This document shows positions 1-64,000 of a DNA stretch of 64,000 nt, one piece after another. The notes under the pieces were generated by a model. The model made no database searches, was not told the origin of the DNA, and saw nothing but the letters and a program-made list of their open reading frames with translations. Origin of the DNA: an uncultured bacterium (GTDB taxonomy: Bacteria > Hydrogenedentota > Hydrogenedentia > Hydrogenedentales > Hydrogenedentaceae). Position 1 is the first letter of the stretch. Each line of letters opens with the position of its first letter. The translations under genes were made by a program, and so were the position numbers. The stretch covers positions 1,615 through 65,614 of the forward strand of contig CAKZKR010000043.1 in assembly GCA_937124615.1 (NCBI GenBank), read 5' to 3'.

Positions 1-215
1 GAAACCCAATCTGATGCTTGTGAAAACACGGATACACTCATAATAAGAATAAAAATACCCATACCCTTCTTCCTTTCTATAAATTTAAATGTGTTCTAAA
101 ATACATTCGCAATTGAGGTATTATTATCACTCAATTCCACAAAATAAAACAACTCTCACTTCTTCCTTCTTTCAAACTACCCCATTTAATTTAATAGAGC
201 ATATTTTATCTAATT

Positions 216-455
216 TTACATTCGTATTCTGCTTACATTCTTTGCAAGCAATCCCTTCGGGCCCTGTACCAGTTCGAAACTTATTTTCTCACCTTCGCGA
301 AGAGTACGAAAACCTCTCATACGGATTTCGGTGTGATGGACGAATATATCCTCGCCCAATTCGTTAACAATAAAACCATAACCTTTGCGGTCATTAAACC
401 ATTTTACTTTTCCGATATATCGGATTCCAGATGGGGTAGATACGGCCTGGTCCAC
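216..455 (-). CDS. Cold-shock protein (CspA family, S1-like cold-shock domain)
   Basis: The 79 aa product contains GKVKWFNDRKGYGFI and VHHTEI, the RNP1 and RNP2 motifs of CspA-type proteins. A long AT-rich 5' leader (456-693) is typical of csp genes. Confidence 0.9.
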   Translation of the reverse strand: MDQAVSTPSGIRYIGKVKWFNDRKGYGFIVNELGEDIFVHHTEIRMRGFRTLREGEKISFELVQGPKGLLAKNVSRIRM

Positions 456-741
456 TGCTATAATCCTTCTATCTAGTTGATTTTTTTGACCTTATAAATT
501 TATCTATTCACAATACTTCAAAGAGAAGTTTTCTGCTAATATTTTACATTATTAATACATATATTTCAAGCATATTATTATAATAATATAAAAATTATGT
601 AATCTGTTCTTTTATAACAAATTCAAATTTTTTTATTTACTACATAAAAGAAGTAAAGAGTGGTATTTTTTCTTTTATATCTTTTATAATCATTTGTCAC
701 TATATTGTTTACTGCTTTTTTACAAACAGGAAGGAACTTTT

Positions 742-1713
742 ATGCGAGTTTTAGTTACAGGTGGAGCAGGATTTATCGGTTCACATTTATGTGAATACCT
801 AACTCAAAAAGGAGACGAGGTTATTGTTCTTGATGATTTGAGTACGGGAAAGTTTGAAAATATTGAACATATTCGTGGTGTAAAATGTATTATAGATTCT
901 ACACTAAACCAAGACATTGTTCGTGATTTGGTAAAAGATGTCGATACTGTTTTTCATTTAGCAGCAACCGTAGGTGTAAACTTAGTCATTAATCATCCTA
1001 TCCAGACTATTGTAAACAATATTCGCGGGACAGAAACTGTCCTGGAAGAGACTTGTCGTTATCGTCGTTCACTACTTATAACTTCAACAAGTGAGGTATA
1101 TGGCAAAAGTTTAAAGGAAGTTTTTGAAGAAGAGGATGACCAGATAATAGGACCTCCCCATCGACATCGCTGGTGTTATGCAGCATCAAAAGCAATTGAC
1201 GAATTCCTCACCCTTGCTTACTGGAAAGAGAAACGACACCCCGTATATATTGTTCGACTGTTTAATATTGTAGGACCGCGTCAAACAGGCCAATACGGGA
1301 TGGTATTGCCCAATTTTATTACACAAGCACTCAAGGGAGAACCGCTTCACGTGTATGGAGATGGTCAACAGACTCGCTCTTTTGCTTATGTAGGAGATGT
1401 AGTTCCCGCACTGGTCCAGATTATGGAACGACCGGATTTATGTGGCAAAATATTCAATTTAGGGAATGATAAAAGTGTTCGAATCATAGACCTCGCTAAT
1501 AAGGTAATCGAACTCACAAAGAGTTCCTCTACCATCCAGTTAATTCCTTATGAAGAGGCCTACCCTGAAGGCTATGAAGATATGCGACATCGTGTGCCTT
1601 GCTTGAAAAAAATAAGGCAGGCTATTGGATATACTCCTCATACGCCCCTTGAAACTATTATATTAAAGGTAACAGAGTATATTCAGAAAAAGCTGAATAG
1701 CCGGGAGATATAA
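742..1713 (+). CDS. NAD-dependent epimerase/dehydratase (short-chain dehydrogenase/reductase family, UDP-glucuronate decarboxylase-like)
   Basis: The start is placed at the internal Met (MRVLVTGGAGFIGSHL), which carries a Rossmann GxxGxxG motif. A catalytic YxxxK lies in YAASKAIDE. The track ORF begins earlier, at 694. Confidence 0.7.
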   Translation: MRVLVTGGAGFIGSHLCEYLTQKGDEVIVLDDLSTGKFENIEHIRGVKCIIDSTLNQDIVRDLVKDVDTVFHLAATVGVNLVINHPIQTIVNNIRGTETVLEETCRYRRSLLITSTSEVYGKSLKEVFEEEDDQIIGPPHRHRWCYAASKAIDEFLTLAYWKEKRHPVYIVRLFNIVGPRQTGQYGMVLPNFITQALKGEPLHVYGDGQQTRSFAYVGDVVPALVQIMERPDLCGKIFNLGNDKSVRIIDLANKVIELTKSSSTIQLIPYEEAYPEGYEDMRHRVPCLKKIRQAIGYTPHTPLETIILKVTEYIQKKLNSREI

Positions 1714-1845
1714 AGTTTGTATTATCCAAATTTCTATTGACCGTTTTATATAACGGTTTCAAAAAAAGAGTAAAGGTTTTAGATCCCCATATAGTCTTTT
1801 ATTTCAAAGAGTAAAATTTAATATCACCAGATAAAGTAGATAAAA

Positions 1846-3207
1846 ATGAAATATGTTTATATAAAAACATTCGGTTGCCAGATGAACGAACATGATAGTG
1901 CACGGATGGTTTCTATCCTTAAGCAATTCGGTTTCTCTTGCACAAATACGCCAGATGAAGCACATCTTATTTTAATCAACACCTGTTCTGTTCGGGAAAA
2001 CCCAGAAAATAAAGTATATAGTCTGTTAGGTACATTACGACCCATAAAAAAGAAAAGACCTGAGACAGTGATTGCGGTTTGTGGATGTGTTGCTCAACAG
2101 GAAGGGAACCACATTTTAGAACGGGAACCCGCAGTGGATATTGTAATAGGACCCGACCATTATTTTGAACTACCAGAACTTATTGGACGTGTTCAAAACG
2201 GCGAACGAATCTGTCTAACACAACGGACATATCCCAAACCCCCTGTATTTGATTTTATCCCGGATGAATGGCTTGAAAAGGGACATCGTGAAGGGGTAAA
2301 GGCCTATATCGCTATTAGCAAAGGTTGTAACAATGCCTGCAGTTTTTGCATTGTTCCACGCACACGAGGACGAGAAATATACCGCACCCCTGAAAATATC
2401 CAGAAAGAAGTGACGGCTGTCATTGCAGAGGGAATTCGAGAGATATGGTTATTAGGACAAAATGTAAATGCATATAAATTTCGGGATGATTATCGTTTTG
2501 TTCAACTCTTAAGTGATGTCTCCAATATAAAAGATGTGTGGCGAATCCGTTTTACTTCTCCTCATCCCCATGACTGGAACAAAGAGTTGACGGACTTGAT
2601 TGCAAATCGCAAGAATATTGCACGACATATCCACTTGCCTTTACAATCAGGTTCAAACCGAATTTTGAAACTTATGAGAAGAAGACATACTATTGAACAA
2701 TACATTGAGCATATTGAATACTTGCGTAGTAAAGTTCCGAAAATTGAAGTTAGCACGGATTTAATTGTTGGTTTTCCAACAGAAACGGATGAGGAATTTG
2801 AGGAAACACTGAAAGTTGTTGAACAGATAAAATTTAGTCAGATATATCCATTCAAGTATTCACCCCGTCCCGGCACTTATGCGGAGAAGTTAGGAGATAC
2901 GGTCCCGAGAAAAACGAAGGAAGAGCGTTTAGCACAAATAATTGAATTACAAGAAAAAATTAATCAATCATCCATGAAACAATTAATAGGTACAGAACAG
3001 GAGGTATTGATTGAGGAAAAACATCCACGAGATGATAACTTCTGGAATGGCAGAACCAATTCATATCGTTCTATAACAGTACTCGGAAAGGGTTTGCATA
3101 TTGGAGACCTGATATATGGACGCGTTACAGGTTTTCGTGGACACTGGTTAGAAGCAGAATATATCAGAACAATAAAAATTTCGCCCTTAAATAAATTATC
3201 ATATTAG
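1846..3207 (+). CDS. miaB: tRNA-2-methylthio-N6-dimethylallyladenosine synthase MiaB (radical SAM methylthiotransferase)
   Basis: The N-terminus MKYVYIKTFGCQMNEHDSARM is the MTTase N-terminal domain. The radical-SAM motif CNNACSFC is present and a TRAM domain follows at the C-terminus. Confidence 0.85.
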   Translation: MKYVYIKTFGCQMNEHDSARMVSILKQFGFSCTNTPDEAHLILINTCSVRENPENKVYSLLGTLRPIKKKRPETVIAVCGCVAQQEGNHILEREPAVDIVIGPDHYFELPELIGRVQNGERICLTQRTYPKPPVFDFIPDEWLEKGHREGVKAYIAISKGCNNACSFCIVPRTRGREIYRTPENIQKEVTAVIAEGIREIWLLGQNVNAYKFRDDYRFVQLLSDVSNIKDVWRIRFTSPHPHDWNKELTDLIANRKNIARHIHLPLQSGSNRILKLMRRRHTIEQYIEHIEYLRSKVPKIEVSTDLIVGFPTETDEEFEETLKVVEQIKFSQIYPFKYSPRPGTYAEKLGDTVPRKTKEERLAQIIELQEKINQSSMKQLIGTEQEVLIEEKHPRDDNFWNGRTNSYRSITVLGKGLHIGDLIYGRVTGFRGHWLEAEYIRTIKISPLNKLSY

Positions 3208-3220
3208 AAGGAATATCGCC

Positions 3221-4729
3221 ATGAATATTTCTGTCATTTATCCTCAATCGAAAATAGAATGGAACTGGAACTCGGCCCTATTAATACCCATCTATGAAAA
3301 CCACCTTCCCGTGGAATGTTCCTTACTTACGGAAGAACAGGAATTAGCGATACAGGCAATGATAGACCGCGATTTATTTCACGGTAAAGAAAATGAGATT
3401 TTATTTGTCCCTTTTATAAATGCGTCCTTTGCAGGAACCATTCTTGTGGGATTGGGTCCTCAAGACAAAATTGAGTTAGAAAAGGTCCGTAGAATTTCAG
3501 CAAAAGTTACCGAGTGTACTAAAACAAATAGAATCCAGATGTTAATTTGTGATTGGGAACAAATGCGAACAGAATACATAATTCCTTTTATTGAAGGGGT
3601 TATGTTGAGCCAATATGTTTTTGAACAATACAAAAATTCCGATACTATACACAAAGATAAACCTACACAATTAACTCATATTAAATTTATTGTGTCAAAG
3701 GATAAGGATATTTCTGACCTTCAAAATCAATCCAATCAAACTGTTATAATTTGTAATGCAGTTTCTATGGCTCGTTCATTGATTTGCTCTCCTGCAAATG
3801 AGTTAACACCTCAATCCTTCGCAGATATAGCACAAGATATTTGTCAGAAAATTCAAGTTAAAACTCAGATTTTAAATAAAGGTTTATTAGAAGAGAAAGG
3901 ATTAAACAGTATCCTCGCCGTAGGTAAAGGATCAAAAAGGGAGCCATTATTACTTATTCTTGAATACAACACCAAGTCTGCGATAGAAAAACCTGTGGCT
4001 CTTATTGGTAAAGGGGTAACTTTTGACACAGGAGGCATTTGCTTAAAACCGCGAGACGATATGCAGGATATGCGATATGACATGTCGGGTGCAGGTGTTG
4101 TTTTGGGTACCGTCTGTACCCTTGCTGAATTAAAAGCCGATGTGTCCGTGGTCGGAGTTATTCCATTAGTGGAAAATATGCCCGGTGGTTCAGCATTACT
4201 ACCGGGAGATATTATCAAAACATACAGCGGGAAAACTGTAGAGGTGCTTAATACGGATGCTGAAGGACGATTAATTTTAGCCGATGCTATCTCATATGTA
4301 CAGAAAAACTATTCTCCCTCACGAATTGTAGATATTGCAACCCTAACGGGAGGATGTATAATAGCATTGGGACATTTTTCAGCAGGGCTTATCTCTAACA
4401 ATGGTGATTTGTCTAATGAATTAATAAAAGCGGGTCAAGAGACAGGGGAACGACTCTGGAAACTTCCACTCTGGGAGGATTATGATAAACTTATACAATC
4501 TGACTTTGCAGATATTGCCAACATAGGTCCTAAATCAGAAGCCTCAACAATAGTAGGAGGTGTTTTTTTAAAACAATTTGTGGTGAATAATATTCCATGG
4601 GCCCATATTGATATTGCTGGAACAGCCTGGGGTGTAAAACATATCCCTTACTGGGATAGTAAGTATCCTACGGGTTTTGGCATTCGATTACTAACTCACT
4701 GGATATTAAGAAATTGTAAACAAATATAG
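3221..4729 (+). CDS. pepA: Leucyl aminopeptidase (peptidase M17)
   Basis: The M17 signature NTDAEGRL appears in VLNTDAEGRLILADA. The 502 aa length fits the family. Confidence 0.85.
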   Translation: MNISVIYPQSKIEWNWNSALLIPIYENHLPVECSLLTEEQELAIQAMIDRDLFHGKENEILFVPFINASFAGTILVGLGPQDKIELEKVRRISAKVTECTKTNRIQMLICDWEQMRTEYIIPFIEGVMLSQYVFEQYKNSDTIHKDKPTQLTHIKFIVSKDKDISDLQNQSNQTVIICNAVSMARSLICSPANELTPQSFADIAQDICQKIQVKTQILNKGLLEEKGLNSILAVGKGSKREPLLLILEYNTKSAIEKPVALIGKGVTFDTGGICLKPRDDMQDMRYDMSGAGVVLGTVCTLAELKADVSVVGVIPLVENMPGGSALLPGDIIKTYSGKTVEVLNTDAEGRLILADAISYVQKNYSPSRIVDIATLTGGCIIALGHFSAGLISNNGDLSNELIKAGQETGERLWKLPLWEDYDKLIQSDFADIANIGPKSEASTIVGGVFLKQFVVNNIPWAHIDIAGTAWGVKHIPYWDSKYPTGFGIRLLTHWILRNCKQI

Positions 4730-4746
4730 AAAAAAGGCAGAGATTT

Positions 4747-5193
4747 ATGAGAGTTCTACTTATCTCATCTGTTTGTATTCTTACTTTAATACTTATACTT
4801 CTGGGTATAAACCCCCAGCCAATATTTCAAAGAGAAGGGACAAATGATAACTTAGAGATAGTCCTTTTCAAAAAAGCGACCGGAAATATTTCAAAATTAA
4901 GGGCAATTATTGAGAATTGCGCAAAAGTTTCTTTAGAAGATACTGAAACTGTGGAGAATGAGGGGGAAACAATTTCAATAGAGCAGAAAATCCTAAAAGA
5001 ATTGGAATTGATAGTGGCTTACCAGAATAAAGTAATAGCAAAATACAAATACGACGAAACACAAAAAAAATCGATAAAACGCGAAGTATCATTAGCAGAT
5101 GTCCAAAAGGCATACAGGGAACTTGAATCGGCAGAACTATATCTTTCACGATTGCTTGAAACATACCCTCAGGGAACAGAATTACTAAAATAA
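4747..5193 (+). CDS. Hypothetical membrane-anchored or secreted protein with a coiled-coil region
   Basis: It has an N-terminal hydrophobic segment (LLISSVCILTLILILLG). There are no recognisable motifs. Confidence 0.4.
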   Translation: MRVLLISSVCILTLILILLGINPQPIFQREGTNDNLEIVLFKKATGNISKLRAIIENCAKVSLEDTETVENEGETISIEQKILKELELIVAYQNKVIAKYKYDETQKKSIKREVSLADVQKAYRELESAELYLSRLLETYPQGTELLK

Positions 5194-5218
5194 TTCATCA
5201 AAAAGTTGTCTTCTTTTT

Positions 5219-6529
5219 ATGAAACATGTGCATATACATACACTTGGTTGTCGATTAAATCAAGCAGAATCTGATGTAATCCTCCAGAAACTTTATGAGT
5301 TGGGCTATGAAATTGTTCCCAAAGATACCCCTGCGGACCTATGTGTTATACATACTTGTGCTGTAACTCATGAAGCAGAAGTAAAATGCAGGAAAGTTAT
5401 CCGTCAAACCATACGGCAAAATCCAGATGCTGAAATTGTTGTAATCGGTTGTTATGTCGAAAAAGATATAGAAGTACTAAAAAACATACCCGGAATAGAC
5501 CTTATCGTTGATAATAAACGCAAAATGGACTGGTTCTCTCACATAAAAAGCGAAAAGCAAAGTTCCCCTTCCCTTTTAACAGGAACCCAATGGAACTTTC
5601 CCTCATTAAATAATTGCCTTTGTGCAATGCCTGTTTCTATTCCGGGTTTTCACCGTGCAAACATCAAAATTCAGGAAGGCTGTAATAGTTATTGTTCTTA
5701 TTGTATCATCCCTTACCTCCGCGGTCCTTCCCGTTCACGAGATGTAAAAGAGATATTGCAAGAAATAGGTTGGCGGGTTGATGCGGGAGTAAAAGAAATT
5801 GTTCTAACAGGTATTAACATAGGAGATTACAGTTTTGAAGGTAAAAATTTAATAGACCTATTAGACATGATCAACAAACAATTTGGTAATCAAATACGAA
5901 TCCGATTAAGTTCCATTGAGATTAACTCGTTAAATAAAGAATTTCTTGTCCGAATGCAAGATAATCAATATCCCCTTGTCCCATACCTTCATATTCCCCT
6001 TCAATCGGGCTCGAATACAATATTAAAACAAATGAATCGCAAGTATACCCGAGAAGTTTATCAAGACTTCGCTATGCAAGCGATAACTACGGTGCCGGAT
6101 ATTGGGATTAGTACAGATATACTTGTTGGATTTCCCGGCGAAACAGATGCATTATTCAATGAAACAGTAGAATTTCTTGAACATCTCCCTATATTTTTCT
6201 TACATATTTTCCCATATTCACCACGGGAAGGGACTCCTGCTTATTCTTTTACGGAACAAATTCCAACTCTTGAAATTAACCGTCGAGTTGATTTATTAAT
6301 TAAATTAAGTAAAAAGAAAAGGAATTTATTTTACAGAAAATCGCTTAATACTATAAGAGAAGTATTGTTTGAAACAAAGGAAAAGGAATATTGGCAAGGA
6401 TATACGGATAACTATATTCGTGTCCTGACAAAAAGTTGTGAACCCTTAGAGAACAAACTATGCAATATACGATTGGACAATATTTCTATAGACCACATGA
6501 ATGGTACCGTTATAAATATACTCCGTTAA
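5219..6529 (+). CDS. MtaB-like radical SAM methylthiotransferase (tRNA t6A37 methylthiotransferase family)
   Basis: The N-terminal MTTase domain reads VHIHTLGCRLNQAESD. The radical-SAM motif CNSYCSYC is present and the C-terminus has a TRAM-like domain. This is a second MiaB-family paralog. Confidence 0.75.
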   Translation: MKHVHIHTLGCRLNQAESDVILQKLYELGYEIVPKDTPADLCVIHTCAVTHEAEVKCRKVIRQTIRQNPDAEIVVIGCYVEKDIEVLKNIPGIDLIVDNKRKMDWFSHIKSEKQSSPSLLTGTQWNFPSLNNCLCAMPVSIPGFHRANIKIQEGCNSYCSYCIIPYLRGPSRSRDVKEILQEIGWRVDAGVKEIVLTGINIGDYSFEGKNLIDLLDMINKQFGNQIRIRLSSIEINSLNKEFLVRMQDNQYPLVPYLHIPLQSGSNTILKQMNRKYTREVYQDFAMQAITTVPDIGISTDILVGFPGETDALFNETVEFLEHLPIFFLHIFPYSPREGTPAYSFTEQIPTLEINRRVDLLIKLSKKKRNLFYRKSLNTIREVLFETKEKEYWQGYTDNYIRVLTKSCEPLENKLCNIRLDNISIDHMNGTVINILR

Positions 6530-6547
6530 GACAAAAAAGGATACCTT

Positions 6548-7384
6548 ATGTCATCATTAAAAGAACAAGCACTTCAAAAGGAAGCCGAATTAAAGAAATA
6601 TTTGCAAAAATTTAAATCTATTGCAATAGCATACTCTGGTGGTGTGGATTCAACTTATCTTGCGTCTGTCACCCATGATGTTTTAGGGGAACGATGTGTT
6701 CTGCTTATTGCAGACACCCCCAGTTTTCCTCGTGAAGAATTAAAAGAAGCCCTCGAATTAGCAAAGCAACAAGAATGGAATGTTTCAATAATATATCCCA
6801 ATGAATTTCGAGATGAACGCTTTTTAAAAAATGACTCGCATCGCTGTTACTACTGTAAAAGTGAACTTTTTAAAACCATGATAGAATTTACAAAACAAAA
6901 CCGTATTGAAACATTTGCCTGTGGTGAAAATGCGGATGACTTGTTGGACACAACTCGAACAGGAAAATTAGCCATAAAAGAGTTTGGGGTCATCACTCCC
7001 CTGTCGGAAATAGGCATGTCTAAACAGGAAATTCGTATACTCAGTGAAATACGCCATTTACCTACTGCCGATAAACCCAGTTTTGCCTGTCTCTCTTCTC
7101 GAATACCTACAGGAACTCCGATTACTATAGAAGACCTGAAACGGATAGAAAACGCGGAGAAAATATTAAAATCTCTTGGGTTTAAACAGTATCGTGTGAG
7201 AAACCATAAGAATCTTGCTCGTATCGAGGTGGAAGTAGCAGACCTCACACGACTCATTTCCGAACCAGTTCGTTCTAAAGTATTGCAAGAGTTAAAAGAG
7301 TTAGGATATCGATTTGTTACTGTTGATATTGCAGGCTATCGAACAGGCAGTACCGCAGTATCGGACGGTGATATTACTAGATAG
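6548..7384 (+). CDS. PP-loop ATP pyrophosphatase of the LarE-like / TIGR00268 family
   Basis: A PP-loop SGGVDS is present (AIAYSGGVDSTYLA). Conserved Cys residues occur in CYYCK and FACLSSR. Confidence 0.6.
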   Translation: MSSLKEQALQKEAELKKYLQKFKSIAIAYSGGVDSTYLASVTHDVLGERCVLLIADTPSFPREELKEALELAKQQEWNVSIIYPNEFRDERFLKNDSHRCYYCKSELFKTMIEFTKQNRIETFACGENADDLLDTTRTGKLAIKEFGVITPLSEIGMSKQEIRILSEIRHLPTADKPSFACLSSRIPTGTPITIEDLKRIENAEKILKSLGFKQYRVRNHKNLARIEVEVADLTRLISEPVRSKVLQELKELGYRFVTVDIAGYRTGSTAVSDGDITR

Positions 7385-7385
7385 G

Positions 7386-9116
7386 TCATCGTATTGTATA
7401 TTTTTTCACTGTGGTATCTGAACTTCTGATAATCAACCGTTGATTTTCAGGTGAATACTGAAAATCTTTAACGGGTTCATTGTCTTTCATTATCTCTAAT
7501 GGTTGTTGAGGATATAAAATACGAAGAATATGGGGCTTTCGGACTCCTTCCATTTCAACAGTTAAAACCGGTTTCTCATGGACATTTACGGTCATCTCTC
7601 CTGAATAATCTGGGTAATAAACCTTAAAAGTCGAATTCCCACCTGGATAAATATTTAAGACCAAATATCCTTCCCAGTCCTTTTCTCCAATACCTGTATA
7701 GGAACGACTGATATACATAGGAATAATGGCACCTTCTTTTATAAAAACAGGATACTTATCTATATCATAAGAATCGGTCATTGTCTTTCCTCCCTCAATA
7801 ACCTGTGTATCATTAAACCACCATCTCCATTTCCCTTCTGGAAAAACAACTGTTCTTGCACTAATTTTTTGGTATATGGGAGCAACCAGTAAATAGTCAC
7901 CAAACATATATTGATATTTTCCCTCTTTCAAGGGGCGCATTAAAGGTTTCCCTCCCTCTGACCATTGAGCCACATAACTATACATATATGGCAATAACTC
8001 TGTATGTAGCCATGAATATCGACGGACAAGGTCCAACTCGATGTCCGACCTTTTCCACATTCTCCGTTCGCCATGTCCTCCATTGAGAAACAATCCACAG
8101 AAAGTGGAAAACTGTGTCCAACGAATATACAAATCCGCTGGAATAGGTTCGGCTCCATGATACCCTGCTATATCAGAGCCGACAACACAATAACCTAATC
8201 TCGCACTACGAAGAATACAATAAATGGCCCGTTCCAATCCCCGTTTTTCATAATCCCATTCATGCTTATTATCTCCTACCCAATTAACCGTAGAAGCATT
8301 CAACGGAGCGAAACCTTCAGGATGGGCCCATGGAGTAGGGGAATCTATCGAACGGGCTAATGTAACAAATTCAGGATGTATAGACCGGCCATATTTGAGT
8401 TCTTCACGATAATAATAATCCATATATTTACGAGGAGTCATTATCCCTTTATAACTACGAATATAAAACATAGGAAGAGGACCAAGAGATGTTCTCAATA
8501 AGGTTGCAGAATCGTCTAATTTCCACCCGTCCACACCTAAATCCAATACCTGATTTTGTAATGAACGCCACCACTGCATTGCTTGCGGATTGGTATAATC
8601 AATAAAACCTCCCCTACCTTTCCACCACTTAATCTGGACGCCATTGCCTACCAAAAAACCTTTGCTTTTGGCTTCCTGATAAAAGTGTTCCGCATCCTTA
8701 ATTGCGGTATCCGGATTCTCACTATTAATCATTGGAGTCATCCAGAGTACAACACGAATATTTCGGTCCTGAAAATATTTAAAGAATTCTTTTGGATTCG
8801 GAAACTGTTTTTCATCCACAGTAAAATCATTATAGCGAAGGGACCAGGGACTATCTATCAAAACCGTGCGGACAGGAAAATCATGCTCAACATAACCATT
8901 TATAAGTTCTAATGTAAAATCTGCGGTATTCTGGTCGTCTTCCCAAACCCAGCATTCCAGAACCCATGAAGGGATTTTCGTTCTTTCTATATATCGATAG
9001 TAATTAAGTGGATAAATACCCCAAAAGGGGAAAATAACCCATAACCAAATAAACAGTAAAAACACTACCAGAATAATACCGGCCCATTTCAGGATTTTCA
9101 GTAAAATCTTCAACAC
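7386..9116 (-). CDS. Membrane-anchored TIM-barrel glycoside hydrolase (GH31-like)
   Basis: It has an N-terminal transmembrane helix. The motif GVDGWKLDDSA resembles the GH31 nucleophile region (DG-W-x-D). The product is 576 aa. Confidence 0.45.
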   Translation of the reverse strand: MLKILLKILKWAGIILVVFLLFIWLWVIFPFWGIYPLNYYRYIERTKIPSWVLECWVWEDDQNTADFTLELINGYVEHDFPVRTVLIDSPWSLRYNDFTVDEKQFPNPKEFFKYFQDRNIRVVLWMTPMINSENPDTAIKDAEHFYQEAKSKGFLVGNGVQIKWWKGRGGFIDYTNPQAMQWWRSLQNQVLDLGVDGWKLDDSATLLRTSLGPLPMFYIRSYKGIMTPRKYMDYYYREELKYGRSIHPEFVTLARSIDSPTPWAHPEGFAPLNASTVNWVGDNKHEWDYEKRGLERAIYCILRSARLGYCVVGSDIAGYHGAEPIPADLYIRWTQFSTFCGLFLNGGHGERRMWKRSDIELDLVRRYSWLHTELLPYMYSYVAQWSEGGKPLMRPLKEGKYQYMFGDYLLVAPIYQKISARTVVFPEGKWRWWFNDTQVIEGGKTMTDSYDIDKYPVFIKEGAIIPMYISRSYTGIGEKDWEGYLVLNIYPGGNSTFKVYYPDYSGEMTVNVHEKPVLTVEMEGVRKPHILRILYPQQPLEIMKDNEPVKDFQYSPENQRLIIRSSDTTVKKYTIR

Positions 9117-9145
9117 TATTTAACCTTTCATAATGGGTAGGGTAA

Positions 9146-11680
9146 TTATACCCCCTTACGATTTAATTGAATAAACATTTCCTGCGTTCGGTAAGATTTT
9201 GGAACATAATCAGGAAGCGGTTTTATTTGCTGATGATAGGCATCTAAAAAACTAAACGGCTGGGGGAAATAACTCTCCTCCAATTCTGCGGGAGGAACAA
9301 TCCAATTAGGAGAACCAATAACACAAATAGGAGCATCTAAATAATCAAAGGCTATTTGGCTCAGTTGTCCTGCTACAGTATGCAAATAACTACCTCTCTC
9401 GCATGCATCGCTTGCAAGGATAAGTTTTCCTGTTTTCTTAATAGACTCTACTATAGGATCATAGTTAATTGGAACAAGTGTCTGTCCATCAATCAATTCC
9501 ACACTGATACCATATTCATTCTCAAAACGCTTAACTGCATCCCATGCTCTATAAAGGGTGGCCCCAAAAGTCATGATGGTCAGGTCTTTTCCCTCTTTGA
9601 TAATTTCAGGCTCACCAATGGGCAGTCTGTAATATTCTTTGGGCACTCCTTGTTTATGGAAAATTTCTACTTGATTGTAGAGTCTTTGACTTTCAAAAAA
9701 GATAACAGGGTCACTTCCACTCAAAGCAGAAGCAATAAGTCCCTTAGCAGAATAAGGAGTTGCAGGAAAAACAACTTTCAGTCCCGGCACATGTGCACAT
9801 AATGCAGTCCAATCTTGAGAGTGTTGGGCTCCGTATTTTGCTCCTACAGAAACACGAAGGACCACCGGCATTTTTAATTCCCCTGCAGACATGGCTTGCC
9901 ATTTGGGCAACTGATTAAAGACCTCATCCCCTGCTCGACCCATAAAATCACAATACATCAATTCTACTAACGGCCTACCTCCTTCCATAGCCACACCAAC
10001 TGCTGTACCTACAATAGCTCCTTCAGATATAGGAGAATTGAAAAGGCGATGGTAAGGAATGGCTTCTGTTAATCCCTGATATACAGCAAAAGCACCACCC
10101 CAATCTCGATTTTCTTCGCCGTAAGCAATAAGCCTCGAATCGTGATAGAAGTGATAGAGTATCGACTCAAAAATGGCTTCTCCAAAAGTAACGGCCTGTG
10201 TCGCTTTTAATGGGTTTCCATTTTCATCAATACCTACACGCAATTTTTTTTCTATCTTTTTCAAACGGGGATTATCTTCATAGGGGATTAATACATCAGA
10301 TGGACTCTCAAGTCCAGGGAGATCTTTTTCCTCCCGATTTGAAAACATCAAGTTTGCAAGCCCTGAAGTTTGCGTCAACTTCATACGAGGTGAAATTTCT
10401 AAACTTGTAGCCCGTTGACATGCTTTTCTAACTTTCTTTTGAGCATACGCTTTTATCTTTTCAAGTTCTGTCTCCGTTGCCAATCCGGCGGACTTAATTT
10501 TTTCTGCGAATTCAACAATAGGGTCAACCGATTTCCACATTTCAACTTCTTGATGGTCACGATAGGAAGACTGATCACTGGGAGAATGTCCTGACTGACG
10601 ATAACATATTACATCCAGTAACACAGGTCCCTGTCCATTTTCTATTAATGGGATTTTTCGACGGTATGCATCTGCGACGGCCAATGGATTGTTTCCGTCA
10701 ACAACTTCCGCATGCATATTCTCTGTATTCAGCCCTGCACCTATACGAGCAAGCCGTTCAAAACCTGCTGTTTCTCCGATAGGCTGACCCCCCATTCCAT
10801 AAAAATTGTCCATAAAATTAAATATGATAGGTAAGCCACCTTTATGTTCGTCGTCCCATAAAGTTTTATACTGTCCCATTACAGAGAACATCATTGCTTC
10901 CCACACAGGTCCACAGGCAACAGATGCATCTCCAATGTTCGCAATTGTAACACCGGGTTGTTTGCGAGCCTTCCGGTACAGTGCAGAACCTGTGGCTATA
11001 TCCGCACTACCCCCTACGATCGCATTGGCAGGGTATACCCCAAAAGGAGTAAAGAACGCATGCATGGAACCTCCCATCCCCTTATTAAAACCATACTCAC
11101 GACCAAAAATCTCTGCTAAAAGTCCATATAGAAGAAAATCAACGCCTAATTCTTCTTCTTCGTTAGTTTTTAACAAAACCTTGTTTTTTTCTCCCTTAAT
11201 AACGAGTGGAGACCCATCCGGTTCATAGCTTTCTACAACTTGTAATATTTTACCATCCCAATAGGTTTTCATAATTTCCGTTAAACGATTTCCCGTTAAA
11301 TCATGGATAGCACGCAGTCCCTTAGCGATAATTTCTCCATGACTCCGATGACTACCAAAAATATGGTCATGAACACGAAGGAAAACGCATTCACCGACAG
11401 CACTACCTTCCTGTCCAATTGAAAGGTGTGCCGGTCCCGCATGTTGATACTCGATACCTTCATACGAACCCAATTTCTTAATCTTGTCTAACATGGTCTC
11501 AAATTCACGGATAATCACCATATCACGAAATATTCTAATGGCTACTTCGGGTGTAATCCCTTCATTGGCCTCTAATTCTTGTTTTAGGCTACGCTGGTAT
11601 TGATTTACAGGGATACTTTTTACCTTAATTTCTCCTTTTTTTCGCATTTCTTCAGGAGATATAAGAATTCTCTTTGTCAT
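9146..11680 (-). CDS. Thiamine-diphosphate-dependent 2-oxoacid dehydrogenase E1 component with fused alpha and beta subunits
   Basis: The 844 aa product has an N-terminal half with an E1-alpha TPP-binding region (GDASVACGPVWEAM). The C-terminal half is an E1-beta transketolase-like pyrimidine-binding domain. Confidence 0.75.
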   Translation of the reverse strand: MTKRILISPEEMRKKGEIKVKSIPVNQYQRSLKQELEANEGITPEVAIRIFRDMVIIREFETMLDKIKKLGSYEGIEYQHAGPAHLSIGQEGSAVGECVFLRVHDHIFGSHRSHGEIIAKGLRAIHDLTGNRLTEIMKTYWDGKILQVVESYEPDGSPLVIKGEKNKVLLKTNEEEELGVDFLLYGLLAEIFGREYGFNKGMGGSMHAFFTPFGVYPANAIVGGSADIATGSALYRKARKQPGVTIANIGDASVACGPVWEAMMFSVMGQYKTLWDDEHKGGLPIIFNFMDNFYGMGGQPIGETAGFERLARIGAGLNTENMHAEVVDGNNPLAVADAYRRKIPLIENGQGPVLLDVICYRQSGHSPSDQSSYRDHQEVEMWKSVDPIVEFAEKIKSAGLATETELEKIKAYAQKKVRKACQRATSLEISPRMKLTQTSGLANLMFSNREEKDLPGLESPSDVLIPYEDNPRLKKIEKKLRVGIDENGNPLKATQAVTFGEAIFESILYHFYHDSRLIAYGEENRDWGGAFAVYQGLTEAIPYHRLFNSPISEGAIVGTAVGVAMEGGRPLVELMYCDFMGRAGDEVFNQLPKWQAMSAGELKMPVVLRVSVGAKYGAQHSQDWTALCAHVPGLKVVFPATPYSAKGLIASALSGSDPVIFFESQRLYNQVEIFHKQGVPKEYYRLPIGEPEIIKEGKDLTIMTFGATLYRAWDAVKRFENEYGISVELIDGQTLVPINYDPIVESIKKTGKLILASDACERGSYLHTVAGQLSQIAFDYLDAPICVIGSPNWIVPPAELEESYFPQPFSFLDAYHQQIKPLPDYVPKSYRTQEMFIQLNRKGV

Positions 11681-11851
11681 TTTTTTTCCTTTTGCTATAC
11701 AATGAGATTTGAATGCCTATATGCAATAGATATTGCCTGTAAAAACAATATAGTATAAAACAATAGTATAAAAACTTACAAGTGGAATGATTTCTGTCTT
11801 TACAATAGAAGGTGATTATTTTTATATAAGAACCAACTACACCTTCTTAGA

Positions 11852-12415
11852 TTATCTGACATTCTTAATCAATTTATGAATCTCTCGTTTTATTTTTGAG
11901 TCCGTAAGGGACGAATAACCTAAAAAATAATTATGAACTTTCAAATTACTGTCCAAAACAAAAATAGAAGGAATTCTATCAAACAAAAATTTTTTACTGG
12001 CTTCTTCCTCTTTATCTGAGATTAGAATATTAACCGCATTTATATTATTCTCATCAATAAACTTTTTGATTCTATCTATATTGCCATCCCATACATTTAT
12101 TCCAAGGAATACCACTTGATTGGGGTCATATTCGCGTGCCAACTTTTCCAGATTCGGCAATGCTTTTACACAAGGACCGCACCAAGTAGCCCAAAAATCA
12201 ATGACAATTGCCTTTTTCCCTGCAAAAGTAGATAATTTTACCTCTGCACCATCAATCTTTTTAACTGTTAAATCCGGCGCTTTTTGACCATTTAAAGGAT
12301 GTGATTCCCCACTAATTGATAGGAAAGGTATTATAAAATACCCGGCCATTACAACAATTATCACTACCACAATAATTTTTTGTTTACGCGTGAACACATT
12401 TTGCCTCCCTCTCAA
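11852..12415 (-). CDS. Membrane-anchored TlpA/ResA-like thiol:disulfide oxidoreductase (thioredoxin fold)
   Basis: There is an N-terminal transmembrane segment. The thioredoxin active site is WATWCGPC. Confidence 0.8.
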
Positions 12416-12437
12416 AATCTTATTACTTATTATACCA

Positions 12438-13580
12438 CTACTTTAATGCCTCTAATATCTCCTTTTTCAATTCTTCTTTCATCTCTGCTGAAAAACCTGT
12501 ATGCCCTGATTTGATAAAACCATCTTTACCAATTACCACCAACCGGGGTATACTTTTTACCCTGTATAAATCCGCAACTCCACCATCCTTATCCATAAGA
12601 ACAGGAATAGATATTCCTATCTTTTTGAGAAAACTTGTTATCTTTTCTTTTTCTTCTCCAAGATTAACAGCAAAGAAAACAACCTCTTTATCTTTTAATT
12701 CCTTGCTTACATCTTGAATAGCAGGCATCGCCATTCTGCAGGGACCACACCAACTCGCCCAAAAATCTAACACAACAACTTTTTTACCATGAAAATCCTT
12801 CAGAGAGACTTTTTCTCCATCTAAAGTCGGAAGAGTAAATTCCGGAGCTTTCTCTCCTACCATTTCTTTTCCTGCTTTGCTCGCTCCAGCAGGTGGATTA
12901 AACTTAAAAACACTCTCATCCGTAACTGAATTGACTTTCCAGTCATCAAAATAGATATTCATCGTACCGCCTGACGAGACTTGTGTTGCAGGAATTTCAG
13001 ATTGTACTCGTGTAATTTTTGGTTCACTCTCCATTGAAAACCACATATTAACTTCATCATTATTATCGACCTGGATTTGAAATTGTTTTTCTTTCTTTTC
13101 TGTTTGATTATCCGTCGGGGGGGTAACCTGTTTTATTGTAAGAGATGAAATCTGTTCTAAATCCCCAAAAACGATTGAATCTAAAAAATTAGGTGCACCA
13201 ATAAGCATAAACAAATTAATATTTCCGGGAGCATCTCTTTCTATATATCTTTTATCTTTATCGGAATAGATTGTTAAACCCGAGCCATTTCGAAAAACCT
13301 GAATATTCCCCTGTTGAGTGTCCAGTGATAAAAAATTTAGTTTATCTCCCTTTGTAATAACTTTAAACTTCTGTTCAATTTCTGATGCTTTTTTTGATGT
13401 ATCGTTAGAATTTATAGAATATATTATCTTTCCCTGAACTTCATACGATTCAGCATTTTTTAAGGATTTCAAAGCATCAAAAAATACTTGCTTACTTTCT
13501 TTTCCTTCATCTGCTTGAATAGAGAAAACGACAACAGAAAAAACAACTATAATGAGTTTTATAATTCTTGTAACTTTCAT
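12438..13580 (-). CDS. Secreted two-domain protein with a C-terminal TlpA-like thioredoxin domain
   Basis: It has a signal peptide. The C-terminal motif is FWASWCGPC. The N-terminal domain of about 230 aa is of unknown fold. Confidence 0.7.
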
Positions 13581-13608
13581 AAATATCCTTTCTTTATTTT
13601 AATATTTT

Positions 13609-14763
13609 CTACAACTCTTCCCACGGATTTGTAAATTGGTCTCGAGCAGAAGAAGGTTCCGGAATTTTCTTTTCATAGACTTCTACATTATGTAATCTCC
13701 TTAATTCCTCCATCTTCTTTGCAATCAAAATGGGGGGTATAAGCAAATGCTTGACCTCATCAATAGAAGGTGTTCTCTCGGGACGATGTTCAAGCACTTT
13801 TAATACTACATAAGAATCGGGCATCACTTGTGCTATCATTTTCCCTGTTCCATCTTGAGCCATACTTTGAAACTCAGGCATGTACACAGGACCTAAAATA
13901 GTACCTTCCTCTGCATCTTCAGCCAAAGACCAGAAACCGCGAAAACGGGCTGAATTGGGGTTATTTTCAATCTCACTTTCACTAATTATAATATTTTTTA
14001 TCTCGGGAGCAATTACAACAGACTCTTTTTGCATCAGCAGTTCATTCACTAAATTATCAAAATCCTTGCCTTTGTCTATCTGTTTTCGATATTCAGAACA
14101 TATATTTGCTGAATTTGGAATTGATGTCGGAACAAATATTCCACGAAATCTTATTGTCTCAAAAAAATGATAATTATCTTTTTTTAAGTTATATTCCCGT
14201 TCTATCTCTTCCTGTGATACATCCAATTTTCCTGCTTTAACATCTTCCCCTACCAAATAAACTATCGCCTGGTCACCCAAAAGCCTTTCATAAATTTTAT
14301 CTGTCTCTTGTTCTATATATTCTTTCATTGTGCGGAGTGTGGCAGGGGTTAAGTTATATACTTGCATGAGAGGGGTTATAGCATCACCTTCAGGTATGGG
14401 AATATCCCAAATTGCTCTTAATTGTTCTTGCTCATCACCCGCTAAACGAAAGAATTGTTCCCTTGCCAGATCACGATTTAATGTAATCTTTCCTTCTTCC
14501 GCTAATTTTTTACCTAATGGAATTTTTATCCTCAGGTCAATTTGTTGGTTTAATACACGCAGGAAATCTCCCCGACTGGTAATTTTAGGTCTTTCACGGT
14601 CATCCATTTCACGAAGAATTTTATACAAATCCCCTCTTGTAATGTATTCATTATCTATCCGTGCTATTCTAATGGTCTCCGGGTCCCCTATCTTTCCACA
14701 AGCAGAAATAACAAATAACAAGATTACAACTAATAATTTTCCTGTTCTAATAAGCCCATTCAT
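13609..14763 (-). CDS. Lipoprotein, possibly a periplasmic chaperone-like protein (SurA N-terminal-domain-like)
   Basis: It has a signal peptide with a lipobox (LLFVISACG). The assignment is weak and no peptidyl-prolyl isomerase (PPIase) signature was identified. Confidence 0.3.
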   Translation of the reverse strand: MNGLIRTGKLLVVILLFVISACGKIGDPETIRIARIDNEYITRGDLYKILREMDDRERPKITSRGDFLRVLNQQIDLRIKIPLGKKLAEEGKITLNRDLAREQFFRLAGDEQEQLRAIWDIPIPEGDAITPLMQVYNLTPATLRTMKEYIEQETDKIYERLLGDQAIVYLVGEDVKAGKLDVSQEEIEREYNLKKDNYHFFETIRFRGIFVPTSIPNSANICSEYRKQIDKGKDFDNLVNELLMQKESVVIAPEIKNIIISESEIENNPNSARFRGFWSLAEDAEEGTILGPVYMPEFQSMAQDGTGKMIAQVMPDSYVVLKVLEHRPERTPSIDEVKHLLIPPILIAKKMEELRRLHNVEVYEKKIPEPSSARDQFTNPWEEL

Positions 14764-14838
14764 ATAAATATTTCCAACCTTTTTTAGTATGATTATATTA
14801 TTTTACAAAGGGAAAAAGGTAATAAGATATATAGGATA

Positions 14839-17022
14839 TCAAAGCAAAGTTGTTAACTTCTGCCGTATCCTTTCCAATTTTTCTCTTTCACCACTACGAT
14901 TATATAAATCTTGCATACTCCTCAGAACTAATATAACAGAAGGATCTTTTTCACCCCATGTTTTTTGCCAAATTTCTAAAGCCTTCATATAATAAAGTTC
15001 AGACTCTTTAAATTGCTTCATCTCAAGATATAACAATCCCATATTGTTATAAGTTGTTGCCAATTCAGGGTAATTGGGCCCTAAAAATTGCTGTTTAATT
15101 GCCAGCGCATCCTTGAAGAAAACCTCTGATTCCTTATAGCGTTTCATATCACAGTAAAGTGAGGCTAGATTATTCATTGTTTTCGCTACTTCAATATGCT
15201 GAGAACCGAAAAGTCTGCGTTTCATTTCCAGGGATTTTAAATAATAATCTTCCGCTTCTTTATAACGCCGTTGAGACTGATATACCCCAGCTAAATTGTT
15301 CATAGCCCTTGCTAAATCGGGGTGGTCAATGTCTCCAAATGCTGTTTTCCAGATGGTAATAGAACGCAGATACAAAGGTTCAGCAGAGGCATATTTCCCT
15401 TGTGCCAGATACAACGCTTCTAAATCTTGAAGTATTGTTGCAACTTCGGGATGAAGAGGTCCCAATACCTTCTCACGAATTTCCAGAGCACGACGATACA
15501 AACTCTCCGCAGGCGGGTATTTTTCTTGACACTCAAATAGACGGGCTAATTGATGGTATAAAGTAGCCACAGCGTTGTTGAAGGTACCTAAACTCTTTTC
15601 TAAAATCTGTAATGCCTGCCTGTAAAACCGTTCCGCATCTTCATATCTTCTTTCTGTTTGCCGTAGTTCACCTATGTTTGCAAGGACCATCGCTACATTG
15701 GGATGTTCAGGACCCGATATTCTACGCCACAAGTCAATTGCATCAAAATATAATTTCTCCGCTTCTATAAATCTTTCCTGAAAACGATAGGTCTCTGCCA
15801 AATTGTTTAATGTCGTTGCGACATTTGGATGTTCAGGTCCGTAAATCTTCTTCCAGATTTCTAATGCCCGTTTATAATTCTTCTCTGACTCCTCCAATCT
15901 TCCTAAAAATTTTAGCACCTCTGCCCAGATACACAAAGCATTACCTACATGAATGTCTTCAGGACCATAGACCTCCTCCCAGATTTCGAGACACTTAACA
16001 CAAAGTGGTTCCGCTTTTTGTGGGAAACCCTGTACTTTGTATAACTCTGCCAATTGATGACAGGTAATAGCAATATCCGGATGCTTCGGAGGTAATATAT
16101 TCTGTTTGATAGATAATGCTTCCTGATACAATTTTTCCGCATCATAGAATTTACCGACAACACGGTAATATCCTGCTAAATTATGAATGACACGGGCTAC
16201 ATCTATATTCGAACCGCCCCATATGGTTTTATATAAATGAAGAGCGCGTTCTGTATATGAAATAGCCTCATTAACCTTTCCCTGTCCGTGACACAGTACA
16301 CCCAAAGCATTTAATGTAAATGCAGTCTCTGGATGATTCGGTCCTAATGTATTCTCCCGTATCTCCAGTGCCCTCCGATATAATGATTCTGCCAGAACTA
16401 AATCGTTCCTTTGGCGATATATATCCCCTAATAATTGAACCGTAGCAGCCACATCATGATGAAAAGGTCCGAGAATCTTTTCACGAATATCCAATGATTC
16501 CTGACAACGCTTTTCTGCTTCTGCATATTTTCCCATTGTTAAATACAGTCCTGCAAGATTATACAAAGAACGAGCCACATCCGCATGTCTCTGCCCTAAC
16601 ACCCTTCTTCTAATTTCCAATGCGTTACTATGTGCTTTTTCGGCTTCCTCATATTTCTTCTGTTCATGACAAATTACACCCAATGTATGCCAGCTATTTG
16701 CTACATCCTCATGCATATCACCCAGATACTTCCTGCGAACATCTAACGACCTCTGAGCATATCTCTCCGCATCAGAATATTTTTTCAACCCCCTTAATAT
16801 CTCCGCCATATTATTTAAACTAATAGCATACCTGGGGTCACTCTCTTCAAAATTTTGTTCCGCATATTGCAAAGCCTCCTGAGCAAGTGGCAAGGCCTGG
16901 GTAAATAACCTTGATTTAAATAATTCCACCACCATTGAAATTTTGCTTTGCCATTCTTTTTCAAGAATATCACTCAGCGATGTCCCCCCAATACCTATTT
17001 CATTGGACATCTCGTTATCCAT
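14839..17022 (-). CDS. Tetratricopeptide (TPR) repeat protein with kinesin-light-chain-type repeats
   Basis: The 727 aa product has more than 12 regularly spaced 42-residue repeats of the pattern A..Y..AL.I....LG..HP.VA....NLA. Confidence 0.8.
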   Translation of the reverse strand: MDNEMSNEIGIGGTSLSDILEKEWQSKISMVVELFKSRLFTQALPLAQEALQYAEQNFEESDPRYAISLNNMAEILRGLKKYSDAERYAQRSLDVRRKYLGDMHEDVANSWHTLGVICHEQKKYEEAEKAHSNALEIRRRVLGQRHADVARSLYNLAGLYLTMGKYAEAEKRCQESLDIREKILGPFHHDVAATVQLLGDIYRQRNDLVLAESLYRRALEIRENTLGPNHPETAFTLNALGVLCHGQGKVNEAISYTERALHLYKTIWGGSNIDVARVIHNLAGYYRVVGKFYDAEKLYQEALSIKQNILPPKHPDIAITCHQLAELYKVQGFPQKAEPLCVKCLEIWEEVYGPEDIHVGNALCIWAEVLKFLGRLEESEKNYKRALEIWKKIYGPEHPNVATTLNNLAETYRFQERFIEAEKLYFDAIDLWRRISGPEHPNVAMVLANIGELRQTERRYEDAERFYRQALQILEKSLGTFNNAVATLYHQLARLFECQEKYPPAESLYRRALEIREKVLGPLHPEVATILQDLEALYLAQGKYASAEPLYLRSITIWKTAFGDIDHPDLARAMNNLAGVYQSQRRYKEAEDYYLKSLEMKRRLFGSQHIEVAKTMNNLASLYCDMKRYKESEVFFKDALAIKQQFLGPNYPELATTYNNMGLLYLEMKQFKESELYYMKALEIWQKTWGEKDPSVILVLRSMQDLYNRSGEREKLERIRQKLTTLL

Positions 17023-17131
17023 TCACTATAACTCCCGGTGAAAATTTCTCATTGTCTCTAAATGTATTATTCCACAATCGGTGCTAAATTTTTAATCATT
17101 ATAACAAAAAATTTCTGTCAACAATAATCTT

Positions 17132-17494
17132 TTAACCCCTATCTTCTTTTTTAGATATTAATGACCGTAAAAACTCTTCAACTATTTTATTCTTATTCTC
17201 TTCTGCAATATTTTTCCTCTCTACAACTTTTATCGGAGATTGGATATATTCCCTGTGGCAAGAGGGACAAAGGTCGAACTCAAAACTTTTATAAATTTGT
17301 TCTTCAAGTTCATCAGCACTCATCTGCTCCATCTTTTTGATTAATTGTAGTATCTCCTGCTGATGGTGTTGAATTAAATCAATTAAATGAATTTCATTTT
17401 GCTCATATATTGCGGATACCTCAATCTTAACACGATAGCGGAGTTCCTCCTTATTTAAATTTCTGCCACACCCATCACATTTATAAAAAGTCAT
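17132..17494 (-). CDS. Hypothetical zinc-ribbon protein
   Basis: A CxxC pair (CDGCG) near the N-terminus and CPSCH near aa 80 flank a helical region. Confidence 0.5.
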   Translation of the reverse strand: MTFYKCDGCGRNLNKEELRYRVKIEVSAIYEQNEIHLIDLIQHHQQEILQLIKKMEQMSADELEEQIYKSFEFDLCPSCHREYIQSPIKVVERKNIAEENKNKIVEEFLRSLISKKEDRG

Positions 17495-18102
17495 TCATCT
17501 AACTCCACATTTATTAATAATATATAATACAGATAAAAAAGGAACTCACTCAAAAAAAATGGCGTCATAACTGGATAGGTTATGACGCACTCAAGGAGGT
17601 AAGAACATGAGACTGTTTACCCGATAGGCGTGTATTCTTCAGGCTACATTGATGTATTCAACTGTCTCATATTCATAAATATTTATCGGCAAAAAAAGAA
17701 AATACTTTACTTATTCTCCGATTTTATACTTGTTATCTTAAATAGAATCCACTTAATCCAATTGCAATTCCATTATAAAATTTCGATAAATTTTATACAC
17801 AGCGTCCGTCTATTTTTTAATTAATATAAAATAAGAACGCCACGACAGTTTACTGTCATGGCGCTATTCTGGATGCTTGTCCTCTATGGGACACTCTTGA
17901 CTTCCCTGTCTTTTGCCTCAACCTCCATGTGTCGGCTTCCATTATTTAATATCGGCAGAATAAATTTTTTCTTTAATAAAAATTATTCCCAATTTGCGGA
18001 ACTAATAAGGAATCTTCTCTGTTTCAGTAAAATAAGGTTTGCCTTTTGAAAAGTTTTTTTATTAAACTTTTAGTTTCAAGTCAAAGTATTAAGGGGAATA
18101 TT

Positions 18103-19059
18103 ATGAAAATATTAATAACAGGTGTAGCAGGGTTTATTGGTTCGAACCTTGCGGACCAACTTATCGCATGTAAAAACGAGGTTGTTGGAATTGACGATTT
18201 TAGCCCAACCTATGATCCACAGATAAAACGCAGATATATAGAAAATGCTTCCAAATCAGAACTTTTTACTTTATATGAAGCCAATATATGCGATAGAGAA
18301 ACTGTCTATGAGATTTTTGAAAGACAAAAACCGGATGTTGTTGTTCATCTTGCAGCACGTGCCGGTGTCCGTCCCTCACTCGAACACCCTGAGGAATACT
18401 ACAGGGTTAATATAATTGGTTCACAAAACATATTGGATGCCTGTCGTGACATTCGTCCATCGCATCTAGTTTTTGCCTCCAGTTCATCTGTATACGGAGG
18501 TAGCAAAGCCATCCCCTATTCGGAAGAAGACCCTGTTATGTTCCCGATCAGTCCGTATGCAGTAACGAAACGAACAAATGAACTTCAATCTCATGTGTAT
18601 AGTTCAATTTATGGTTTGAATATAACAATGCTTCGTTTTTTTACGGTATATGGTCCTCGTCAAAGACCGGATATGGGGATACATAAATTTACAAAACAAA
18701 TTATTGATGGAAATCCAGTAGTATTATTTGGTGATGGGACTTCAGCCCGAGATTATACTTATATCGATGATATTCTGGATGGTATTATGAAAAGTATAGA
18801 AAGACCTTTCCGATATGAAATTTTTAATTTAGGTGAGAGCCGAACAACAAAACTCATTGATCTTATCGAACTGATTTCAAAATGTATAGGGAAACCTGCA
18901 AAAATTGAATGGCAACCTTATCAACCCGGTGATGTTGAAATTACCTATGCAGATATTACTCACGCCTGCACCTTACTTAATTACAAACCCTGTATCCCCG
19001 TAGAAGAGGGTATTCGAAGGTATGTTCACTGGTTTAAAAAATTTTACAATATCGATTAG
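18103..19059 (+). CDS. NAD-dependent sugar-nucleotide epimerase/dehydratase (UDP-glucuronate 4-epimerase-like)
   Basis: The start is placed at the internal Met of MKILITGVAGFIGSNLA. A catalytic YAVTK is present. It is the first gene of a GDP/UDP-sugar operon. Confidence 0.75.
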   Translation: MKILITGVAGFIGSNLADQLIACKNEVVGIDDFSPTYDPQIKRRYIENASKSELFTLYEANICDRETVYEIFERQKPDVVVHLAARAGVRPSLEHPEEYYRVNIIGSQNILDACRDIRPSHLVFASSSSVYGGSKAIPYSEEDPVMFPISPYAVTKRTNELQSHVYSSIYGLNITMLRFFTVYGPRQRPDMGIHKFTKQIIDGNPVVLFGDGTSARDYTYIDDILDGIMKSIERPFRYEIFNLGESRTTKLIDLIELISKCIGKPAKIEWQPYQPGDVEITYADITHACTLLNYKPCIPVEEGIRRYVHWFKKFYNID

Positions 19060-20072
<1,013 letters not shown>

Positions 20073-20073
<1 letters not shown>

Positions 20074-21011
20074 TGATGAGCAAACGGGCTCTTGTTACCG
20101 GCGCCGGAGGTTTTGTCGGCAAATATTTAACAAAACATCTCCAAAACTGTGGGTGGGAAGTTCTTGGTTGCGACATGGTCCCCCATATAGGAGTACAGGT
20201 CTGTAATTTATTAAACAAACAAGAAACAGAAAATTTTTTAAAATCAATAGGTCCTGTGTCTCATGTATTTCATTTATCTGCTATTAGTTTTGTCCCACAA
20301 TCTATGCAGGACCCTCTTACCTGTTTCCAAACAAATACAGACAGTGTAGTTGGGTTAGCACATCTTCTGAATAAACATTACGGGGAAAAAACTTCCTTCA
20401 TTTTTATCAGCACTTCCGAAGTATATGGTCCCCCACATTATCTACCTATAGATGAACAACATCCCCTGAATCCACAAAATCCATATGCAATTTCCAAACT
20501 TTCCTCTGATTTGTACTGCCAATATCTCAACAAAAAAGGAGTATTATTCACAACAATTATCCGTCCTTTTAATCATTCTGGCGCCGGTCAAAACGAACAG
20601 TTTGTCCTGTCCAGTTTTGCAAAGCAATTTATCGAAATAAAAAAAGGGATAAAAAAACCTTTCCTCCATGTGGGGAATATTGATGTAGAACGAGATTTTT
20701 TACATGTACTAGATGTCGTCTGGGCCTATGAACTGCTTGCACAAAAAGAGGCTAATGGCGAAGTTTATAACTTATGTTCAGGGAAATCTCATTCCCTTAA
20801 ACAAATCATAGAACTTTTGCAGGTAATTACAGGAATAGAAGTCGAGATTTGTGTCGATTCAGAACGGACGCGAACAAATGATATACAAAGAATATATGGA
20901 AGTCATGAAAAGTTGAGAAAAATTATCCAATGGGAACCGAAACACAATATAAAAGATATTTTAACTGACTTACTGAACTACTGGAGCGAAAGAATAGAGT
21001 CCACAACTTAA
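20073..21011 (+). CDS. GDP-4-keto-6-deoxy-D-mannose reductase (Rmd-like), short-chain dehydrogenase/reductase family
   Basis: The N-terminus is KRALVTGAGGFVGKYL. Its start overlaps the gmd stop (ATGATGA). An Rmd-type partner directly downstream of gmd is the usual arrangement. Confidence 0.6.
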
Positions 21012-21059
21012 TGCATATCTTGCGTTTTTTATTCGTTTTTTTGTAAAATTAACCAAGGT

Positions 21060-21136
21060 GCCGGGGTAGCTCAGTTGGTTAGAGCACTGGATTGTGGTTC
21101 CAGATGTCCTGGGTTCGACTCCCAGCCCCGGTACCA
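21060..21136 (+). tRNA. tRNA-His (anticodon GTG)
   Basis: A cloverleaf was folded by eye. The acceptor stem is GCCGGGG/CCCCGGT, the D-arm is GCTC..GAGC, the anticodon arm is CTGGA-TTGTGGT-TCCAG, the T-arm is CTGGG-TTCGACT-CCCAG, and CCA is encoded. Confidence 0.75.
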
Positions 21137-22129
21137 TACTAATTTACTCTGTTTAATCTTGTTATCCTGCTCAACCAACCAGGCAAGCCCATCATCTAAC
21201 ATCTGTATTATTTTAATCCCGTCACTGTCTCGCAAACCGGGGTGTTCTATCGGATACCAGCGTATTTCTTTAGGTTCACCTGCCGCTTTATATAATATTT
21301 TTCCTGCTTCTGGCGTAACCAGAGTATCCTGGTCACCATTCAAAAACAGTACCGGGGTAGGCGATGTCCCTTTTGCATAATTAATTGGGTCGGCTACTTT
21401 CATAATAAAAGAAACGATAGGTTTCCCAATAGCATGAAGCCATTTCGGTACATTGTTTTTAATAGCAGGGGCATCTAACATCAATTTTATATTTCCACCC
21501 CCAACAACAAGAATTGATGCCTTTATCCGCTTATCAAATACAGTAAAAGTAGTTCCTGTAATGGCTCCATAACTCGAACCAACAAGATAAATTCTATTGG
21601 GGTCTATATCAGGATGGGTCTGCAAATAATCCACAAGTCTCCGGGCATCGTTAATGGTTTTCCATGGACGTTGACGAAATGCTATGGCCTGTTTCAACCA
21701 TCCTCCCTTTACTTTTCGTTCTCCTTGCATACTCTGGTCAAAACTTACCATAGCAAACCCTTTTTCTATAAAGGGACCTCCTATTTCATGAATAAACCCT
21801 TTACTCTGCCCGATTCCATGAAGGAAAACAACACAGGGAACTTTCCCTTTTAATTCAGTGGGTAGTAATAATAGAGCCGGCACGCGTTCTCCCGGTCTAC
21901 TTTCATAAGAAAACTTTATGCTTTGAAAATGCCTGGGACGACGAACATTAAATACTTCTATCTCATCGTTAATTTCTTTAACCTCTTCTACTCTCGCATT
22001 TAATGGAAGACTCGGATTGTAGTTATTAAAATAGGTACGGTCTGCATAAAATTTAAATAAAAATAAAACAATAACCAATATTAAGACAGCAATACCGACC
22101 CACTTCATTATTTTTTTTACTATACTCAT
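21071..22129 (-). CDS. Membrane-anchored alpha/beta hydrolase (dienelactone hydrolase / S9-like)
   Basis: It has an N-terminal transmembrane segment and a nucleophile elbow GSSYG. The last ~22 codons read through the antisense strand of the tRNA-His gene. Confidence 0.65.
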   Translation of the reverse strand: MSIVKKIMKWVGIAVLILVIVLFLFKFYADRTYFNNYNPSLPLNARVEEVKEINDEIEVFNVRRPRHFQSIKFSYESRPGERVPALLLLPTELKGKVPCVVFLHGIGQSKGFIHEIGGPFIEKGFAMVSFDQSMQGERKVKGGWLKQAIAFRQRPWKTINDARRLVDYLQTHPDIDPNRIYLVGSSYGAITGTTFTVFDKRIKASILVVGGGNIKLMLDAPAIKNNVPKWLHAIGKPIVSFIMKVADPINYAKGTSPTPVLFLNGDQDTLVTPEAGKILYKAAGEPKEIRWYPIEHPGLRDSDGIKIIQMLDDGLAWLVEQDNKIKQSKLVWYRGWESNPGHLEPQSSALTN

Positions 22130-22223
22130 AAGACAACACTCCTTATCGCTCTGTTTAAAAAATTAATAAAACCCTTTTTATGACATTCTATTTAATAAAT
22201 TTGTTTCAATAACTAATTATCTC

Positions 22224-24524
22224 TTATGGATTCCTTCCCATAACAAAAGATATATCATTTGAAGCATTATTTGCAAAGATTAAATCATAAATACCATCTT
22301 TGTCAATATCAAAAGGAATACCGGATATAGGACTATGCCCTGCATAATAAAAATACGCTGATGAAAACTGCAAATTTCCTTTGTTTAGCACCACAGATAT
22401 AGTACTATCTCCATTAATCGATATTAAATCTGTAAACCCATTGCTATCAATATCCCAGGAGAACACCGACTTGGGGTTCTTTCCTATCTTAATGTCACCG
22501 GTGTTTACAAAAGTCCCATCCGGTTTGGCACCAAAAATTACTACTGTCTGCCCGGTAGGATGAACGGTCACGGCTTCTAAATCACCATCCCGGTCTAAAT
22601 CAACGAGGAGAAGTCCTCTCGGATTTCCATTTGTTGCATATCTCTTCTGAGTCCCTTTATCAAAGGTGCCATCTCCTTTACCAAACCAACATACAAAACG
22701 AGATGGGGCCTGGTCATTGGGGTCATCCGGATCTTTACTACTAACAAACAACAAATCTAATTTACCATCACGGTTTACATCTGCTAACTTTACAGCCATA
22801 GGGTAATTTCCCACTATCGTTTCTTTTGCAGAACCAAATGCACCTGTTCCATCTCCGAGGAGTACAGAGATAGTATCTGCACCCGGGTTGGCCGTTACAA
22901 TATCTTTATTCCCATCATTATTTACATCCCCCACAGCAATTGAAGAAGGATATGGACTATGTGAAAACGACGGCTCCTTTACAGAATAAGTCCCTTTCTT
23001 TTGAAAAAGACCCTGTCCATTATTCAGATAAACAGTTACTCCCATAACGCCTCTCTCACAAAAAACAAGGTCCACTGAATTATTATTTTTATCAATGGGT
23101 GTACATACAATAAATTGAACGATACCTGTAACATCTGTCTTACTTTTTTCTACTAAAGAGAGGTTTGTGTTGACTTGAAAAACTCTAAAATTAGCATTCC
23201 GATTGGAACATACAACGATCTCATTTGAAGAATTACCATCAAAATCACCAAAACTCATAGTCCCTATATCACCATCAAATAGAGGTCTCGTTTCTATTTT
23301 ATTGAAAGTTTTTCCATCTCCATAAATCACACCTATACGGTTTAAACCTGAAAGGGTAAAAACTAAATCCTTATGCGTATCTGCATTTAAATCCACTTTA
23401 TCTATATCAATAGCACCTATTCCCAGATTTATTGTCTTTTGATAAACAAAAGTTCCCGATTGATTCCCATAAAAAATCTCCGCAGAGGCCAAAGGTCCAA
23501 TTGCTGATGCTCCTGTACTTAATGTTAATTCTCCATATAACAATCCAACTAAATCTATGTATCCGTCTTCATTCAGATCCTCCAATAAAAATTTCATCGG
23601 AAGTGCACACGATTGTATGGTCCCTGCTGATGTAAAACCTCCATTATCATATATTAGCAAAGAATAATTTCCACTACCTGCATTGGCAACGACTAAATCC
23701 AGATAAGTATCACCATTAATATCCATCGAATCAACACACCTTGGATATGTCCCCACATTATAGTCATTTTTTACAGAGAACGGATTATCCGGCTGGCTTA
23801 AAAATACCGAGATATTATTACTATCCCGATTGGAAACTACTAAATCTACTTCACCATTTTTATCCAAATCCACGGGTAATAGCCATCGTGGAGTATCCCC
23901 ACACTTAACATAGTGGATTTCTGTCCATGTACGATTCCCGTTATTTAATGTATAACCAACTTCTCCCATTCCCGACTCCGCTATTATCATATCAACATAT
24001 CCGTCCTTTTTAATATCGGAAAATGCCAGAGCCAGAGGTTTCGCCCCTTCTCTCAAAGGAATTGTTTCTGCTTCTTCAAAAGTTCCATCTCCTTTCCCAT
24101 AGAGTAAAGATACAGAGTTTCCATTTTGATTAACTACAGCAAGGTCATCATACCCATCTCCATCTATATCGATGCTTATTATCATTCCGGGACCTTTTCC
24201 TACTTGATAATCTACATGCAGATTAAAATTCCCCTTCTCAGAATTGCGTAACAAAACAGCCACATTATTCGTATCATAATTAGTAACTGCAATATCGGGT
24301 GCCCCGTCTCGATTAAAATCTCCGTGGGTTAAATAATGACTGATACCACCTGTCGGATAATGATAAGGAGAGTGAAAAAAACGAACCTTAACATTTGGGT
24401 CGGAATTTTCCATCCCATCACAACCCGAGAACAAAAAAACAGTAATTAAAAACAAACAGAAACTATATTGTAAAAAAAGAATTTTATGCATAATATACCT
24501 TCTATCGGTTATACTTTTATACAT
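22224..24524 (-). CDS. Secreted FG-GAP/VCBS repeat protein (integrin-alpha-like beta-propeller repeats)
   Basis: It has a signal peptide. The pattern DxDGDGxxDL/V recurs (DIDGDGYDDLAV, DINGDTYLDLVV, DLDRDGDLEAV). Confidence 0.75.
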   Translation of the reverse strand: MYKSITDRRYIMHKILFLQYSFCLFLITVFLFSGCDGMENSDPNVKVRFFHSPYHYPTGGISHYLTHGDFNRDGAPDIAVTNYDTNNVAVLLRNSEKGNFNLHVDYQVGKGPGMIISIDIDGDGYDDLAVVNQNGNSVSLLYGKGDGTFEEAETIPLREGAKPLALAFSDIKKDGYVDMIIAESGMGEVGYTLNNGNRTWTEIHYVKCGDTPRWLLPVDLDKNGEVDLVVSNRDSNNISVFLSQPDNPFSVKNDYNVGTYPRCVDSMDINGDTYLDLVVANAGSGNYSLLIYDNGGFTSAGTIQSCALPMKFLLEDLNEDGYIDLVGLLYGELTLSTGASAIGPLASAEIFYGNQSGTFVYQKTINLGIGAIDIDKVDLNADTHKDLVFTLSGLNRIGVIYGDGKTFNKIETRPLFDGDIGTMSFGDFDGNSSNEIVVCSNRNANFRVFQVNTNLSLVEKSKTDVTGIVQFIVCTPIDKNNNSVDLVFCERGVMGVTVYLNNGQGLFQKKGTYSVKEPSFSHSPYPSSIAVGDVNNDGNKDIVTANPGADTISVLLGDGTGAFGSAKETIVGNYPMAVKLADVNRDGKLDLLFVSSKDPDDPNDQAPSRFVCWFGKGDGTFDKGTQKRYATNGNPRGLLLVDLDRDGDLEAVTVHPTGQTVVIFGAKPDGTFVNTGDIKIGKNPKSVFSWDIDSNGFTDLISINGDSTISVVLNKGNLQFSSAYFYYAGHSPISGIPFDIDKDGIYDLIFANNASNDISFVMGRNP

Positions 24525-24585
24525 GATATCCGTCCAAAATATAATGTTGAAAATATATTATATTATATAGAAAAGCACCTTTTTT

Positions 24586-25299
24586 ATGAAAAGAATCTCT
24601 GTTGTTTCCGATTTACATATATTTTGTTCCCGTTCCAATTGGAAAACAAAACTATATGCAATAGAAGAAGCCCTTCAATCTTCGGATATATTCGTATTTA
24701 ATGGCGATACTTTTGATTTTCATTGGGTCGAAGAAAAAACGAACGAGCAAGTTTTTCAGAAAGCCATCGATTTTTTAAAGAACCTTGCAAAAAAAAATCC
24801 ACAATGCCATATCCATCTTAACTTAGGGAATCACGACCACCGTAGGGAATTTTGTCAACTTTTAGAACAATTAGAAAAGGAAATCCCTAATTTTTCATGG
24901 CATCCTTATTATCTGAAAGTAGGAAAAATTGTTTTTCTACATGGTGATGTGTCTATTCGCAAAATGAGCCATAGTCAATTAACAAAATATCGTGGCAGAT
25001 GGGAACGCAAACCACTGCGAAGGAGTTCCATTGTCAATCAAATCTACGATGTAGCGGTTCATATGCGGACCCATGTGGCTTTATCCCATATTTATTTTCG
25101 TCATCGGAGAACAGCACGGAATTTACTCTGGTATCTCGACGAGTTAGAATTGGGTAGCGACGCAGGTATATCTGAGGTATATTTTGGTCACACACATGTT
25201 CCTTTACGGAACTTTCGTTATAAAGGAATTACTTTCCACAATACAGGAACCGCATACAAAGGGATGAAACTTCGAATCCTTCGCACTCTGGTTTTATAG
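24586..25299 (+). CDS. Calcineurin-like metallophosphoesterase (LpxH-like)
   Basis: The motifs DLH, GDTFDFHW, GNHDH and LHGD match the metallophosphoesterase signature D-x-H ... GD ... GNH[DE]. Confidence 0.7.
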   Translation: MKRISVVSDLHIFCSRSNWKTKLYAIEEALQSSDIFVFNGDTFDFHWVEEKTNEQVFQKAIDFLKNLAKKNPQCHIHLNLGNHDHRREFCQLLEQLEKEIPNFSWHPYYLKVGKIVFLHGDVSIRKMSHSQLTKYRGRWERKPLRRSSIVNQIYDVAVHMRTHVALSHIYFRHRRTARNLLWYLDELELGSDAGISEVYFGHTHVPLRNFRYKGITFHNTGTAYKGMKLRILRTLVL

Positions 25300-25344
25300 T
25301 GTCCTTACCACTCTGTAATAAAAATGACTCCTATGCTGTTCTAT

Positions 25345-26097
25345 CTATAATCCAAGGTCGTCCATAACTTTGTTTTGTTTGTTTGAATAATCATTCTGGA
25401 TATTTCCCACGCTCTGGCGAGAATACGAACCTACAGCCCCTGATGAGTTGGTCATACCATTTATTTGTTGTTGAATAGCTATACCACCTGTAACAGAATT
25501 CATAGGATATGTCCCTGCCACAGGTGTACTGGGGGTAGGAACTTGTGATGTTTGACCTCCTGCAATCCCTGGATGCAAAACAGCCCCTGTCTGCGAATTG
25601 TAAATGAACGCCTGCCCACTACTCGTCCGCGGGACAAAACTCAAATAAGAGGGATAAAGACTATCTAATGTCGCCGGATAATAACCTGTTGCCTGTGCAT
25701 ACTGGACTATTGCATACTTAACTTGTTCCATCTTACGGACATCTTCTGTTGGTATACTCGCAGGTACTATAATTACCTGACCGGTCCCAGGGTCGAAACT
25801 ATAAACACTATCTCCTGACGGCAAAGGCAATGAAGGCAAATATTGGGGAACTAAATCATTTAGAGAGGTCGGATATCGTCCATTTTCTGCTCTGAAAGTT
25901 TGAATAGCCCGTTCAAGATTTATCTTGCCTGTTTGGTCCGCAATACCTTGAACCTGTCTCTGTATGCTTTTCATTTGTTGAGCCTGTAATTCTCCCTGTA
26001 TGGCTGTAGTGGTAAGCAACTCTACACCACAACCTGAAATAACAAATGACATAATCCCAAAAACCGTGATTATCAAAAAAGTAAACGGTAACTGCAT
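25345..26097 (-). CDS. Lipoprotein with two tandem pseudopilin (GspG)-like domains and a Gly/Ser/Thr-rich tail
   Basis: The signal peptide has a lipobox (VISGCG). Two internal repeats, ENGRYPTSLNDLVPQYLP and ATGYYPATLDSLYPSYL, resemble the conserved GspG core (DNGRYPTTEQGL). No prepilin leader is present. Confidence 0.5.
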   Translation of the reverse strand: MQLPFTFLIITVFGIMSFVISGCGVELLTTTAIQGELQAQQMKSIQRQVQGIADQTGKINLERAIQTFRAENGRYPTSLNDLVPQYLPSLPLPSGDSVYSFDPGTGQVIIVPASIPTEDVRKMEQVKYAIVQYAQATGYYPATLDSLYPSYLSFVPRTSSGQAFIYNSQTGAVLHPGIAGGQTSQVPTPSTPVAGTYPMNSVTGGIAIQQQINGMTNSSGAVGSYSRQSVGNIQNDYSNKQNKVMDDLGL

Positions 26098-26192
26098 GAC
26101 GAAACTCCTTCTAACTTACTTATTTATCCTATTAGTATTCTATCATTAAAACGATATTTATCCATACATTGTTTCCTATATTTCAACCATTT

Positions 26193-26228
26193 AAAAAACT
26201 ACCGGCGTGCGTTTTTCAACACACGCCG
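26193..26228 (-). terminator. Rho-independent terminator downstream of the FlgM-like gene
   Basis: A 7 bp GC-rich stem (CGGCGTG/CACGCCG) is followed on the minus strand by a T-run. Confidence 0.5.
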
Positions 26229-26254
26229 ATAAAAATGGCAAACTTAATATATTA

Positions 26255-26590
26255 TTACCTTAATATTTTTAGAATCTTCTCTGCCACCTTTTGTACTACT
26301 TCCGGCTTCTTATAATCTTCCCGTTCTAAATGTTGTCTTGCTTCTTCTATTTTCTCCGGACGAATTGCCTCTTGCTCTTTACTAACTTGTATTAACCGCG
26401 ATAATTCTGCGGCCGCTTGGGCTTCAGAACTAATAACGACCTGGTCTTCTTTGGGAATATCTGCTTTACCCGAACCTTTTACATCTTTAACTGAACTATC
26501 GCGGTCGCTCTTCACTTTTGTCGGTTTTTCCGGCACCGGTTCTGGTATCCCACCGACACTTTGAATTCCGACCATTTTACTTTCCTCCAA
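26255..26590 (-). CDS. Anti-sigma-28 factor FlgM-like protein
   Basis: The 111 aa product has a C-terminus (IEEARQHLEREDYKKPEVVQKVAEKILKIL) that resembles the conserved FlgM C-terminal sigma-28-binding helices. Confidence 0.55.
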   Translation of the reverse strand: MEESKMVGIQSVGGIPEPVPEKPTKVKSDRDSSVKDVKGSGKADIPKEDQVVISSEAQAAAELSRLIQVSKEQEAIRPEKIEEARQHLEREDYKKPEVVQKVAEKILKILR

Positions 26591-26809
26591 ACATATATTT
26601 TATTTTACATATAATTTATCGGCAAAATAAACCTGTTTCTTTAATAAAAATCCATTTTTTTTATAAAAACATAACTTATTGAAATATAATTATTTAATAC
26701 ACAATCCTCTTCAACAAAACGGTTGGAATTTCTTTTAGTATCCGGTTATGCTTTATTATAACAAAATTATATTAAATACTCAAAGGTAATTATAAACTTT
26801 ACAACTTAT

Positions 26810-28213
26810 ATGAGATATATATATAAATTTTCTTTTATTGCTATTGTTTTCCTTTTTATTTTTACGGCAATTCTTGTTTTTCTTCGGGTACCGGAAAAGG
26901 AGTTTAAGGGATACCTTGTGAAGGATACAGGTCTATTTGTATATTTTGCCGATTTTCCTTCATTCTGGAGTTCTTTTAAAAAAGACACTATTGCTATTTC
27001 TGCATCTAAACACCTTTTTAACTATTTTTATGATATAGAACTTTTTTTTCGGAAAAGATTTGGTATAAGACCAACTCCATTGCGTTGGAAAATCTGGGCT
27101 GGAAAACCTTTACTGATAAGTTGGAATACATCCGGTGATTACTTGCTATCATTCAAACCCAGCCTTTTGTTCCGCCTATTCATCCTACCTTCACTCAACA
27201 TAAAAAACGCTATTGAAATAAATAAAACCGATACCGAAACAAAGTTTTATTATTTATGGAAAGGGGAAGAACTTCTAATTAGTAATACAGAAACCACTTT
27301 TAACCAAATTATCCCCTTTACTTCCAAACCACTAAATATGAGTAAAAGTATGGCTTGTATAAGGATAGAAAAAGGTTTGAACGCACTCCTTTTTATTCAT
27401 GCAGAAAATAAACTCTTTATGGATGGAAAAATTATTCTGGACAAATGGGTAGAAGACAATTTCCTTAACCTAACAAATTTTCAAGACTCTAATCTTTCAT
27501 TTGCTTTCCCCTATAAACCCATAATAAGTCTATTATCCGAGACTTATATAAAAAACCTTGTTATATCACCGCTACCTGAAAAAGTTTCACAACCTTTGTT
27601 TATATGGTTATCATCTTTTAAGAATACCTCCATTGAAAAATTGTATCATCAATTTTTGCAAAAAAAGATGCTAGAAAACGCTATCCTTTTCTACAACAGA
27701 ACATCTGAAAAGTTTTCCAACCCTATACCCGAATTTGGTTTATGGTTTCCCTATGAAAAAAATAATATTCAATACCTTCTTTCTGAACTTGATTTGGACT
27801 GGCAATATTATATAAAAAAATGGGGCCCTTACAAAGGATATATTGTTCCTATATGGAACAATGCTTTCTGCCTTTCTCTGCTTTACTATCAAAAGGGGTG
27901 GTTAATATGTTCCCAAGAACCACTGATGGCAAAAATAGTAGATTTGATTGGAGAGAGCAAAAATAATCAAAGAACTTCTCGTATACTGACCGTAAATTTT
28001 AGTCAACTTAGTGATGACTTAGAAAAAATTTTCCTTTGGGGTGCTCAAAAGGAATTCATAATCGATATAAATGAAAGAGATATGACGAACCTTTTTTCTC
28101 CATGGAAAGAATTTTTTAAAGAAATTGGGACATTCACTATTAACACTCGTACTATTCAGCATGATAAAGAAACTTCTATTTTCATCAGTGGGGGATTTAC
28201 TAATGAGAATTAG
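26810..28213 (+). CDS. Hypothetical membrane-anchored protein
   Basis: It has an N-terminal transmembrane helix (FIAIVFLFIFTAILVFL) and an aromatic-rich body. No motifs were recognised. It is the first of six co-directional genes. Confidence 0.5.
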   Translation: MRYIYKFSFIAIVFLFIFTAILVFLRVPEKEFKGYLVKDTGLFVYFADFPSFWSSFKKDTIAISASKHLFNYFYDIELFFRKRFGIRPTPLRWKIWAGKPLLISWNTSGDYLLSFKPSLLFRLFILPSLNIKNAIEINKTDTETKFYYLWKGEELLISNTETTFNQIIPFTSKPLNMSKSMACIRIEKGLNALLFIHAENKLFMDGKIILDKWVEDNFLNLTNFQDSNLSFAFPYKPIISLLSETYIKNLVISPLPEKVSQPLFIWLSSFKNTSIEKLYHQFLQKKMLENAILFYNRTSEKFSNPIPEFGLWFPYEKNNIQYLLSELDLDWQYYIKKWGPYKGYIVPIWNNAFCLSLLYYQKGWLICSQEPLMAKIVDLIGESKNNQRTSRILTVNFSQLSDDLEKIFLWGAQKEFIIDINERDMTNLFSPWKEFFKEIGTFTINTRTIQHDKETSIFISGGFTNEN

Positions 28214-29996
28214 GAACATTATCTTCCCCTACATCATTTTTATTATTCTACAAATACATGTTTTAACATATCCAGACACTCCGGGAAATGAGGATTGTTT
28301 GCTAATTGGAAATGAAAACTTACTCGTTGGCATAAAAAATGACGGGAGTATTTCTTTTTCAAGATGGCATGGAGTCGGAGGAAGTAATCATATAGGACAT
28401 TATTACGATACCTCTCAACAAATTACAGATAATAAACCCCTTCTTGAACCAACCGCATTTCTATTACAAGTTCAGGATTCTCTTTACTATTTGACGGGGT
28501 CCCATAACAATCTTGTTCAGGGGAAATATACAAAACCTGAAATTCCTTTGCTTGAATTCGAGGGGAGGACAGAAAATAAAGAAATAACATGGCAACAGGA
28601 AGTTTTTGTTCATCCTACCCGGGACATTATTTGTATCCGTTTCAATTTTAATACCAACCTGCAGGAGGATATAAACGAATATTTTATATCTTATCAGGAT
28701 ATCTCCCCCAAACCTTTACCCATTCCTGAAAATGCTTTTCTAAATAGCATAGACCAATTTCAGAAAGATTTTTGTGTCTTTTGGGATAAAATTCTCCAAA
28801 CACTGGTATATTTTCGTCCCTATAAAGCAGGAATATCCGATTTGCACAGGCTACAGCAAATAAAAAGTTCTTCTGATATACCTCAAAAATTTTGGCGCAA
28901 ATTTGAGGAAGGAGTCTATATTGGGATTTCATCTATAAATCCGATTAAGGGGACCAATATTTTTGTATGCCCAATGTTAGATACTCAACTCTCACACATT
29001 GCAAGTCAGGGATTTCCTACAAACTTACATACTTTCGATGATTTTTCTTCATCACTTGTTATTGAACCCACAAAAGCGGTAAATCATACAAAAGAAATTC
29101 ATCTCTTCTATATTTTTGCAAGTAACTATTCAGAAATGGAAAAAACTATTCAGTGGCTCAAAACGCAGGACTATAGCCGGGTTAAAGAAGAGTTTTATTC
29201 TCATTGGAAAACGAAATGGGATATAGCGAGGGAAAATATAAAAGAAAATATTGCAAGTAATTGGTTAAAACTATATTTATGCTCCGAAGCAACAACGGGA
29301 GCAATCTTAACACAACCCTTTGACCCCATTTTAGGAAATCAAATATCATTACGAGATTCTTTTTTGTTAATTCAATCTATAAAAGATATGAATATGACCG
29401 ATTTTTCAAAAAAAATGGTTCTTTTCTGGTTCAAAATTGGGAAAGAACGAAATAATACATCAAAACAAACTTTTCCTCTTCGAGTTTATCCTGACGGGAC
29501 CCCTGCCTGTCCTGATTATTGGGCTGATATTACTCAAACTTCTTACTTTATTTCTATGGTTGATTCTTTAATGGACAATATGAACTTCCAGGAAAAAAAG
29601 GATTTTCTAAATGAAATATGGGATGTCCTTGTATGGGGCATTAACAACCTTTGTCTGTGGAGAATTCCCGGAGACTTACTTCCGGCCCCTTCATTTATGG
29701 AAATACTAAATCGAGATTCACAAACAGCCAATCTCCTTATCAACACTATCATTGGAATACAAAAGGGCCTACAACTGGCAAAAACAATATACCAACCTAT
29801 ACCCGAATTCTGGGAAACAAGAGATAGAGAACTTCAAACATGGATTCGTCTTGCAATATTAAAAAAGGAAGCCCTGGAAATATTCCCCAATAAGGAGTCC
29901 CCCTACTGGAAAAAAGTTTTCCCATCAAATCATATCATCTGGCAAATTCCTGTAAAATATAATGGGAGTATAATACTTCTAAAAGATATTAACTAA
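28203..29996 (+). CDS. Hypothetical secreted protein (597 aa)
   Basis: The start ATGAGAATTAG overlaps the upstream stop by 11 nt, which suggests translational coupling. A signal peptide is present. Confidence 0.5.
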   Translation: MRIRNIIFPYIIFIILQIHVLTYPDTPGNEDCLLIGNENLLVGIKNDGSISFSRWHGVGGSNHIGHYYDTSQQITDNKPLLEPTAFLLQVQDSLYYLTGSHNNLVQGKYTKPEIPLLEFEGRTENKEITWQQEVFVHPTRDIICIRFNFNTNLQEDINEYFISYQDISPKPLPIPENAFLNSIDQFQKDFCVFWDKILQTLVYFRPYKAGISDLHRLQQIKSSSDIPQKFWRKFEEGVYIGISSINPIKGTNIFVCPMLDTQLSHIASQGFPTNLHTFDDFSSSLVIEPTKAVNHTKEIHLFYIFASNYSEMEKTIQWLKTQDYSRVKEEFYSHWKTKWDIARENIKENIASNWLKLYLCSEATTGAILTQPFDPILGNQISLRDSFLLIQSIKDMNMTDFSKKMVLFWFKIGKERNNTSKQTFPLRVYPDGTPACPDYWADITQTSYFISMVDSLMDNMNFQEKKDFLNEIWDVLVWGINNLCLWRIPGDLLPAPSFMEILNRDSQTANLLINTIIGIQKGLQLAKTIYQPIPEFWETRDRELQTWIRLAILKKEALEIFPNKESPYWKKVFPSNHIIWQIPVKYNGSIILLKDIN

Positions 29997-30028
29997 AAGT
30001 TTGCCAAATTTTATAAAAGAAATACCCC

Positions 30029-30487
30029 ATGGGCACAAAGTATAAACGAGAGAGGTATATAGATAAAGAAGATTTCCATAAGGTAATAGGATTCCGTTTA
30101 TACAAAAGGAGGAATATTTTCTTTTTCCTATTTTTTCTTTGTACCTGTATGTTCATTTCTTCAGGGCTCCTTCTGAACAAATACAATCTGGAGAGAAAAC
30201 CGATTTACACAGAGGGGATTGTCATTGAGAAAAAAACTGGAAATACTGATAAGAATAGGATATCCTCCCCGGAAACAATTGGTTGCTGGATTACCATTGA
30301 ATTCTCGTTAAGAAACGGGAAGAAAGTTAATAAAACAATTCCACTCGAAAGAGAATTTTGCCCACATATCAACATAGGAGACATTCTCTCTGTGTTATAT
30401 CACTATAATTCCTGGAAAGGCTCTATCGAGATTGCCTCATATAGTCGTTTCCCGATTCAGCAAGGTACCGAGCAAGAGAAAAATTGA
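30029..30487 (+). CDS. Hypothetical single-pass membrane protein (DUF3592-like topology)
   Basis: A transmembrane helix (FFFLFFLCTCMFISSGLLL) is followed by a small beta-rich domain. Confidence 0.4.
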   Translation: MGTKYKRERYIDKEDFHKVIGFRLYKRRNIFFFLFFLCTCMFISSGLLLNKYNLERKPIYTEGIVIEKKTGNTDKNRISSPETIGCWITIEFSLRNGKKVNKTIPLEREFCPHINIGDILSVLYHYNSWKGSIEIASYSRFPIQQGTEQEKN

Positions 30488-30553
30488 CGGCATAAGCGTT
30501 ATAATATAAGAAGTTCAAAAATTCAACAATAAATTTATATATCAGGAAAAAAC

Positions 30554-31045
30554 ATGACGCTAAATCGTGAAGAAATGTACCGCATTTTTTCAGAAACCGT
30601 AATTATTAAGAAACCAAGATATGGAATTATCAAGGGCTATCACGAATTACCTTATATTTGCATTGGTAATGCATTGGAATCGAGTTATGGTTCTTTTTAT
30701 GTCCGTGGTAAAATACATGTCTCTCCTCAATTTGTTATAAAACCGTCTTATTATAAAACAAAATATAGCGACCTTTTTGGTGAAGATAATGTAAATATGG
30801 AGATTGCGGGTCGGATCTTTGGCTTTATTGGTTTTCCTGACAAACCTGTAGAATGCAAATCCGAATTTTTGGAAGTGAAACATTTGGGAGAGAATATTGA
30901 TACCGCGTTGTCTAATAATCTGGATGAACTGGAGCGAAAGGAAGATATAACTACGGGTATTTTCATTACACCGGACAGCCGTTATTATCCTATTTCAATT
31001 GAAAGGTTTATCACTTCAATATTGGACGATGAGTTTTCATTTTAA
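30554..31045 (+). CDS. Hypothetical protein
   Basis: It is an ORF of reasonable composition sitting in the operon. No motifs were recognised. Confidence 0.4.
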   Translation: MTLNREEMYRIFSETVIIKKPRYGIIKGYHELPYICIGNALESSYGSFYVRGKIHVSPQFVIKPSYYKTKYSDLFGEDNVNMEIAGRIFGFIGFPDKPVECKSEFLEVKHLGENIDTALSNNLDELERKEDITTGIFITPDSRYYPISIERFITSILDDEFSF

Positions 31046-31057
31046 GGAGGGAATGAT

Positions 31058-31339
31058 ATGAAAAGCGCCTATGAACTTGCTATGGAAAGACTTAACAAAA
31101 TGAATGGGGAAGTCAGAAAATTGTCCCCGGAACAAAAAGAAAAAATTGCAGAAATAAACCGAAAATATGACTCTAAAATCGCAGAGGTCAAAATCTCCTT
31201 TGAATCTAAAATGAATGGTGTTGCCTCATATGAAGAAATGGAGGCTATCAAGACAGACATGAGTAGAGAAATCCAGAAATTAGAAGAGGAAAGACAAAAG
31301 GAAAAGGATAAAATCTGGGAAAAAAATACGGAAGAGTAA
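31058..31339 (+). CDS. Hypothetical coiled-coil protein
   Basis: The 93 aa product is rich in Lys and Glu and reads as coiled coil. An SD-like GGAGGG lies upstream. Confidence 0.4.
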   Translation: MKSAYELAMERLNKMNGEVRKLSPEQKEKIAEINRKYDSKIAEVKISFESKMNGVASYEEMEAIKTDMSREIQKLEEERQKEKDKIWEKNTEE

Positions 31340-31346
31340 AAAAATT

Positions 31347-31820
31347 TTGTTTCAACATCCCGTAAGAAATTATATTATCTTTTTGAGAGAGAATATAAAT
31401 AAACATAAGAATTTACATGGCAAAAGGGTCCATGTGTGCTTGACTTGTGGTACATATTGTGCGTACTATCGTGTAACCTTCTACTGGAGAGAAAGAAGTG
31501 ATTATCTCTCAGATGGTGTTCCTGATGGTTTGTGTGAGGACTTCAATGAATTCCGATGTGTTATGAAAGGGACCAATCAATCCAACCCCCGCTGTGTTGC
31601 ACTATTAGGAACTATTGGGAAACATGTTTTCTGCAAAATCTACTGGCGAAGACCTTCTATATGCCGTGAAATAGTGCCATCTTATAAAAAGGGTTATCCC
31701 GAAATTAAATGGGATAAGGCACGCCTTGCCTACGGATTACCTCCACTCACAGCGGAAACATGGAAATACGGACCTCTAAACGATAACACATCCCCTGATA
31801 CTTATTCCCCTGCTGCATAG
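31347..31820 (+). CDS. YkgJ-family putative zinc/iron-chelating protein
   Basis: The cysteine cluster CLTCGTYC, together with further conserved Cys residues, resembles the CxxCxxCC-type motif of PF03692. Confidence 0.5.
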   Translation: MFQHPVRNYIIFLRENINKHKNLHGKRVHVCLTCGTYCAYYRVTFYWRERSDYLSDGVPDGLCEDFNEFRCVMKGTNQSNPRCVALLGTIGKHVFCKIYWRRPSICREIVPSYKKGYPEIKWDKARLAYGLPPLTAETWKYGPLNDNTSPDTYSPAA

Positions 31821-31830
31821 TTGTATTCAT

Positions 31831-33117
31831 TTACAGTTTAATCACTTTATCTTTAAGATGGGGTTCTATATTTTTAGTGGCGTTTCGAGTGTCCAAAACA
31901 AGTTGGGAATTAGTAATTATCTCCTCATAATCATAAACAGAATGGTCCGTAATGATAGCCACAAGATCAAAATGAGATAACCCTTCTGTTATCGGATAAC
32001 AATGGAATATCCTTTCTTCTACTTCCAACTGCTGAATATATGGGTCGGAAAAGTATACCTCCGCCCCTTTTTTCATCAGAATTAAAATAATATCCAACGC
32101 AGGAGATTCTCGAAGGTCTGAAATATCCTTCTTATATGTAACTCCTAATAATAATATTTTACTACCCTGAATACTTTTTTTCTTTTCATTCAGTACATCC
32201 GCCATTTTTTCTACAACAAATCTTGGCATAGAAGAATTAATTGTTCGGGCTAATTCAATAAATCGCGCGGTATAATTAAGCGTTTTCATCTTCCACGAAA
32301 GATAAACAGGGTCCACAGGGATACAATGACCCCCCAATCCGGGGCCGGGATAAAAAGGCATAAAACCAAAAGGCTTCGTTTTAGCGGAATCAATTACCTC
32401 CCAGATGTCTATACTTAAGGCATCGCACATCATAGCCATTTCATTGACAAGCGCGATATTTACAGCACGAAAAGTATTCTCTAATAGTTTCACCATTTCC
32501 GCCGTCCGAGCATTAGAAACAGAAATTACCTCTGAGACAACCTTCCTGTAAAGTTCTTCTGCTTTCCGGGTACACGCAGGAGTAATTCCTCCAACAATTT
32601 TCGGGGTATTCCGGATATTAAACTGTTTGTTTCCGGGATCATTGCGTTCAGGAGAAAAAGCCAGAAAAAAATCCTCTCCTACATGCAAATCCGCTTTTGA
32701 CAAACGGGGTAATACTACTTCTTCTGTAGTTCCTGGATAAGTGGTACTTTCAAGAACAACCAGCATCCCTTTATGGAGATAAGGTTCAATTGCATCAACA
32801 GCCTGAATAATAAAGGAAAGATCCGGTTCCTGAATCTTATTTAAAGGGGTAGGAACACAAATACAGACTGCATCGATTTGTTTCAGAACATTATACTGGT
32901 CTGTTACATAAAATCGGTTTGTTAATAGTGCTTGTTCCACCGACTTTGATGAAACATCATCAATGTAGGACATCCCCGATTTTAATTTATGAATTCTCTT
33001 TTCATCGGTATCAATACCCCATACCTCCAAACCACTGTTATGAAACTCTAATGCGAGGGGAAGACCTACATATCCCAAACCTAAAACGCCTACTTTTTTT
33101 ATTGAACCTGTTTCCAT
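31831..33117 (-). CDS. Nucleotide-sugar dehydrogenase (UDP-N-acetyl-D-mannosamine / UDP-glucose 6-dehydrogenase family)
   Basis: The N-terminal Rossmann motif is VGVLGLGYVGLPLALEF. A catalytic Cys lies in GGHCIP. The product is 428 aa. Confidence 0.8.
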   Translation of the reverse strand: METGSIKKVGVLGLGYVGLPLALEFHNSGLEVWGIDTDEKRIHKLKSGMSYIDDVSSKSVEQALLTNRFYVTDQYNVLKQIDAVCICVPTPLNKIQEPDLSFIIQAVDAIEPYLHKGMLVVLESTTYPGTTEEVVLPRLSKADLHVGEDFFLAFSPERNDPGNKQFNIRNTPKIVGGITPACTRKAEELYRKVVSEVISVSNARTAEMVKLLENTFRAVNIALVNEMAMMCDALSIDIWEVIDSAKTKPFGFMPFYPGPGLGGHCIPVDPVYLSWKMKTLNYTARFIELARTINSSMPRFVVEKMADVLNEKKKSIQGSKILLLGVTYKKDISDLRESPALDIILILMKKGAEVYFSDPYIQQLEVEERIFHCYPITEGLSHFDLVAIITDHSVYDYEEIITNSQLVLDTRNATKNIEPHLKDKVIKL

Positions 33118-33137
33118 AAATCCATCCTCAATAATTC

Positions 33138-33944
33138 TTACTCTTTTTTTCTTTCATCATATATAATTTTGTCCCGCATTCCCAACATGCCTGCCTGACA
33201 AAGGGAGAAATCATACCGTAACGGGTCATCCGGATTTATATGGCGAAAAACCTCTGTTAAGTATATTGCCGTTTTGGCGTTGAGAGAACACGGGGAAATA
33301 AGCCGAAGGGCAACAGCCCACTGATAAACATGTGTATCCAGCGGGACAATTAATTGTTCCTGTTTCAAAAATTTCCAACAACCAACATCAATTTCGTCCT
33401 TCCGAACCATCCAGCGGAGATACAGCCAAACCCTTTTACAGGCACCACCCTTTTTGGGTATTGGGAGCAAAAAATTCAGGGAACAATCTGCAGACTTGCG
33501 CAATTCGTCGGTAAAATTATCTATTGTATGCCATAGATTTCCCGAACTCTTTTTATAATGTTTATAAAAACAACTACCTATACTTCTATGTTCTTCTATT
33601 ATCCTCCGGATTCCATATAAGAGATGGGCCATTACTATCCCACTCACAAATCGATGTCGAAAATCTATAAGTGTAGATACAAAATCGTTGCGAGACCAAT
33701 TCATCAGTTCTTTCGATGGGAAACGCCACAATGACAGGATCCAGGCTATTTTATTATTAAAGGCCTTTGCATTTCCAAACGCAAGCAGTGCAGAGATTAG
33801 CCCAACCACCTCTTTATCGCCCTTATCAGGGAAAGAATAAAGCCAGTGAACGGGGTCATTTACAGTATATTTTCTATGATGATATTCCGCATACACCTTC
33901 TCAAAAATTTGTTGAGCGGTCTTAATTTTCTCTTTTGCTATCAT
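33138..33944 (-). CDS. DUF2400 / TIGR02757-family protein
   Basis: Conserved blocks KRVWLYLRWMVRKDEIDVGCW and PLDTHV are recalled as typical of this uncharacterised family. The match was made from memory. Confidence 0.45.
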   Translation of the reverse strand: MIAKEKIKTAQQIFEKVYAEYHHRKYTVNDPVHWLYSFPDKGDKEVVGLISALLAFGNAKAFNNKIAWILSLWRFPSKELMNWSRNDFVSTLIDFRHRFVSGIVMAHLLYGIRRIIEEHRSIGSCFYKHYKKSSGNLWHTIDNFTDELRKSADCSLNFLLPIPKKGGACKRVWLYLRWMVRKDEIDVGCWKFLKQEQLIVPLDTHVYQWAVALRLISPCSLNAKTAIYLTEVFRHINPDDPLRYDFSLCQAGMLGMRDKIIYDERKKE

Positions 33945-34027
33945 GGTAATAGTGATACTAATATATTCCTATGATATGATAAATACAAATACTTCTCAGA
34001 TATCCCAACTGAACAGGAGAACTCATT

Positions 34028-34609
34028 ATGGCACTTTCGAGCAGTTTAGGGCAACACATTGCACGACTTCGTGAGGGAAAAGGGATTACGCGCGAAGAAT
34101 TAGCAAAACGGAGCAAATGTAAAACGGAGATTATCGAAGCATTAGAGGAAGGAAGATTATCCCCTTCTTTAGCCCCCCTTCTTCAAATAGCCCGTGGGCT
34201 GGGTGTCCATCTGGGAACTTTATTGGATGATAAACCGCATGCGGGACCTGCTATAGTCCGTAGCAATGATAAAGAAAGTCCTATCGTTCGTTTTTCCGGA
34301 ATACGAGTAGCCTCTGATTCCAGTACTCTGGAATTCCATCCATTAGCATATAACAAAGCCAGCAGACACATGGAACCCTTTCTGATTGACATCCATCCCA
34401 CCGTCTCTGAAGATTGCATGTTCTCGGTGCACGAAGGTGAAGAGTTTATTTTCGTCCTTGAAGGGAAAATACAGGTTTCGTATGGTTCCGATATATATAT
34501 ATTATCTCCGGGCGATAGTATCTACTACGACTCTACCACACCCCATGAAGTTCGCTCCGCCAACGACGAAAACGCCCGAATTTTAGCAGTAATCTACACT
34601 CCTGAATAA
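34028..34609 (+). CDS. XRE-family HTH transcriptional regulator with a C-terminal cupin domain
   Basis: The N-terminal helix-turn-helix is LREGKGITREELAKRS. The C-terminal cupin motifs are HEGEEFIFVLEG and TPHE. Confidence 0.75.
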   Translation: MALSSSLGQHIARLREGKGITREELAKRSKCKTEIIEALEEGRLSPSLAPLLQIARGLGVHLGTLLDDKPHAGPAIVRSNDKESPIVRFSGIRVASDSSTLEFHPLAYNKASRHMEPFLIDIHPTVSEDCMFSVHEGEEFIFVLEGKIQVSYGSDIYILSPGDSIYYDSTTPHEVRSANDENARILAVIYTPE

Positions 34610-34794
34610 AAATATTCCATTAATAAATAGTCTTTGCATTGTGAGGTTTAGTGGAGATGTAGAATTGTACCTTACCCCTTTTATTTCTTACCCGAACTCC
34701 TTTCTTCTTATTAAAATTCCTCACATTAAAATTAATATAACCAGAATGTTTCTTTTATACCGGCCCCGATAATATTTTTCATTTCTGGCTCTAC

Positions 34795-35229
34795 TCAAAC
34801 AAAACCAGAAGTCTTCCCGGCCCTTTCCTCAATATCTATCTCTATCTCCCATGCATAGTAATAATTTGCCCCTTTGGAAAATTCTCGGATTTGCTCTACA
34901 GAAAAAATATTGAAGTCGGGAGCGATTACTAATCTGATTTCTTTGTCGGTTATTGTAGAAACATGTCCCTTAAAGTAATCCTCTGTTGATATCCATTTCT
35001 GAACAGATTCTCTAACACTTATTAATTCCTCTTCATTCAATCTATTCTCTCTTGGCTTCTTATTTATCGGAACATAAACTGGTTTATATGAAAAACTTTG
35101 TATTGCTCCATCACTCCTGGATAATAAGCAATAAAAACCAGAACCCCTACATGGAATCTTATCTATTTCTAAATTGGGAGAGCGGACAAGATAGTTTTCA
35201 CCATCTATTTTAATCGTATAGAAAGACAT
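34795..35229 (-). CDS. Hypothetical protein
   Basis: It is a 144 aa ORF that overlaps the upstream gene by 25 nt. Confidence 0.35.
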   Translation of the reverse strand: MSFYTIKIDGENYLVRSPNLEIDKIPCRGSGFYCLLSRSDGAIQSFSYKPVYVPINKKPRENRLNEEELISVRESVQKWISTEDYFKGHVSTITDKEIRLVIAPDFNIFSVEQIREFSKGANYYYAWEIEIDIEERAGKTSGFV

Positions 35230-35630
35230 ATCCCAGGAAGTTTATAAAATTGTAACAATTTCTTTATCCTATCAAAAGATTCCAACTCTGTGATACTCTT
35301 TCCATTCTTTTCTTGAACCCTCTTTTTCCCTATATTTGAATTTTTAAAATCATACACTTCCTTACCATTTTTATCTACGACCATCTTTATACCATCAACC
35401 GTTACCATGTAATACGCCTTTGGCCCAAAAATCCTTTTTACAATAACATCTATATTCTTTAAAGAAATTTCTACCTTATTATCTAATACTATCCCTAAGT
35501 ACTCATTAAGGAAAATTCTTATATTTCCCTTTACCTCTTCATGCGATAAAATTTCTTCTGTAGCATTGATATTGATATTGAGAACAAATAAAATAAAAAA
35601 TAGATATGAGATTATTCTTGCATTATACAT
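35205..35630 (-). CDS. Hypothetical secreted protein
   Basis: It has a signal peptide (ISYLFFILFVLNININA). Confidence 0.35.
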   Translation of the reverse strand: MYNARIISYLFFILFVLNININATEEILSHEEVKGNIRIFLNEYLGIVLDNKVEISLKNIDVIVKRIFGPKAYYMVTVDGIKMVVDKNGKEVYDFKNSNIGKKRVQEKNGKSITELESFDRIKKLLQFYKLPGICLSIRLK

Positions 35631-35750
35631 ACAGAATCCCCCTTTTACTTATTTTATCCAACTTCTATTACTATTTCTCTCGCTAAATCTATTATTATAT
35701 AGAGTCTACTCCTGTCAGTACCTAACACCTCATTTTTACTAAACATACCT

Positions 35751-36266
35751 CTATGAAAATATATAATCAAAAAACCATTTATGTTGCAACCGCTCATCAT
35801 AAAAACCAAATATATCAATGCTACCTCCCGACATATTCGGTGGAAAAGAATATTCTGGCGTTGGTTGTAAACTAATTGGACATTCTCCTTCATTTTTGAC
35901 CCATAACAAAAACGCTAAATTCGGAGCAGGGTTCATAAAAAACATAAACCTATTTACTCCCCCACTCTCTGCCCAGTCATACGGGAAAACCGGTAAACAG
36001 GTCCCTACTCCACCATAACACCGATTACAACATATTGTGCCCGACCAACTCGCTCCACCAAAAGTCGAAGGGGAAATGTCTACTCTATATACAGGGACCT
36101 CTCCCGGCTCCCTTATACCCGCAGGAGAAAATGTAGCCATAACAACCTCGCCTCGGGTATAGTCAGACTGATCCGTATCCAAAGAAATGCTCCCGGTGGG
36201 AATACCATCGTAGTTATTGTCCTCTGATTGTTTCCACACTCGCATACTTTGGATAATGCATAACAA
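35751..36266 (-). CDS. Hypothetical Cys-rich protein with a TTG start
   Basis: It contains the Cys-rich block SGTICCNRCYGGVGTC. An in-frame stop lies 9 codons upstream of the TTG. Confidence 0.35.
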   Translation of the reverse strand: MLCIIQSMRVWKQSEDNNYDGIPTGSISLDTDQSDYTRGEVVMATFSPAGIREPGEVPVYRVDISPSTFGGASWSGTICCNRCYGGVGTCLPVFPYDWAESGGVNRFMFFMNPAPNLAFLLWVKNEGECPISLQPTPEYSFPPNMSGGSIDIFGFYDERLQHKWFFDYIFS

Positions 36267-36346
36267 AATAATTGATACGGCCCTAATAGCGGTTCAATAT
36301 ACCTCGTGTCATCCAGAGGAGCCTCATGAAATATTTGTATGATTCG

Positions 36347-36505
36347 TCAAACTCCTTCTACAGCATTCCCTGTAGTTATCTCTGTGTAAGCAATTTGTTC
36401 TTCCGTTTTTACCTTCTGTAAAAACTCCCCATCCAAACCATACGAAATATCAGAAACAGTAATTAATACTGTTGCAAAAAATAGATACAATCTTCTCACT
36501 TTCAT
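36347..36505 (-). CDS. Small ORF (52 aa) encoding a signal-peptide-bearing peptide
   Basis: The ATG is preceded by a strong SD (AGGAGAAAGAGG). The N-terminus MKVRRLYLFFATVLITVS is hydrophobic. It falls below the ORF-track length cutoff. Confidence 0.3.
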   Translation of the reverse strand: MKVRRLYLFFATVLITVSDISYGLDGEFLQKVKTEEQIAYTEITTGNAVEGV

Positions 36506-36668
36506 ACCTCTTTCTCCTCTTTTAAATTCTTTATTAAATTGTTGTCCTTACTACTTTCTCTACTGTCCAAACATCCTAATCACATTATTATAAAAAAAGC
36601 TTTTGTCAAGTTTTTTAAACAAGCTTTTTAAAAGAAATTTTTATACTTAAAATAAAGATAAAGATATT

Positions 36669-37709
36669 TTATCTCGTATTATGTGTATTGAGGGATTTGG
36701 GTAGGGTATAGGATAACTTTAATACCAATAACTCTAAAGCAGTCCGCTCATCCATTCCTGTCTCACGCATCGAATAGGTGGTCTCGTTGCAAAGATTCAT
36801 CGCAGACACTAATTTCTTGACACCAAATCGCTTTGCAAGAGGGGCTACTTTTTTCGCTACAAAAGAACTCCGCGGCTTCTCTTCCGAAATCTCCGTCGTC
36901 TTATACGCATTTTCCAGAAGCCAATGCAGCACTCCTACTATCTCAGGCGGTTCTTTCCCTTGTCTTAATAAATCATTAAGGATTAACCACGACCCTTTCA
37001 TATTCCCAAGGGCTATCGCATCCGTCAAACTCCAGATGGATTCCTCTGCAACATCTGCACAGGATTCCAGCACATCTTTTATCGTTATCGCCTCTTTATC
37101 TCCTACAAAACCAAGTAATAAAGTCAATGCATTCTGTACATCACTCAATTTTGTCCCACATCTTGCAACAAATTCTTCCAGGGCTTCCGGAGAAATTCGC
37201 TTCTTCTTATTACTTAAATACCCCCGTATCCATTCCTTCAATTCATTAGCATTCAGAGCCGGACATTCTATAATCCCTTTTCTTGCTTCAAATGCTTTAA
37301 AGAGAGGTTTTCGAGCATCTGTTGTCTCCGCGAGACAAATCAATAAAGTTGTATCTAACGGATTTTGAAGATAATCCAGCATAGGGCGTATCTCTTTGGA
37401 TTCACTTTTCTCACTGCGGTCTAACAATTCGAATTTTCGTACAACTACCACTTTTCGGGGAGAAAAAAAAGGGGGAGTCGAACATTCCATTACCACTTCG
37501 TCCAACTGAGTCTCGTCCCCATAAAAAGTACGCATCCCTATAGATTCTGTCCTCTCTGGAAGAAAGTCTTTTATCAACTTTTCTATCATTTCCTCTGCAA
37601 GAACAGGTTCAAAACTTTCTTTACTCCCTGTACCAGAAGGACAGAATAGCAAACAGTTGGTAGGCAAACCTTTCGTTAAATATTTCTCTTGAAACTGTTT
37701 TATGTCCAT
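36669..37709 (-). CDS. holA: DNA polymerase III delta subunit
   Basis: It shows HolA-like blocks of ~340 aa, with three helical domains alignable to E. coli HolA. It sits immediately downstream of an LptE-like lipoprotein, as in the enterobacterial lptE-holA operon. Confidence 0.65.
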   Translation of the reverse strand: MDIKQFQEKYLTKGLPTNCLLFCPSGTGSKESFEPVLAEEMIEKLIKDFLPERTESIGMRTFYGDETQLDEVVMECSTPPFFSPRKVVVVRKFELLDRSEKSESKEIRPMLDYLQNPLDTTLLICLAETTDARKPLFKAFEARKGIIECPALNANELKEWIRGYLSNKKKRISPEALEEFVARCGTKLSDVQNALTLLLGFVGDKEAITIKDVLESCADVAEESIWSLTDAIALGNMKGSWLILNDLLRQGKEPPEIVGVLHWLLENAYKTTEISEEKPRSSFVAKKVAPLAKRFGVKKLVSAMNLCNETTYSMRETGMDERTALELLVLKLSYTLPKSLNTHNTR

Positions 37710-37746
37710 ATAAGAAAATCGTTAGAGGGAAATATTATTTCTTAAA

Positions 37747-38346
37747 TTACCACGGTTCAATGGTGCGATAGAAAATATCCGAAGCCAGTTGTTCTAACGC
37801 TTCTGAAACGGCTCTATTCTCCTCATCACTGGCAAAAGAACGAACCGGGACTAAAAAGGTTTCTATATTACCACGAAGTCTATCAGAAGATTGCCCCGCA
37901 GCACGGGTAAAATATGAACTTTCCCCTACCATCATCGGTTCTTGCCAGAGCACCTTCCCCGTTTGTTGGTCAATTACACGAACACCCGCAGTAACTACAA
38001 TAAGAAATTGTGTCGTCTCATCTTTAACATCATAAGTCAGCCCTTTCCGTTTATAGTCTAATACAACACCCTCGATGAGTAAATCGGCTTCACCCGGTTT
38101 TACTACTTTCAAACGGCCATCATTAATAAATTTCCGTATAAGGGCATTGGTCAACGGTGCTTGAAAATCGTATTCTGATGATTTGTTATAAAAACCGGAC
38201 ACCGCGACCGTTTGATAACGCGGGTCTAATGAGACCTTCGTCGTATAAGCACAACCTATATCTAACAAGGACGCAAAGGGAAAAAGAGTCATCAGCAAGG
38301 CACAATATTGGACAACCTTTTTCCAATTCTTTTTTGAAGACTTCAT
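37747..38346 (-). CDS. LPS-assembly lipoprotein LptE-like
   Basis: It is a 199 aa lipoprotein with a signal peptide ending in a Cys. It is conserved in position upstream of holA. Confidence 0.5.
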   Translation of the reverse strand: MKSSKKNWKKVVQYCALLMTLFPFASLLDIGCAYTTKVSLDPRYQTVAVSGFYNKSSEYDFQAPLTNALIRKFINDGRLKVVKPGEADLLIEGVVLDYKRKGLTYDVKDETTQFLIVVTAGVRVIDQQTGKVLWQEPMMVGESSYFTRAAGQSSDRLRGNIETFLVPVRSFASDEENRAVSEALEQLASDIFYRTIEPW

Positions 38347-39335
38347 TTTTTACCTGTCTCCTGTTCAAATTGAGTCCGTAATTCACTCATTTTTACAGGG
38401 TTTTCTTCCAGCCACTTATTTGCTTTTTCTACTGATGGGGTATCACTATACTGATTGGCTATCAATTGATAATAAATACGCGCTGAATCAAACTTTCTCT
38501 GCTTTTCATAATAACGAGCCACAATCAATTTTTGTTCTGCTATATTTTCACGCATTTTTTGACGCCACTCTTTGATTTCTTCAATACGGCTATCACCAGG
38601 GAAATTTCTTAAAAACTCATCAATGGCTTCTATTGCTAATTCCGCTCGACTCTGGTCATATTCAGGAGGCAAAGAGGATTCATAATAGCAACGGGCTAAT
38701 CCATAGCGTGCATCATCAACCCAATCGGATTGTGGATAATTCTCTATTACCCTCCGATATTCATATCCCGCCTCGATATACTCTTTTCGGGCATGATGAC
38801 AAAGCCCAATCTTATACTGGGCTTCTGCAGAACGAGGCATAAAGGGTTGATTCGTAACAACCATTCCGTATACCTCTATCGCATGCTTCATCGGTTTCCC
38901 TCTGAAAAATGACAGGAACTTACTTCTCTTTTGTATCCCTTTCTCATACAACTTATCACCAATTTCAAATTGCTTATGGATGGCTTGTTCATACAGATTG
39001 GAATTAGGATAACCTGAAACCAATTTCTGGAATTCCTTTGCGGATTCCAGCCATTTACCCATAGCCATTTTAATCTCGCCCCTCAAAAACAAATTCTGAT
39101 CTGCTAACGGGTCTTGCCCATAAAAGTCAAAAAACTTTTCTGTTTCTTTTAGAGCCCTTTTATATTCCCCTTGTAAATACAAACTCCGTGCATATTCAAT
39201 TTGCAATTCCGCTGTTTCTTTGGGCATTCGCTTTACATTGATAAATCGGCCTGTTTGCGGGGTCCATGTCCACTGAGCATAACTATCCCCCACTACCAAT
39301 AAACTCACAAAAACAAGAATAAAATACCTTTTCAT
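38343..39335 (-). CDS. TPR-repeat envelope protein (BamD/YbgF-like)
   Basis: It has a signal peptide and several TPR-like helical repeats. Its 4-nt overlap with the LptE-like gene suggests the two are co-transcribed. Confidence 0.5.
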   Translation of the reverse strand: MKRYFILVFVSLLVVGDSYAQWTWTPQTGRFINVKRMPKETAELQIEYARSLYLQGEYKRALKETEKFFDFYGQDPLADQNLFLRGEIKMAMGKWLESAKEFQKLVSGYPNSNLYEQAIHKQFEIGDKLYEKGIQKRSKFLSFFRGKPMKHAIEVYGMVVTNQPFMPRSAEAQYKIGLCHHARKEYIEAGYEYRRVIENYPQSDWVDDARYGLARCYYESSLPPEYDQSRAELAIEAIDEFLRNFPGDSRIEEIKEWRQKMRENIAEQKLIVARYYEKQRKFDSARIYYQLIANQYSDTPSVEKANKWLEENPVKMSELRTQFEQETGKK

Positions 39336-39558
39336 ATTATATCTCCATATTCTAATTTATTTAGCAACTTTTATCCGCCCAAATCTTCATTTTACATTTT
39401 TATCTTAAAAGCCCGTAATCGAATATAATAATACCACAAGTAAACAAAAATTTAAAAACTTATATGCCTCTTTTATTGTAAAATGTTTTGGTAACAGATA
39501 AAATACTAATACTTGTATAAAACTATTTACAAATTATAAACCTTCAAAAAAATAAAAT

Positions 39559-40266
39559 ATGAAAAAGCCAGAATTAAATTTACAAACAACTACACTCTGG
39601 GATTATCCCTCACAACATTACGGCGATTACATGCAGGGAGACCAGAATTATAATGGAGCCACACCTTCGTATATTATCTGGAATCTACTTCAGCGATACA
39701 CTCGCGAAAGGGACCTTATTATTGACCCCATGTGTGGAAGCGGAACAACGATAGATGTGTGCAAGGACCTTAATCGCAGAGTAATCGGCTTTGATTTAAG
39801 CCCTTACCGAAATGACATTATCCCTGCGGACGCTCGAAATTTACCTATACGAAACGAATGCATCGATTTTGTTTTTGTGGACCCTCCATATGGAACGCAT
39901 ATTCATTATTCAGACGACCCTCGATGTATTGGTCAATTAAGTGCAAATGACGAAAATTATTACAAATCCATGGAACAATGTATTCAGGAAATTTACCGCG
40001 TCCTGAAACCTCAGCGTTATATGGCTCTATATTGCTGTGATTCCTTTCAAAAAAAGAAACCGTTTGCTCCCATTGGCTTCCGTCTATTTTCAATCCTGGA
40101 ACGATGGTTCACACCTATTGACATTATTTCCGTCGTCAGACACAACCGTACACTACTACGGAGACATTACCACACAGAAGCCATCCGAGGAAATTATTTT
40201 CTCCGCGGGTTCAACTATTTGTTTATAATGAAGAAAGAATTAAGAAAAGGAAAAACTAAAAAATAA
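39559..40266 (+). CDS. SAM-dependent methyltransferase, UPF0020/Trm11-like (DPPY-motif amino-methyltransferase)
   Basis: Motif I (IDPMCGSGTT) is followed by motif IV (VFVDPPYG). No THUMP or other accessory domain is present. The product is 235 aa. Confidence 0.6.
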   Translation: MKKPELNLQTTTLWDYPSQHYGDYMQGDQNYNGATPSYIIWNLLQRYTRERDLIIDPMCGSGTTIDVCKDLNRRVIGFDLSPYRNDIIPADARNLPIRNECIDFVFVDPPYGTHIHYSDDPRCIGQLSANDENYYKSMEQCIQEIYRVLKPQRYMALYCCDSFQKKKPFAPIGFRLFSILERWFTPIDIISVVRHNRTLLRRHYHTEAIRGNYFLRGFNYLFIMKKELRKGKTKK

Positions 40267-40277
40267 AGGAAAACAAA

Positions 40278-41555
40278 ATGCTAACTCAAACACATCTTTT
40301 AACCTATTCCTATATAAAAACACTACTCATGGTAGCGATGATTTTTTACATCGCCGGGAAACAAAGTTATGCGGATGAAAGTTTAAAAGGGCAAACAATA
40401 CCTATAAAGAATTCACGAGGGGACTATACGGTTACTTGTTTTTATTTCCCCAATTATCATGTTGACCCGCGAAATGAAAAAGCGCACGGCAAAAACTGGA
40501 CAGAATGGGAACTGGTAAAAAATGCCAAACCCAGATTCCCCGGACACAAACAACCGAAGGTTCCCCTCTGGGGATATGTAGACGAAGCAGACCCGAAAGT
40601 GATGGAGATGAAAATAGATACCGCCAGCAAATATGGTATTGATGTGTTCCTTTTTGATTGGTACTGGTACAACGACGGCCCCTTCTTACAGCGTTGTCTG
40701 GAAGAAGGCTACTTAAAAGCCTCCAACCGACACAAAGTCCGCTTTGCTATCATGTGGGCAATCCATGACTGGCTCAATATCCATCCATGCCCGATTGAAA
40801 AGGCTCCTAATGCAGACCTGCTTTACCCCGGTGCCGTCACTCCCGAAACATTCGAACAAATGACCGACCATATTGTGCAAAACTACTTTTCTGACCCTGC
40901 CTACTGGACCATCCATGGCAAACCTTTCTTCTCTATCTATGAAATCCATACCTTCGTAGACGGTATCGGCGGATTAGAAGTGGCCAAAAAAGCATTCGAT
41001 AATTTCCAAGAAAAGGCCTTACGAAAAGGATTCCCGGGCGTCCATATAAATGTAGTAAACATAGAAAATCGCATACCCAAATGTGTCTGGGGGAAAATGA
41101 CCCCTGCGGAACTCATTCGTTACCTGGGCATAGATAGCGTCACCTCATACGTATGGGCTTTAGACACACCCTTAGACAAATTTCCCGAAACGCCCTATGC
41201 AGAGGTAGCCAACCGTTTTGACCAAATCTGGAAAGAACGCTCACAACAATTTGGCGTCCCTTACTTCCCCAATGTCTCTATGGGCTGGGACTCCTCACCT
41301 CGAACCAAACAAGACGACCCATTCGAAAATAAAGGATATCCCTTTACTCCAATCCTCTCCGGCAACACACCAGAACAATTCCAATCCGCATTAGAAAAAT
41401 GCAGAAACTTCTTGGATAACAATCCGATATGCAACAAAATCTTTACCATCAACTCCTGGAACGAATGGACCGAAGGCAGTTACCTCGAACCCGACACCGA
41501 GCACGCCTACGCTTATCTCCAAGCCATCAAAACCACCTTCGGCAGAGAGGAGTAG
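40278..41555 (+). CDS. WbsX-like / GH99-like domain protein (polysaccharide biosynthesis-associated)
   Basis: The N-terminal block FYFPNYHVDPRNEKAHGKNWTEWELV....P.FPGHKQPKVP..GYVDEADPKVME....YGIDVFLFDWYW matches the Glyco_tran_WbsX signature as recalled from memory. Confidence 0.55.
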   Translation: MLTQTHLLTYSYIKTLLMVAMIFYIAGKQSYADESLKGQTIPIKNSRGDYTVTCFYFPNYHVDPRNEKAHGKNWTEWELVKNAKPRFPGHKQPKVPLWGYVDEADPKVMEMKIDTASKYGIDVFLFDWYWYNDGPFLQRCLEEGYLKASNRHKVRFAIMWAIHDWLNIHPCPIEKAPNADLLYPGAVTPETFEQMTDHIVQNYFSDPAYWTIHGKPFFSIYEIHTFVDGIGGLEVAKKAFDNFQEKALRKGFPGVHINVVNIENRIPKCVWGKMTPAELIRYLGIDSVTSYVWALDTPLDKFPETPYAEVANRFDQIWKERSQQFGVPYFPNVSMGWDSSPRTKQDDPFENKGYPFTPILSGNTPEQFQSALEKCRNFLDNNPICNKIFTINSWNEWTEGSYLEPDTEHAYAYLQAIKTTFGREE

Positions 41556-41578
41556 GATTTATTAATTAAAGGTTTTTT

Positions 41579-42244
41579 ATGAGAATTGATAAGGTTAAAC
41601 AATTAGAAGTGTGTGAGATTTTTTATAGTATACAGGGGGAGTCGACCTGGGCGGGGTGTCCGACGGTTTTTGTGCGTTTGTCGGGTTGTAATCTTGATTG
41701 TTCGTGGTGTGATACGAAGTATGCGTTTGAAAGAGGAACTATGTATTGTATAGAAGATATTTTAAAGATTGTTTCTCAATATAAGTGTAAAATAGCAGAA
41801 ATTACAGGGGGTGAGCCTTTACTTCAAGAACCTGTTCTGTTATTAATTAAAATTCTGATAGAAATGGGATATACAGTGCTTCTGGAAACGAATGGTGCGT
41901 GCTCTATTAAAAATGTCCCGCCGGGGGTAATAAAAATTATGGACATAAAATGTCCTTCCAGTGGGATGACTGATAGAATGCTGTGGGAAAATATAGATTA
42001 CTTAAATCCTTTTTTGGACGAAGTAAAGTTCGTTATTGCAGACCGAAATGATTATGAGTATGCAGTTGAAAAGGTTCATCAATATCAACTGGAAAAAAGG
42101 TGTAAAGCAGTATTATTTTCTCCTGTTAGTGGTCGTATATCATTAAAGGAACTTGCATACTGGATTTTGAATGATGGTTTGAGAATTAGAATGCAGGTGC
42201 AATTACATAAGATAATCTGGGATGAGAATATAAAAGGTTTTTAA
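41579..42244 (+). CDS. queE: 7-carboxy-7-deazaguanine synthase QueE (radical SAM)
   Basis: The motif CEIFYSIQGEST..GCPTVFVRLSGCNLDCSWCDTKYA carries the QueE CxxxCxxC cluster and a cofactor-binding N-terminus. Confidence 0.85.
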   Translation: MRIDKVKQLEVCEIFYSIQGESTWAGCPTVFVRLSGCNLDCSWCDTKYAFERGTMYCIEDILKIVSQYKCKIAEITGGEPLLQEPVLLLIKILIEMGYTVLLETNGACSIKNVPPGVIKIMDIKCPSSGMTDRMLWENIDYLNPFLDEVKFVIADRNDYEYAVEKVHQYQLEKRCKAVLFSPVSGRISLKELAYWILNDGLRIRMQVQLHKIIWDENIKGF

Positions 42245-42274
42245 TTTGTTCTAACAATAAGTCGGAGTAAAAAA

Positions 42275-45200
42275 ATGTTAAGGGAAAATATCATAAAAGC
42301 ATTATTAATTAATACCTTGTTCTGTTTGTATTTCAGCACAGCAACAGGTCAAGAAAATCCATCATCCTTACCTCCACCGTCTAAACTTCTTTGGGAAATA
42401 GGGACACCTGACAACAAATGCTTAGAGTTTGCATTGGCTCCTACGGACTACGCACAATACGAGGAAGATGCCTATTTTATGGTAGGGCATTCTAATCCCA
42501 AAGAAGATTGGTATTATATTCATCCCGGACCGAAGGATGAATGGGTTTTCTCAGTGCCTCATACTTTCACAGTTGTCTTTTTCTTGAAGTCCATAGATAC
42601 CACAGGGAACTCTCTGTTAAACCTACATCTGCTGGAATTTAATCAGAAATTTCCACCGGTTTTGAACGCATATATCAACGGAACAGGTTTCCCCGTTCGA
42701 TTACCCCCAGGGAAGGGAACAGATGCACTTTTAAATGTCTTTGATGGAACACTTTCTCCCTCAAAAAAGATTGAAATCCCTTTTTCTTCTTCACTCTTAC
42801 GGTTAGGGGAAAATGTAGTCCAATTTGCCATTTCAAGTGGTAGTTGGCTTATTTATGACTCAGTTCAGTTATTAACCCCGGAAGGCATACAATTGGCAGA
42901 GCCTCAAAAAACAGTATTGAGAATAGGGAAACCTCTGCCACTACCGTTGGTAACACAATTAGAAGAAAAGTTGCGTGAAGTTTATATCCCTGTTCGCTGC
43001 TATGGACAACCCTTCCAGGGACAGATTTCTGTATCGGATAATAAATCAAAGGAGATATCACTAAAAACCGGATGGAACTATTTATATTATGAAGTTAAAG
43101 AGGTAGAAAGGGATACTTTTGCCTCAATTGAGATAAAAAAAGAAGATAGAGTTATATCCACTCGGGATTTTGTAATTCCCCCTGCAAAACAGATGACAAT
43201 TTACCTCGTCCCGCATTCACATAATGACATTGGTTATACACACATTCAAACAGAGGTATTAGAAATACAGTACAAAAATATAGCCCGGGCTATAGATTTA
43301 ATTGAACAAACGAAAGATTACCCACCTGAAGCACAATTTTACTGGTCAGCAGAAGTCCTTTGGGCTATAAAAAGTTTTTGGGACAAGGCGGATTCTAAAA
43401 CTCGGGAGAGATTTAAAAAAGCTATAGTAGACGGTAAATTAGAACTGCCTGCCTTGTTTACGAACCAACTCACAGGCTTATGTAATGGAGAAGAATTGGT
43501 GCATCTTCTGGATGAAGCCCATCGTTTGACCAAAGAAACCGCGGCAACAATTGACACCGCACTAATTACTGATGTTCCCGGCTATACATGGGGGCTCATT
43601 CCTGTTTTAGCACAGGCAGGTGTGAAATATTTCTCCATCGGACCCAACTTATCTTGGCGAATTGGAAACATTCTTGAAGTCTGGGGAGACAAACCTTTCT
43701 ATTGGGCTTCTCCTTGTGGAAAACATAAAGTGCTGACATGGATCGGTTTGGCGGGCTATAGTTGGTTTATGAAGGGTTCCGACGCAATTGCTGAAGAAAC
43801 ACGAAATTATCTTATACAATTAGAAAAGCGGGGTTTTCCTTATGACATAAGCATAATACGGTATAGTATTATTGGTGATAACGGTCCACCAGATGAGAAA
43901 TTACCGGACTTTGTAAAGAATTGGAATGAAAAATATAAATCCCCTAAACTTTGTATAAGCACAGCCAGCAAATTCTTCAAGCATTTTGAAGAGAAATATA
44001 GTAACGATTTACCAACTTATTCGGGCGAAATTACTCCTTATTGGGAAGACGGTTCTGCCTCATCCGCACGAGAAACAGCATTAAATCGCCAAACAGTCCG
44101 AGAACTCATGCAATTAGAAACCCTATGGTCTATATGGTCCCCGGACACCTATCCCGAAGAAGAATTCCTGTCCGCTTGGGAAAATGCAATTCTCTACGAC
44201 GAACACACATGGGGGGCATATAATAGCACCACGGAGCCTGACATTCCCTTCGTCAAGGAACAATGGCAAATTAAACAGTCCTTTGCCTTAAACGCTGAAA
44301 AAACAAAAAATGAATTGTGGAATCGCTTTATTAACACTTTTCAGCCCGACTATAATTCGGTCTCCCAAATTATCGTATTGAACCCGACAAACGAAATACT
44401 AACTCAACCTGTGGTTATTCCCGCAGATTGGCCGAGAAAAGGAGACCGCGTATTAAAAGAAGGCAAACCAGTTCCATCTCAAGTCCTCAAATCCGGCAAT
44501 TTAATCTTCATTGCTAAAGAGATTCCCCCGTTAGGCTATGCAACATATACATTAGAAGAAGGCCATCCTGAAGAAATAAACAACCCTATAGCAGTTGAAA
44601 ATCATACTCTGCGAAATGAACATATTGAATTGGTCATTGCCCCTGAGACAGGAACAATAAAGTCTATCAAAAGACAATCCCAAGAATTTATCAAATCAGA
44701 CTCCAATTTCCGAACAAATGAATATCTTTACACAGAGGGCAGAAATCCCGAAAACACAAAACGAGCAGAAAATATGAAAGTGGAAGTCAAAGAAAATGGT
44801 CCCATTGTGGGCACATTACTCATTCACTCCACATCTGCTCCCGGGGCGAAAGAAGTTCGAAGTGAAATTTCTCTTTACAGCGGTTTAGAATTTGTAGAAA
44901 TAGTGAATTATATAGACAAAACAGAAATTCGCTCACCTGAAGCGGTCCATTATGCATTTGCGTTTGATATAGCCAATCCGAAGATTCGGTATCAAACCCC
45001 CTTTGCTATAGTCCATTTACCTGAACAACAATTACCCGGTTCATGTAAAAATTATATAACAGCCCAAAATTGGATAGACCTACACAATGAAGAAAAGGGT
45101 ATTACCCTTTTTACACCCGATACTCCTATGTTTGAAATAGGCAAAATTACGGTAGACCCCCTTGCGGTCGGTTGGAAAAAAGGCTTGATATTAGAACCGA

Positions 45201-45628
45201 TCATCCTATCCTATGTAATGAATAATTATTGGGAAACCAACTACAAAGCCTCGCAAGATGGACCTCATGTGTTTAAGTATTTTCTCCTTCCCTACATGAC
45301 ACAGAAAGGTAATAATCCGGAAATAGGAGATAAGCAGACAGTTAGCAAATTAATCGTACTTCCCTCTAATAAAACACCGAGAGCACCAAGTTTTCTTTTA
45401 GAAGTCACACCTAATTGGTGCCTTTATCATTTGAAATACAATTCGGCAAATAAGGAGTATATTATTCGATTATTTAATCCGACCTCGGAGTCCATCCAAG
45501 TAGCAATAAAATCCAAATTATCTTCTAAACCTGAAGTTATAACTTTAACATTACACTCTAAACCCAAATATGAACCATTTTCTGGAAACCTATCTCCCTT
45601 TGAAACTGTGACTTTAATTGTAAAATAA
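42275..45628 (+). CDS. Secreted glycoside hydrolase family 38 (alpha-mannosidase-like)
   Basis: It has a signal peptide. IYLVPHSHNDIGYTH is the GH38 N-terminal metal-binding motif. The product is 1117 aa. Confidence 0.75.
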   Translation: MLRENIIKALLINTLFCLYFSTATGQENPSSLPPPSKLLWEIGTPDNKCLEFALAPTDYAQYEEDAYFMVGHSNPKEDWYYIHPGPKDEWVFSVPHTFTVVFFLKSIDTTGNSLLNLHLLEFNQKFPPVLNAYINGTGFPVRLPPGKGTDALLNVFDGTLSPSKKIEIPFSSSLLRLGENVVQFAISSGSWLIYDSVQLLTPEGIQLAEPQKTVLRIGKPLPLPLVTQLEEKLREVYIPVRCYGQPFQGQISVSDNKSKEISLKTGWNYLYYEVKEVERDTFASIEIKKEDRVISTRDFVIPPAKQMTIYLVPHSHNDIGYTHIQTEVLEIQYKNIARAIDLIEQTKDYPPEAQFYWSAEVLWAIKSFWDKADSKTRERFKKAIVDGKLELPALFTNQLTGLCNGEELVHLLDEAHRLTKETAATIDTALITDVPGYTWGLIPVLAQAGVKYFSIGPNLSWRIGNILEVWGDKPFYWASPCGKHKVLTWIGLAGYSWFMKGSDAIAEETRNYLIQLEKRGFPYDISIIRYSIIGDNGPPDEKLPDFVKNWNEKYKSPKLCISTASKFFKHFEEKYSNDLPTYSGEITPYWEDGSASSARETALNRQTVRELMQLETLWSIWSPDTYPEEEFLSAWENAILYDEHTWGAYNSTTEPDIPFVKEQWQIKQSFALNAEKTKNELWNRFINTFQPDYNSVSQIIVLNPTNEILTQPVVIPADWPRKGDRVLKEGKPVPSQVLKSGNLIFIAKEIPPLGYATYTLEEGHPEEINNPIAVENHTLRNEHIELVIAPETGTIKSIKRQSQEFIKSDSNFRTNEYLYTEGRNPENTKRAENMKVEVKENGPIVGTLLIHSTSAPGAKEVRSEISLYSGLEFVEIVNYIDKTEIRSPEAVHYAFAFDIANPKIRYQTPFAIVHLPEQQLPGSCKNYITAQNWIDLHNEEKGITLFTPDTPMFEIGKITVDPLAVGWKKGLILEPIILSYVMNNYWETNYKASQDGPHVFKYFLLPYMTQKGNNPEIGDKQTVSKLIVLPSNKTPRAPSFLLEVTPNWCLYHLKYNSANKEYIIRLFNPTSESIQVAIKSKLSSKPEVITLTLHSKPKYEPFSGNLSPFETVTLIVK

Positions 45629-45636
45629 AACGAGTA

Positions 45637-46752
45637 TTAGGATTTATTCCTCCATTGTTCGTAATCCTGGCAGAGTTGTTGAAAACGGTCAAGGATGGGC
45701 AAACTTTGCGTGCATTCCTCCTCGCAATGCCTACATTGAGTACAGCGTTCTACAATTTTTCGAATATCTTCAGTCCACCAATGCCATTTTAAGTGTTCCA
45801 TGGCTTTTTCCGGTCCGAAAAGAAGTCTATAATTGTAAGTATCCATTAACCGAACAATAGGAATTTCAGCGGGACACTCTTCACAATAACCGCATTGGGT
45901 ACAGAAGTCATGTTGAACCTCTGCGATGTGTTTCTGTAACGATTCGATTTCTTCCATTTCCATCTCCTCGAATCGATTTACACTATCCACAGCGGTTTCA
46001 ACATCCTTCACATTGCGGAAACCAACCAGGGCTACGGTAATCTCGGGCAAGGATAGATTGAAACGAATTGCAGAATCTAAAATATTTTGATCTCCTTCTT
46101 TCCTCAGGAAAGAAAATCGGTCAGGATATTGTGTAATGATGCCCCCTCCAAGTGAGTTCATTGTCACAACTCCCATCCCTCGATTATGGGCCTCTATAGC
46201 ACCGGGATACCTCAAAGGAAAGTTCAAAGCATTGAGGCCAATCAACATCCCTTCAAACAATCCCTCCCCCTGGTCTAACATCTCAGCAATTTTTTTATGC
46301 TCCAAATGAGTAGATACACAAATATGTTTTATCAAACCTTCTTCCTTTAATCTTAGAAAACCCTCCAAAACCCCTTTTTTCTTTCGATTAGGCAAGTCTT
46401 CCGAATGCACCAAGCACCAAACATAATAAAAGTCCAGATAATCCAGTCCTAATCTATCTAAACTTCGCATACATGCCTCCCGAATCTCTTTCGGATTATC
46501 TGCCATAGTTTTAGAACAGACATAGAAACTGTCGCGAGGCTTGTTCATTTGTTTAAAGGCATACCCGTAGATTATTTCACTTTGGTCATCGCAATACGAA
46601 GGAGCCGTATCAAAGAAGTTAATCCCTAACTCATACGCACGAATAAGCACTTCCGCCATTTTTTCTGTCTTATGCGGTTCTTCAAACCGCATACCGCCCA
46701 TTCCTAAACGGGATACTTTTAAGCCTGTTTTGCCAAACTCTTTGTATAGCAT
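45637..46752 (-). CDS. Aldo/keto reductase fused to a 4Fe-4S ferredoxin domain
   Basis: The N-terminus is an AKR TIM barrel. The C-terminus carries two CxxCxxCxxxCP-like clusters (CTQCGYCEECP, CTQCRHCEEC). Confidence 0.8.
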   Translation of the reverse strand: MLYKEFGKTGLKVSRLGMGGMRFEEPHKTEKMAEVLIRAYELGINFFDTAPSYCDDQSEIIYGYAFKQMNKPRDSFYVCSKTMADNPKEIREACMRSLDRLGLDYLDFYYVWCLVHSEDLPNRKKKGVLEGFLRLKEEGLIKHICVSTHLEHKKIAEMLDQGEGLFEGMLIGLNALNFPLRYPGAIEAHNRGMGVVTMNSLGGGIITQYPDRFSFLRKEGDQNILDSAIRFNLSLPEITVALVGFRNVKDVETAVDSVNRFEEMEMEEIESLQKHIAEVQHDFCTQCGYCEECPAEIPIVRLMDTYNYRLLFGPEKAMEHLKWHWWTEDIRKIVERCTQCRHCEEECTQSLPILDRFQQLCQDYEQWRNKS

Positions 46753-46880
46753 AAAACCACTCCTATCGTTTTAGCAGATGTGTTTTTTCAAGTATGAAAT
46801 AGAGATTGGATTTGCTTTATTCTATTTATTATTGCAAAGATATAATTAGAGAATACAATCCATGCAAAGGGAATAGTGAT

Positions 46881-47789
46881 ATGCTCTATTTTGTGAACAC
46901 AATATTATGTTGTTTTGTCCTCAGTAGTCCAGAATGTTTTGCAAAAGAGAAAGTTCCTGATAAAATCGGTGAATGGACAAAAGAAAAAAAGGTGTTGGAA
47001 TTTGTCCCTGATAATTTATTTGATTATATAAACGGTGACGCAGACCGATATTTGCCTTATAATTTTCAAAAATTAACCGTGCTTTTTTATCAGGATAATA
47101 CAAACGCTGATAATACGGTAGAAGTACAGATATACCAAATGGCTACGCATTTAGACGCCTTCGGCATATATTCCGTCCACAGAGACCGCAATAAAGATAT
47201 TTTTCCCTATGGTAAGGATGGTTTTATCGGTGAAAATCAAGCCATGTTCTACCAAGCACAATATTTTGTAAAACTTATGACAAGGCAAAGCCAGAACGCG
47301 AAGGCCAACCTCGAACTTTTCGGTAAGACAATATCCAAATTACTTCCAAAATTAGAAGATACAATCCCTGAGTTAACATGTTTAGACCAACCCAACAAAA
47401 TTTCTCGTTCTGAATGTTATTTAGCCAAAGATGTGCTTGCTCAATCCTTTTTACCCCGAGGGACCACAGTCCTTTATAAGATAGACAACAACACAGCAAC
47501 AGGCTTTATTGTAATGTTTAGAAATAACACTGAAACAGAAAAAGGATGGGTAAAATACAAAGAGTATTTAGAGGAAGTTAGTGCTGAATTCCAAATACAG
47601 GGAGAAAACACCCTGATTATTACTTCGCCTTCTTCAGAAACGGCTATTTTATCTCTTGTAAAAAACCGTTTAGTAGGTGTCTGGTTTCCCGGTGGTGATA
47701 TTTCTCAAATTCAGAAACTGCAAGAAGACATCAAATCATGTCTTTCTCAAAAAATAATTCAACCCGATTCGGACAAAGTTGGGAAATAA
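46881..47789 (+). CDS. Hypothetical secreted protein
   Basis: An internal Met (MLYFVNTILCCFVLSSPECFA) begins a signal peptide. No motifs were recognised. Confidence 0.4.
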   Translation: MLYFVNTILCCFVLSSPECFAKEKVPDKIGEWTKEKKVLEFVPDNLFDYINGDADRYLPYNFQKLTVLFYQDNTNADNTVEVQIYQMATHLDAFGIYSVHRDRNKDIFPYGKDGFIGENQAMFYQAQYFVKLMTRQSQNAKANLELFGKTISKLLPKLEDTIPELTCLDQPNKISRSECYLAKDVLAQSFLPRGTTVLYKIDNNTATGFIVMFRNNTETEKGWVKYKEYLEEVSAEFQIQGENTLIITSPSSETAILSLVKNRLVGVWFPGGDISQIQKLQEDIKSCLSQKIIQPDSDKVGK

Positions 47790-50235
47790 TCGCCTTGTGA
47801 AAAAGATTCCTCTTAAACTATGTAAATATTCTTTTTTTTATATCATTATTCCTTTACTTATATTAGCATGCATAGAAGTTTTCCTGAGATATAAGGGATG
47901 GGGAGAAGACCTGTTTCCATGGAAAGAACACATTATCGGAGATAAAAAAATCTATACGAAAAATTTAGCATTTTATCAACAATTCTTTGAACATCCCGTG
48001 AACCCAGGAGAATATGAACCTTACATTACTATGATTCAATTACCCAAACCCGAAAATACTATTCGCATTTTTGTATTCGGTGAATCCGCCGCGTTAGGCT
48101 GGCCAGATGCAAAGTATTCCATGGGGAAATTTTTAGAAACAATGTTAAACATGTTATACCCCGAGCACCACTGGGAAGTGTATAGCACATGTTTCGCCGG
48201 AATTAACTCTCATATTATACGGTATCTGGTTAAGAAGAGCCTCTTTCTACAGCCAGACCTGGTAATATTCTATATGGGGAATAACGAGGCACATGGAACT
48301 TTTGGCTTGTATCATTCCTTTCGACATTCCGTGCCGTTGCCTCCTTGGATAACACAAACTCACATCCAATTACAGAATTTCTATCTGATTCAAAATCTTA
48401 GAAACATCTCACTATCTATGATAAACAAATTTTCCCCATTGAGAAGAAATAGACCTATAAGATATGATGACCCAAAAGTAGAAGCCGTTATAAATAACTT
48501 TGAAAAAAATCTTGAATCAATCATTCACACACTACAAAAAAAGCACATTCGTATTTTGATTAGCACGGTAGGAGCAAATCTTCGTGATTGGCCACCTATA
48601 GAATCCTTTTTCCGTGAAGATATCACAAAACCGGAGTATGAAAATTGGAGTAAAAATTTTACAGAAGGGTTAGACGCACTTATAGAAAATAACCTACCAA
48701 AGGCAAAAGAATCATTCCAAAAATCTCTTCAGATTGATTCTTCACCCGCAATTCTACATTTCATTTTTGGGTGGACATTATTAGTCGAAGGAAAGGAACA
48801 GCAAGCTAGAGAGTATTTTATAAATGCCTGCGATAAGGACGGTTTCAGTTTTGTCCGCTCAAAATCATTTATAAATCAAACCATCACTAAAATAGCCAAA
48901 GAAAATCCACATCAAAACAGGTCTATTAGATTAGCCTCTGCAGTAGAGGCATTAAATAAACATGCCCAAAAAAATATATCTGGAGACGACATGTTCATTG
49001 ACTCTTGCCATCCTAATTTTTATGGCACCTACATCATCTCATGCACTTTTCTTGATAATATTATCCAGCATTTTTCGTTAGAACCTTTACCCATCCCCTC
49101 ATATGAAGAAGTAAAAATAAGAATGGGAATTATAGAAAATAAAGAGCAAGAATGTTCTTTCCTTGCCCGGCGAGAATTACCTTTGTCTTTGCTTTACTTT
49201 GGGGATGAAAGTCAAATTATTGATTTTCATGAAGTATTAAATGCATTAAAACAAAAGAATAATCTTTCCCTTTCTCATGTCATTAACCAAACTTCGATTC
49301 ATAACAAAAAAAGCATTGAAACGATTTTCTTTCTATTCAGCAGAAATCCGGATCATACAAACTTCGCCATCATTTGTTTGGAGATATTAAATAATTTAGG
49401 TTGTTTCCAACAAAGCCTAGAGATAGCGAAGGATTTATGTGACCGATTTCCAACTAATTTTAATTACTATAATCTTTTATTTGATTTTGCCTACAAAGCC
49501 CATAATAAAGAATTTGCAAAATTAGCATTAGAAAAAATAAAAAACTTTTATATCCTTGAAAGTTCCTACAAATATAACTTACTCAAATGGCTAATCCAAC
49601 AAAACGAAAATGAAAATATCTTGGAAATTTGCAATGAATTGCTAACAAAACCTTTTACATCTCCCTTTCATAAACCCTTGCCAAAGTGTATTTTAATAAA
49701 CAATAAAAAAGAACTATCCTTCCAGAAAAAGTTGGAAGAATGGAATGAAATTCTAAAGAATAATATTTGGTCCTATGACAGTTATCAATTCGTTTATAAT
49801 CAGGCAGATACTCCTGAAAAAAAGAAACTATTCAAACATACCTTGTTAGATATTATTAAAAAAGAGCCCAAATCCTCTGTTCCCTATACATTTCTTTCCA
49901 TTATTTATGAGGATGAAAATAATTTAGACCAAAGCATCGAAATGATTCAAAAGTGTATTTCATATTCACCAGGTAATTTATATCACTACTACGAATTAAC
50001 TCGTATATTGACCCTCAAAGCAGAACAAATCTCCAAAAAAGGAAATCAGGAACAAGCAAATGATTTCTTGGAGAAAGCCGTTGAGTTATTCCCTTATTAC
50101 GGTCCTGCCTGGCTTCAACTCATAAACACCTGTTATCTCATGGGCGATGAAAAAGGTGCATTAGAAAAGACTTTTGAATGGCAAGAAATTCAAAACAAAG
50201 AGATTATGAAATATATCCGGGAAATTATTTTTTGA
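47779..50235 (+). CDS. Hypothetical membrane-anchored protein with an N-terminal SGNH/GDSL-like domain and C-terminal TPR-like helical repeats
   Basis: A transmembrane helix is followed by IRIFVFGESAALGW (block I-like) and FYMGNNEA (block III-like). A long helical-repeat region follows. The gene overlaps the upstream one by 11 nt. Confidence 0.45.
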   Translation: MGNNRLVKKIPLKLCKYSFFYIIIPLLILACIEVFLRYKGWGEDLFPWKEHIIGDKKIYTKNLAFYQQFFEHPVNPGEYEPYITMIQLPKPENTIRIFVFGESAALGWPDAKYSMGKFLETMLNMLYPEHHWEVYSTCFAGINSHIIRYLVKKSLFLQPDLVIFYMGNNEAHGTFGLYHSFRHSVPLPPWITQTHIQLQNFYLIQNLRNISLSMINKFSPLRRNRPIRYDDPKVEAVINNFEKNLESIIHTLQKKHIRILISTVGANLRDWPPIESFFREDITKPEYENWSKNFTEGLDALIENNLPKAKESFQKSLQIDSSPAILHFIFGWTLLVEGKEQQAREYFINACDKDGFSFVRSKSFINQTITKIAKENPHQNRSIRLASAVEALNKHAQKNISGDDMFIDSCHPNFYGTYIISCTFLDNIIQHFSLEPLPIPSYEEVKIRMGIIENKEQECSFLARRELPLSLLYFGDESQIIDFHEVLNALKQKNNLSLSHVINQTSIHNKKSIETIFFLFSRNPDHTNFAIICLEILNNLGCFQQSLEIAKDLCDRFPTNFNYYNLLFDFAYKAHNKEFAKLALEKIKNFYILESSYKYNLLKWLIQQNENENILEICNELLTKPFTSPFHKPLPKCILINNKKELSFQKKLEEWNEILKNNIWSYDSYQFVYNQADTPEKKKLFKHTLLDIIKKEPKSSVPYTFLSIIYEDENNLDQSIEMIQKCISYSPGNLYHYYELTRILTLKAEQISKKGNQEQANDFLEKAVELFPYYGPAWLQLINTCYLMGDEKGALEKTFEWQEIQNKEIMKYIREIIF

Positions 50236-50244
50236 AGGATAACG

Positions 50245-51750
50245 ATGACACATAAAAATGTATTATGGATTATCAGTGATGAGTTTCGGGCGGATTGCCT
50301 CAGTTACACAGGGAACACCATCATTCAAACTCCGAATTTAGATAGATTATGCCAAGAAGGTACTGTTTTTTCCAATTGCTTTGCTCAATCTGCACCCTGT
50401 GCTCCCAGTCGTATGTGTATGTTCACCGGCAGATATATGTTTTCGCATGGCTGTGTCTGGAACAAAACACCCTTAAAAAATGCAGAAGAAAACATTGCGT
50501 ACTACCTACAAAATTATGGATACGAACCTGCACTTATTGGATATAACGACTATGCGAAAGACCCAGACATTCTACCACTTAATCATCCCCATCGTTCCTC
50601 ATTAAGTTACGAATACGCTTTACCCGGATTCAATCACTTATTTCAACATGAATACGATTCTCCCGAATGGTATGCATACTTAAAAGAAAAAGGCTATCCC
50701 GATGAACAATGTACCTGTGAATTTATGTGTCAACCTGATGTCCCCCTCGATGGGCCAGGAAAACATTTGCCAGAATACTATCCTGCACGATATAAAACGG
50801 AACATAGTGAATGTAGATTTATCACTGAAACAGCAATTGATTATATAGATAAAAACAAACAGTTTCCATGGTTCTTATCTTTAAATTACATCAAACCGCA
50901 CAGCCCTAATCTATGTTCTGACCCCTACCACAAACTTTATCGCCATGCCAAATTCCCACCCCCTATACGAGCCGACCTGAATTATTACCAGAACGACCCT
51001 TATTTCCAACGATTAGGAAAAGACACATGCAATGCCTTAATTAACCCAATCCATTTGCAAGATTTTCGTTCCGCATATTACGGGATGATTACAGAACTGG
51101 ATTATAATCTTGGACTCTTATTTGATTACTTAACAGAGACCAACTTATGGGAAAACACCCTTATTATTTTCTCTTCCGACCACGGCGAATATCTCGGAGA
51201 CCACTACTTAACAGGGAAGTGTCACTATTTCGATAGTGCTTATCATGTTCCCTTGATTATCTATGACCCTTCCGAACAAGCAAATATTACCCGTAGACAA
51301 ATCATTGATGATTTAGTGGAACTAATTGATATTGTCCCCACAGTATGCGAATTTCTTCGTATACCCCTATATCCTTTATTTCAGGGGAAATCATTACTAC
51401 CTCGTATTTATGGGGAGGTAAATACAGTTAACAGGGAAGCTGTATTCTCTGAATATTACTACTATTATCATCTCCGATCTGAAGAACAAGTAAAGACAGT
51501 TCCTGAGAAATGCGTTCTTTGTGCCGTCCGTGATAAGAGGTATAAATATGTCTTTTTTGGAGAAGAATACTTACCGTCTCGACTTTTTGACATTTCCACC
51601 CCTTATGGGGAATTGAATAACCTCTTGCTCACTACGGGATATGATTCACGAGCTCATCATTATCTATCCATGCTTATGCGCTGGCGGATAAAAAATGCAG
51701 ACTGGAGTATGGAACAGTGGGCTCATGCTTTTCGTTCCTCAGACGAATAA
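50245..51750 (+). CDS. Formylglycine-dependent sulfatase (arylsulfatase family), with no signal peptide
   Basis: The sulfatase signature CAPSRMCMFTGRY (C-x-P-x-R) is present. The N-terminus is LWIISDEFRAD and the C-terminal metal ligands are SSDHGE. Confidence 0.85.
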   Translation: MTHKNVLWIISDEFRADCLSYTGNTIIQTPNLDRLCQEGTVFSNCFAQSAPCAPSRMCMFTGRYMFSHGCVWNKTPLKNAEENIAYYLQNYGYEPALIGYNDYAKDPDILPLNHPHRSSLSYEYALPGFNHLFQHEYDSPEWYAYLKEKGYPDEQCTCEFMCQPDVPLDGPGKHLPEYYPARYKTEHSECRFITETAIDYIDKNKQFPWFLSLNYIKPHSPNLCSDPYHKLYRHAKFPPPIRADLNYYQNDPYFQRLGKDTCNALINPIHLQDFRSAYYGMITELDYNLGLLFDYLTETNLWENTLIIFSSDHGEYLGDHYLTGKCHYFDSAYHVPLIIYDPSEQANITRRQIIDDLVELIDIVPTVCEFLRIPLYPLFQGKSLLPRIYGEVNTVNREAVFSEYYYYYHLRSEEQVKTVPEKCVLCAVRDKRYKYVFFGEEYLPSRLFDISTPYGELNNLLLTTGYDSRAHHYLSMLMRWRIKNADWSMEQWAHAFRSSDE

Positions 51751-51819
51751 AATAAACCCTTTCCTCTGCATGAAACAGAAGAAAGGGTTTGATTGGCAAT
51801 CAAGATTATTTGCAGTTAA

Positions 51820-52986
51820 TTACTCACAGAGTTCAAATACACCGGCCGCACCCATACCACCACCGATACACATGGTCTCAAGACCCCATTTCACTCCACG
51901 GCGACGCATCTCATAAATCAATGTGCATGCAAGTTTGGCCCCGGTGCATCCCAATGGATGTCCAAGAGCAATGGCACCACCGTTAACATTCACGATATCC
52001 GGATTCAAACCAAGAGTTTTAATTACATATAGGGTTTGTGATGCAAACGCTTCATTACATTCTACTAAACCAATATCATCGATAGTAATTCCTGCCTGAC
52101 GACATGCTTCCTGAATTGCCGGTATTTGAGCAGGTCCTAAGTATCCCGGGTCCCCAGCGCCAACTGCATATCCCCTTAACTTTGCCAACGGCTTCAAATT
52201 GAATTCTTTTACAACATCTTCACTCACTATTACTGTTGCTGCTGCACCGCAACTCGTTTGACTTGCATTCCCGGCTGTGGTAACACCTTTACCCGCAGGT
52301 CCCTGGAAAGCCAATTTTAACTTGGCCAATCCTTCAAGAGTAGTATCCGGACGAGGACCTTCATCTGTATCAAAGATAAAAGTTTTCCCATCCAAACCCT
52401 TTACTTCTATCGGGACAATTTCTTCTTTGAATTTACCCTCTTGAATTGCTTTTAAAGCCAATTGATTACTACGGAACCCCCACTGGTCACACTCTTCGCG
52501 TGTTATACCGAAATCATTGGCAACATTGTCTGCACATTGTCCCATAGAGGTATAGGCTCTTGGGTTTTTGCGAATCAAATGCGGATTCGGACATATTTTG
52601 TTTCCACCCATAGGAATTACGCTCATACTTTCCACTCCACCAGCAATACCAATATCCAGCATATCGCACTCAATTTTTGTAGCCAAAATAGACATTGTAT
52701 CCAATCCTGATGAACAAAACCGATTTACAGTTTCACCAGATATAGTATCGGGAAGCCCTGCAACTAACAGACCAATACGACCTACATTCATTCCAGCCTC
52801 GGCTTCAGGAAAAGCACAACCGATAATACAATCCTGAAATCGTTCGGCTGGTATTCCCGACCGTTTCACAACTTCTTTTAATACGGCCGCTAATAGGTCA
52901 TCGGGACGGACATGTGCGATAGCACTTCCTTTCTTAGATTTGCCTACCGCAGTCCTACATGCTGCTACAATATATGATTTTTCCAT
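51820..52986 (-). CDS. Acetyl-CoA C-acyltransferase (thiolase)
   Basis: The thiolase signatures are present: the active-site Cys in NRFCSSGLD, and NVNGGAIALGHPLGCTG. Confidence 0.9.
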   Translation of the reverse strand: MEKSYIVAACRTAVGKSKKGSAIAHVRPDDLLAAVLKEVVKRSGIPAERFQDCIIGCAFPEAEAGMNVGRIGLLVAGLPDTISGETVNRFCSSGLDTMSILATKIECDMLDIGIAGGVESMSVIPMGGNKICPNPHLIRKNPRAYTSMGQCADNVANDFGITREECDQWGFRSNQLALKAIQEGKFKEEIVPIEVKGLDGKTFIFDTDEGPRPDTTLEGLAKLKLAFQGPAGKGVTTAGNASQTSCGAAATVIVSEDVVKEFNLKPLAKLRGYAVGAGDPGYLGPAQIPAIQEACRQAGITIDDIGLVECNEAFASQTLYVIKTLGLNPDIVNVNGGAIALGHPLGCTGAKLACTLIYEMRRRGVKWGLETMCIGGGMGAAGVFELCE

Positions 52987-53012
52987 ATTTAATCCTCCTT
53001 ACAACTTTAAGG

Positions 53013-55412
53013 TTAATTCCGCAATGGTTTACCTGTGGTTAACATGTGTTGAATTCTTTGTTGTGTTTTCTCTGTCCCGCAGAGACTGCAGAATGCTTCA
53101 CATTCCAAGTCAAGCAGGTCTTGTTCGGTGATAGGTGTCCCTTCTGCACGGTCACCACCCGTCAGTATATATGCCACTTTGGTGGCAATAAGCATGTCGT
53201 GCTCGGAGGCAAAGCCGGCTTCCTTCATACCCCAAACAGCCGCTTCAAATGCAGCGCGAGGAGTTTCTCCTAAGGCCCAGAGTTTCGGAGGTCTGGGGGG
53301 TCTATATCCTGCCTGTATTAGACTCAAGCAAACATTCTTTGCTCTTCCTACTTGAAGTTCAAAATTCGGTTCGATAATATCCGTTGGTCTTAAGTAGCCT
53401 AACTCAACAACTTCTGCACCGCTTGTACCAACTTTTGCCATTGCAATATCTTCAAAGGAACGACGGATGAATGGGAACGGGTCTGCATTTACACTTTCCG
53501 GAATTAATTCCAATGCACGAACTGTCATTTCCTTCGTTCCACCTCCTGCGGGGATTACACCAACACCAGCCTCTACCAAACCCGCATAGGTTTCTCCTGC
53601 AATAACACATTTCGCTGCATGCATACAGATTTCAAGACCACCACCGAAGGTATAATGATGAGGAGCAATAACCACAGGTCTCGAGCAATATTTCATCCTC
53701 ATATTCGCTCCCTGTAAACCACGAACCATTGCTTCAATTGCCCCCCAATCTTGTTGCATAATTTGTCCCAAAATTAAGAACAAATTGGCACCGGCACTGA
53801 AATGAGGTCCCTGGTTTGCAACAACCATGCCTTCATATTTGCCTTCTTCTAACAAATCGACACCTTTACTCAACATCATGACGATGTCCGCATCAACCGC
53901 ATTCATCTTGCAATGAAATTCACAGCAGATAATTCCATCACCAATATCAATCAAACTGGCACTATCATTTCTATCAATCTCTTTACCCGGTTGTGCTTTT
54001 ACAACAGACAAGCGAATTTCTTTCGGATTCTTTGGAACAGGTTTATACGAGTTTGTGGAAATATCGAAGAAATAATCTACTCCATCTTCTGTTTTATAGA
54101 AAGAACTCCCACCTATCTTCTTAACTGCTTGTGCAATTGCGGGCAACTCAATTCCTTCTGCTTCCATTCGCTTACATACCTCATCAAAACCTAACATATC
54201 CCAGGTTTCAAAGATACCTGCTTCCCACGCAAATCCCCATTTCACTGCATTATCAATGTTCACAATATCATCTGAAATTTCAGGAATACGGTTGCTCGCA
54301 TATTTGGCCACATGGGCAAATAATTTAAATACAAATTTAGCACCCTTGTCTTCACTAAAATGCATCACCTTTAATTTTTCGGCAAGGTCTTCAATACTCC
54401 GAACGGCTCCGGTACAATCGAATTTCGCTTTTACAGGGTCCCGATACTCAACTGTGGCCGGGTCAATCGCTTGAACAATGGCCTTACCCTTCTCATCTTT
54501 TTTATCTGTCTTCTTATAAAAACCGCTACCGGTTTTGTTACCCCACAACTTCTTCTCTACCATCTTCTCTACCCAATCGGGCATCTTGAAGTAGTCTCTG
54601 CTCTCGTCATCCGGGCAACCATCATATACATTTTTCACGACCTTAACAAAGGTGTCCAGTCCAACGAGGTCTGCTGTGCGAAATGTAGCCGAACTGGCAT
54701 GTCCAATAGCCGGTCCTGTTAAAGCATCAATTTCTTCAACAGTCAAACCTTCCTTTGTCATCTCGTGCAATATGAAAGACATTGTAAAAGTTAAAATACG
54801 ATTAGCTATGAAGTTCGGCGTATCTTTGGCATAAACGATACCTTTCCCTAATACATTCTCACCAAACCAAGCTATAGTATCAATCACCTCTGGCCGTGTA
54901 TCGGGTCCTGGAATAAGTTCCAGCAATCTCAGATAGCGAGGCGGATTAAAGAAATGTGTCCCCATGAAATGTTGGCTCATTTCTTTAGGCATGCTTTCTG
55001 CCATAGCACGAATGGGAATACCGCTTGTGTTCGATGTTACAATACTTCCAGGTTTACGATGCTGAGCGACCTGAGCATAAACTTGTTTTTTAATGTCCAG
55101 ATTTTCCATCACTACTTCAATAATCCAATCGCAATCTGCTATCTTATGCATGTCATCCTCAAAATTCCCTGTCTCTATCATATTCAAATAACTTTTGCTG
55201 TAAAGAGGTGACGGTTTTGCTTTCAACAGATTTGCTTTATTACCCTCGACCAGCTCATTCCGTTTTTTTGCCTTTTTCTTGTCATCATCAGAGAGGTTTG
55301 GAGTTACTATATCCAGCATAATGCTGGGAACTCCACAGTTGGCAAGGTGTGCTGCAATTGCTGCACCCATTACGCCAGAGCCTAACACTGCCGCTTTTCG
55401 AATTTCCCTCAT
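53013..55412 (-). CDS. Bifunctional 3-hydroxyacyl-CoA dehydrogenase / enoyl-CoA hydratase (FadN-type domain order)
   Basis: The N-terminus is an NAD-binding 3HCDH domain (VLGSGVMGAAIA). The C-terminus is a crotonase fold (GPHFSAGANL). The length is 799 aa. Confidence 0.85.
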   Translation of the reverse strand: MREIRKAAVLGSGVMGAAIAAHLANCGVPSIMLDIVTPNLSDDDKKKAKKRNELVEGNKANLLKAKPSPLYSKSYLNMIETGNFEDDMHKIADCDWIIEVVMENLDIKKQVYAQVAQHRKPGSIVTSNTSGIPIRAMAESMPKEMSQHFMGTHFFNPPRYLRLLELIPGPDTRPEVIDTIAWFGENVLGKGIVYAKDTPNFIANRILTFTMSFILHEMTKEGLTVEEIDALTGPAIGHASSATFRTADLVGLDTFVKVVKNVYDGCPDDESRDYFKMPDWVEKMVEKKLWGNKTGSGFYKKTDKKDEKGKAIVQAIDPATVEYRDPVKAKFDCTGAVRSIEDLAEKLKVMHFSEDKGAKFVFKLFAHVAKYASNRIPEISDDIVNIDNAVKWGFAWEAGIFETWDMLGFDEVCKRMEAEGIELPAIAQAVKKIGGSSFYKTEDGVDYFFDISTNSYKPVPKNPKEIRLSVVKAQPGKEIDRNDSASLIDIGDGIICCEFHCKMNAVDADIVMMLSKGVDLLEEGKYEGMVVANQGPHFSAGANLFLILGQIMQQDWGAIEAMVRGLQGANMRMKYCSRPVVIAPHHYTFGGGLEICMHAAKCVIAGETYAGLVEAGVGVIPAGGGTKEMTVRALELIPESVNADPFPFIRRSFEDIAMAKVGTSGAEVVELGYLRPTDIIEPNFELQVGRAKNVCLSLIQAGYRPPRPPKLWALGETPRAAFEAAVWGMKEAGFASEHDMLIATKVAYILTGGDRAEGTPITEQDLLDLECEAFCSLCGTEKTQQRIQHMLTTGKPLRN

Positions 55413-55628
55413 GGATTTTATACTCCTATAACTAGGTTAAAGGTTTTAATTTGATGAATCATTATACTTACCGTTCGTTATACAATATTTATAATACTAT
55501 CTGCAAATCAAAATTGCAAATTTTTTATTATCTCACAAGAAATACCTCGTATTTTTAATTTTATGGTTTTCTGCTACTCAGATTTTAGCAATTTTATAAT
55601 AATCAACCCAAATAAGCACCACAAAAAA

Positions 55629-55666
55629 ATAGGCTCTATATTTTTACATTATGATATAGAGCCTAT
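55629..55666. terminator. AT-rich 12-bp inverted repeat, putative terminator between the ChbG-like gene and the beta-oxidation genes
   Basis: A perfect 12 bp stem (ATAGGCTCTATA / TATAGAGCCTAT) with a 14 nt loop is flanked by A/T runs. Confidence 0.4.
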
Positions 55667-55686
55667 ACAAATATCTATCTCGACTT

Positions 55687-56673
55687 TTACTCTTTCGCCC
55701 AACCATATTCAACGCGGGGCATCGGTTTCCCTTCCCTCTGCAAATAACGCAATTCTTTATAACTAATTAATTCTATACCTAATGATTTGATATATTCGCG
55801 TGTTTCTGGTTTACAGAAAAATTCTGTATCTGCTGTTCTACGACCTGCAGAACCTGTAGTAGCCTTCATTTCAGGTGTTAATTCTCCACAGTGGATATAA
55901 ATCTCAGAAACTTTACCCGCAGGTATTTGTGATAATCGTTCTTTCCACCAACTTTCCGTAGCTTCAATTGATGGAGGATCATCCATAAATAACTCATCCG
56001 GATGAAGGACTCCTAATTCGTCTGCTTTATCTATTAAATATTCCCCACCATATTTTTTCATCAACTCACGACCGGCCATACGGCAGGGCAAATTATAATC
56101 TTTTGCTATCTTGATATAAATCTCATGGTACCCCGGTGCATATTGCATCGTTCCCATGTGAGAATCTATATGTGTTACATCTATACCTGCTAACAAGGCT
56201 TTATCTATTTGCGCACGGACTTCCTTCTCTACATCTTCAGGCTTGGCATTTAAATATACAAAGGGGACATCTCCATAAAAATATCCCATCTCATCGCACA
56301 AACTGGGAACAGCCGTCCGCCCTAATACCGGTCCCCACTTATAACTACTCCATTCACTGGTTAATGTTGTATGAACACCTATACTTGCTTTTGGATTTTC
56401 TTTTACCAGCTTCACCGCCTCCATGAACCAGGGACAGGGGACCATTACTGTTGCAGAAGTTACTCCTCCAACCCTCAAAGCGCGGATCGTTGCCATATTT
56501 GTAGCATGATTCATTCCAAAATCATCTGCATTAATAATTAATACTTTCGTACCTGGAGAAAAACCCAACCGTTCTACTAATGAAGGCTTTGGCTGGGTAT
56601 CTTGAGCAATCGTGATAGTAGTAATCATAAAAATCAAAACAAAAGTTAAAATAAACAGCACATGGTTACTCAT
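55687..56673 (-). CDS. YdjC/ChbG/HpnK-family carbohydrate deacetylase, secreted
   Basis: It has a signal peptide. The YdjC motif ADDFG is present and His/Asp metal ligands follow. Confidence 0.7.
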   Translation of the reverse strand: MSNHVLFILTFVLIFMITTITIAQDTQPKPSLVERLGFSPGTKVLIINADDFGMNHATNMATIRALRVGGVTSATVMVPCPWFMEAVKLVKENPKASIGVHTTLTSEWSSYKWGPVLGRTAVPSLCDEMGYFYGDVPFVYLNAKPEDVEKEVRAQIDKALLAGIDVTHIDSHMGTMQYAPGYHEIYIKIAKDYNLPCRMAGRELMKKYGGEYLIDKADELGVLHPDELFMDDPPSIEATESWWKERLSQIPAGKVSEIYIHCGELTPEMKATTGSAGRRTADTEFFCKPETREYIKSLGIELISYKELRYLQREGKPMPRVEYGWAKE

Positions 56674-56834
56674 AAAAAACTCCTTTCCTATAGAGAAATA
56701 GTTTGATATATATTTTCGTTAAAATATTGATTAAATTTTAGACTAAAATTATAAAATTTTTGTTTTACTTTATTTGTTCCTTGCATTATATTATATAGGG
56801 ATTATATAAAACTGTTTTAATCAAAGGATAACTT

Positions 56835-58598
56835 ATGCAACACAGCGTCCATTTTATAATCCTTTTTCTATTTATTTTATCAACTACGATAAACATATCC
56901 GCTCAATGGCAATCCCCATCTAAGGGACCCAAAATAGACTATACCACATTCGTTGAATACGAAAGCATAAAACCCGAAACACCCGTTAGAATTGCCATAC
57001 AATTTCAGTTAGAACCGGAATGGCACATCAACAGCAATAAACCCCTTGATGAATTTCTGATACCGACAGAAATCCAATTTGAAGAAAATGCCTTTATACA
57101 AATCAAAAAGATTATCTATCCTCCCTCTAAAGAAGTAAAGTTATCTTTTTCTAACGAACCGCTCTCTGTATTCGAAAACCTTTTTTTAATTGGCTTTGAA
57201 ATTGTAGTTCTATCTGATAACAAAAACCGTAGTTCCATAGAATTATCCGGTTCATTAAATTACCAACCTTGTAATGACCGACAATGCCTTCCCCCCTCTT
57301 CTATACCTATAAAAGTATCATTAAATATGGGCGATAATCTCATCCCTGCAAACGAAGAAACACAACAAAAGATAAAATTGATACCGTGGGATACAGCAGA
57401 ATCCCTTCCCGAAACAAAAATAACACAGGAAAAAGTTTTTACGGAAGAAACTTCAAAACAAACACCCATCCCAATTCCTGCTCAAGGGAATTGGGAAGAA
57501 CGAATTAAAGATTTTCAATTCGCTTCAAGATTAGATGGGTATGCTAACCGTGATGAATTTATCCGTTTTATCGATGCATCAGAACAGGAAACTTCAACTT
57601 CTACTTCGCGAAAATCAAGGTTAAACATCCTTTCGCTACTATTTATAATCCTTATTGGCGGACTTGCATTAAACCTTACCCCTTGCGTTTTACCTGTAAT
57701 CCCGCTGAACCTCGCTATCATCGGTGCTGGGGCTCGTGCAGGGTCGAAGATACGCGGTTTTCTGTTAGGTTTAGCCTATGGCTTGGGCATTTCCCTGGTC
57801 TATGGGGGTCTGGGAATTGCAGTTGTGCTGGGTTTTTCAAAGACATTCGGTTCTATCAATTCTACTTACTGGTTTAACGGCCTGATAACTTTACTATTTA
57901 TCGTGCTGGCCTTAGCCATGTTCGACTTTATCGTTATTGACTTTTCTCGTTTCCAGGCGTATATTGGCATTCGGAAAAATCCAAAAGGGAGTTTCTTTGT
58001 GGCACTATTCATGGGCGGAGTGTCCGCATTATTAGCCGGTGCTTGCGTAGCACCTGTTGTTATATCCACGATTCTTCAATCACAGGATTTATACAGTCAG
58101 GGATATACCTCTGCCCTTCTACTTCCTTTCTTATTAGGTATCGGAATGGCTTTACCATGGCCTGTATTAGGTGCAGGAATGACCCTTCTACCTAAACCCG
58201 GCAAATGGATGGAATATGTCAAGTATGGCTTTGGTATCTTCTTACTTGGCCTTGCCGTTTACTATGGATACACAACTTACACCCTCTTTAATGCAGGCAG
58301 TATCAAAACCGAACAAATTACTCAAGGCTGGTATACCTCATTGGCGGAAGGACTTGATGAAGCACAAAAAAACAATCAGCCGGTAATCATTGACTTCTGG
58401 GCTACATGGTGTAAAAACTGCATTGTTATGAACAAGACCGTTTTACCGGACGAAACAGTCAAACAAAAACTGAATAATTTTGTCAAAATTAAATATCAAG
58501 CAGAAAATCCTGACGAACCAACAGTGCGAAAAGTCCTTGACCACTTTGAAGTGTTGGGGCTACCCACATTTATTATATTGAAACCCAGACAAAAATAA
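56835..58598 (+). CDS. dsbD: Thiol:disulfide interchange protein DsbD
   Basis: An N-terminal periplasmic alpha domain has a Cys pair (CNDRQC). The multi-helix core has Cys residues in LTPCVLPV and GACVAPV. The C-terminal thioredoxin domain has WATWCKNC. Confidence 0.85.
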   Translation: MQHSVHFIILFLFILSTTINISAQWQSPSKGPKIDYTTFVEYESIKPETPVRIAIQFQLEPEWHINSNKPLDEFLIPTEIQFEENAFIQIKKIIYPPSKEVKLSFSNEPLSVFENLFLIGFEIVVLSDNKNRSSIELSGSLNYQPCNDRQCLPPSSIPIKVSLNMGDNLIPANEETQQKIKLIPWDTAESLPETKITQEKVFTEETSKQTPIPIPAQGNWEERIKDFQFASRLDGYANRDEFIRFIDASEQETSTSTSRKSRLNILSLLFIILIGGLALNLTPCVLPVIPLNLAIIGAGARAGSKIRGFLLGLAYGLGISLVYGGLGIAVVLGFSKTFGSINSTYWFNGLITLLFIVLALAMFDFIVIDFSRFQAYIGIRKNPKGSFFVALFMGGVSALLAGACVAPVVISTILQSQDLYSQGYTSALLLPFLLGIGMALPWPVLGAGMTLLPKPGKWMEYVKYGFGIFLLGLAVYYGYTTYTLFNAGSIKTEQITQGWYTSLAEGLDEAQKNNQPVIIDFWATWCKNCIVMNKTVLPDETVKQKLNNFVKIKYQAENPDEPTVRKVLDHFEVLGLPTFIILKPRQK

Positions 58599-58615
58599 AC
58601 TCTTTTATTTAAGAT

Positions 58616-60028
58616 ATGGAAGAAACTCTATTATACAGATTAATAGTTGAACATTTTTTTACCGTTATCGGTTTCTTACTCGCCGTTTTTCTTATTCTAA
58701 AAATTATCAGTGAACATCGCCGTCCCGGGGGAGCAATATCCTGGCTAATTGCCATTATTTTTGCACCGTATATCGGTGTACCTCTCTACTTTATACTCGG
58801 TGGAAGAAAAATTACAAAAAAAATAAACAGAAAAGAACCCCTTTACACCACACCGAATACAAAACCTGAACAGCCTGTAAAAAATCCAATTGAACGAGTT
58901 CTTTTATCCTCAGGAATGCCTTCCATAAGACAGACATTTTCCACGGTGTTCTTATTTGACGGTATCGATGCCTTCCATAAATTAATCGAGATTATCAACC
59001 ATGCAGAAGAATATATTTACTGCACTACCTTTATTTTAGGCAAAGACGAGACCGGATTCCGTATCATCAATGCATTAGCCGAAAAAGCAAAACAAGGGGT
59101 TCGAGTCTGCTTATTATTAGATAGTCTTGGTTGTTTAACTGTTACACAAAAAATGCTCCATCCCCTCCTTGATTCCGGTGGAGAAGTAGGCTTCTTTTTA
59201 CCCGTTCTCCCTTTTCGACGAAAATGGTCTGCAAACCTCCGCAACCATCGGAAAATCGTGATTGTAGATGGTAAAATTTCCATGATAGGGGGAATGAATC
59301 TTTCCAATAATTTTATGGGACCGAATCCCTCTCCAAAAAGATTCTTAGACAATGTCGTTTTCTTAACAGGGGAACCCATTTGCGATATTGAACAAGTATT
59401 TCGGAGCGACTGGTACTTCACAACAGAAAAAGAATTGCCCGAACCTAATATCCCTTCTTTTCTTACCGAGCCAAATATGAATACGCTCCCCGGACGGGTG
59501 CAGGTTGTCGCCAGTGGACCGGATGTCCCGGAAGACACACTATACGATGCTATTTTAACCGCCTGTATGGAAGCAAAAGAGAGAATCTGGATTGTTACTC
59601 CTTATTTTGTTCCGGACGAGCCCATTTTGAAAGCACTCACCCTACAGGCTCGAGCCGGACTGGATGTATCCATTATCCTACCCCAAAAATCCAACCATCT
59701 CATTGCAGACTTTGCACGAGGACCTGCCTTACGCGAACTGCTCAAAAGTGGAGCCAACATCTGGTTTTACGAAAAAGGTATGGTTCATTCAAAGTTATTG
59801 GTATTCGACCGCTATCTTGCTGTTACTGGCTCACCTAATCTTGATATTCGCAGTATGTATCTCAACTTTGAAATAGCCCTGTTCCACTACTCCCCGAATG
59901 AAATCGATGCCGTTTCAGGCTGGATCTATCAACTAATAAATAATTCACGGAAAGTATCTGTATTACCTGAAAAAACCTTCCAGATATGGATGGAAAACCT
60001 TAGCCTTCTTATAGCCCCTCTGATATAA
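58616..60028 (+). CDS. cls: Cardiolipin synthase (phospholipase D superfamily)
   Basis: It has two N-terminal transmembrane helices and two HKD motifs (HRKIVIVDG and HSKLLVFD). Confidence 0.85.
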   Translation: MEETLLYRLIVEHFFTVIGFLLAVFLILKIISEHRRPGGAISWLIAIIFAPYIGVPLYFILGGRKITKKINRKEPLYTTPNTKPEQPVKNPIERVLLSSGMPSIRQTFSTVFLFDGIDAFHKLIEIINHAEEYIYCTTFILGKDETGFRIINALAEKAKQGVRVCLLLDSLGCLTVTQKMLHPLLDSGGEVGFFLPVLPFRRKWSANLRNHRKIVIVDGKISMIGGMNLSNNFMGPNPSPKRFLDNVVFLTGEPICDIEQVFRSDWYFTTEKELPEPNIPSFLTEPNMNTLPGRVQVVASGPDVPEDTLYDAILTACMEAKERIWIVTPYFVPDEPILKALTLQARAGLDVSIILPQKSNHLIADFARGPALRELLKSGANIWFYEKGMVHSKLLVFDRYLAVTGSPNLDIRSMYLNFEIALFHYSPNEIDAVSGWIYQLINNSRKVSVLPEKTFQIWMENLSLLIAPLI

Positions 60029-60154
60029 ACATTCATATACCTCCCCCGATTTTCCTTCAACACTCTTCTAAAAAAAACAAAGTTTCCTCTATGAATACAA
60101 AAATTAAATACATCTACAAGACACAACCAAAACTTGCTATCCAAATAGTCATAC

Positions 60155-60200
60155 AAAAAAACAAGTAGGGGCTTCCTTTTTCAAGCCCCTACTTAAAAAC
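60155..60200. terminator. Bidirectional rho-independent terminator between the convergent cls and lipoprotein genes
   Basis: A perfect 12 bp stem (AAGTAGGGGCTT / AAGCCCCTACTT) with an 8 nt loop has an A-run upstream and a T-rich loop/downstream A-run, so it works on both strands. Confidence 0.7.
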
Positions 60201-60241
60201 GGAAACATCACTATTTCTTAACTTATATTACTACCAAAAAT

Positions 60242-60889
60242 CTAATTCCTTCCTCCACCAGAGCCTCCACCATTACCACCTCCATTATTATTTCCACCCC
60301 CACTATTTTCTCGATTATTCCAGCGGAAGATATTACCAAGCCACTCACGAATTCTCTCACGGACCATCTCTCGAATCACATTTCCCACCCCTTGAAGATT
60401 GTCAATTACTCGAACTTTTACCTCTTTTTCAACACTATCAGAAACTTTTATTTTAATAGACGAAGCCAACGGTGAAGTATTAGATAGCGACCCTAATACA
60501 GAATCATCTATCTTCACAGAGATATATTCCCTATCCCAGGGTCCCGCAGAAGTTCCTTCCTTCGGGTCTACGAGTACCCATTCATTTGCAGGTTCAACTG
60601 TAAACTCCATTTCCGTAGCAAATGGAAACCGATTCCAGACACGAACCACTCTGTCCGTACCTTTCTCAATGTCTTTTTTCGTAAAAACAAGATTTTTAGG
60701 CGCATAACCCAATTGCAATCCAATCCACCATTGAGGTGTCTGCTTGGCACTCATCAGGTCCTTTGTCAATTCGTTCAACTGCTCACAGCCTTGTAGCATC
60801 ATTAACATAGCAACACAGACACTCAATACTACTGCATACCTTTTCATTGTTTTAATTCCTCTGTTAGAGTTTCTCCTTTTGCCCAGCAA
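60242..60889 (-). CDS. Hypothetical lipoprotein with a Gly/Asn-rich C-terminal tail
   Basis: The signal peptide has a lipobox (MLQGCEQ). The C-terminus is NSGGGNNNGGGNGGGSGGGRN. It is transcribed divergently from the cas9-like gene. Confidence 0.5.
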   Translation of the reverse strand: MLGKRRNSNRGIKTMKRYAVVLSVCVAMLMMLQGCEQLNELTKDLMSAKQTPQWWIGLQLGYAPKNLVFTKKDIEKGTDRVVRVWNRFPFATEMEFTVEPANEWVLVDPKEGTSAGPWDREYISVKIDDSVLGSLSNTSPLASSIKIKVSDSVEKEVKVRVIDNLQGVGNVIREMVRERIREWLGNIFRWNNRENSGGGNNNGGGNGGGSGGGRN

Positions 60890-61042
60890 AATCCTTAACT
60901 ACATATAAATAACGACAACAAAAAAAACCATTACAAACATTTTACAAAAAAATTTTTTTCCCCCCACAATTATGTGTAAAATAAAAAAATTAAATAAATC
61001 TCATTCACAACTTAAATCAATTTAAAAAAAGGTATCCTAACT

Positions 61043-64000
61043 ATGGGAAACGGGACAATTTTCAGTTTCGATTTAGGGACAGGAAGCATTGCAACCTGCG
61101 TCCGTCAAGACGAAGAAATCAAATACATCCATGTTGAAACCCTCCCCGGCGAATTTGCCACCCTAAAAGAGACACGAGAACGGCGACGCCAAATCCGAAC
61201 ACGCCTCGCTCACAAACAACGCGAAGAGTGGTGGAAAATACATGCAAAAGAAGCCGGTATCGAAGTGTTAGAAACGGGACATTTAGACGAAAAAGGAAAC
61301 TTCATCTCACCCGACCCACGACTAACCTGCGAATTTTCAAAAAAAGGCAACCCTACGATTTACAACTCCTTGCTTCTTCGTATCGCACTTCTACAAGGTA
61401 AAAAATTAGAAGGTTGGCAGATTTTCAAAGCCATCTGGAACGCTATTCAAAGACGCGGGTATGATGAAAACATCCCGTGGAAACACAAATTAGAAGCCGA
61501 AAAAACGGAAGATGATAACGAACAAGAAAACTCAAAACAAACCAAAGGGAAGAAAAGCAAAAAGAAGGAAGATGCGAACTCCGAAGACGAAGAACAGAAA
61601 ATTAGACAAGCGGTTATCAAATATAAAGAAAAATTAAACAATACATTTGGAGACAAAGAAGAATACAAATATCCTTCCTACTTAGAAGCATACCTTTTAG
61701 GAATCTGGTCGCCGGACGAGCCCGATAATTTAACAAAAACCATATCCGAAAACCCGGAACCTATACGAAATAAAGATGGAAATATAAAACTTATAACACC
61801 TACAGAACTCGTAGAAAAGGAATTAAAACAACTTCTTGTCAAAGTAGGGGAACAGAATGAATATATCAAAAAGAATTTAAATTATATCCTCTATGGTCCT
61901 TCTGGATGTCGTTATGGCGCCTACATTCTTCCTAAATACCGCGGATACATGGGAAAAGACTGGGAATGGCAGGGACTCCTCTCTCAAAAAACCCCACGCT
62001 TCGATAACCGCATCGTTTACAAATGCCGGCTCATGCCTCGCTTCAATGTCTGCAAAAGAAAAGATCTCCTTTCCCAAGAAGTCATTTTCTTAATGAAATT
62101 AAAAAATTTCAGGTTTGTAGATGCAGAAACCGGTGAAGAAAAAATGCTTACCCCTGAGCAAATACAAAAAATGTTCAACGATTTCCAAAATACCCTAAAA
62201 ATCAATAACCGTGAACTAAAAAAATACTTAAAAGAAAACTTCAAAGGAGAAATACATCCCTCTTTTCCCGCTATTGACGCACCCAACACAAAAGGAAGGG
62301 CTTCCTTCTGCCGACCCACATTAAAAATTATCAAAGAGATTATTCTATCCGGCAAATCTCCTCATACTTTATATCAAGAATACACTTCCTCTAACACCAA
62401 TACAGACCCTAAAAAAGGACTTATTAACAATGACTATAAATTCCTCCTAAAAATGCCCACAGAGTGGGAAAACTTCCATATACCTGACGAAAGAGAAGAT
62501 GAGGCACAACTTAACGAAGATGAACGAATTAAAGTAATTTACAACATACTATCTAAGATTACAAATCCTGTTGTAAGACATCGGTTATTATTGTTCTACC
62601 GAAAATTACAATATCTTAAACAAGAGTTTGGAATACCCAATATAGTCATGCTCGAATTTGCCCGTGATCCTGAAGAACTACTCGCTGGCGAAGAACGAAA
62701 GAAAAAATACTTAAAACTTCAAAAAGAAAATCGGCAGAAAAAAGAAAAGGCAGAAAAAATTTATCAAGAATTAAAAAATGGAAATGTTAACTTAAAAGGT
62801 CGCTCTATTTTACTTAAAATTCAACTATGGCAAGAACAAAATGGAATAGACCCCTATTCAGGAGAACAAATCCCTCAAACAAAAATTAACCTCTATGAAA
62901 TTGACCACATCGTTCCGCGAGAAATGGGAGGCTCTGATGCCTACTTCAATAAAGTTTTAACTTCACCTGAAAAGAATCGTGAAAAGGCAAAGAGAACCCC
63001 TTATCAAATGTTCAAAGGGAATATCTCTGATTGGAAAAAATATCTGAACACTATAGAAAAAATCACAAACTTAAGTAAGAAAAAAAGAGCACTACTCACA
63101 TCAGAAAATCCAGAAGAACTTATTGAAAGATACACCCATTTAGCAGAAACCGCCTATATCTCACGGCTTGCACAAAAAATCTGTCATCTCTTCTTCGGAT
63201 GGGAACAACTAACAAAAGGCTCACAAAGAAAAGTTTTCGTAGTTTCGGGTGCCTTTACAAGAAAAATTAGAACCATCTTTGAACTGGACCGAATTCTATA
63301 TCCTGACCTTTCTGATGAAGAATACAAAGAATTACTCACGAAAGGAGAAATCCAGAAGAAAAACCGGGACAATCCGCGTCACCATGTCTTGGACACTATC
63401 GTGCTTTCTATCATCCCTGAAATTAAATACAACCCTGAACGAGAAAAAGACGATTATCCCGTATGGTTCAATAAAGAATATTGTCGCCAATACATTGAAA
63501 AATGTTTCCCAAGACCTATTCGTTTCGTAAAAGCCAAATTAGCAGAAACCATTTACGGCTTACGAGAAAGAAATGATTATACAGAAGAGGAAAAGAAAAA
63601 AGGCAAAAAACAATATGTCTTTGTAACACGATTTGGAACAGGAACTACCCTAAAAGAGTATGATGACTTAAAATTTGCTAAAAAAAATGTAGAATCCATA
63701 TACAGTTATAACATTCGACAAGATCTTATGAAAAAATTAGAAGAAAAACCAGCACCCGAAGAATGGAAAGTCTTCCTTCACAACTACCGTGCCGGCGGAA
63801 AACCTAAAAAAATTCTGGTAAAAGCGAGCAGTTATATTGATGAAGAAGAAGTTCAAAAATTTTTAAACGGAGAAATTCCTAATTTAGGTGAGTTTATTAA
63901 AGGAAAAATGCCCGGACAATTCCTAAAGCAAAAAAAGGAGTCTAACGGATATTTTGTTTATAAAGATGAAAAAGGAAAGTGGCAACGCGAAATTATCTAC
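61043..64000 (+). CDS. cas9: Cas9-type RNA-guided endonuclease (type II CRISPR effector), 5'-partial-at-3' (open to the window end, 986 codons visible)
   Basis: The motifs were read directly. RuvC-I is FSFDLGTGSIATCV, with Asp10 at 61070. The Arg-rich bridge helix is ETRERRRQIRTRLAHKQREEWW (aa 42-63). RuvC-II is IVMLEFARD, with Glu538 at 62654. HNH is YEIDHIVPREMGGSDAYFNKVLTSPEKNREKAKRTPYQ, with Asp621/His622 at 62903. RuvC-III is RHHVLDTIVLS, with His780 at 63380. No stop codon occurs before position 64000, and the ORF track omits it for that reason. Confidence 0.85.
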   Translation, partial: MGNGTIFSFDLGTGSIATCVRQDEEIKYIHVETLPGEFATLKETRERRRQIRTRLAHKQREEWWKIHAKEAGIEVLETGHLDEKGNFISPDPRLTCEFSKKGNPTIYNSLLLRIALLQGKKLEGWQIFKAIWNAIQRRGYDENIPWKHKLEAEKTEDDNEQENSKQTKGKKSKKKEDANSEDEEQKIRQAVIKYKEKLNNTFGDKEEYKYPSYLEAYLLGIWSPDEPDNLTKTISENPEPIRNKDGNIKLITPTELVEKELKQLLVKVGEQNEYIKKNLNYILYGPSGCRYGAYILPKYRGYMGKDWEWQGLLSQKTPRFDNRIVYKCRLMPRFNVCKRKDLLSQEVIFLMKLKNFRFVDAETGEEKMLTPEQIQKMFNDFQNTLKINNRELKKYLKENFKGEIHPSFPAIDAPNTKGRASFCRPTLKIIKEIILSGKSPHTLYQEYTSSNTNTDPKKGLINNDYKFLLKMPTEWENFHIPDEREDEAQLNEDERIKVIYNILSKITNPVVRHRLLLFYRKLQYLKQEFGIPNIVMLEFARDPEELLAGEERKKKYLKLQKENRQKKEKAEKIYQELKNGNVNLKGRSILLKIQLWQEQNGIDPYSGEQIPQTKINLYEIDHIVPREMGGSDAYFNKVLTSPEKNREKAKRTPYQMFKGNISDWKKYLNTIEKITNLSKKKRALLTSENPEELIERYTHLAETAYISRLAQKICHLFFGWEQLTKGSQRKVFVVSGAFTRKIRTIFELDRILYPDLSDEEYKELLTKGEIQKKNRDNPRHHVLDTIVLSIIPEIKYNPEREKDDYPVWFNKEYCRQYIEKCFPRPIRFVKAKLAETIYGLRERNDYTEEEKKKGKKQYVFVTRFGTGTTLKEYDDLKFAKKNVESIYSYNIRQDLMKKLEEKPAPEEWKVFLHNYRAGGKPKKILVKASSYIDEEEVQKFLNGEIPNLGEFIKGKMPGQFLKQKKESNGYFVYKDEKGKWQREIIY

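Follow-up and report, generated by a model that had tools for sequence, protein, structure and literature searches.

A Candidatus Hydrogenedentota cas9 gene as the very probable start of a compact type II CRISPR-Cas locus with tracrRNA and array beyond cas2

In type II-A systems, a long form of the tracrRNA autoregulates the cas9 promoter. In type II-C systems, a promoter sits in every repeat, new spacers are taken up at the last repeat, and the additional repeat beside the oldest spacer is more heavily mutated (PMC12080349). In N. meningitidis and C. jejuni, array transcription runs opposite to that of the cas operon (PMC3737331). Type II-D systems, reported to be common in DPANN archaea (PMC12669027), are built around compact Cas9 enzymes of 600-970 aa guided by an sgRNA of ∼130-150 nt with a pseudoknotted scaffold (PMC12339737, PMC12669027, PMC9755519), and their adaptation module comprises cas1, cas2, and cas4 (PMC12669027).

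The DNA considered here, referred to as the window, is a stretch of 64,000 nucleotides that ends inside a cas9 gene and therefore cannot show what follows it. An initial annotation reported neither adaptation genes nor an array on the 5′ side of cas9 and offered three readings: a II-C-like layout with cas1, cas2, and the array downstream, a stand-alone Cas9, or a system with its guide RNA encoded elsewhere. Comparison with related contigs indicates that cas9 very probably opens a complete, compact type II CRISPR-Cas locus that continues past the 3′ end of the window. The spacer upstream of it is probably an ordinary promoter region. Coordinates of all features are collected in Table 1.

Table 1. 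Features of the window and of the adjoining locus. Positions past 64000 are window-equivalent coordinates taken from the near-identical locus L001, not from the window's own continuation.
Feature	Position	Strand	Basis or remarks
dsbD	56835-58598	+	Pfam/NCBIfam
Cardiolipin synthase gene (cls)	58616-60028	+	Pfam/NCBIfam
Lipoprotein gene, 201 aa	60242-60847	-	Signal peptide, LQGC lipobox; divergent from cas9
Intergenic region between lipoprotein gene and cas9	60848-61042		Presumed two divergent promoters; bounded by the gene starts on either side
Small hairpin TTTTGC...GCAAAA in the lipoprotein 5′ UTR	60877-60891	-	Seen in RNA fold
Candidate sigma-70-like cas9 promoter	60941-60970	+	TTTACA, 18 nt, CACAAT; consensus match only
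Candidate sigma-70-like lipoprotein promoter	60952-60980	-	TTTACA, 17 nt, AAAAAT; consensus match only
cas9, first 986 of 1078 codons	61043-64000	+	ORF cut by window end
cas9 stop	∼64279	+	L001, window-equivalent
cas1	64289-65188	+	L001, window-equivalent
cas2	65185-65574	+	L001, window-equivalent
tracrRNA gene, ∼75 nt	65575-65649	-	L001, window-equivalent; abuts cas2 stop codon
CRISPR array start	65702		L001, window-equivalent; 36-nt repeats, 30-nt spacers

Cas9 and its 5′ flank

The Cas9 fragment encoded in the window contains the Pfam domains HNH_4 and RuvC_III and scores 885.7 bits with the NCBIfam model NF049971 and 231.5 bits with TIGR01865 (cutoff 100). A full-length protein in the protein database, P0001 (1078 aa), is 99% identical to it, and hundreds of further relatives of ∼1030-1100 aa occur in Hydrogenedentota, Elusimicrobiota, Endomicrobium, Verrucomicrobiota, and other groups, with one member of the family in an archaeal MAG (Micrarchaeaceae, L009). 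An alignment of 35 relatives shows no variation at residues D10, E538, H622, N645, H780/H781, and D784; the protein thus has the split RuvC and the HNH domain of a type II effector with the catalytic residues intact, and it is predicted to be an active nuclease. The solved structures nearest by sequence are Cas9 chains of ∼1050-1150 aa, presumably II-C enzymes of the N. meningitidis and Geobacillus types. A sequence search of solved structures gave no match to the N-terminal 480 residues, and no CxxC zinc-ribbon motifs are present.

The genes on the 5′ side are those named in the initial annotation, namely a divergently transcribed lipoprotein gene with a Gly-rich tail followed by cls and dsbD, as translation and Pfam/NCBIfam matches confirm. 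Beyond cls and dsbD are genes for a YdjC-family deacetylase, a FadB-like enzyme, and a thiolase. The lipoprotein, with its Gly/Asn-rich C-terminal tail (SGGGNNNGGGNGGGSGGGRN), matches no Pfam or NCBIfam family above cutoff. Its start is placed at ATG 60847, as called in the public contig and preceded by AGAGGAA, which gives an intergenic region of 195 bp beginning at 60848. The previously described spacer of 153 bp from 60890 derives from the TTG start of the longest mechanical ORF; its length and boundary are corrected here, and its description as A/T-rich and free of repeats stands. The GC content is 25% in 60848-61042 and 21.6% in 60890-61042, compared with 37.8% for the window, and between 60700 and 61200 no direct repeats occur, the inverted repeats there being two in number, both weak and 12-13 nt long. 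A scan of the intergenic region with Rfam gave no match at E ≤ 1.

Two candidate promoters, one for cas9 and one for the lipoprotein gene, lie back to back in this region, their TTTACA boxes forming inverted repeat I1. Comparison of the window with two Candidatus Hydrogenedens relatives (L005 and L006) showed that an A/T block around ATAAAATA, ∼50 nt 5′ of the cas9 ATG, is partly kept in both, and that the block CCTCTGTTAGAGT..TCCTTTTGCCC.GCAAAA, in the hairpin region of the lipoprotein 5′ UTR, is conserved in L006. Two divergent promoters are a plausible and sensible reading of the intergenic region, and the 195-bp spacer may plausibly be an ordinary promoter region serving cas9 and the lipoprotein gene on opposite strands. 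The shared divergent promoter proposed earlier is retained at that strength, its evidence being consensus matches that are not enriched over shuffled sequences (4 vs 2.5 ± 1.8).

The same neighbourhood is found in relatives. In L005, Candidatus Hydrogenedens terephthalaticus, homologs of ydjC (89% identity), dsbD (78%), and cls (79%) lie directly upstream of cas9, and in L006 a lipoprotein homolog with 76% identity adjoins cas9. This synteny identifies the window as Candidatus Hydrogenedentota and indicates that the locus has been kept at the same chromosomal site in the Candidatus Hydrogenedens lineage.

The locus past the window end

The exact lipoprotein sequence led to an ENA contig, k141_183982 (228.8 kb; locus L001), which overlaps the window for 13,759 nt with 17 mismatches, all inside cas9; the 10.8 kb of flank upstream of cas9 is identical in the two. 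Nonsynonymous differences between these otherwise identical strains form a cluster within cas9 (63680-63752; aa 880-904). On L001, genes for Cas9 (1078 aa), Cas_Cas1 (299 aa), and CRISPR_Cas2 (129 aa) follow one another in one direction. The Cas1 matches the type II (NMENI) model TIGR03639 with 159 bits (cutoff 120), and the Cas2 matches TIGR01573. The contig extends 391 bp past cas2, comprising a 128-nt gap and then an array of four repeats of ATTATAACAAATCTGAAATCTTTGTGGCATCAAAAC with 30-nt spacers, inside which the contig breaks. A search with the CRISPR repeat recovered two metagenome contigs from another sample, L082 and L083, neither of which covers cas9. L083 carries cas2, the tracrRNA region as in L001, and seven repeats, with spacers unlike those of L001. 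On L082, which covers the distal array end, the next genes encode a hypothetical protein, a family-2 glycosyltransferase, and a GNAT acetyltransferase. Judged visually on the opening residues alone, an ORF further along L082 resembles trpE.

The arrangement recurs in a comparative set of 80 related genomic loci, or 81 counting L001. Directly 3′ of cas9, cas1 is present in 76/81 loci and cas2 in 70/81, and the loci lacking cas1 are on contigs that stop before its position. Arrays with a 66-nt period lie ∼1.4 kb 3′ of cas9 across related loci, with cas1 and cas2 in between, and nearly all of the 80 related loci have the order cas9-cas1-cas2-tracrRNA-array. The downstream, II-C-like layout suggested earlier is therefore what is seen on the near-identical contig and across the family.

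Within the window, neither an array nor a tracrRNA had been overlooked by eye, whether in 60890-61042 or elsewhere. Tandem Repeats Finder (TRF) returned only short repeats of two to four copies with periods of 5-18 nt, none array-like; a repeat finder, allowing up to 120 nt between copies, detected no direct-repeat family; no copy of the known CRISPR repeat occurs in the window with up to 3 mismatches allowed; and a single tRNA is the only Rfam match. Two weak candidates were set aside. The best match in the window to the tracrRNA covariance model described below (111-164, 13.7 bits, E = 0.05) covers only the hairpin and T-run part and is probably a terminator-like hairpin. The segment 55566-55600, considered as an orphan repeat or second anti-repeat, matches the reverse complement of the repeat at 26/35 positions, which is the best chance score in the window, and its left half is not kept in L005, whose repeat differs by one base.

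The window itself therefore contains no cas1, cas2, array, or tracrRNA, as would be expected of an orphan Cas9 in this strain, with its guide encoded elsewhere or with another role, and the 17 differences within cas9 show that the window and L001 assemblies are not strictly the same molecule. Yet the window is silent on the sequence past its end, its 10.8-kb flank is 100% identical to that of a contig bearing cas1, cas2, tracrRNA, and array, and the junction of cas2, tracrRNA, and array recurs in a second sample on L083. L005 and L006, at the same chromosomal site, likewise have cas1 directly 3′ of cas9, as do most loci overall. A cas9 lacking cas1, cas2, and an array is thus not what these contigs contain, and an orphan Cas9 in the window's strain is extremely unlikely. 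The cas1-cas2-array segment on L001 and the cas2-array junction on L083 refute the stand-alone reading, and the tracrRNA and array found in the same locus on L001 refute the suggestion of a guide RNA encoded elsewhere. The apparent solitude of this cas9 is an edge effect of a 64-kb window and has little biological import.

The absence of mobile-element genes around a Cas9 set among envelope genes had also been considered noteworthy. The first genes past the arrays of ten related loci, and past the distal end of the present array, are housekeeping genes; the exceptions are ORFs without a Pfam match (L002, L017), a phage-type integrase (L074), and a marginal PDDEXK_4 match (L014), none of them Cas4. 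With housekeeping genes upstream of cas9 and again beyond the distal array end, the whole locus is bounded by housekeeping genes. A compact chromosomal type II locus of this kind, free of mobile-element neighbours, is normal for this Cas9 family, and in L005 and L006 it occupies the same site.

Array, tracrRNA, and their orientation

Between cas2 and the array, the cas9 strand carries GTTAAGACGCCACAAAGA, which is the repeat segment ...TCTTTGTGGCATCAAAAC in inverted form. RNA from the opposite strand would consist of the anti-repeat UCUUUGUGGCGUCUUAAC, a long hairpin, and a U-run directly adjoining the stop codon of cas2. The 5′ part of the crRNA repeat, GUUUUGAUGCCACAAAGA, is predicted to pair with this anti-repeat, and in a cofold, repeat and tracrRNA form this duplex together with the terminal hairpin, with an energy of -47.4 kcal/mol. 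In ∼45/55 loci, the best inverted match to the locus's own repeat falls between cas2 and the array, and across related loci the anti-repeat usually lies 25-75 nt before the first repeat.

Covariation supports both parts of this RNA. Anti-repeats form 10.33 of 11 core pairs with their cognate repeats compared with 7.24 with non-cognate repeats, a cognate value reached by none of 5000 permutations, and in L001 all 11 core pairs are formed (11/11). An alignment of 31 tracrRNA regions has an invariant CUUAAC-like linker, a hairpin with a ACCUCUGC...GCACG interior, and a T-run. Compensatory changes occur in 13/14 predicted hairpin pairs; 83% of hairpin cells are paired, compared with 57% in shuffled alignments and 31-42% with partners slid, and the hairpin covariation score is 0.708 vs 0.237. 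A covariance model built from this alignment (76 positions, one 14-pair hairpin) gave 66 matches in related loci, including many loci outside its training set, nearly all of them on the strand opposite cas9 and between cas2 and the array. On L001 it matches positions 317-391 with 58.2 bits. Array and tracrRNA thus lie together in one locus on L001, and neither lies inside the window.

Rfam gave no match to the tracrRNA locus at E ≤ 1, so a conserved, covarying tracrRNA structure that Rfam leaves undetected is documented here for a widespread Cas9 family. Elusimicrobium minutum had no detectable anti-repeat in the 2013 survey of Chylinski et al. (PMC3737331), and the covariance model finds a tracrRNA in the MAG of an uncultured Elusimicrobium sp. 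(L028).

In that survey, predicted anti-repeats of types II-A and II-C lie mostly upstream of cas9 (PMC3737331), and L053, L068, and L081 each have an additional tracrRNA match of the covariance model immediately 5′ of cas9 and on the same strand as that gene, so the intergenic region 5′ of cas9 could be regarded as a place for the tracrRNA gene. The evidence from 60848-61042 is negative on each point. Run without filters, the covariance model has no match there, similarity to the CRISPR repeat is at best that of shuffled sequences in either orientation, and RNA folding is at shuffle level on both strands (z -0.56 and +1.23). The region contains no CRISPR repeat, anti-repeat, or tracrRNA, and with a well-supported tracrRNA already present between cas2 and the array in L001, there is next to no likelihood that the tracrRNA is encoded upstream of cas9. 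Autoregulation of the cas9 promoter by a 5′-extended tracrRNA was also considered and rejected, the longest word shared by leader and intergenic region being 9 nt, a length equalled in 132/300 shuffles.

Three features favour antisense transcription of array and tracrRNA relative to cas9: a T-run comes after the conserved hairpin on the strand opposite cas9 and not on the other, the G-U pairs of the hairpin and the L001 duplex would turn into A-C mismatches on the cas9 strand, and the GTTTTG... start and TGTTATAAT end of the repeat are found only in the antisense orientation. In the crRNA sense, each repeat ends with TGTTATAAT, a perfect extended -10 box. The 3′ ends of family repeats have the consensus TGnTAnAAT, with TATAAT matched at four or more of its 6 positions in 38/44 repeats. 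The opposite orientation, with the array read in the cas9 direction and ATTATAAC as the 5′ end of the repeat, would agree with the leader-like look of the A/T-rich stretch that separates cas2 from the first repeat, and with the AATCCT motif beside the cas2-proximal repeat, which is conserved in several relatives. However, an anti-repeat read in that direction would run into the array rather than into a hairpin and terminator. The last, cas2-distal repeat on L082 is mutated (...CATCAAGCAC), in agreement with the published statement on the extra repeat of type II-C arrays (PMC12080349). Transcription of the array in the cas9 direction is accordingly regarded as very unlikely.

With the array and tracrRNA read antisense to the cas operon, each repeat would drive its own crRNA from its TGTTATAAT box, and the predicted crRNA would carry a GUUUUGAUGCC... 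3′ handle; the strand, start sites, and repeat-embedded promoters of this scheme are predictions from sequence. Cas9 would then use the crRNA:tracrRNA dual RNA to cut DNA. Cas1 and Cas2 probably insert new spacers at the cas2-proximal end of the array, a polarity suggested by sequence features: the mutated distal repeat, the cas2-proximal spacers that differ between L001 and L083, and the AATCCT motif all fit the type II-C picture without proving it. Eight 24-nt spacer seeds had no protospacer in a viral contig collection, so that no PAM could be derived, and the spacers have no match in the window (at least 9 mismatches).

The order of terminal repeat, ∼25-75 nt, and anti-repeat on one strand is tightly conserved across several phyla. 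The tracrRNA may, as a tentative and doubtful suggestion, form the array's final transcription unit, with the extended -10 box of the repeat nearest cas2 as its promoter; if it lacks a promoter of its own, its supply would be tied to the promoter type that makes each crRNA. The gap between repeat and anti-repeat of this strain contains a second perfect TATAAT, and given this element an independent tracrRNA promoter is equally possible. A crRNA:tracrRNA pair can be specified for an uncharacterised Candidatus Hydrogenedentota Cas9, which makes direct design of an sgRNA possible.

Comparison with types II-C and II-D

The locus looks like type II-C. The cas genes called on L001 with Pfam are cas9, cas1, and cas2; csn2 and cas4 are absent. 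Cas9 falls in the size range of ∼1000-1100 aa, Cas1 is of the NMENI type (TIGR03639), repeats are 36 nt and spacers 30 nt long, and the tracrRNA is short with a single hairpin. The array lies 3′ of cas2 and is apparently transcribed against the cas operon, every repeat ends in an extended -10 box, a mutated extra repeat stands at the far array end, and the locus sits among housekeeping genes (PMC12080349, PMC3737331). Other features depart from II-C. The alignment with solved, presumably II-C Cas9 structures is confined to the RuvC-II/HNH/RuvC-III core (profile positions ∼490-800), the tracrRNA lies between cas2 and the array rather than upstream of cas9 and has a single long 3′ hairpin, and the current NCBI model names the protein Cas9d instead of plain Cas9.

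That model, NF049971, 'type II CRISPR RNA-guided endonuclease Cas9d', matches the full-length protein with 929.1 bits (cutoff 375) over model positions 1-985 of 986 and matches 35/35 aligned relatives, a result that tests NCBI's Cas9d label and not a phylogeny. The presence of a family member in the archaeal MAG L009 is a further point in common with II-D. The features published for II-D differ from those found here. The 1078-aa Cas9 is larger than the compact II-D effectors, and in place of a long scaffold the tracrRNA extends only ∼57 nt past an 18-nt anti-repeat core and forms one hairpin. Cas4 was not found in L001, in the upstream part of the window, beyond 10 related arrays, in L009, or in L082. 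With neither the compact effector and long scaffold nor cas4 present, the locus is not filed as II-D. There is a naming conflict, in which NF049971 says Cas9d and gene content, protein size, and tracrRNA fit II-C, and the case flags the NCBI label as one applied to a family that resembles II-C. The conclusions on the completeness of the locus are independent of its subtype.

Close counterparts from the same protein family are loci of Elusimicrobiota/Endomicrobium, Verrucomicrobiota, and Vampirovibrionales, whose Cas9 proteins have 31-61% identity to this one (best tblastn segment) and which have the same order of cas9, cas1, cas2, tracrRNA, and array. Their tracrRNAs share one architecture with the present one, consisting of the anti-repeat, CUUAAC, a hairpin with ACCUCUGC...GCACG, and a U-run. 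These loci differ from that of the window, which belongs to Candidatus Hydrogenedentota, in host phylum and in the sequences of repeat and anti-repeat, which covary.

tracrRNA genes in related loci

The tracrRNA gene lies in L001, a contig near-identical to the window that continues from cas9 through cas1, cas2 and tracrRNA into the array. It had no match in Rfam release 15 at E <= 1, although conservation and covariation of the tracrRNA extend over five phyla or more. For Elusimicrobium minutum, no detectable anti-repeat was reported in an early survey (PMC3737331). Some relatives carry a second match to the tracrRNA model, a covariance model built from aligned tracrRNA regions of related loci, including L053, L068 and L081 (see table) and also L017, L021, L028 and L050, each of which has two copies near or flanking the array. 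Judged by these predicted copies, the number and position of tracrRNA genes differ among members of the Cas9 family.

Coordinates of tracrRNA features and of a hairpin in the lipoprotein gene leader
Feature	Location	Strand	Position
tracrRNA	L001 317-391 (window-equivalent 65575-65649)	minus	
Extra tracrRNA-model match	L053 5819-5893	cas9 strand	just 5′ of cas9
Extra tracrRNA-model match	L068 5827-5902	cas9 strand	just 5′ of cas9
Extra tracrRNA-model match	L081 1478-1553	cas9 strand	just 5′ of cas9
Small hairpin, UUUUGC UGG GCAAAA	window 60877-60891	minus	lipoprotein gene 5′ UTR

Within the window, the best match to the tracrRNA model (111-164, + strand, 13.7 bits, E = 0.05) covers only the hairpin and T-run portion of the model and is thus probably an ordinary terminator-like hairpin.

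Repeat look-alike and array ends

A sequence in the fadB-ydjC intergenic region (55566-55600) agrees with the reverse-complemented CRISPR repeat at 26/35 positions, a likeness that extends along its entire length. An orphan repeat or a second anti-repeat was considered and rejected, because chance alone gives an equally high top score in the window and the left half of the sequence is not kept in L005, a Candidatus Hydrogenedens relative whose repeat differs by one base. The likeness is most likely a coincidence inside a conserved promoter or operator region.

The repeat is common to L001 (1-264) and two contigs of another metagenome (L083 1690-2122, L082 6908-7255). L083 also shares the cas2-tracrRNA junction, but its cas2-proximal spacers are entirely different from those of L001. 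At the cas2-distal end, seen in L082, the terminal repeat is mutated (...CATCAAGCAC), and an AATCCT motif adjoining the cas2-proximal repeat is kept in several relatives. Together, these features fit a model in which new spacers would enter the array at the cas2-proximal end.

cas9 alleles and neighboring genes

The window and L001 are identical across the 10.8 kb upstream of cas9, and all 17 of their differences fall inside the gene (61531, 62756-62770 and 63680-63752). Thirteen of these are packed into the 73 bp of 63680-63752, where amino acids 880-904 include eight nonsynonymous and two synonymous codons; the others result in N163K, K572E and E576N. This confinement, beside an identical flank, suggests that Cas9 has undergone localized recombination or diversifying selection, or else that the assembly of mixed strains produced an artefact.

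The lipoprotein leader hairpin and its neighboring Shine-Dalgarno region are kept in L006, a Candidatus Hydrogenedens MAG. In L006, cas9 (5827-9392) comprises two overlapping ORFs, 5827-8925 and 8922-9392, a split due either to a frameshift, which would make the gene a pseudogene, or to misassembly. L009, labeled archaeal (Micrarchaeaceae), has a ribbon-helix-helix/PIN toxin-antitoxin pair (784-1493) directly 5′ of cas9, and its cas9-cas1-cas2-tracrRNA order matches that of bacterial loci of the family.

Comparison with known subtypes

NCBIfam labels this Cas9 family (window 61043-64000; full-length protein P0001) as Cas9d, at 929 bits. Four cysteines are conserved in Cas9 (C19, C328, C337 and C423), and it contains no CxxC motifs. 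Despite the Cas9d label, the locus differs from published II-D systems and fits II-C better, because its Cas9 has 1078 amino acids, cas4 is absent from the locus, and the tracrRNA is short.
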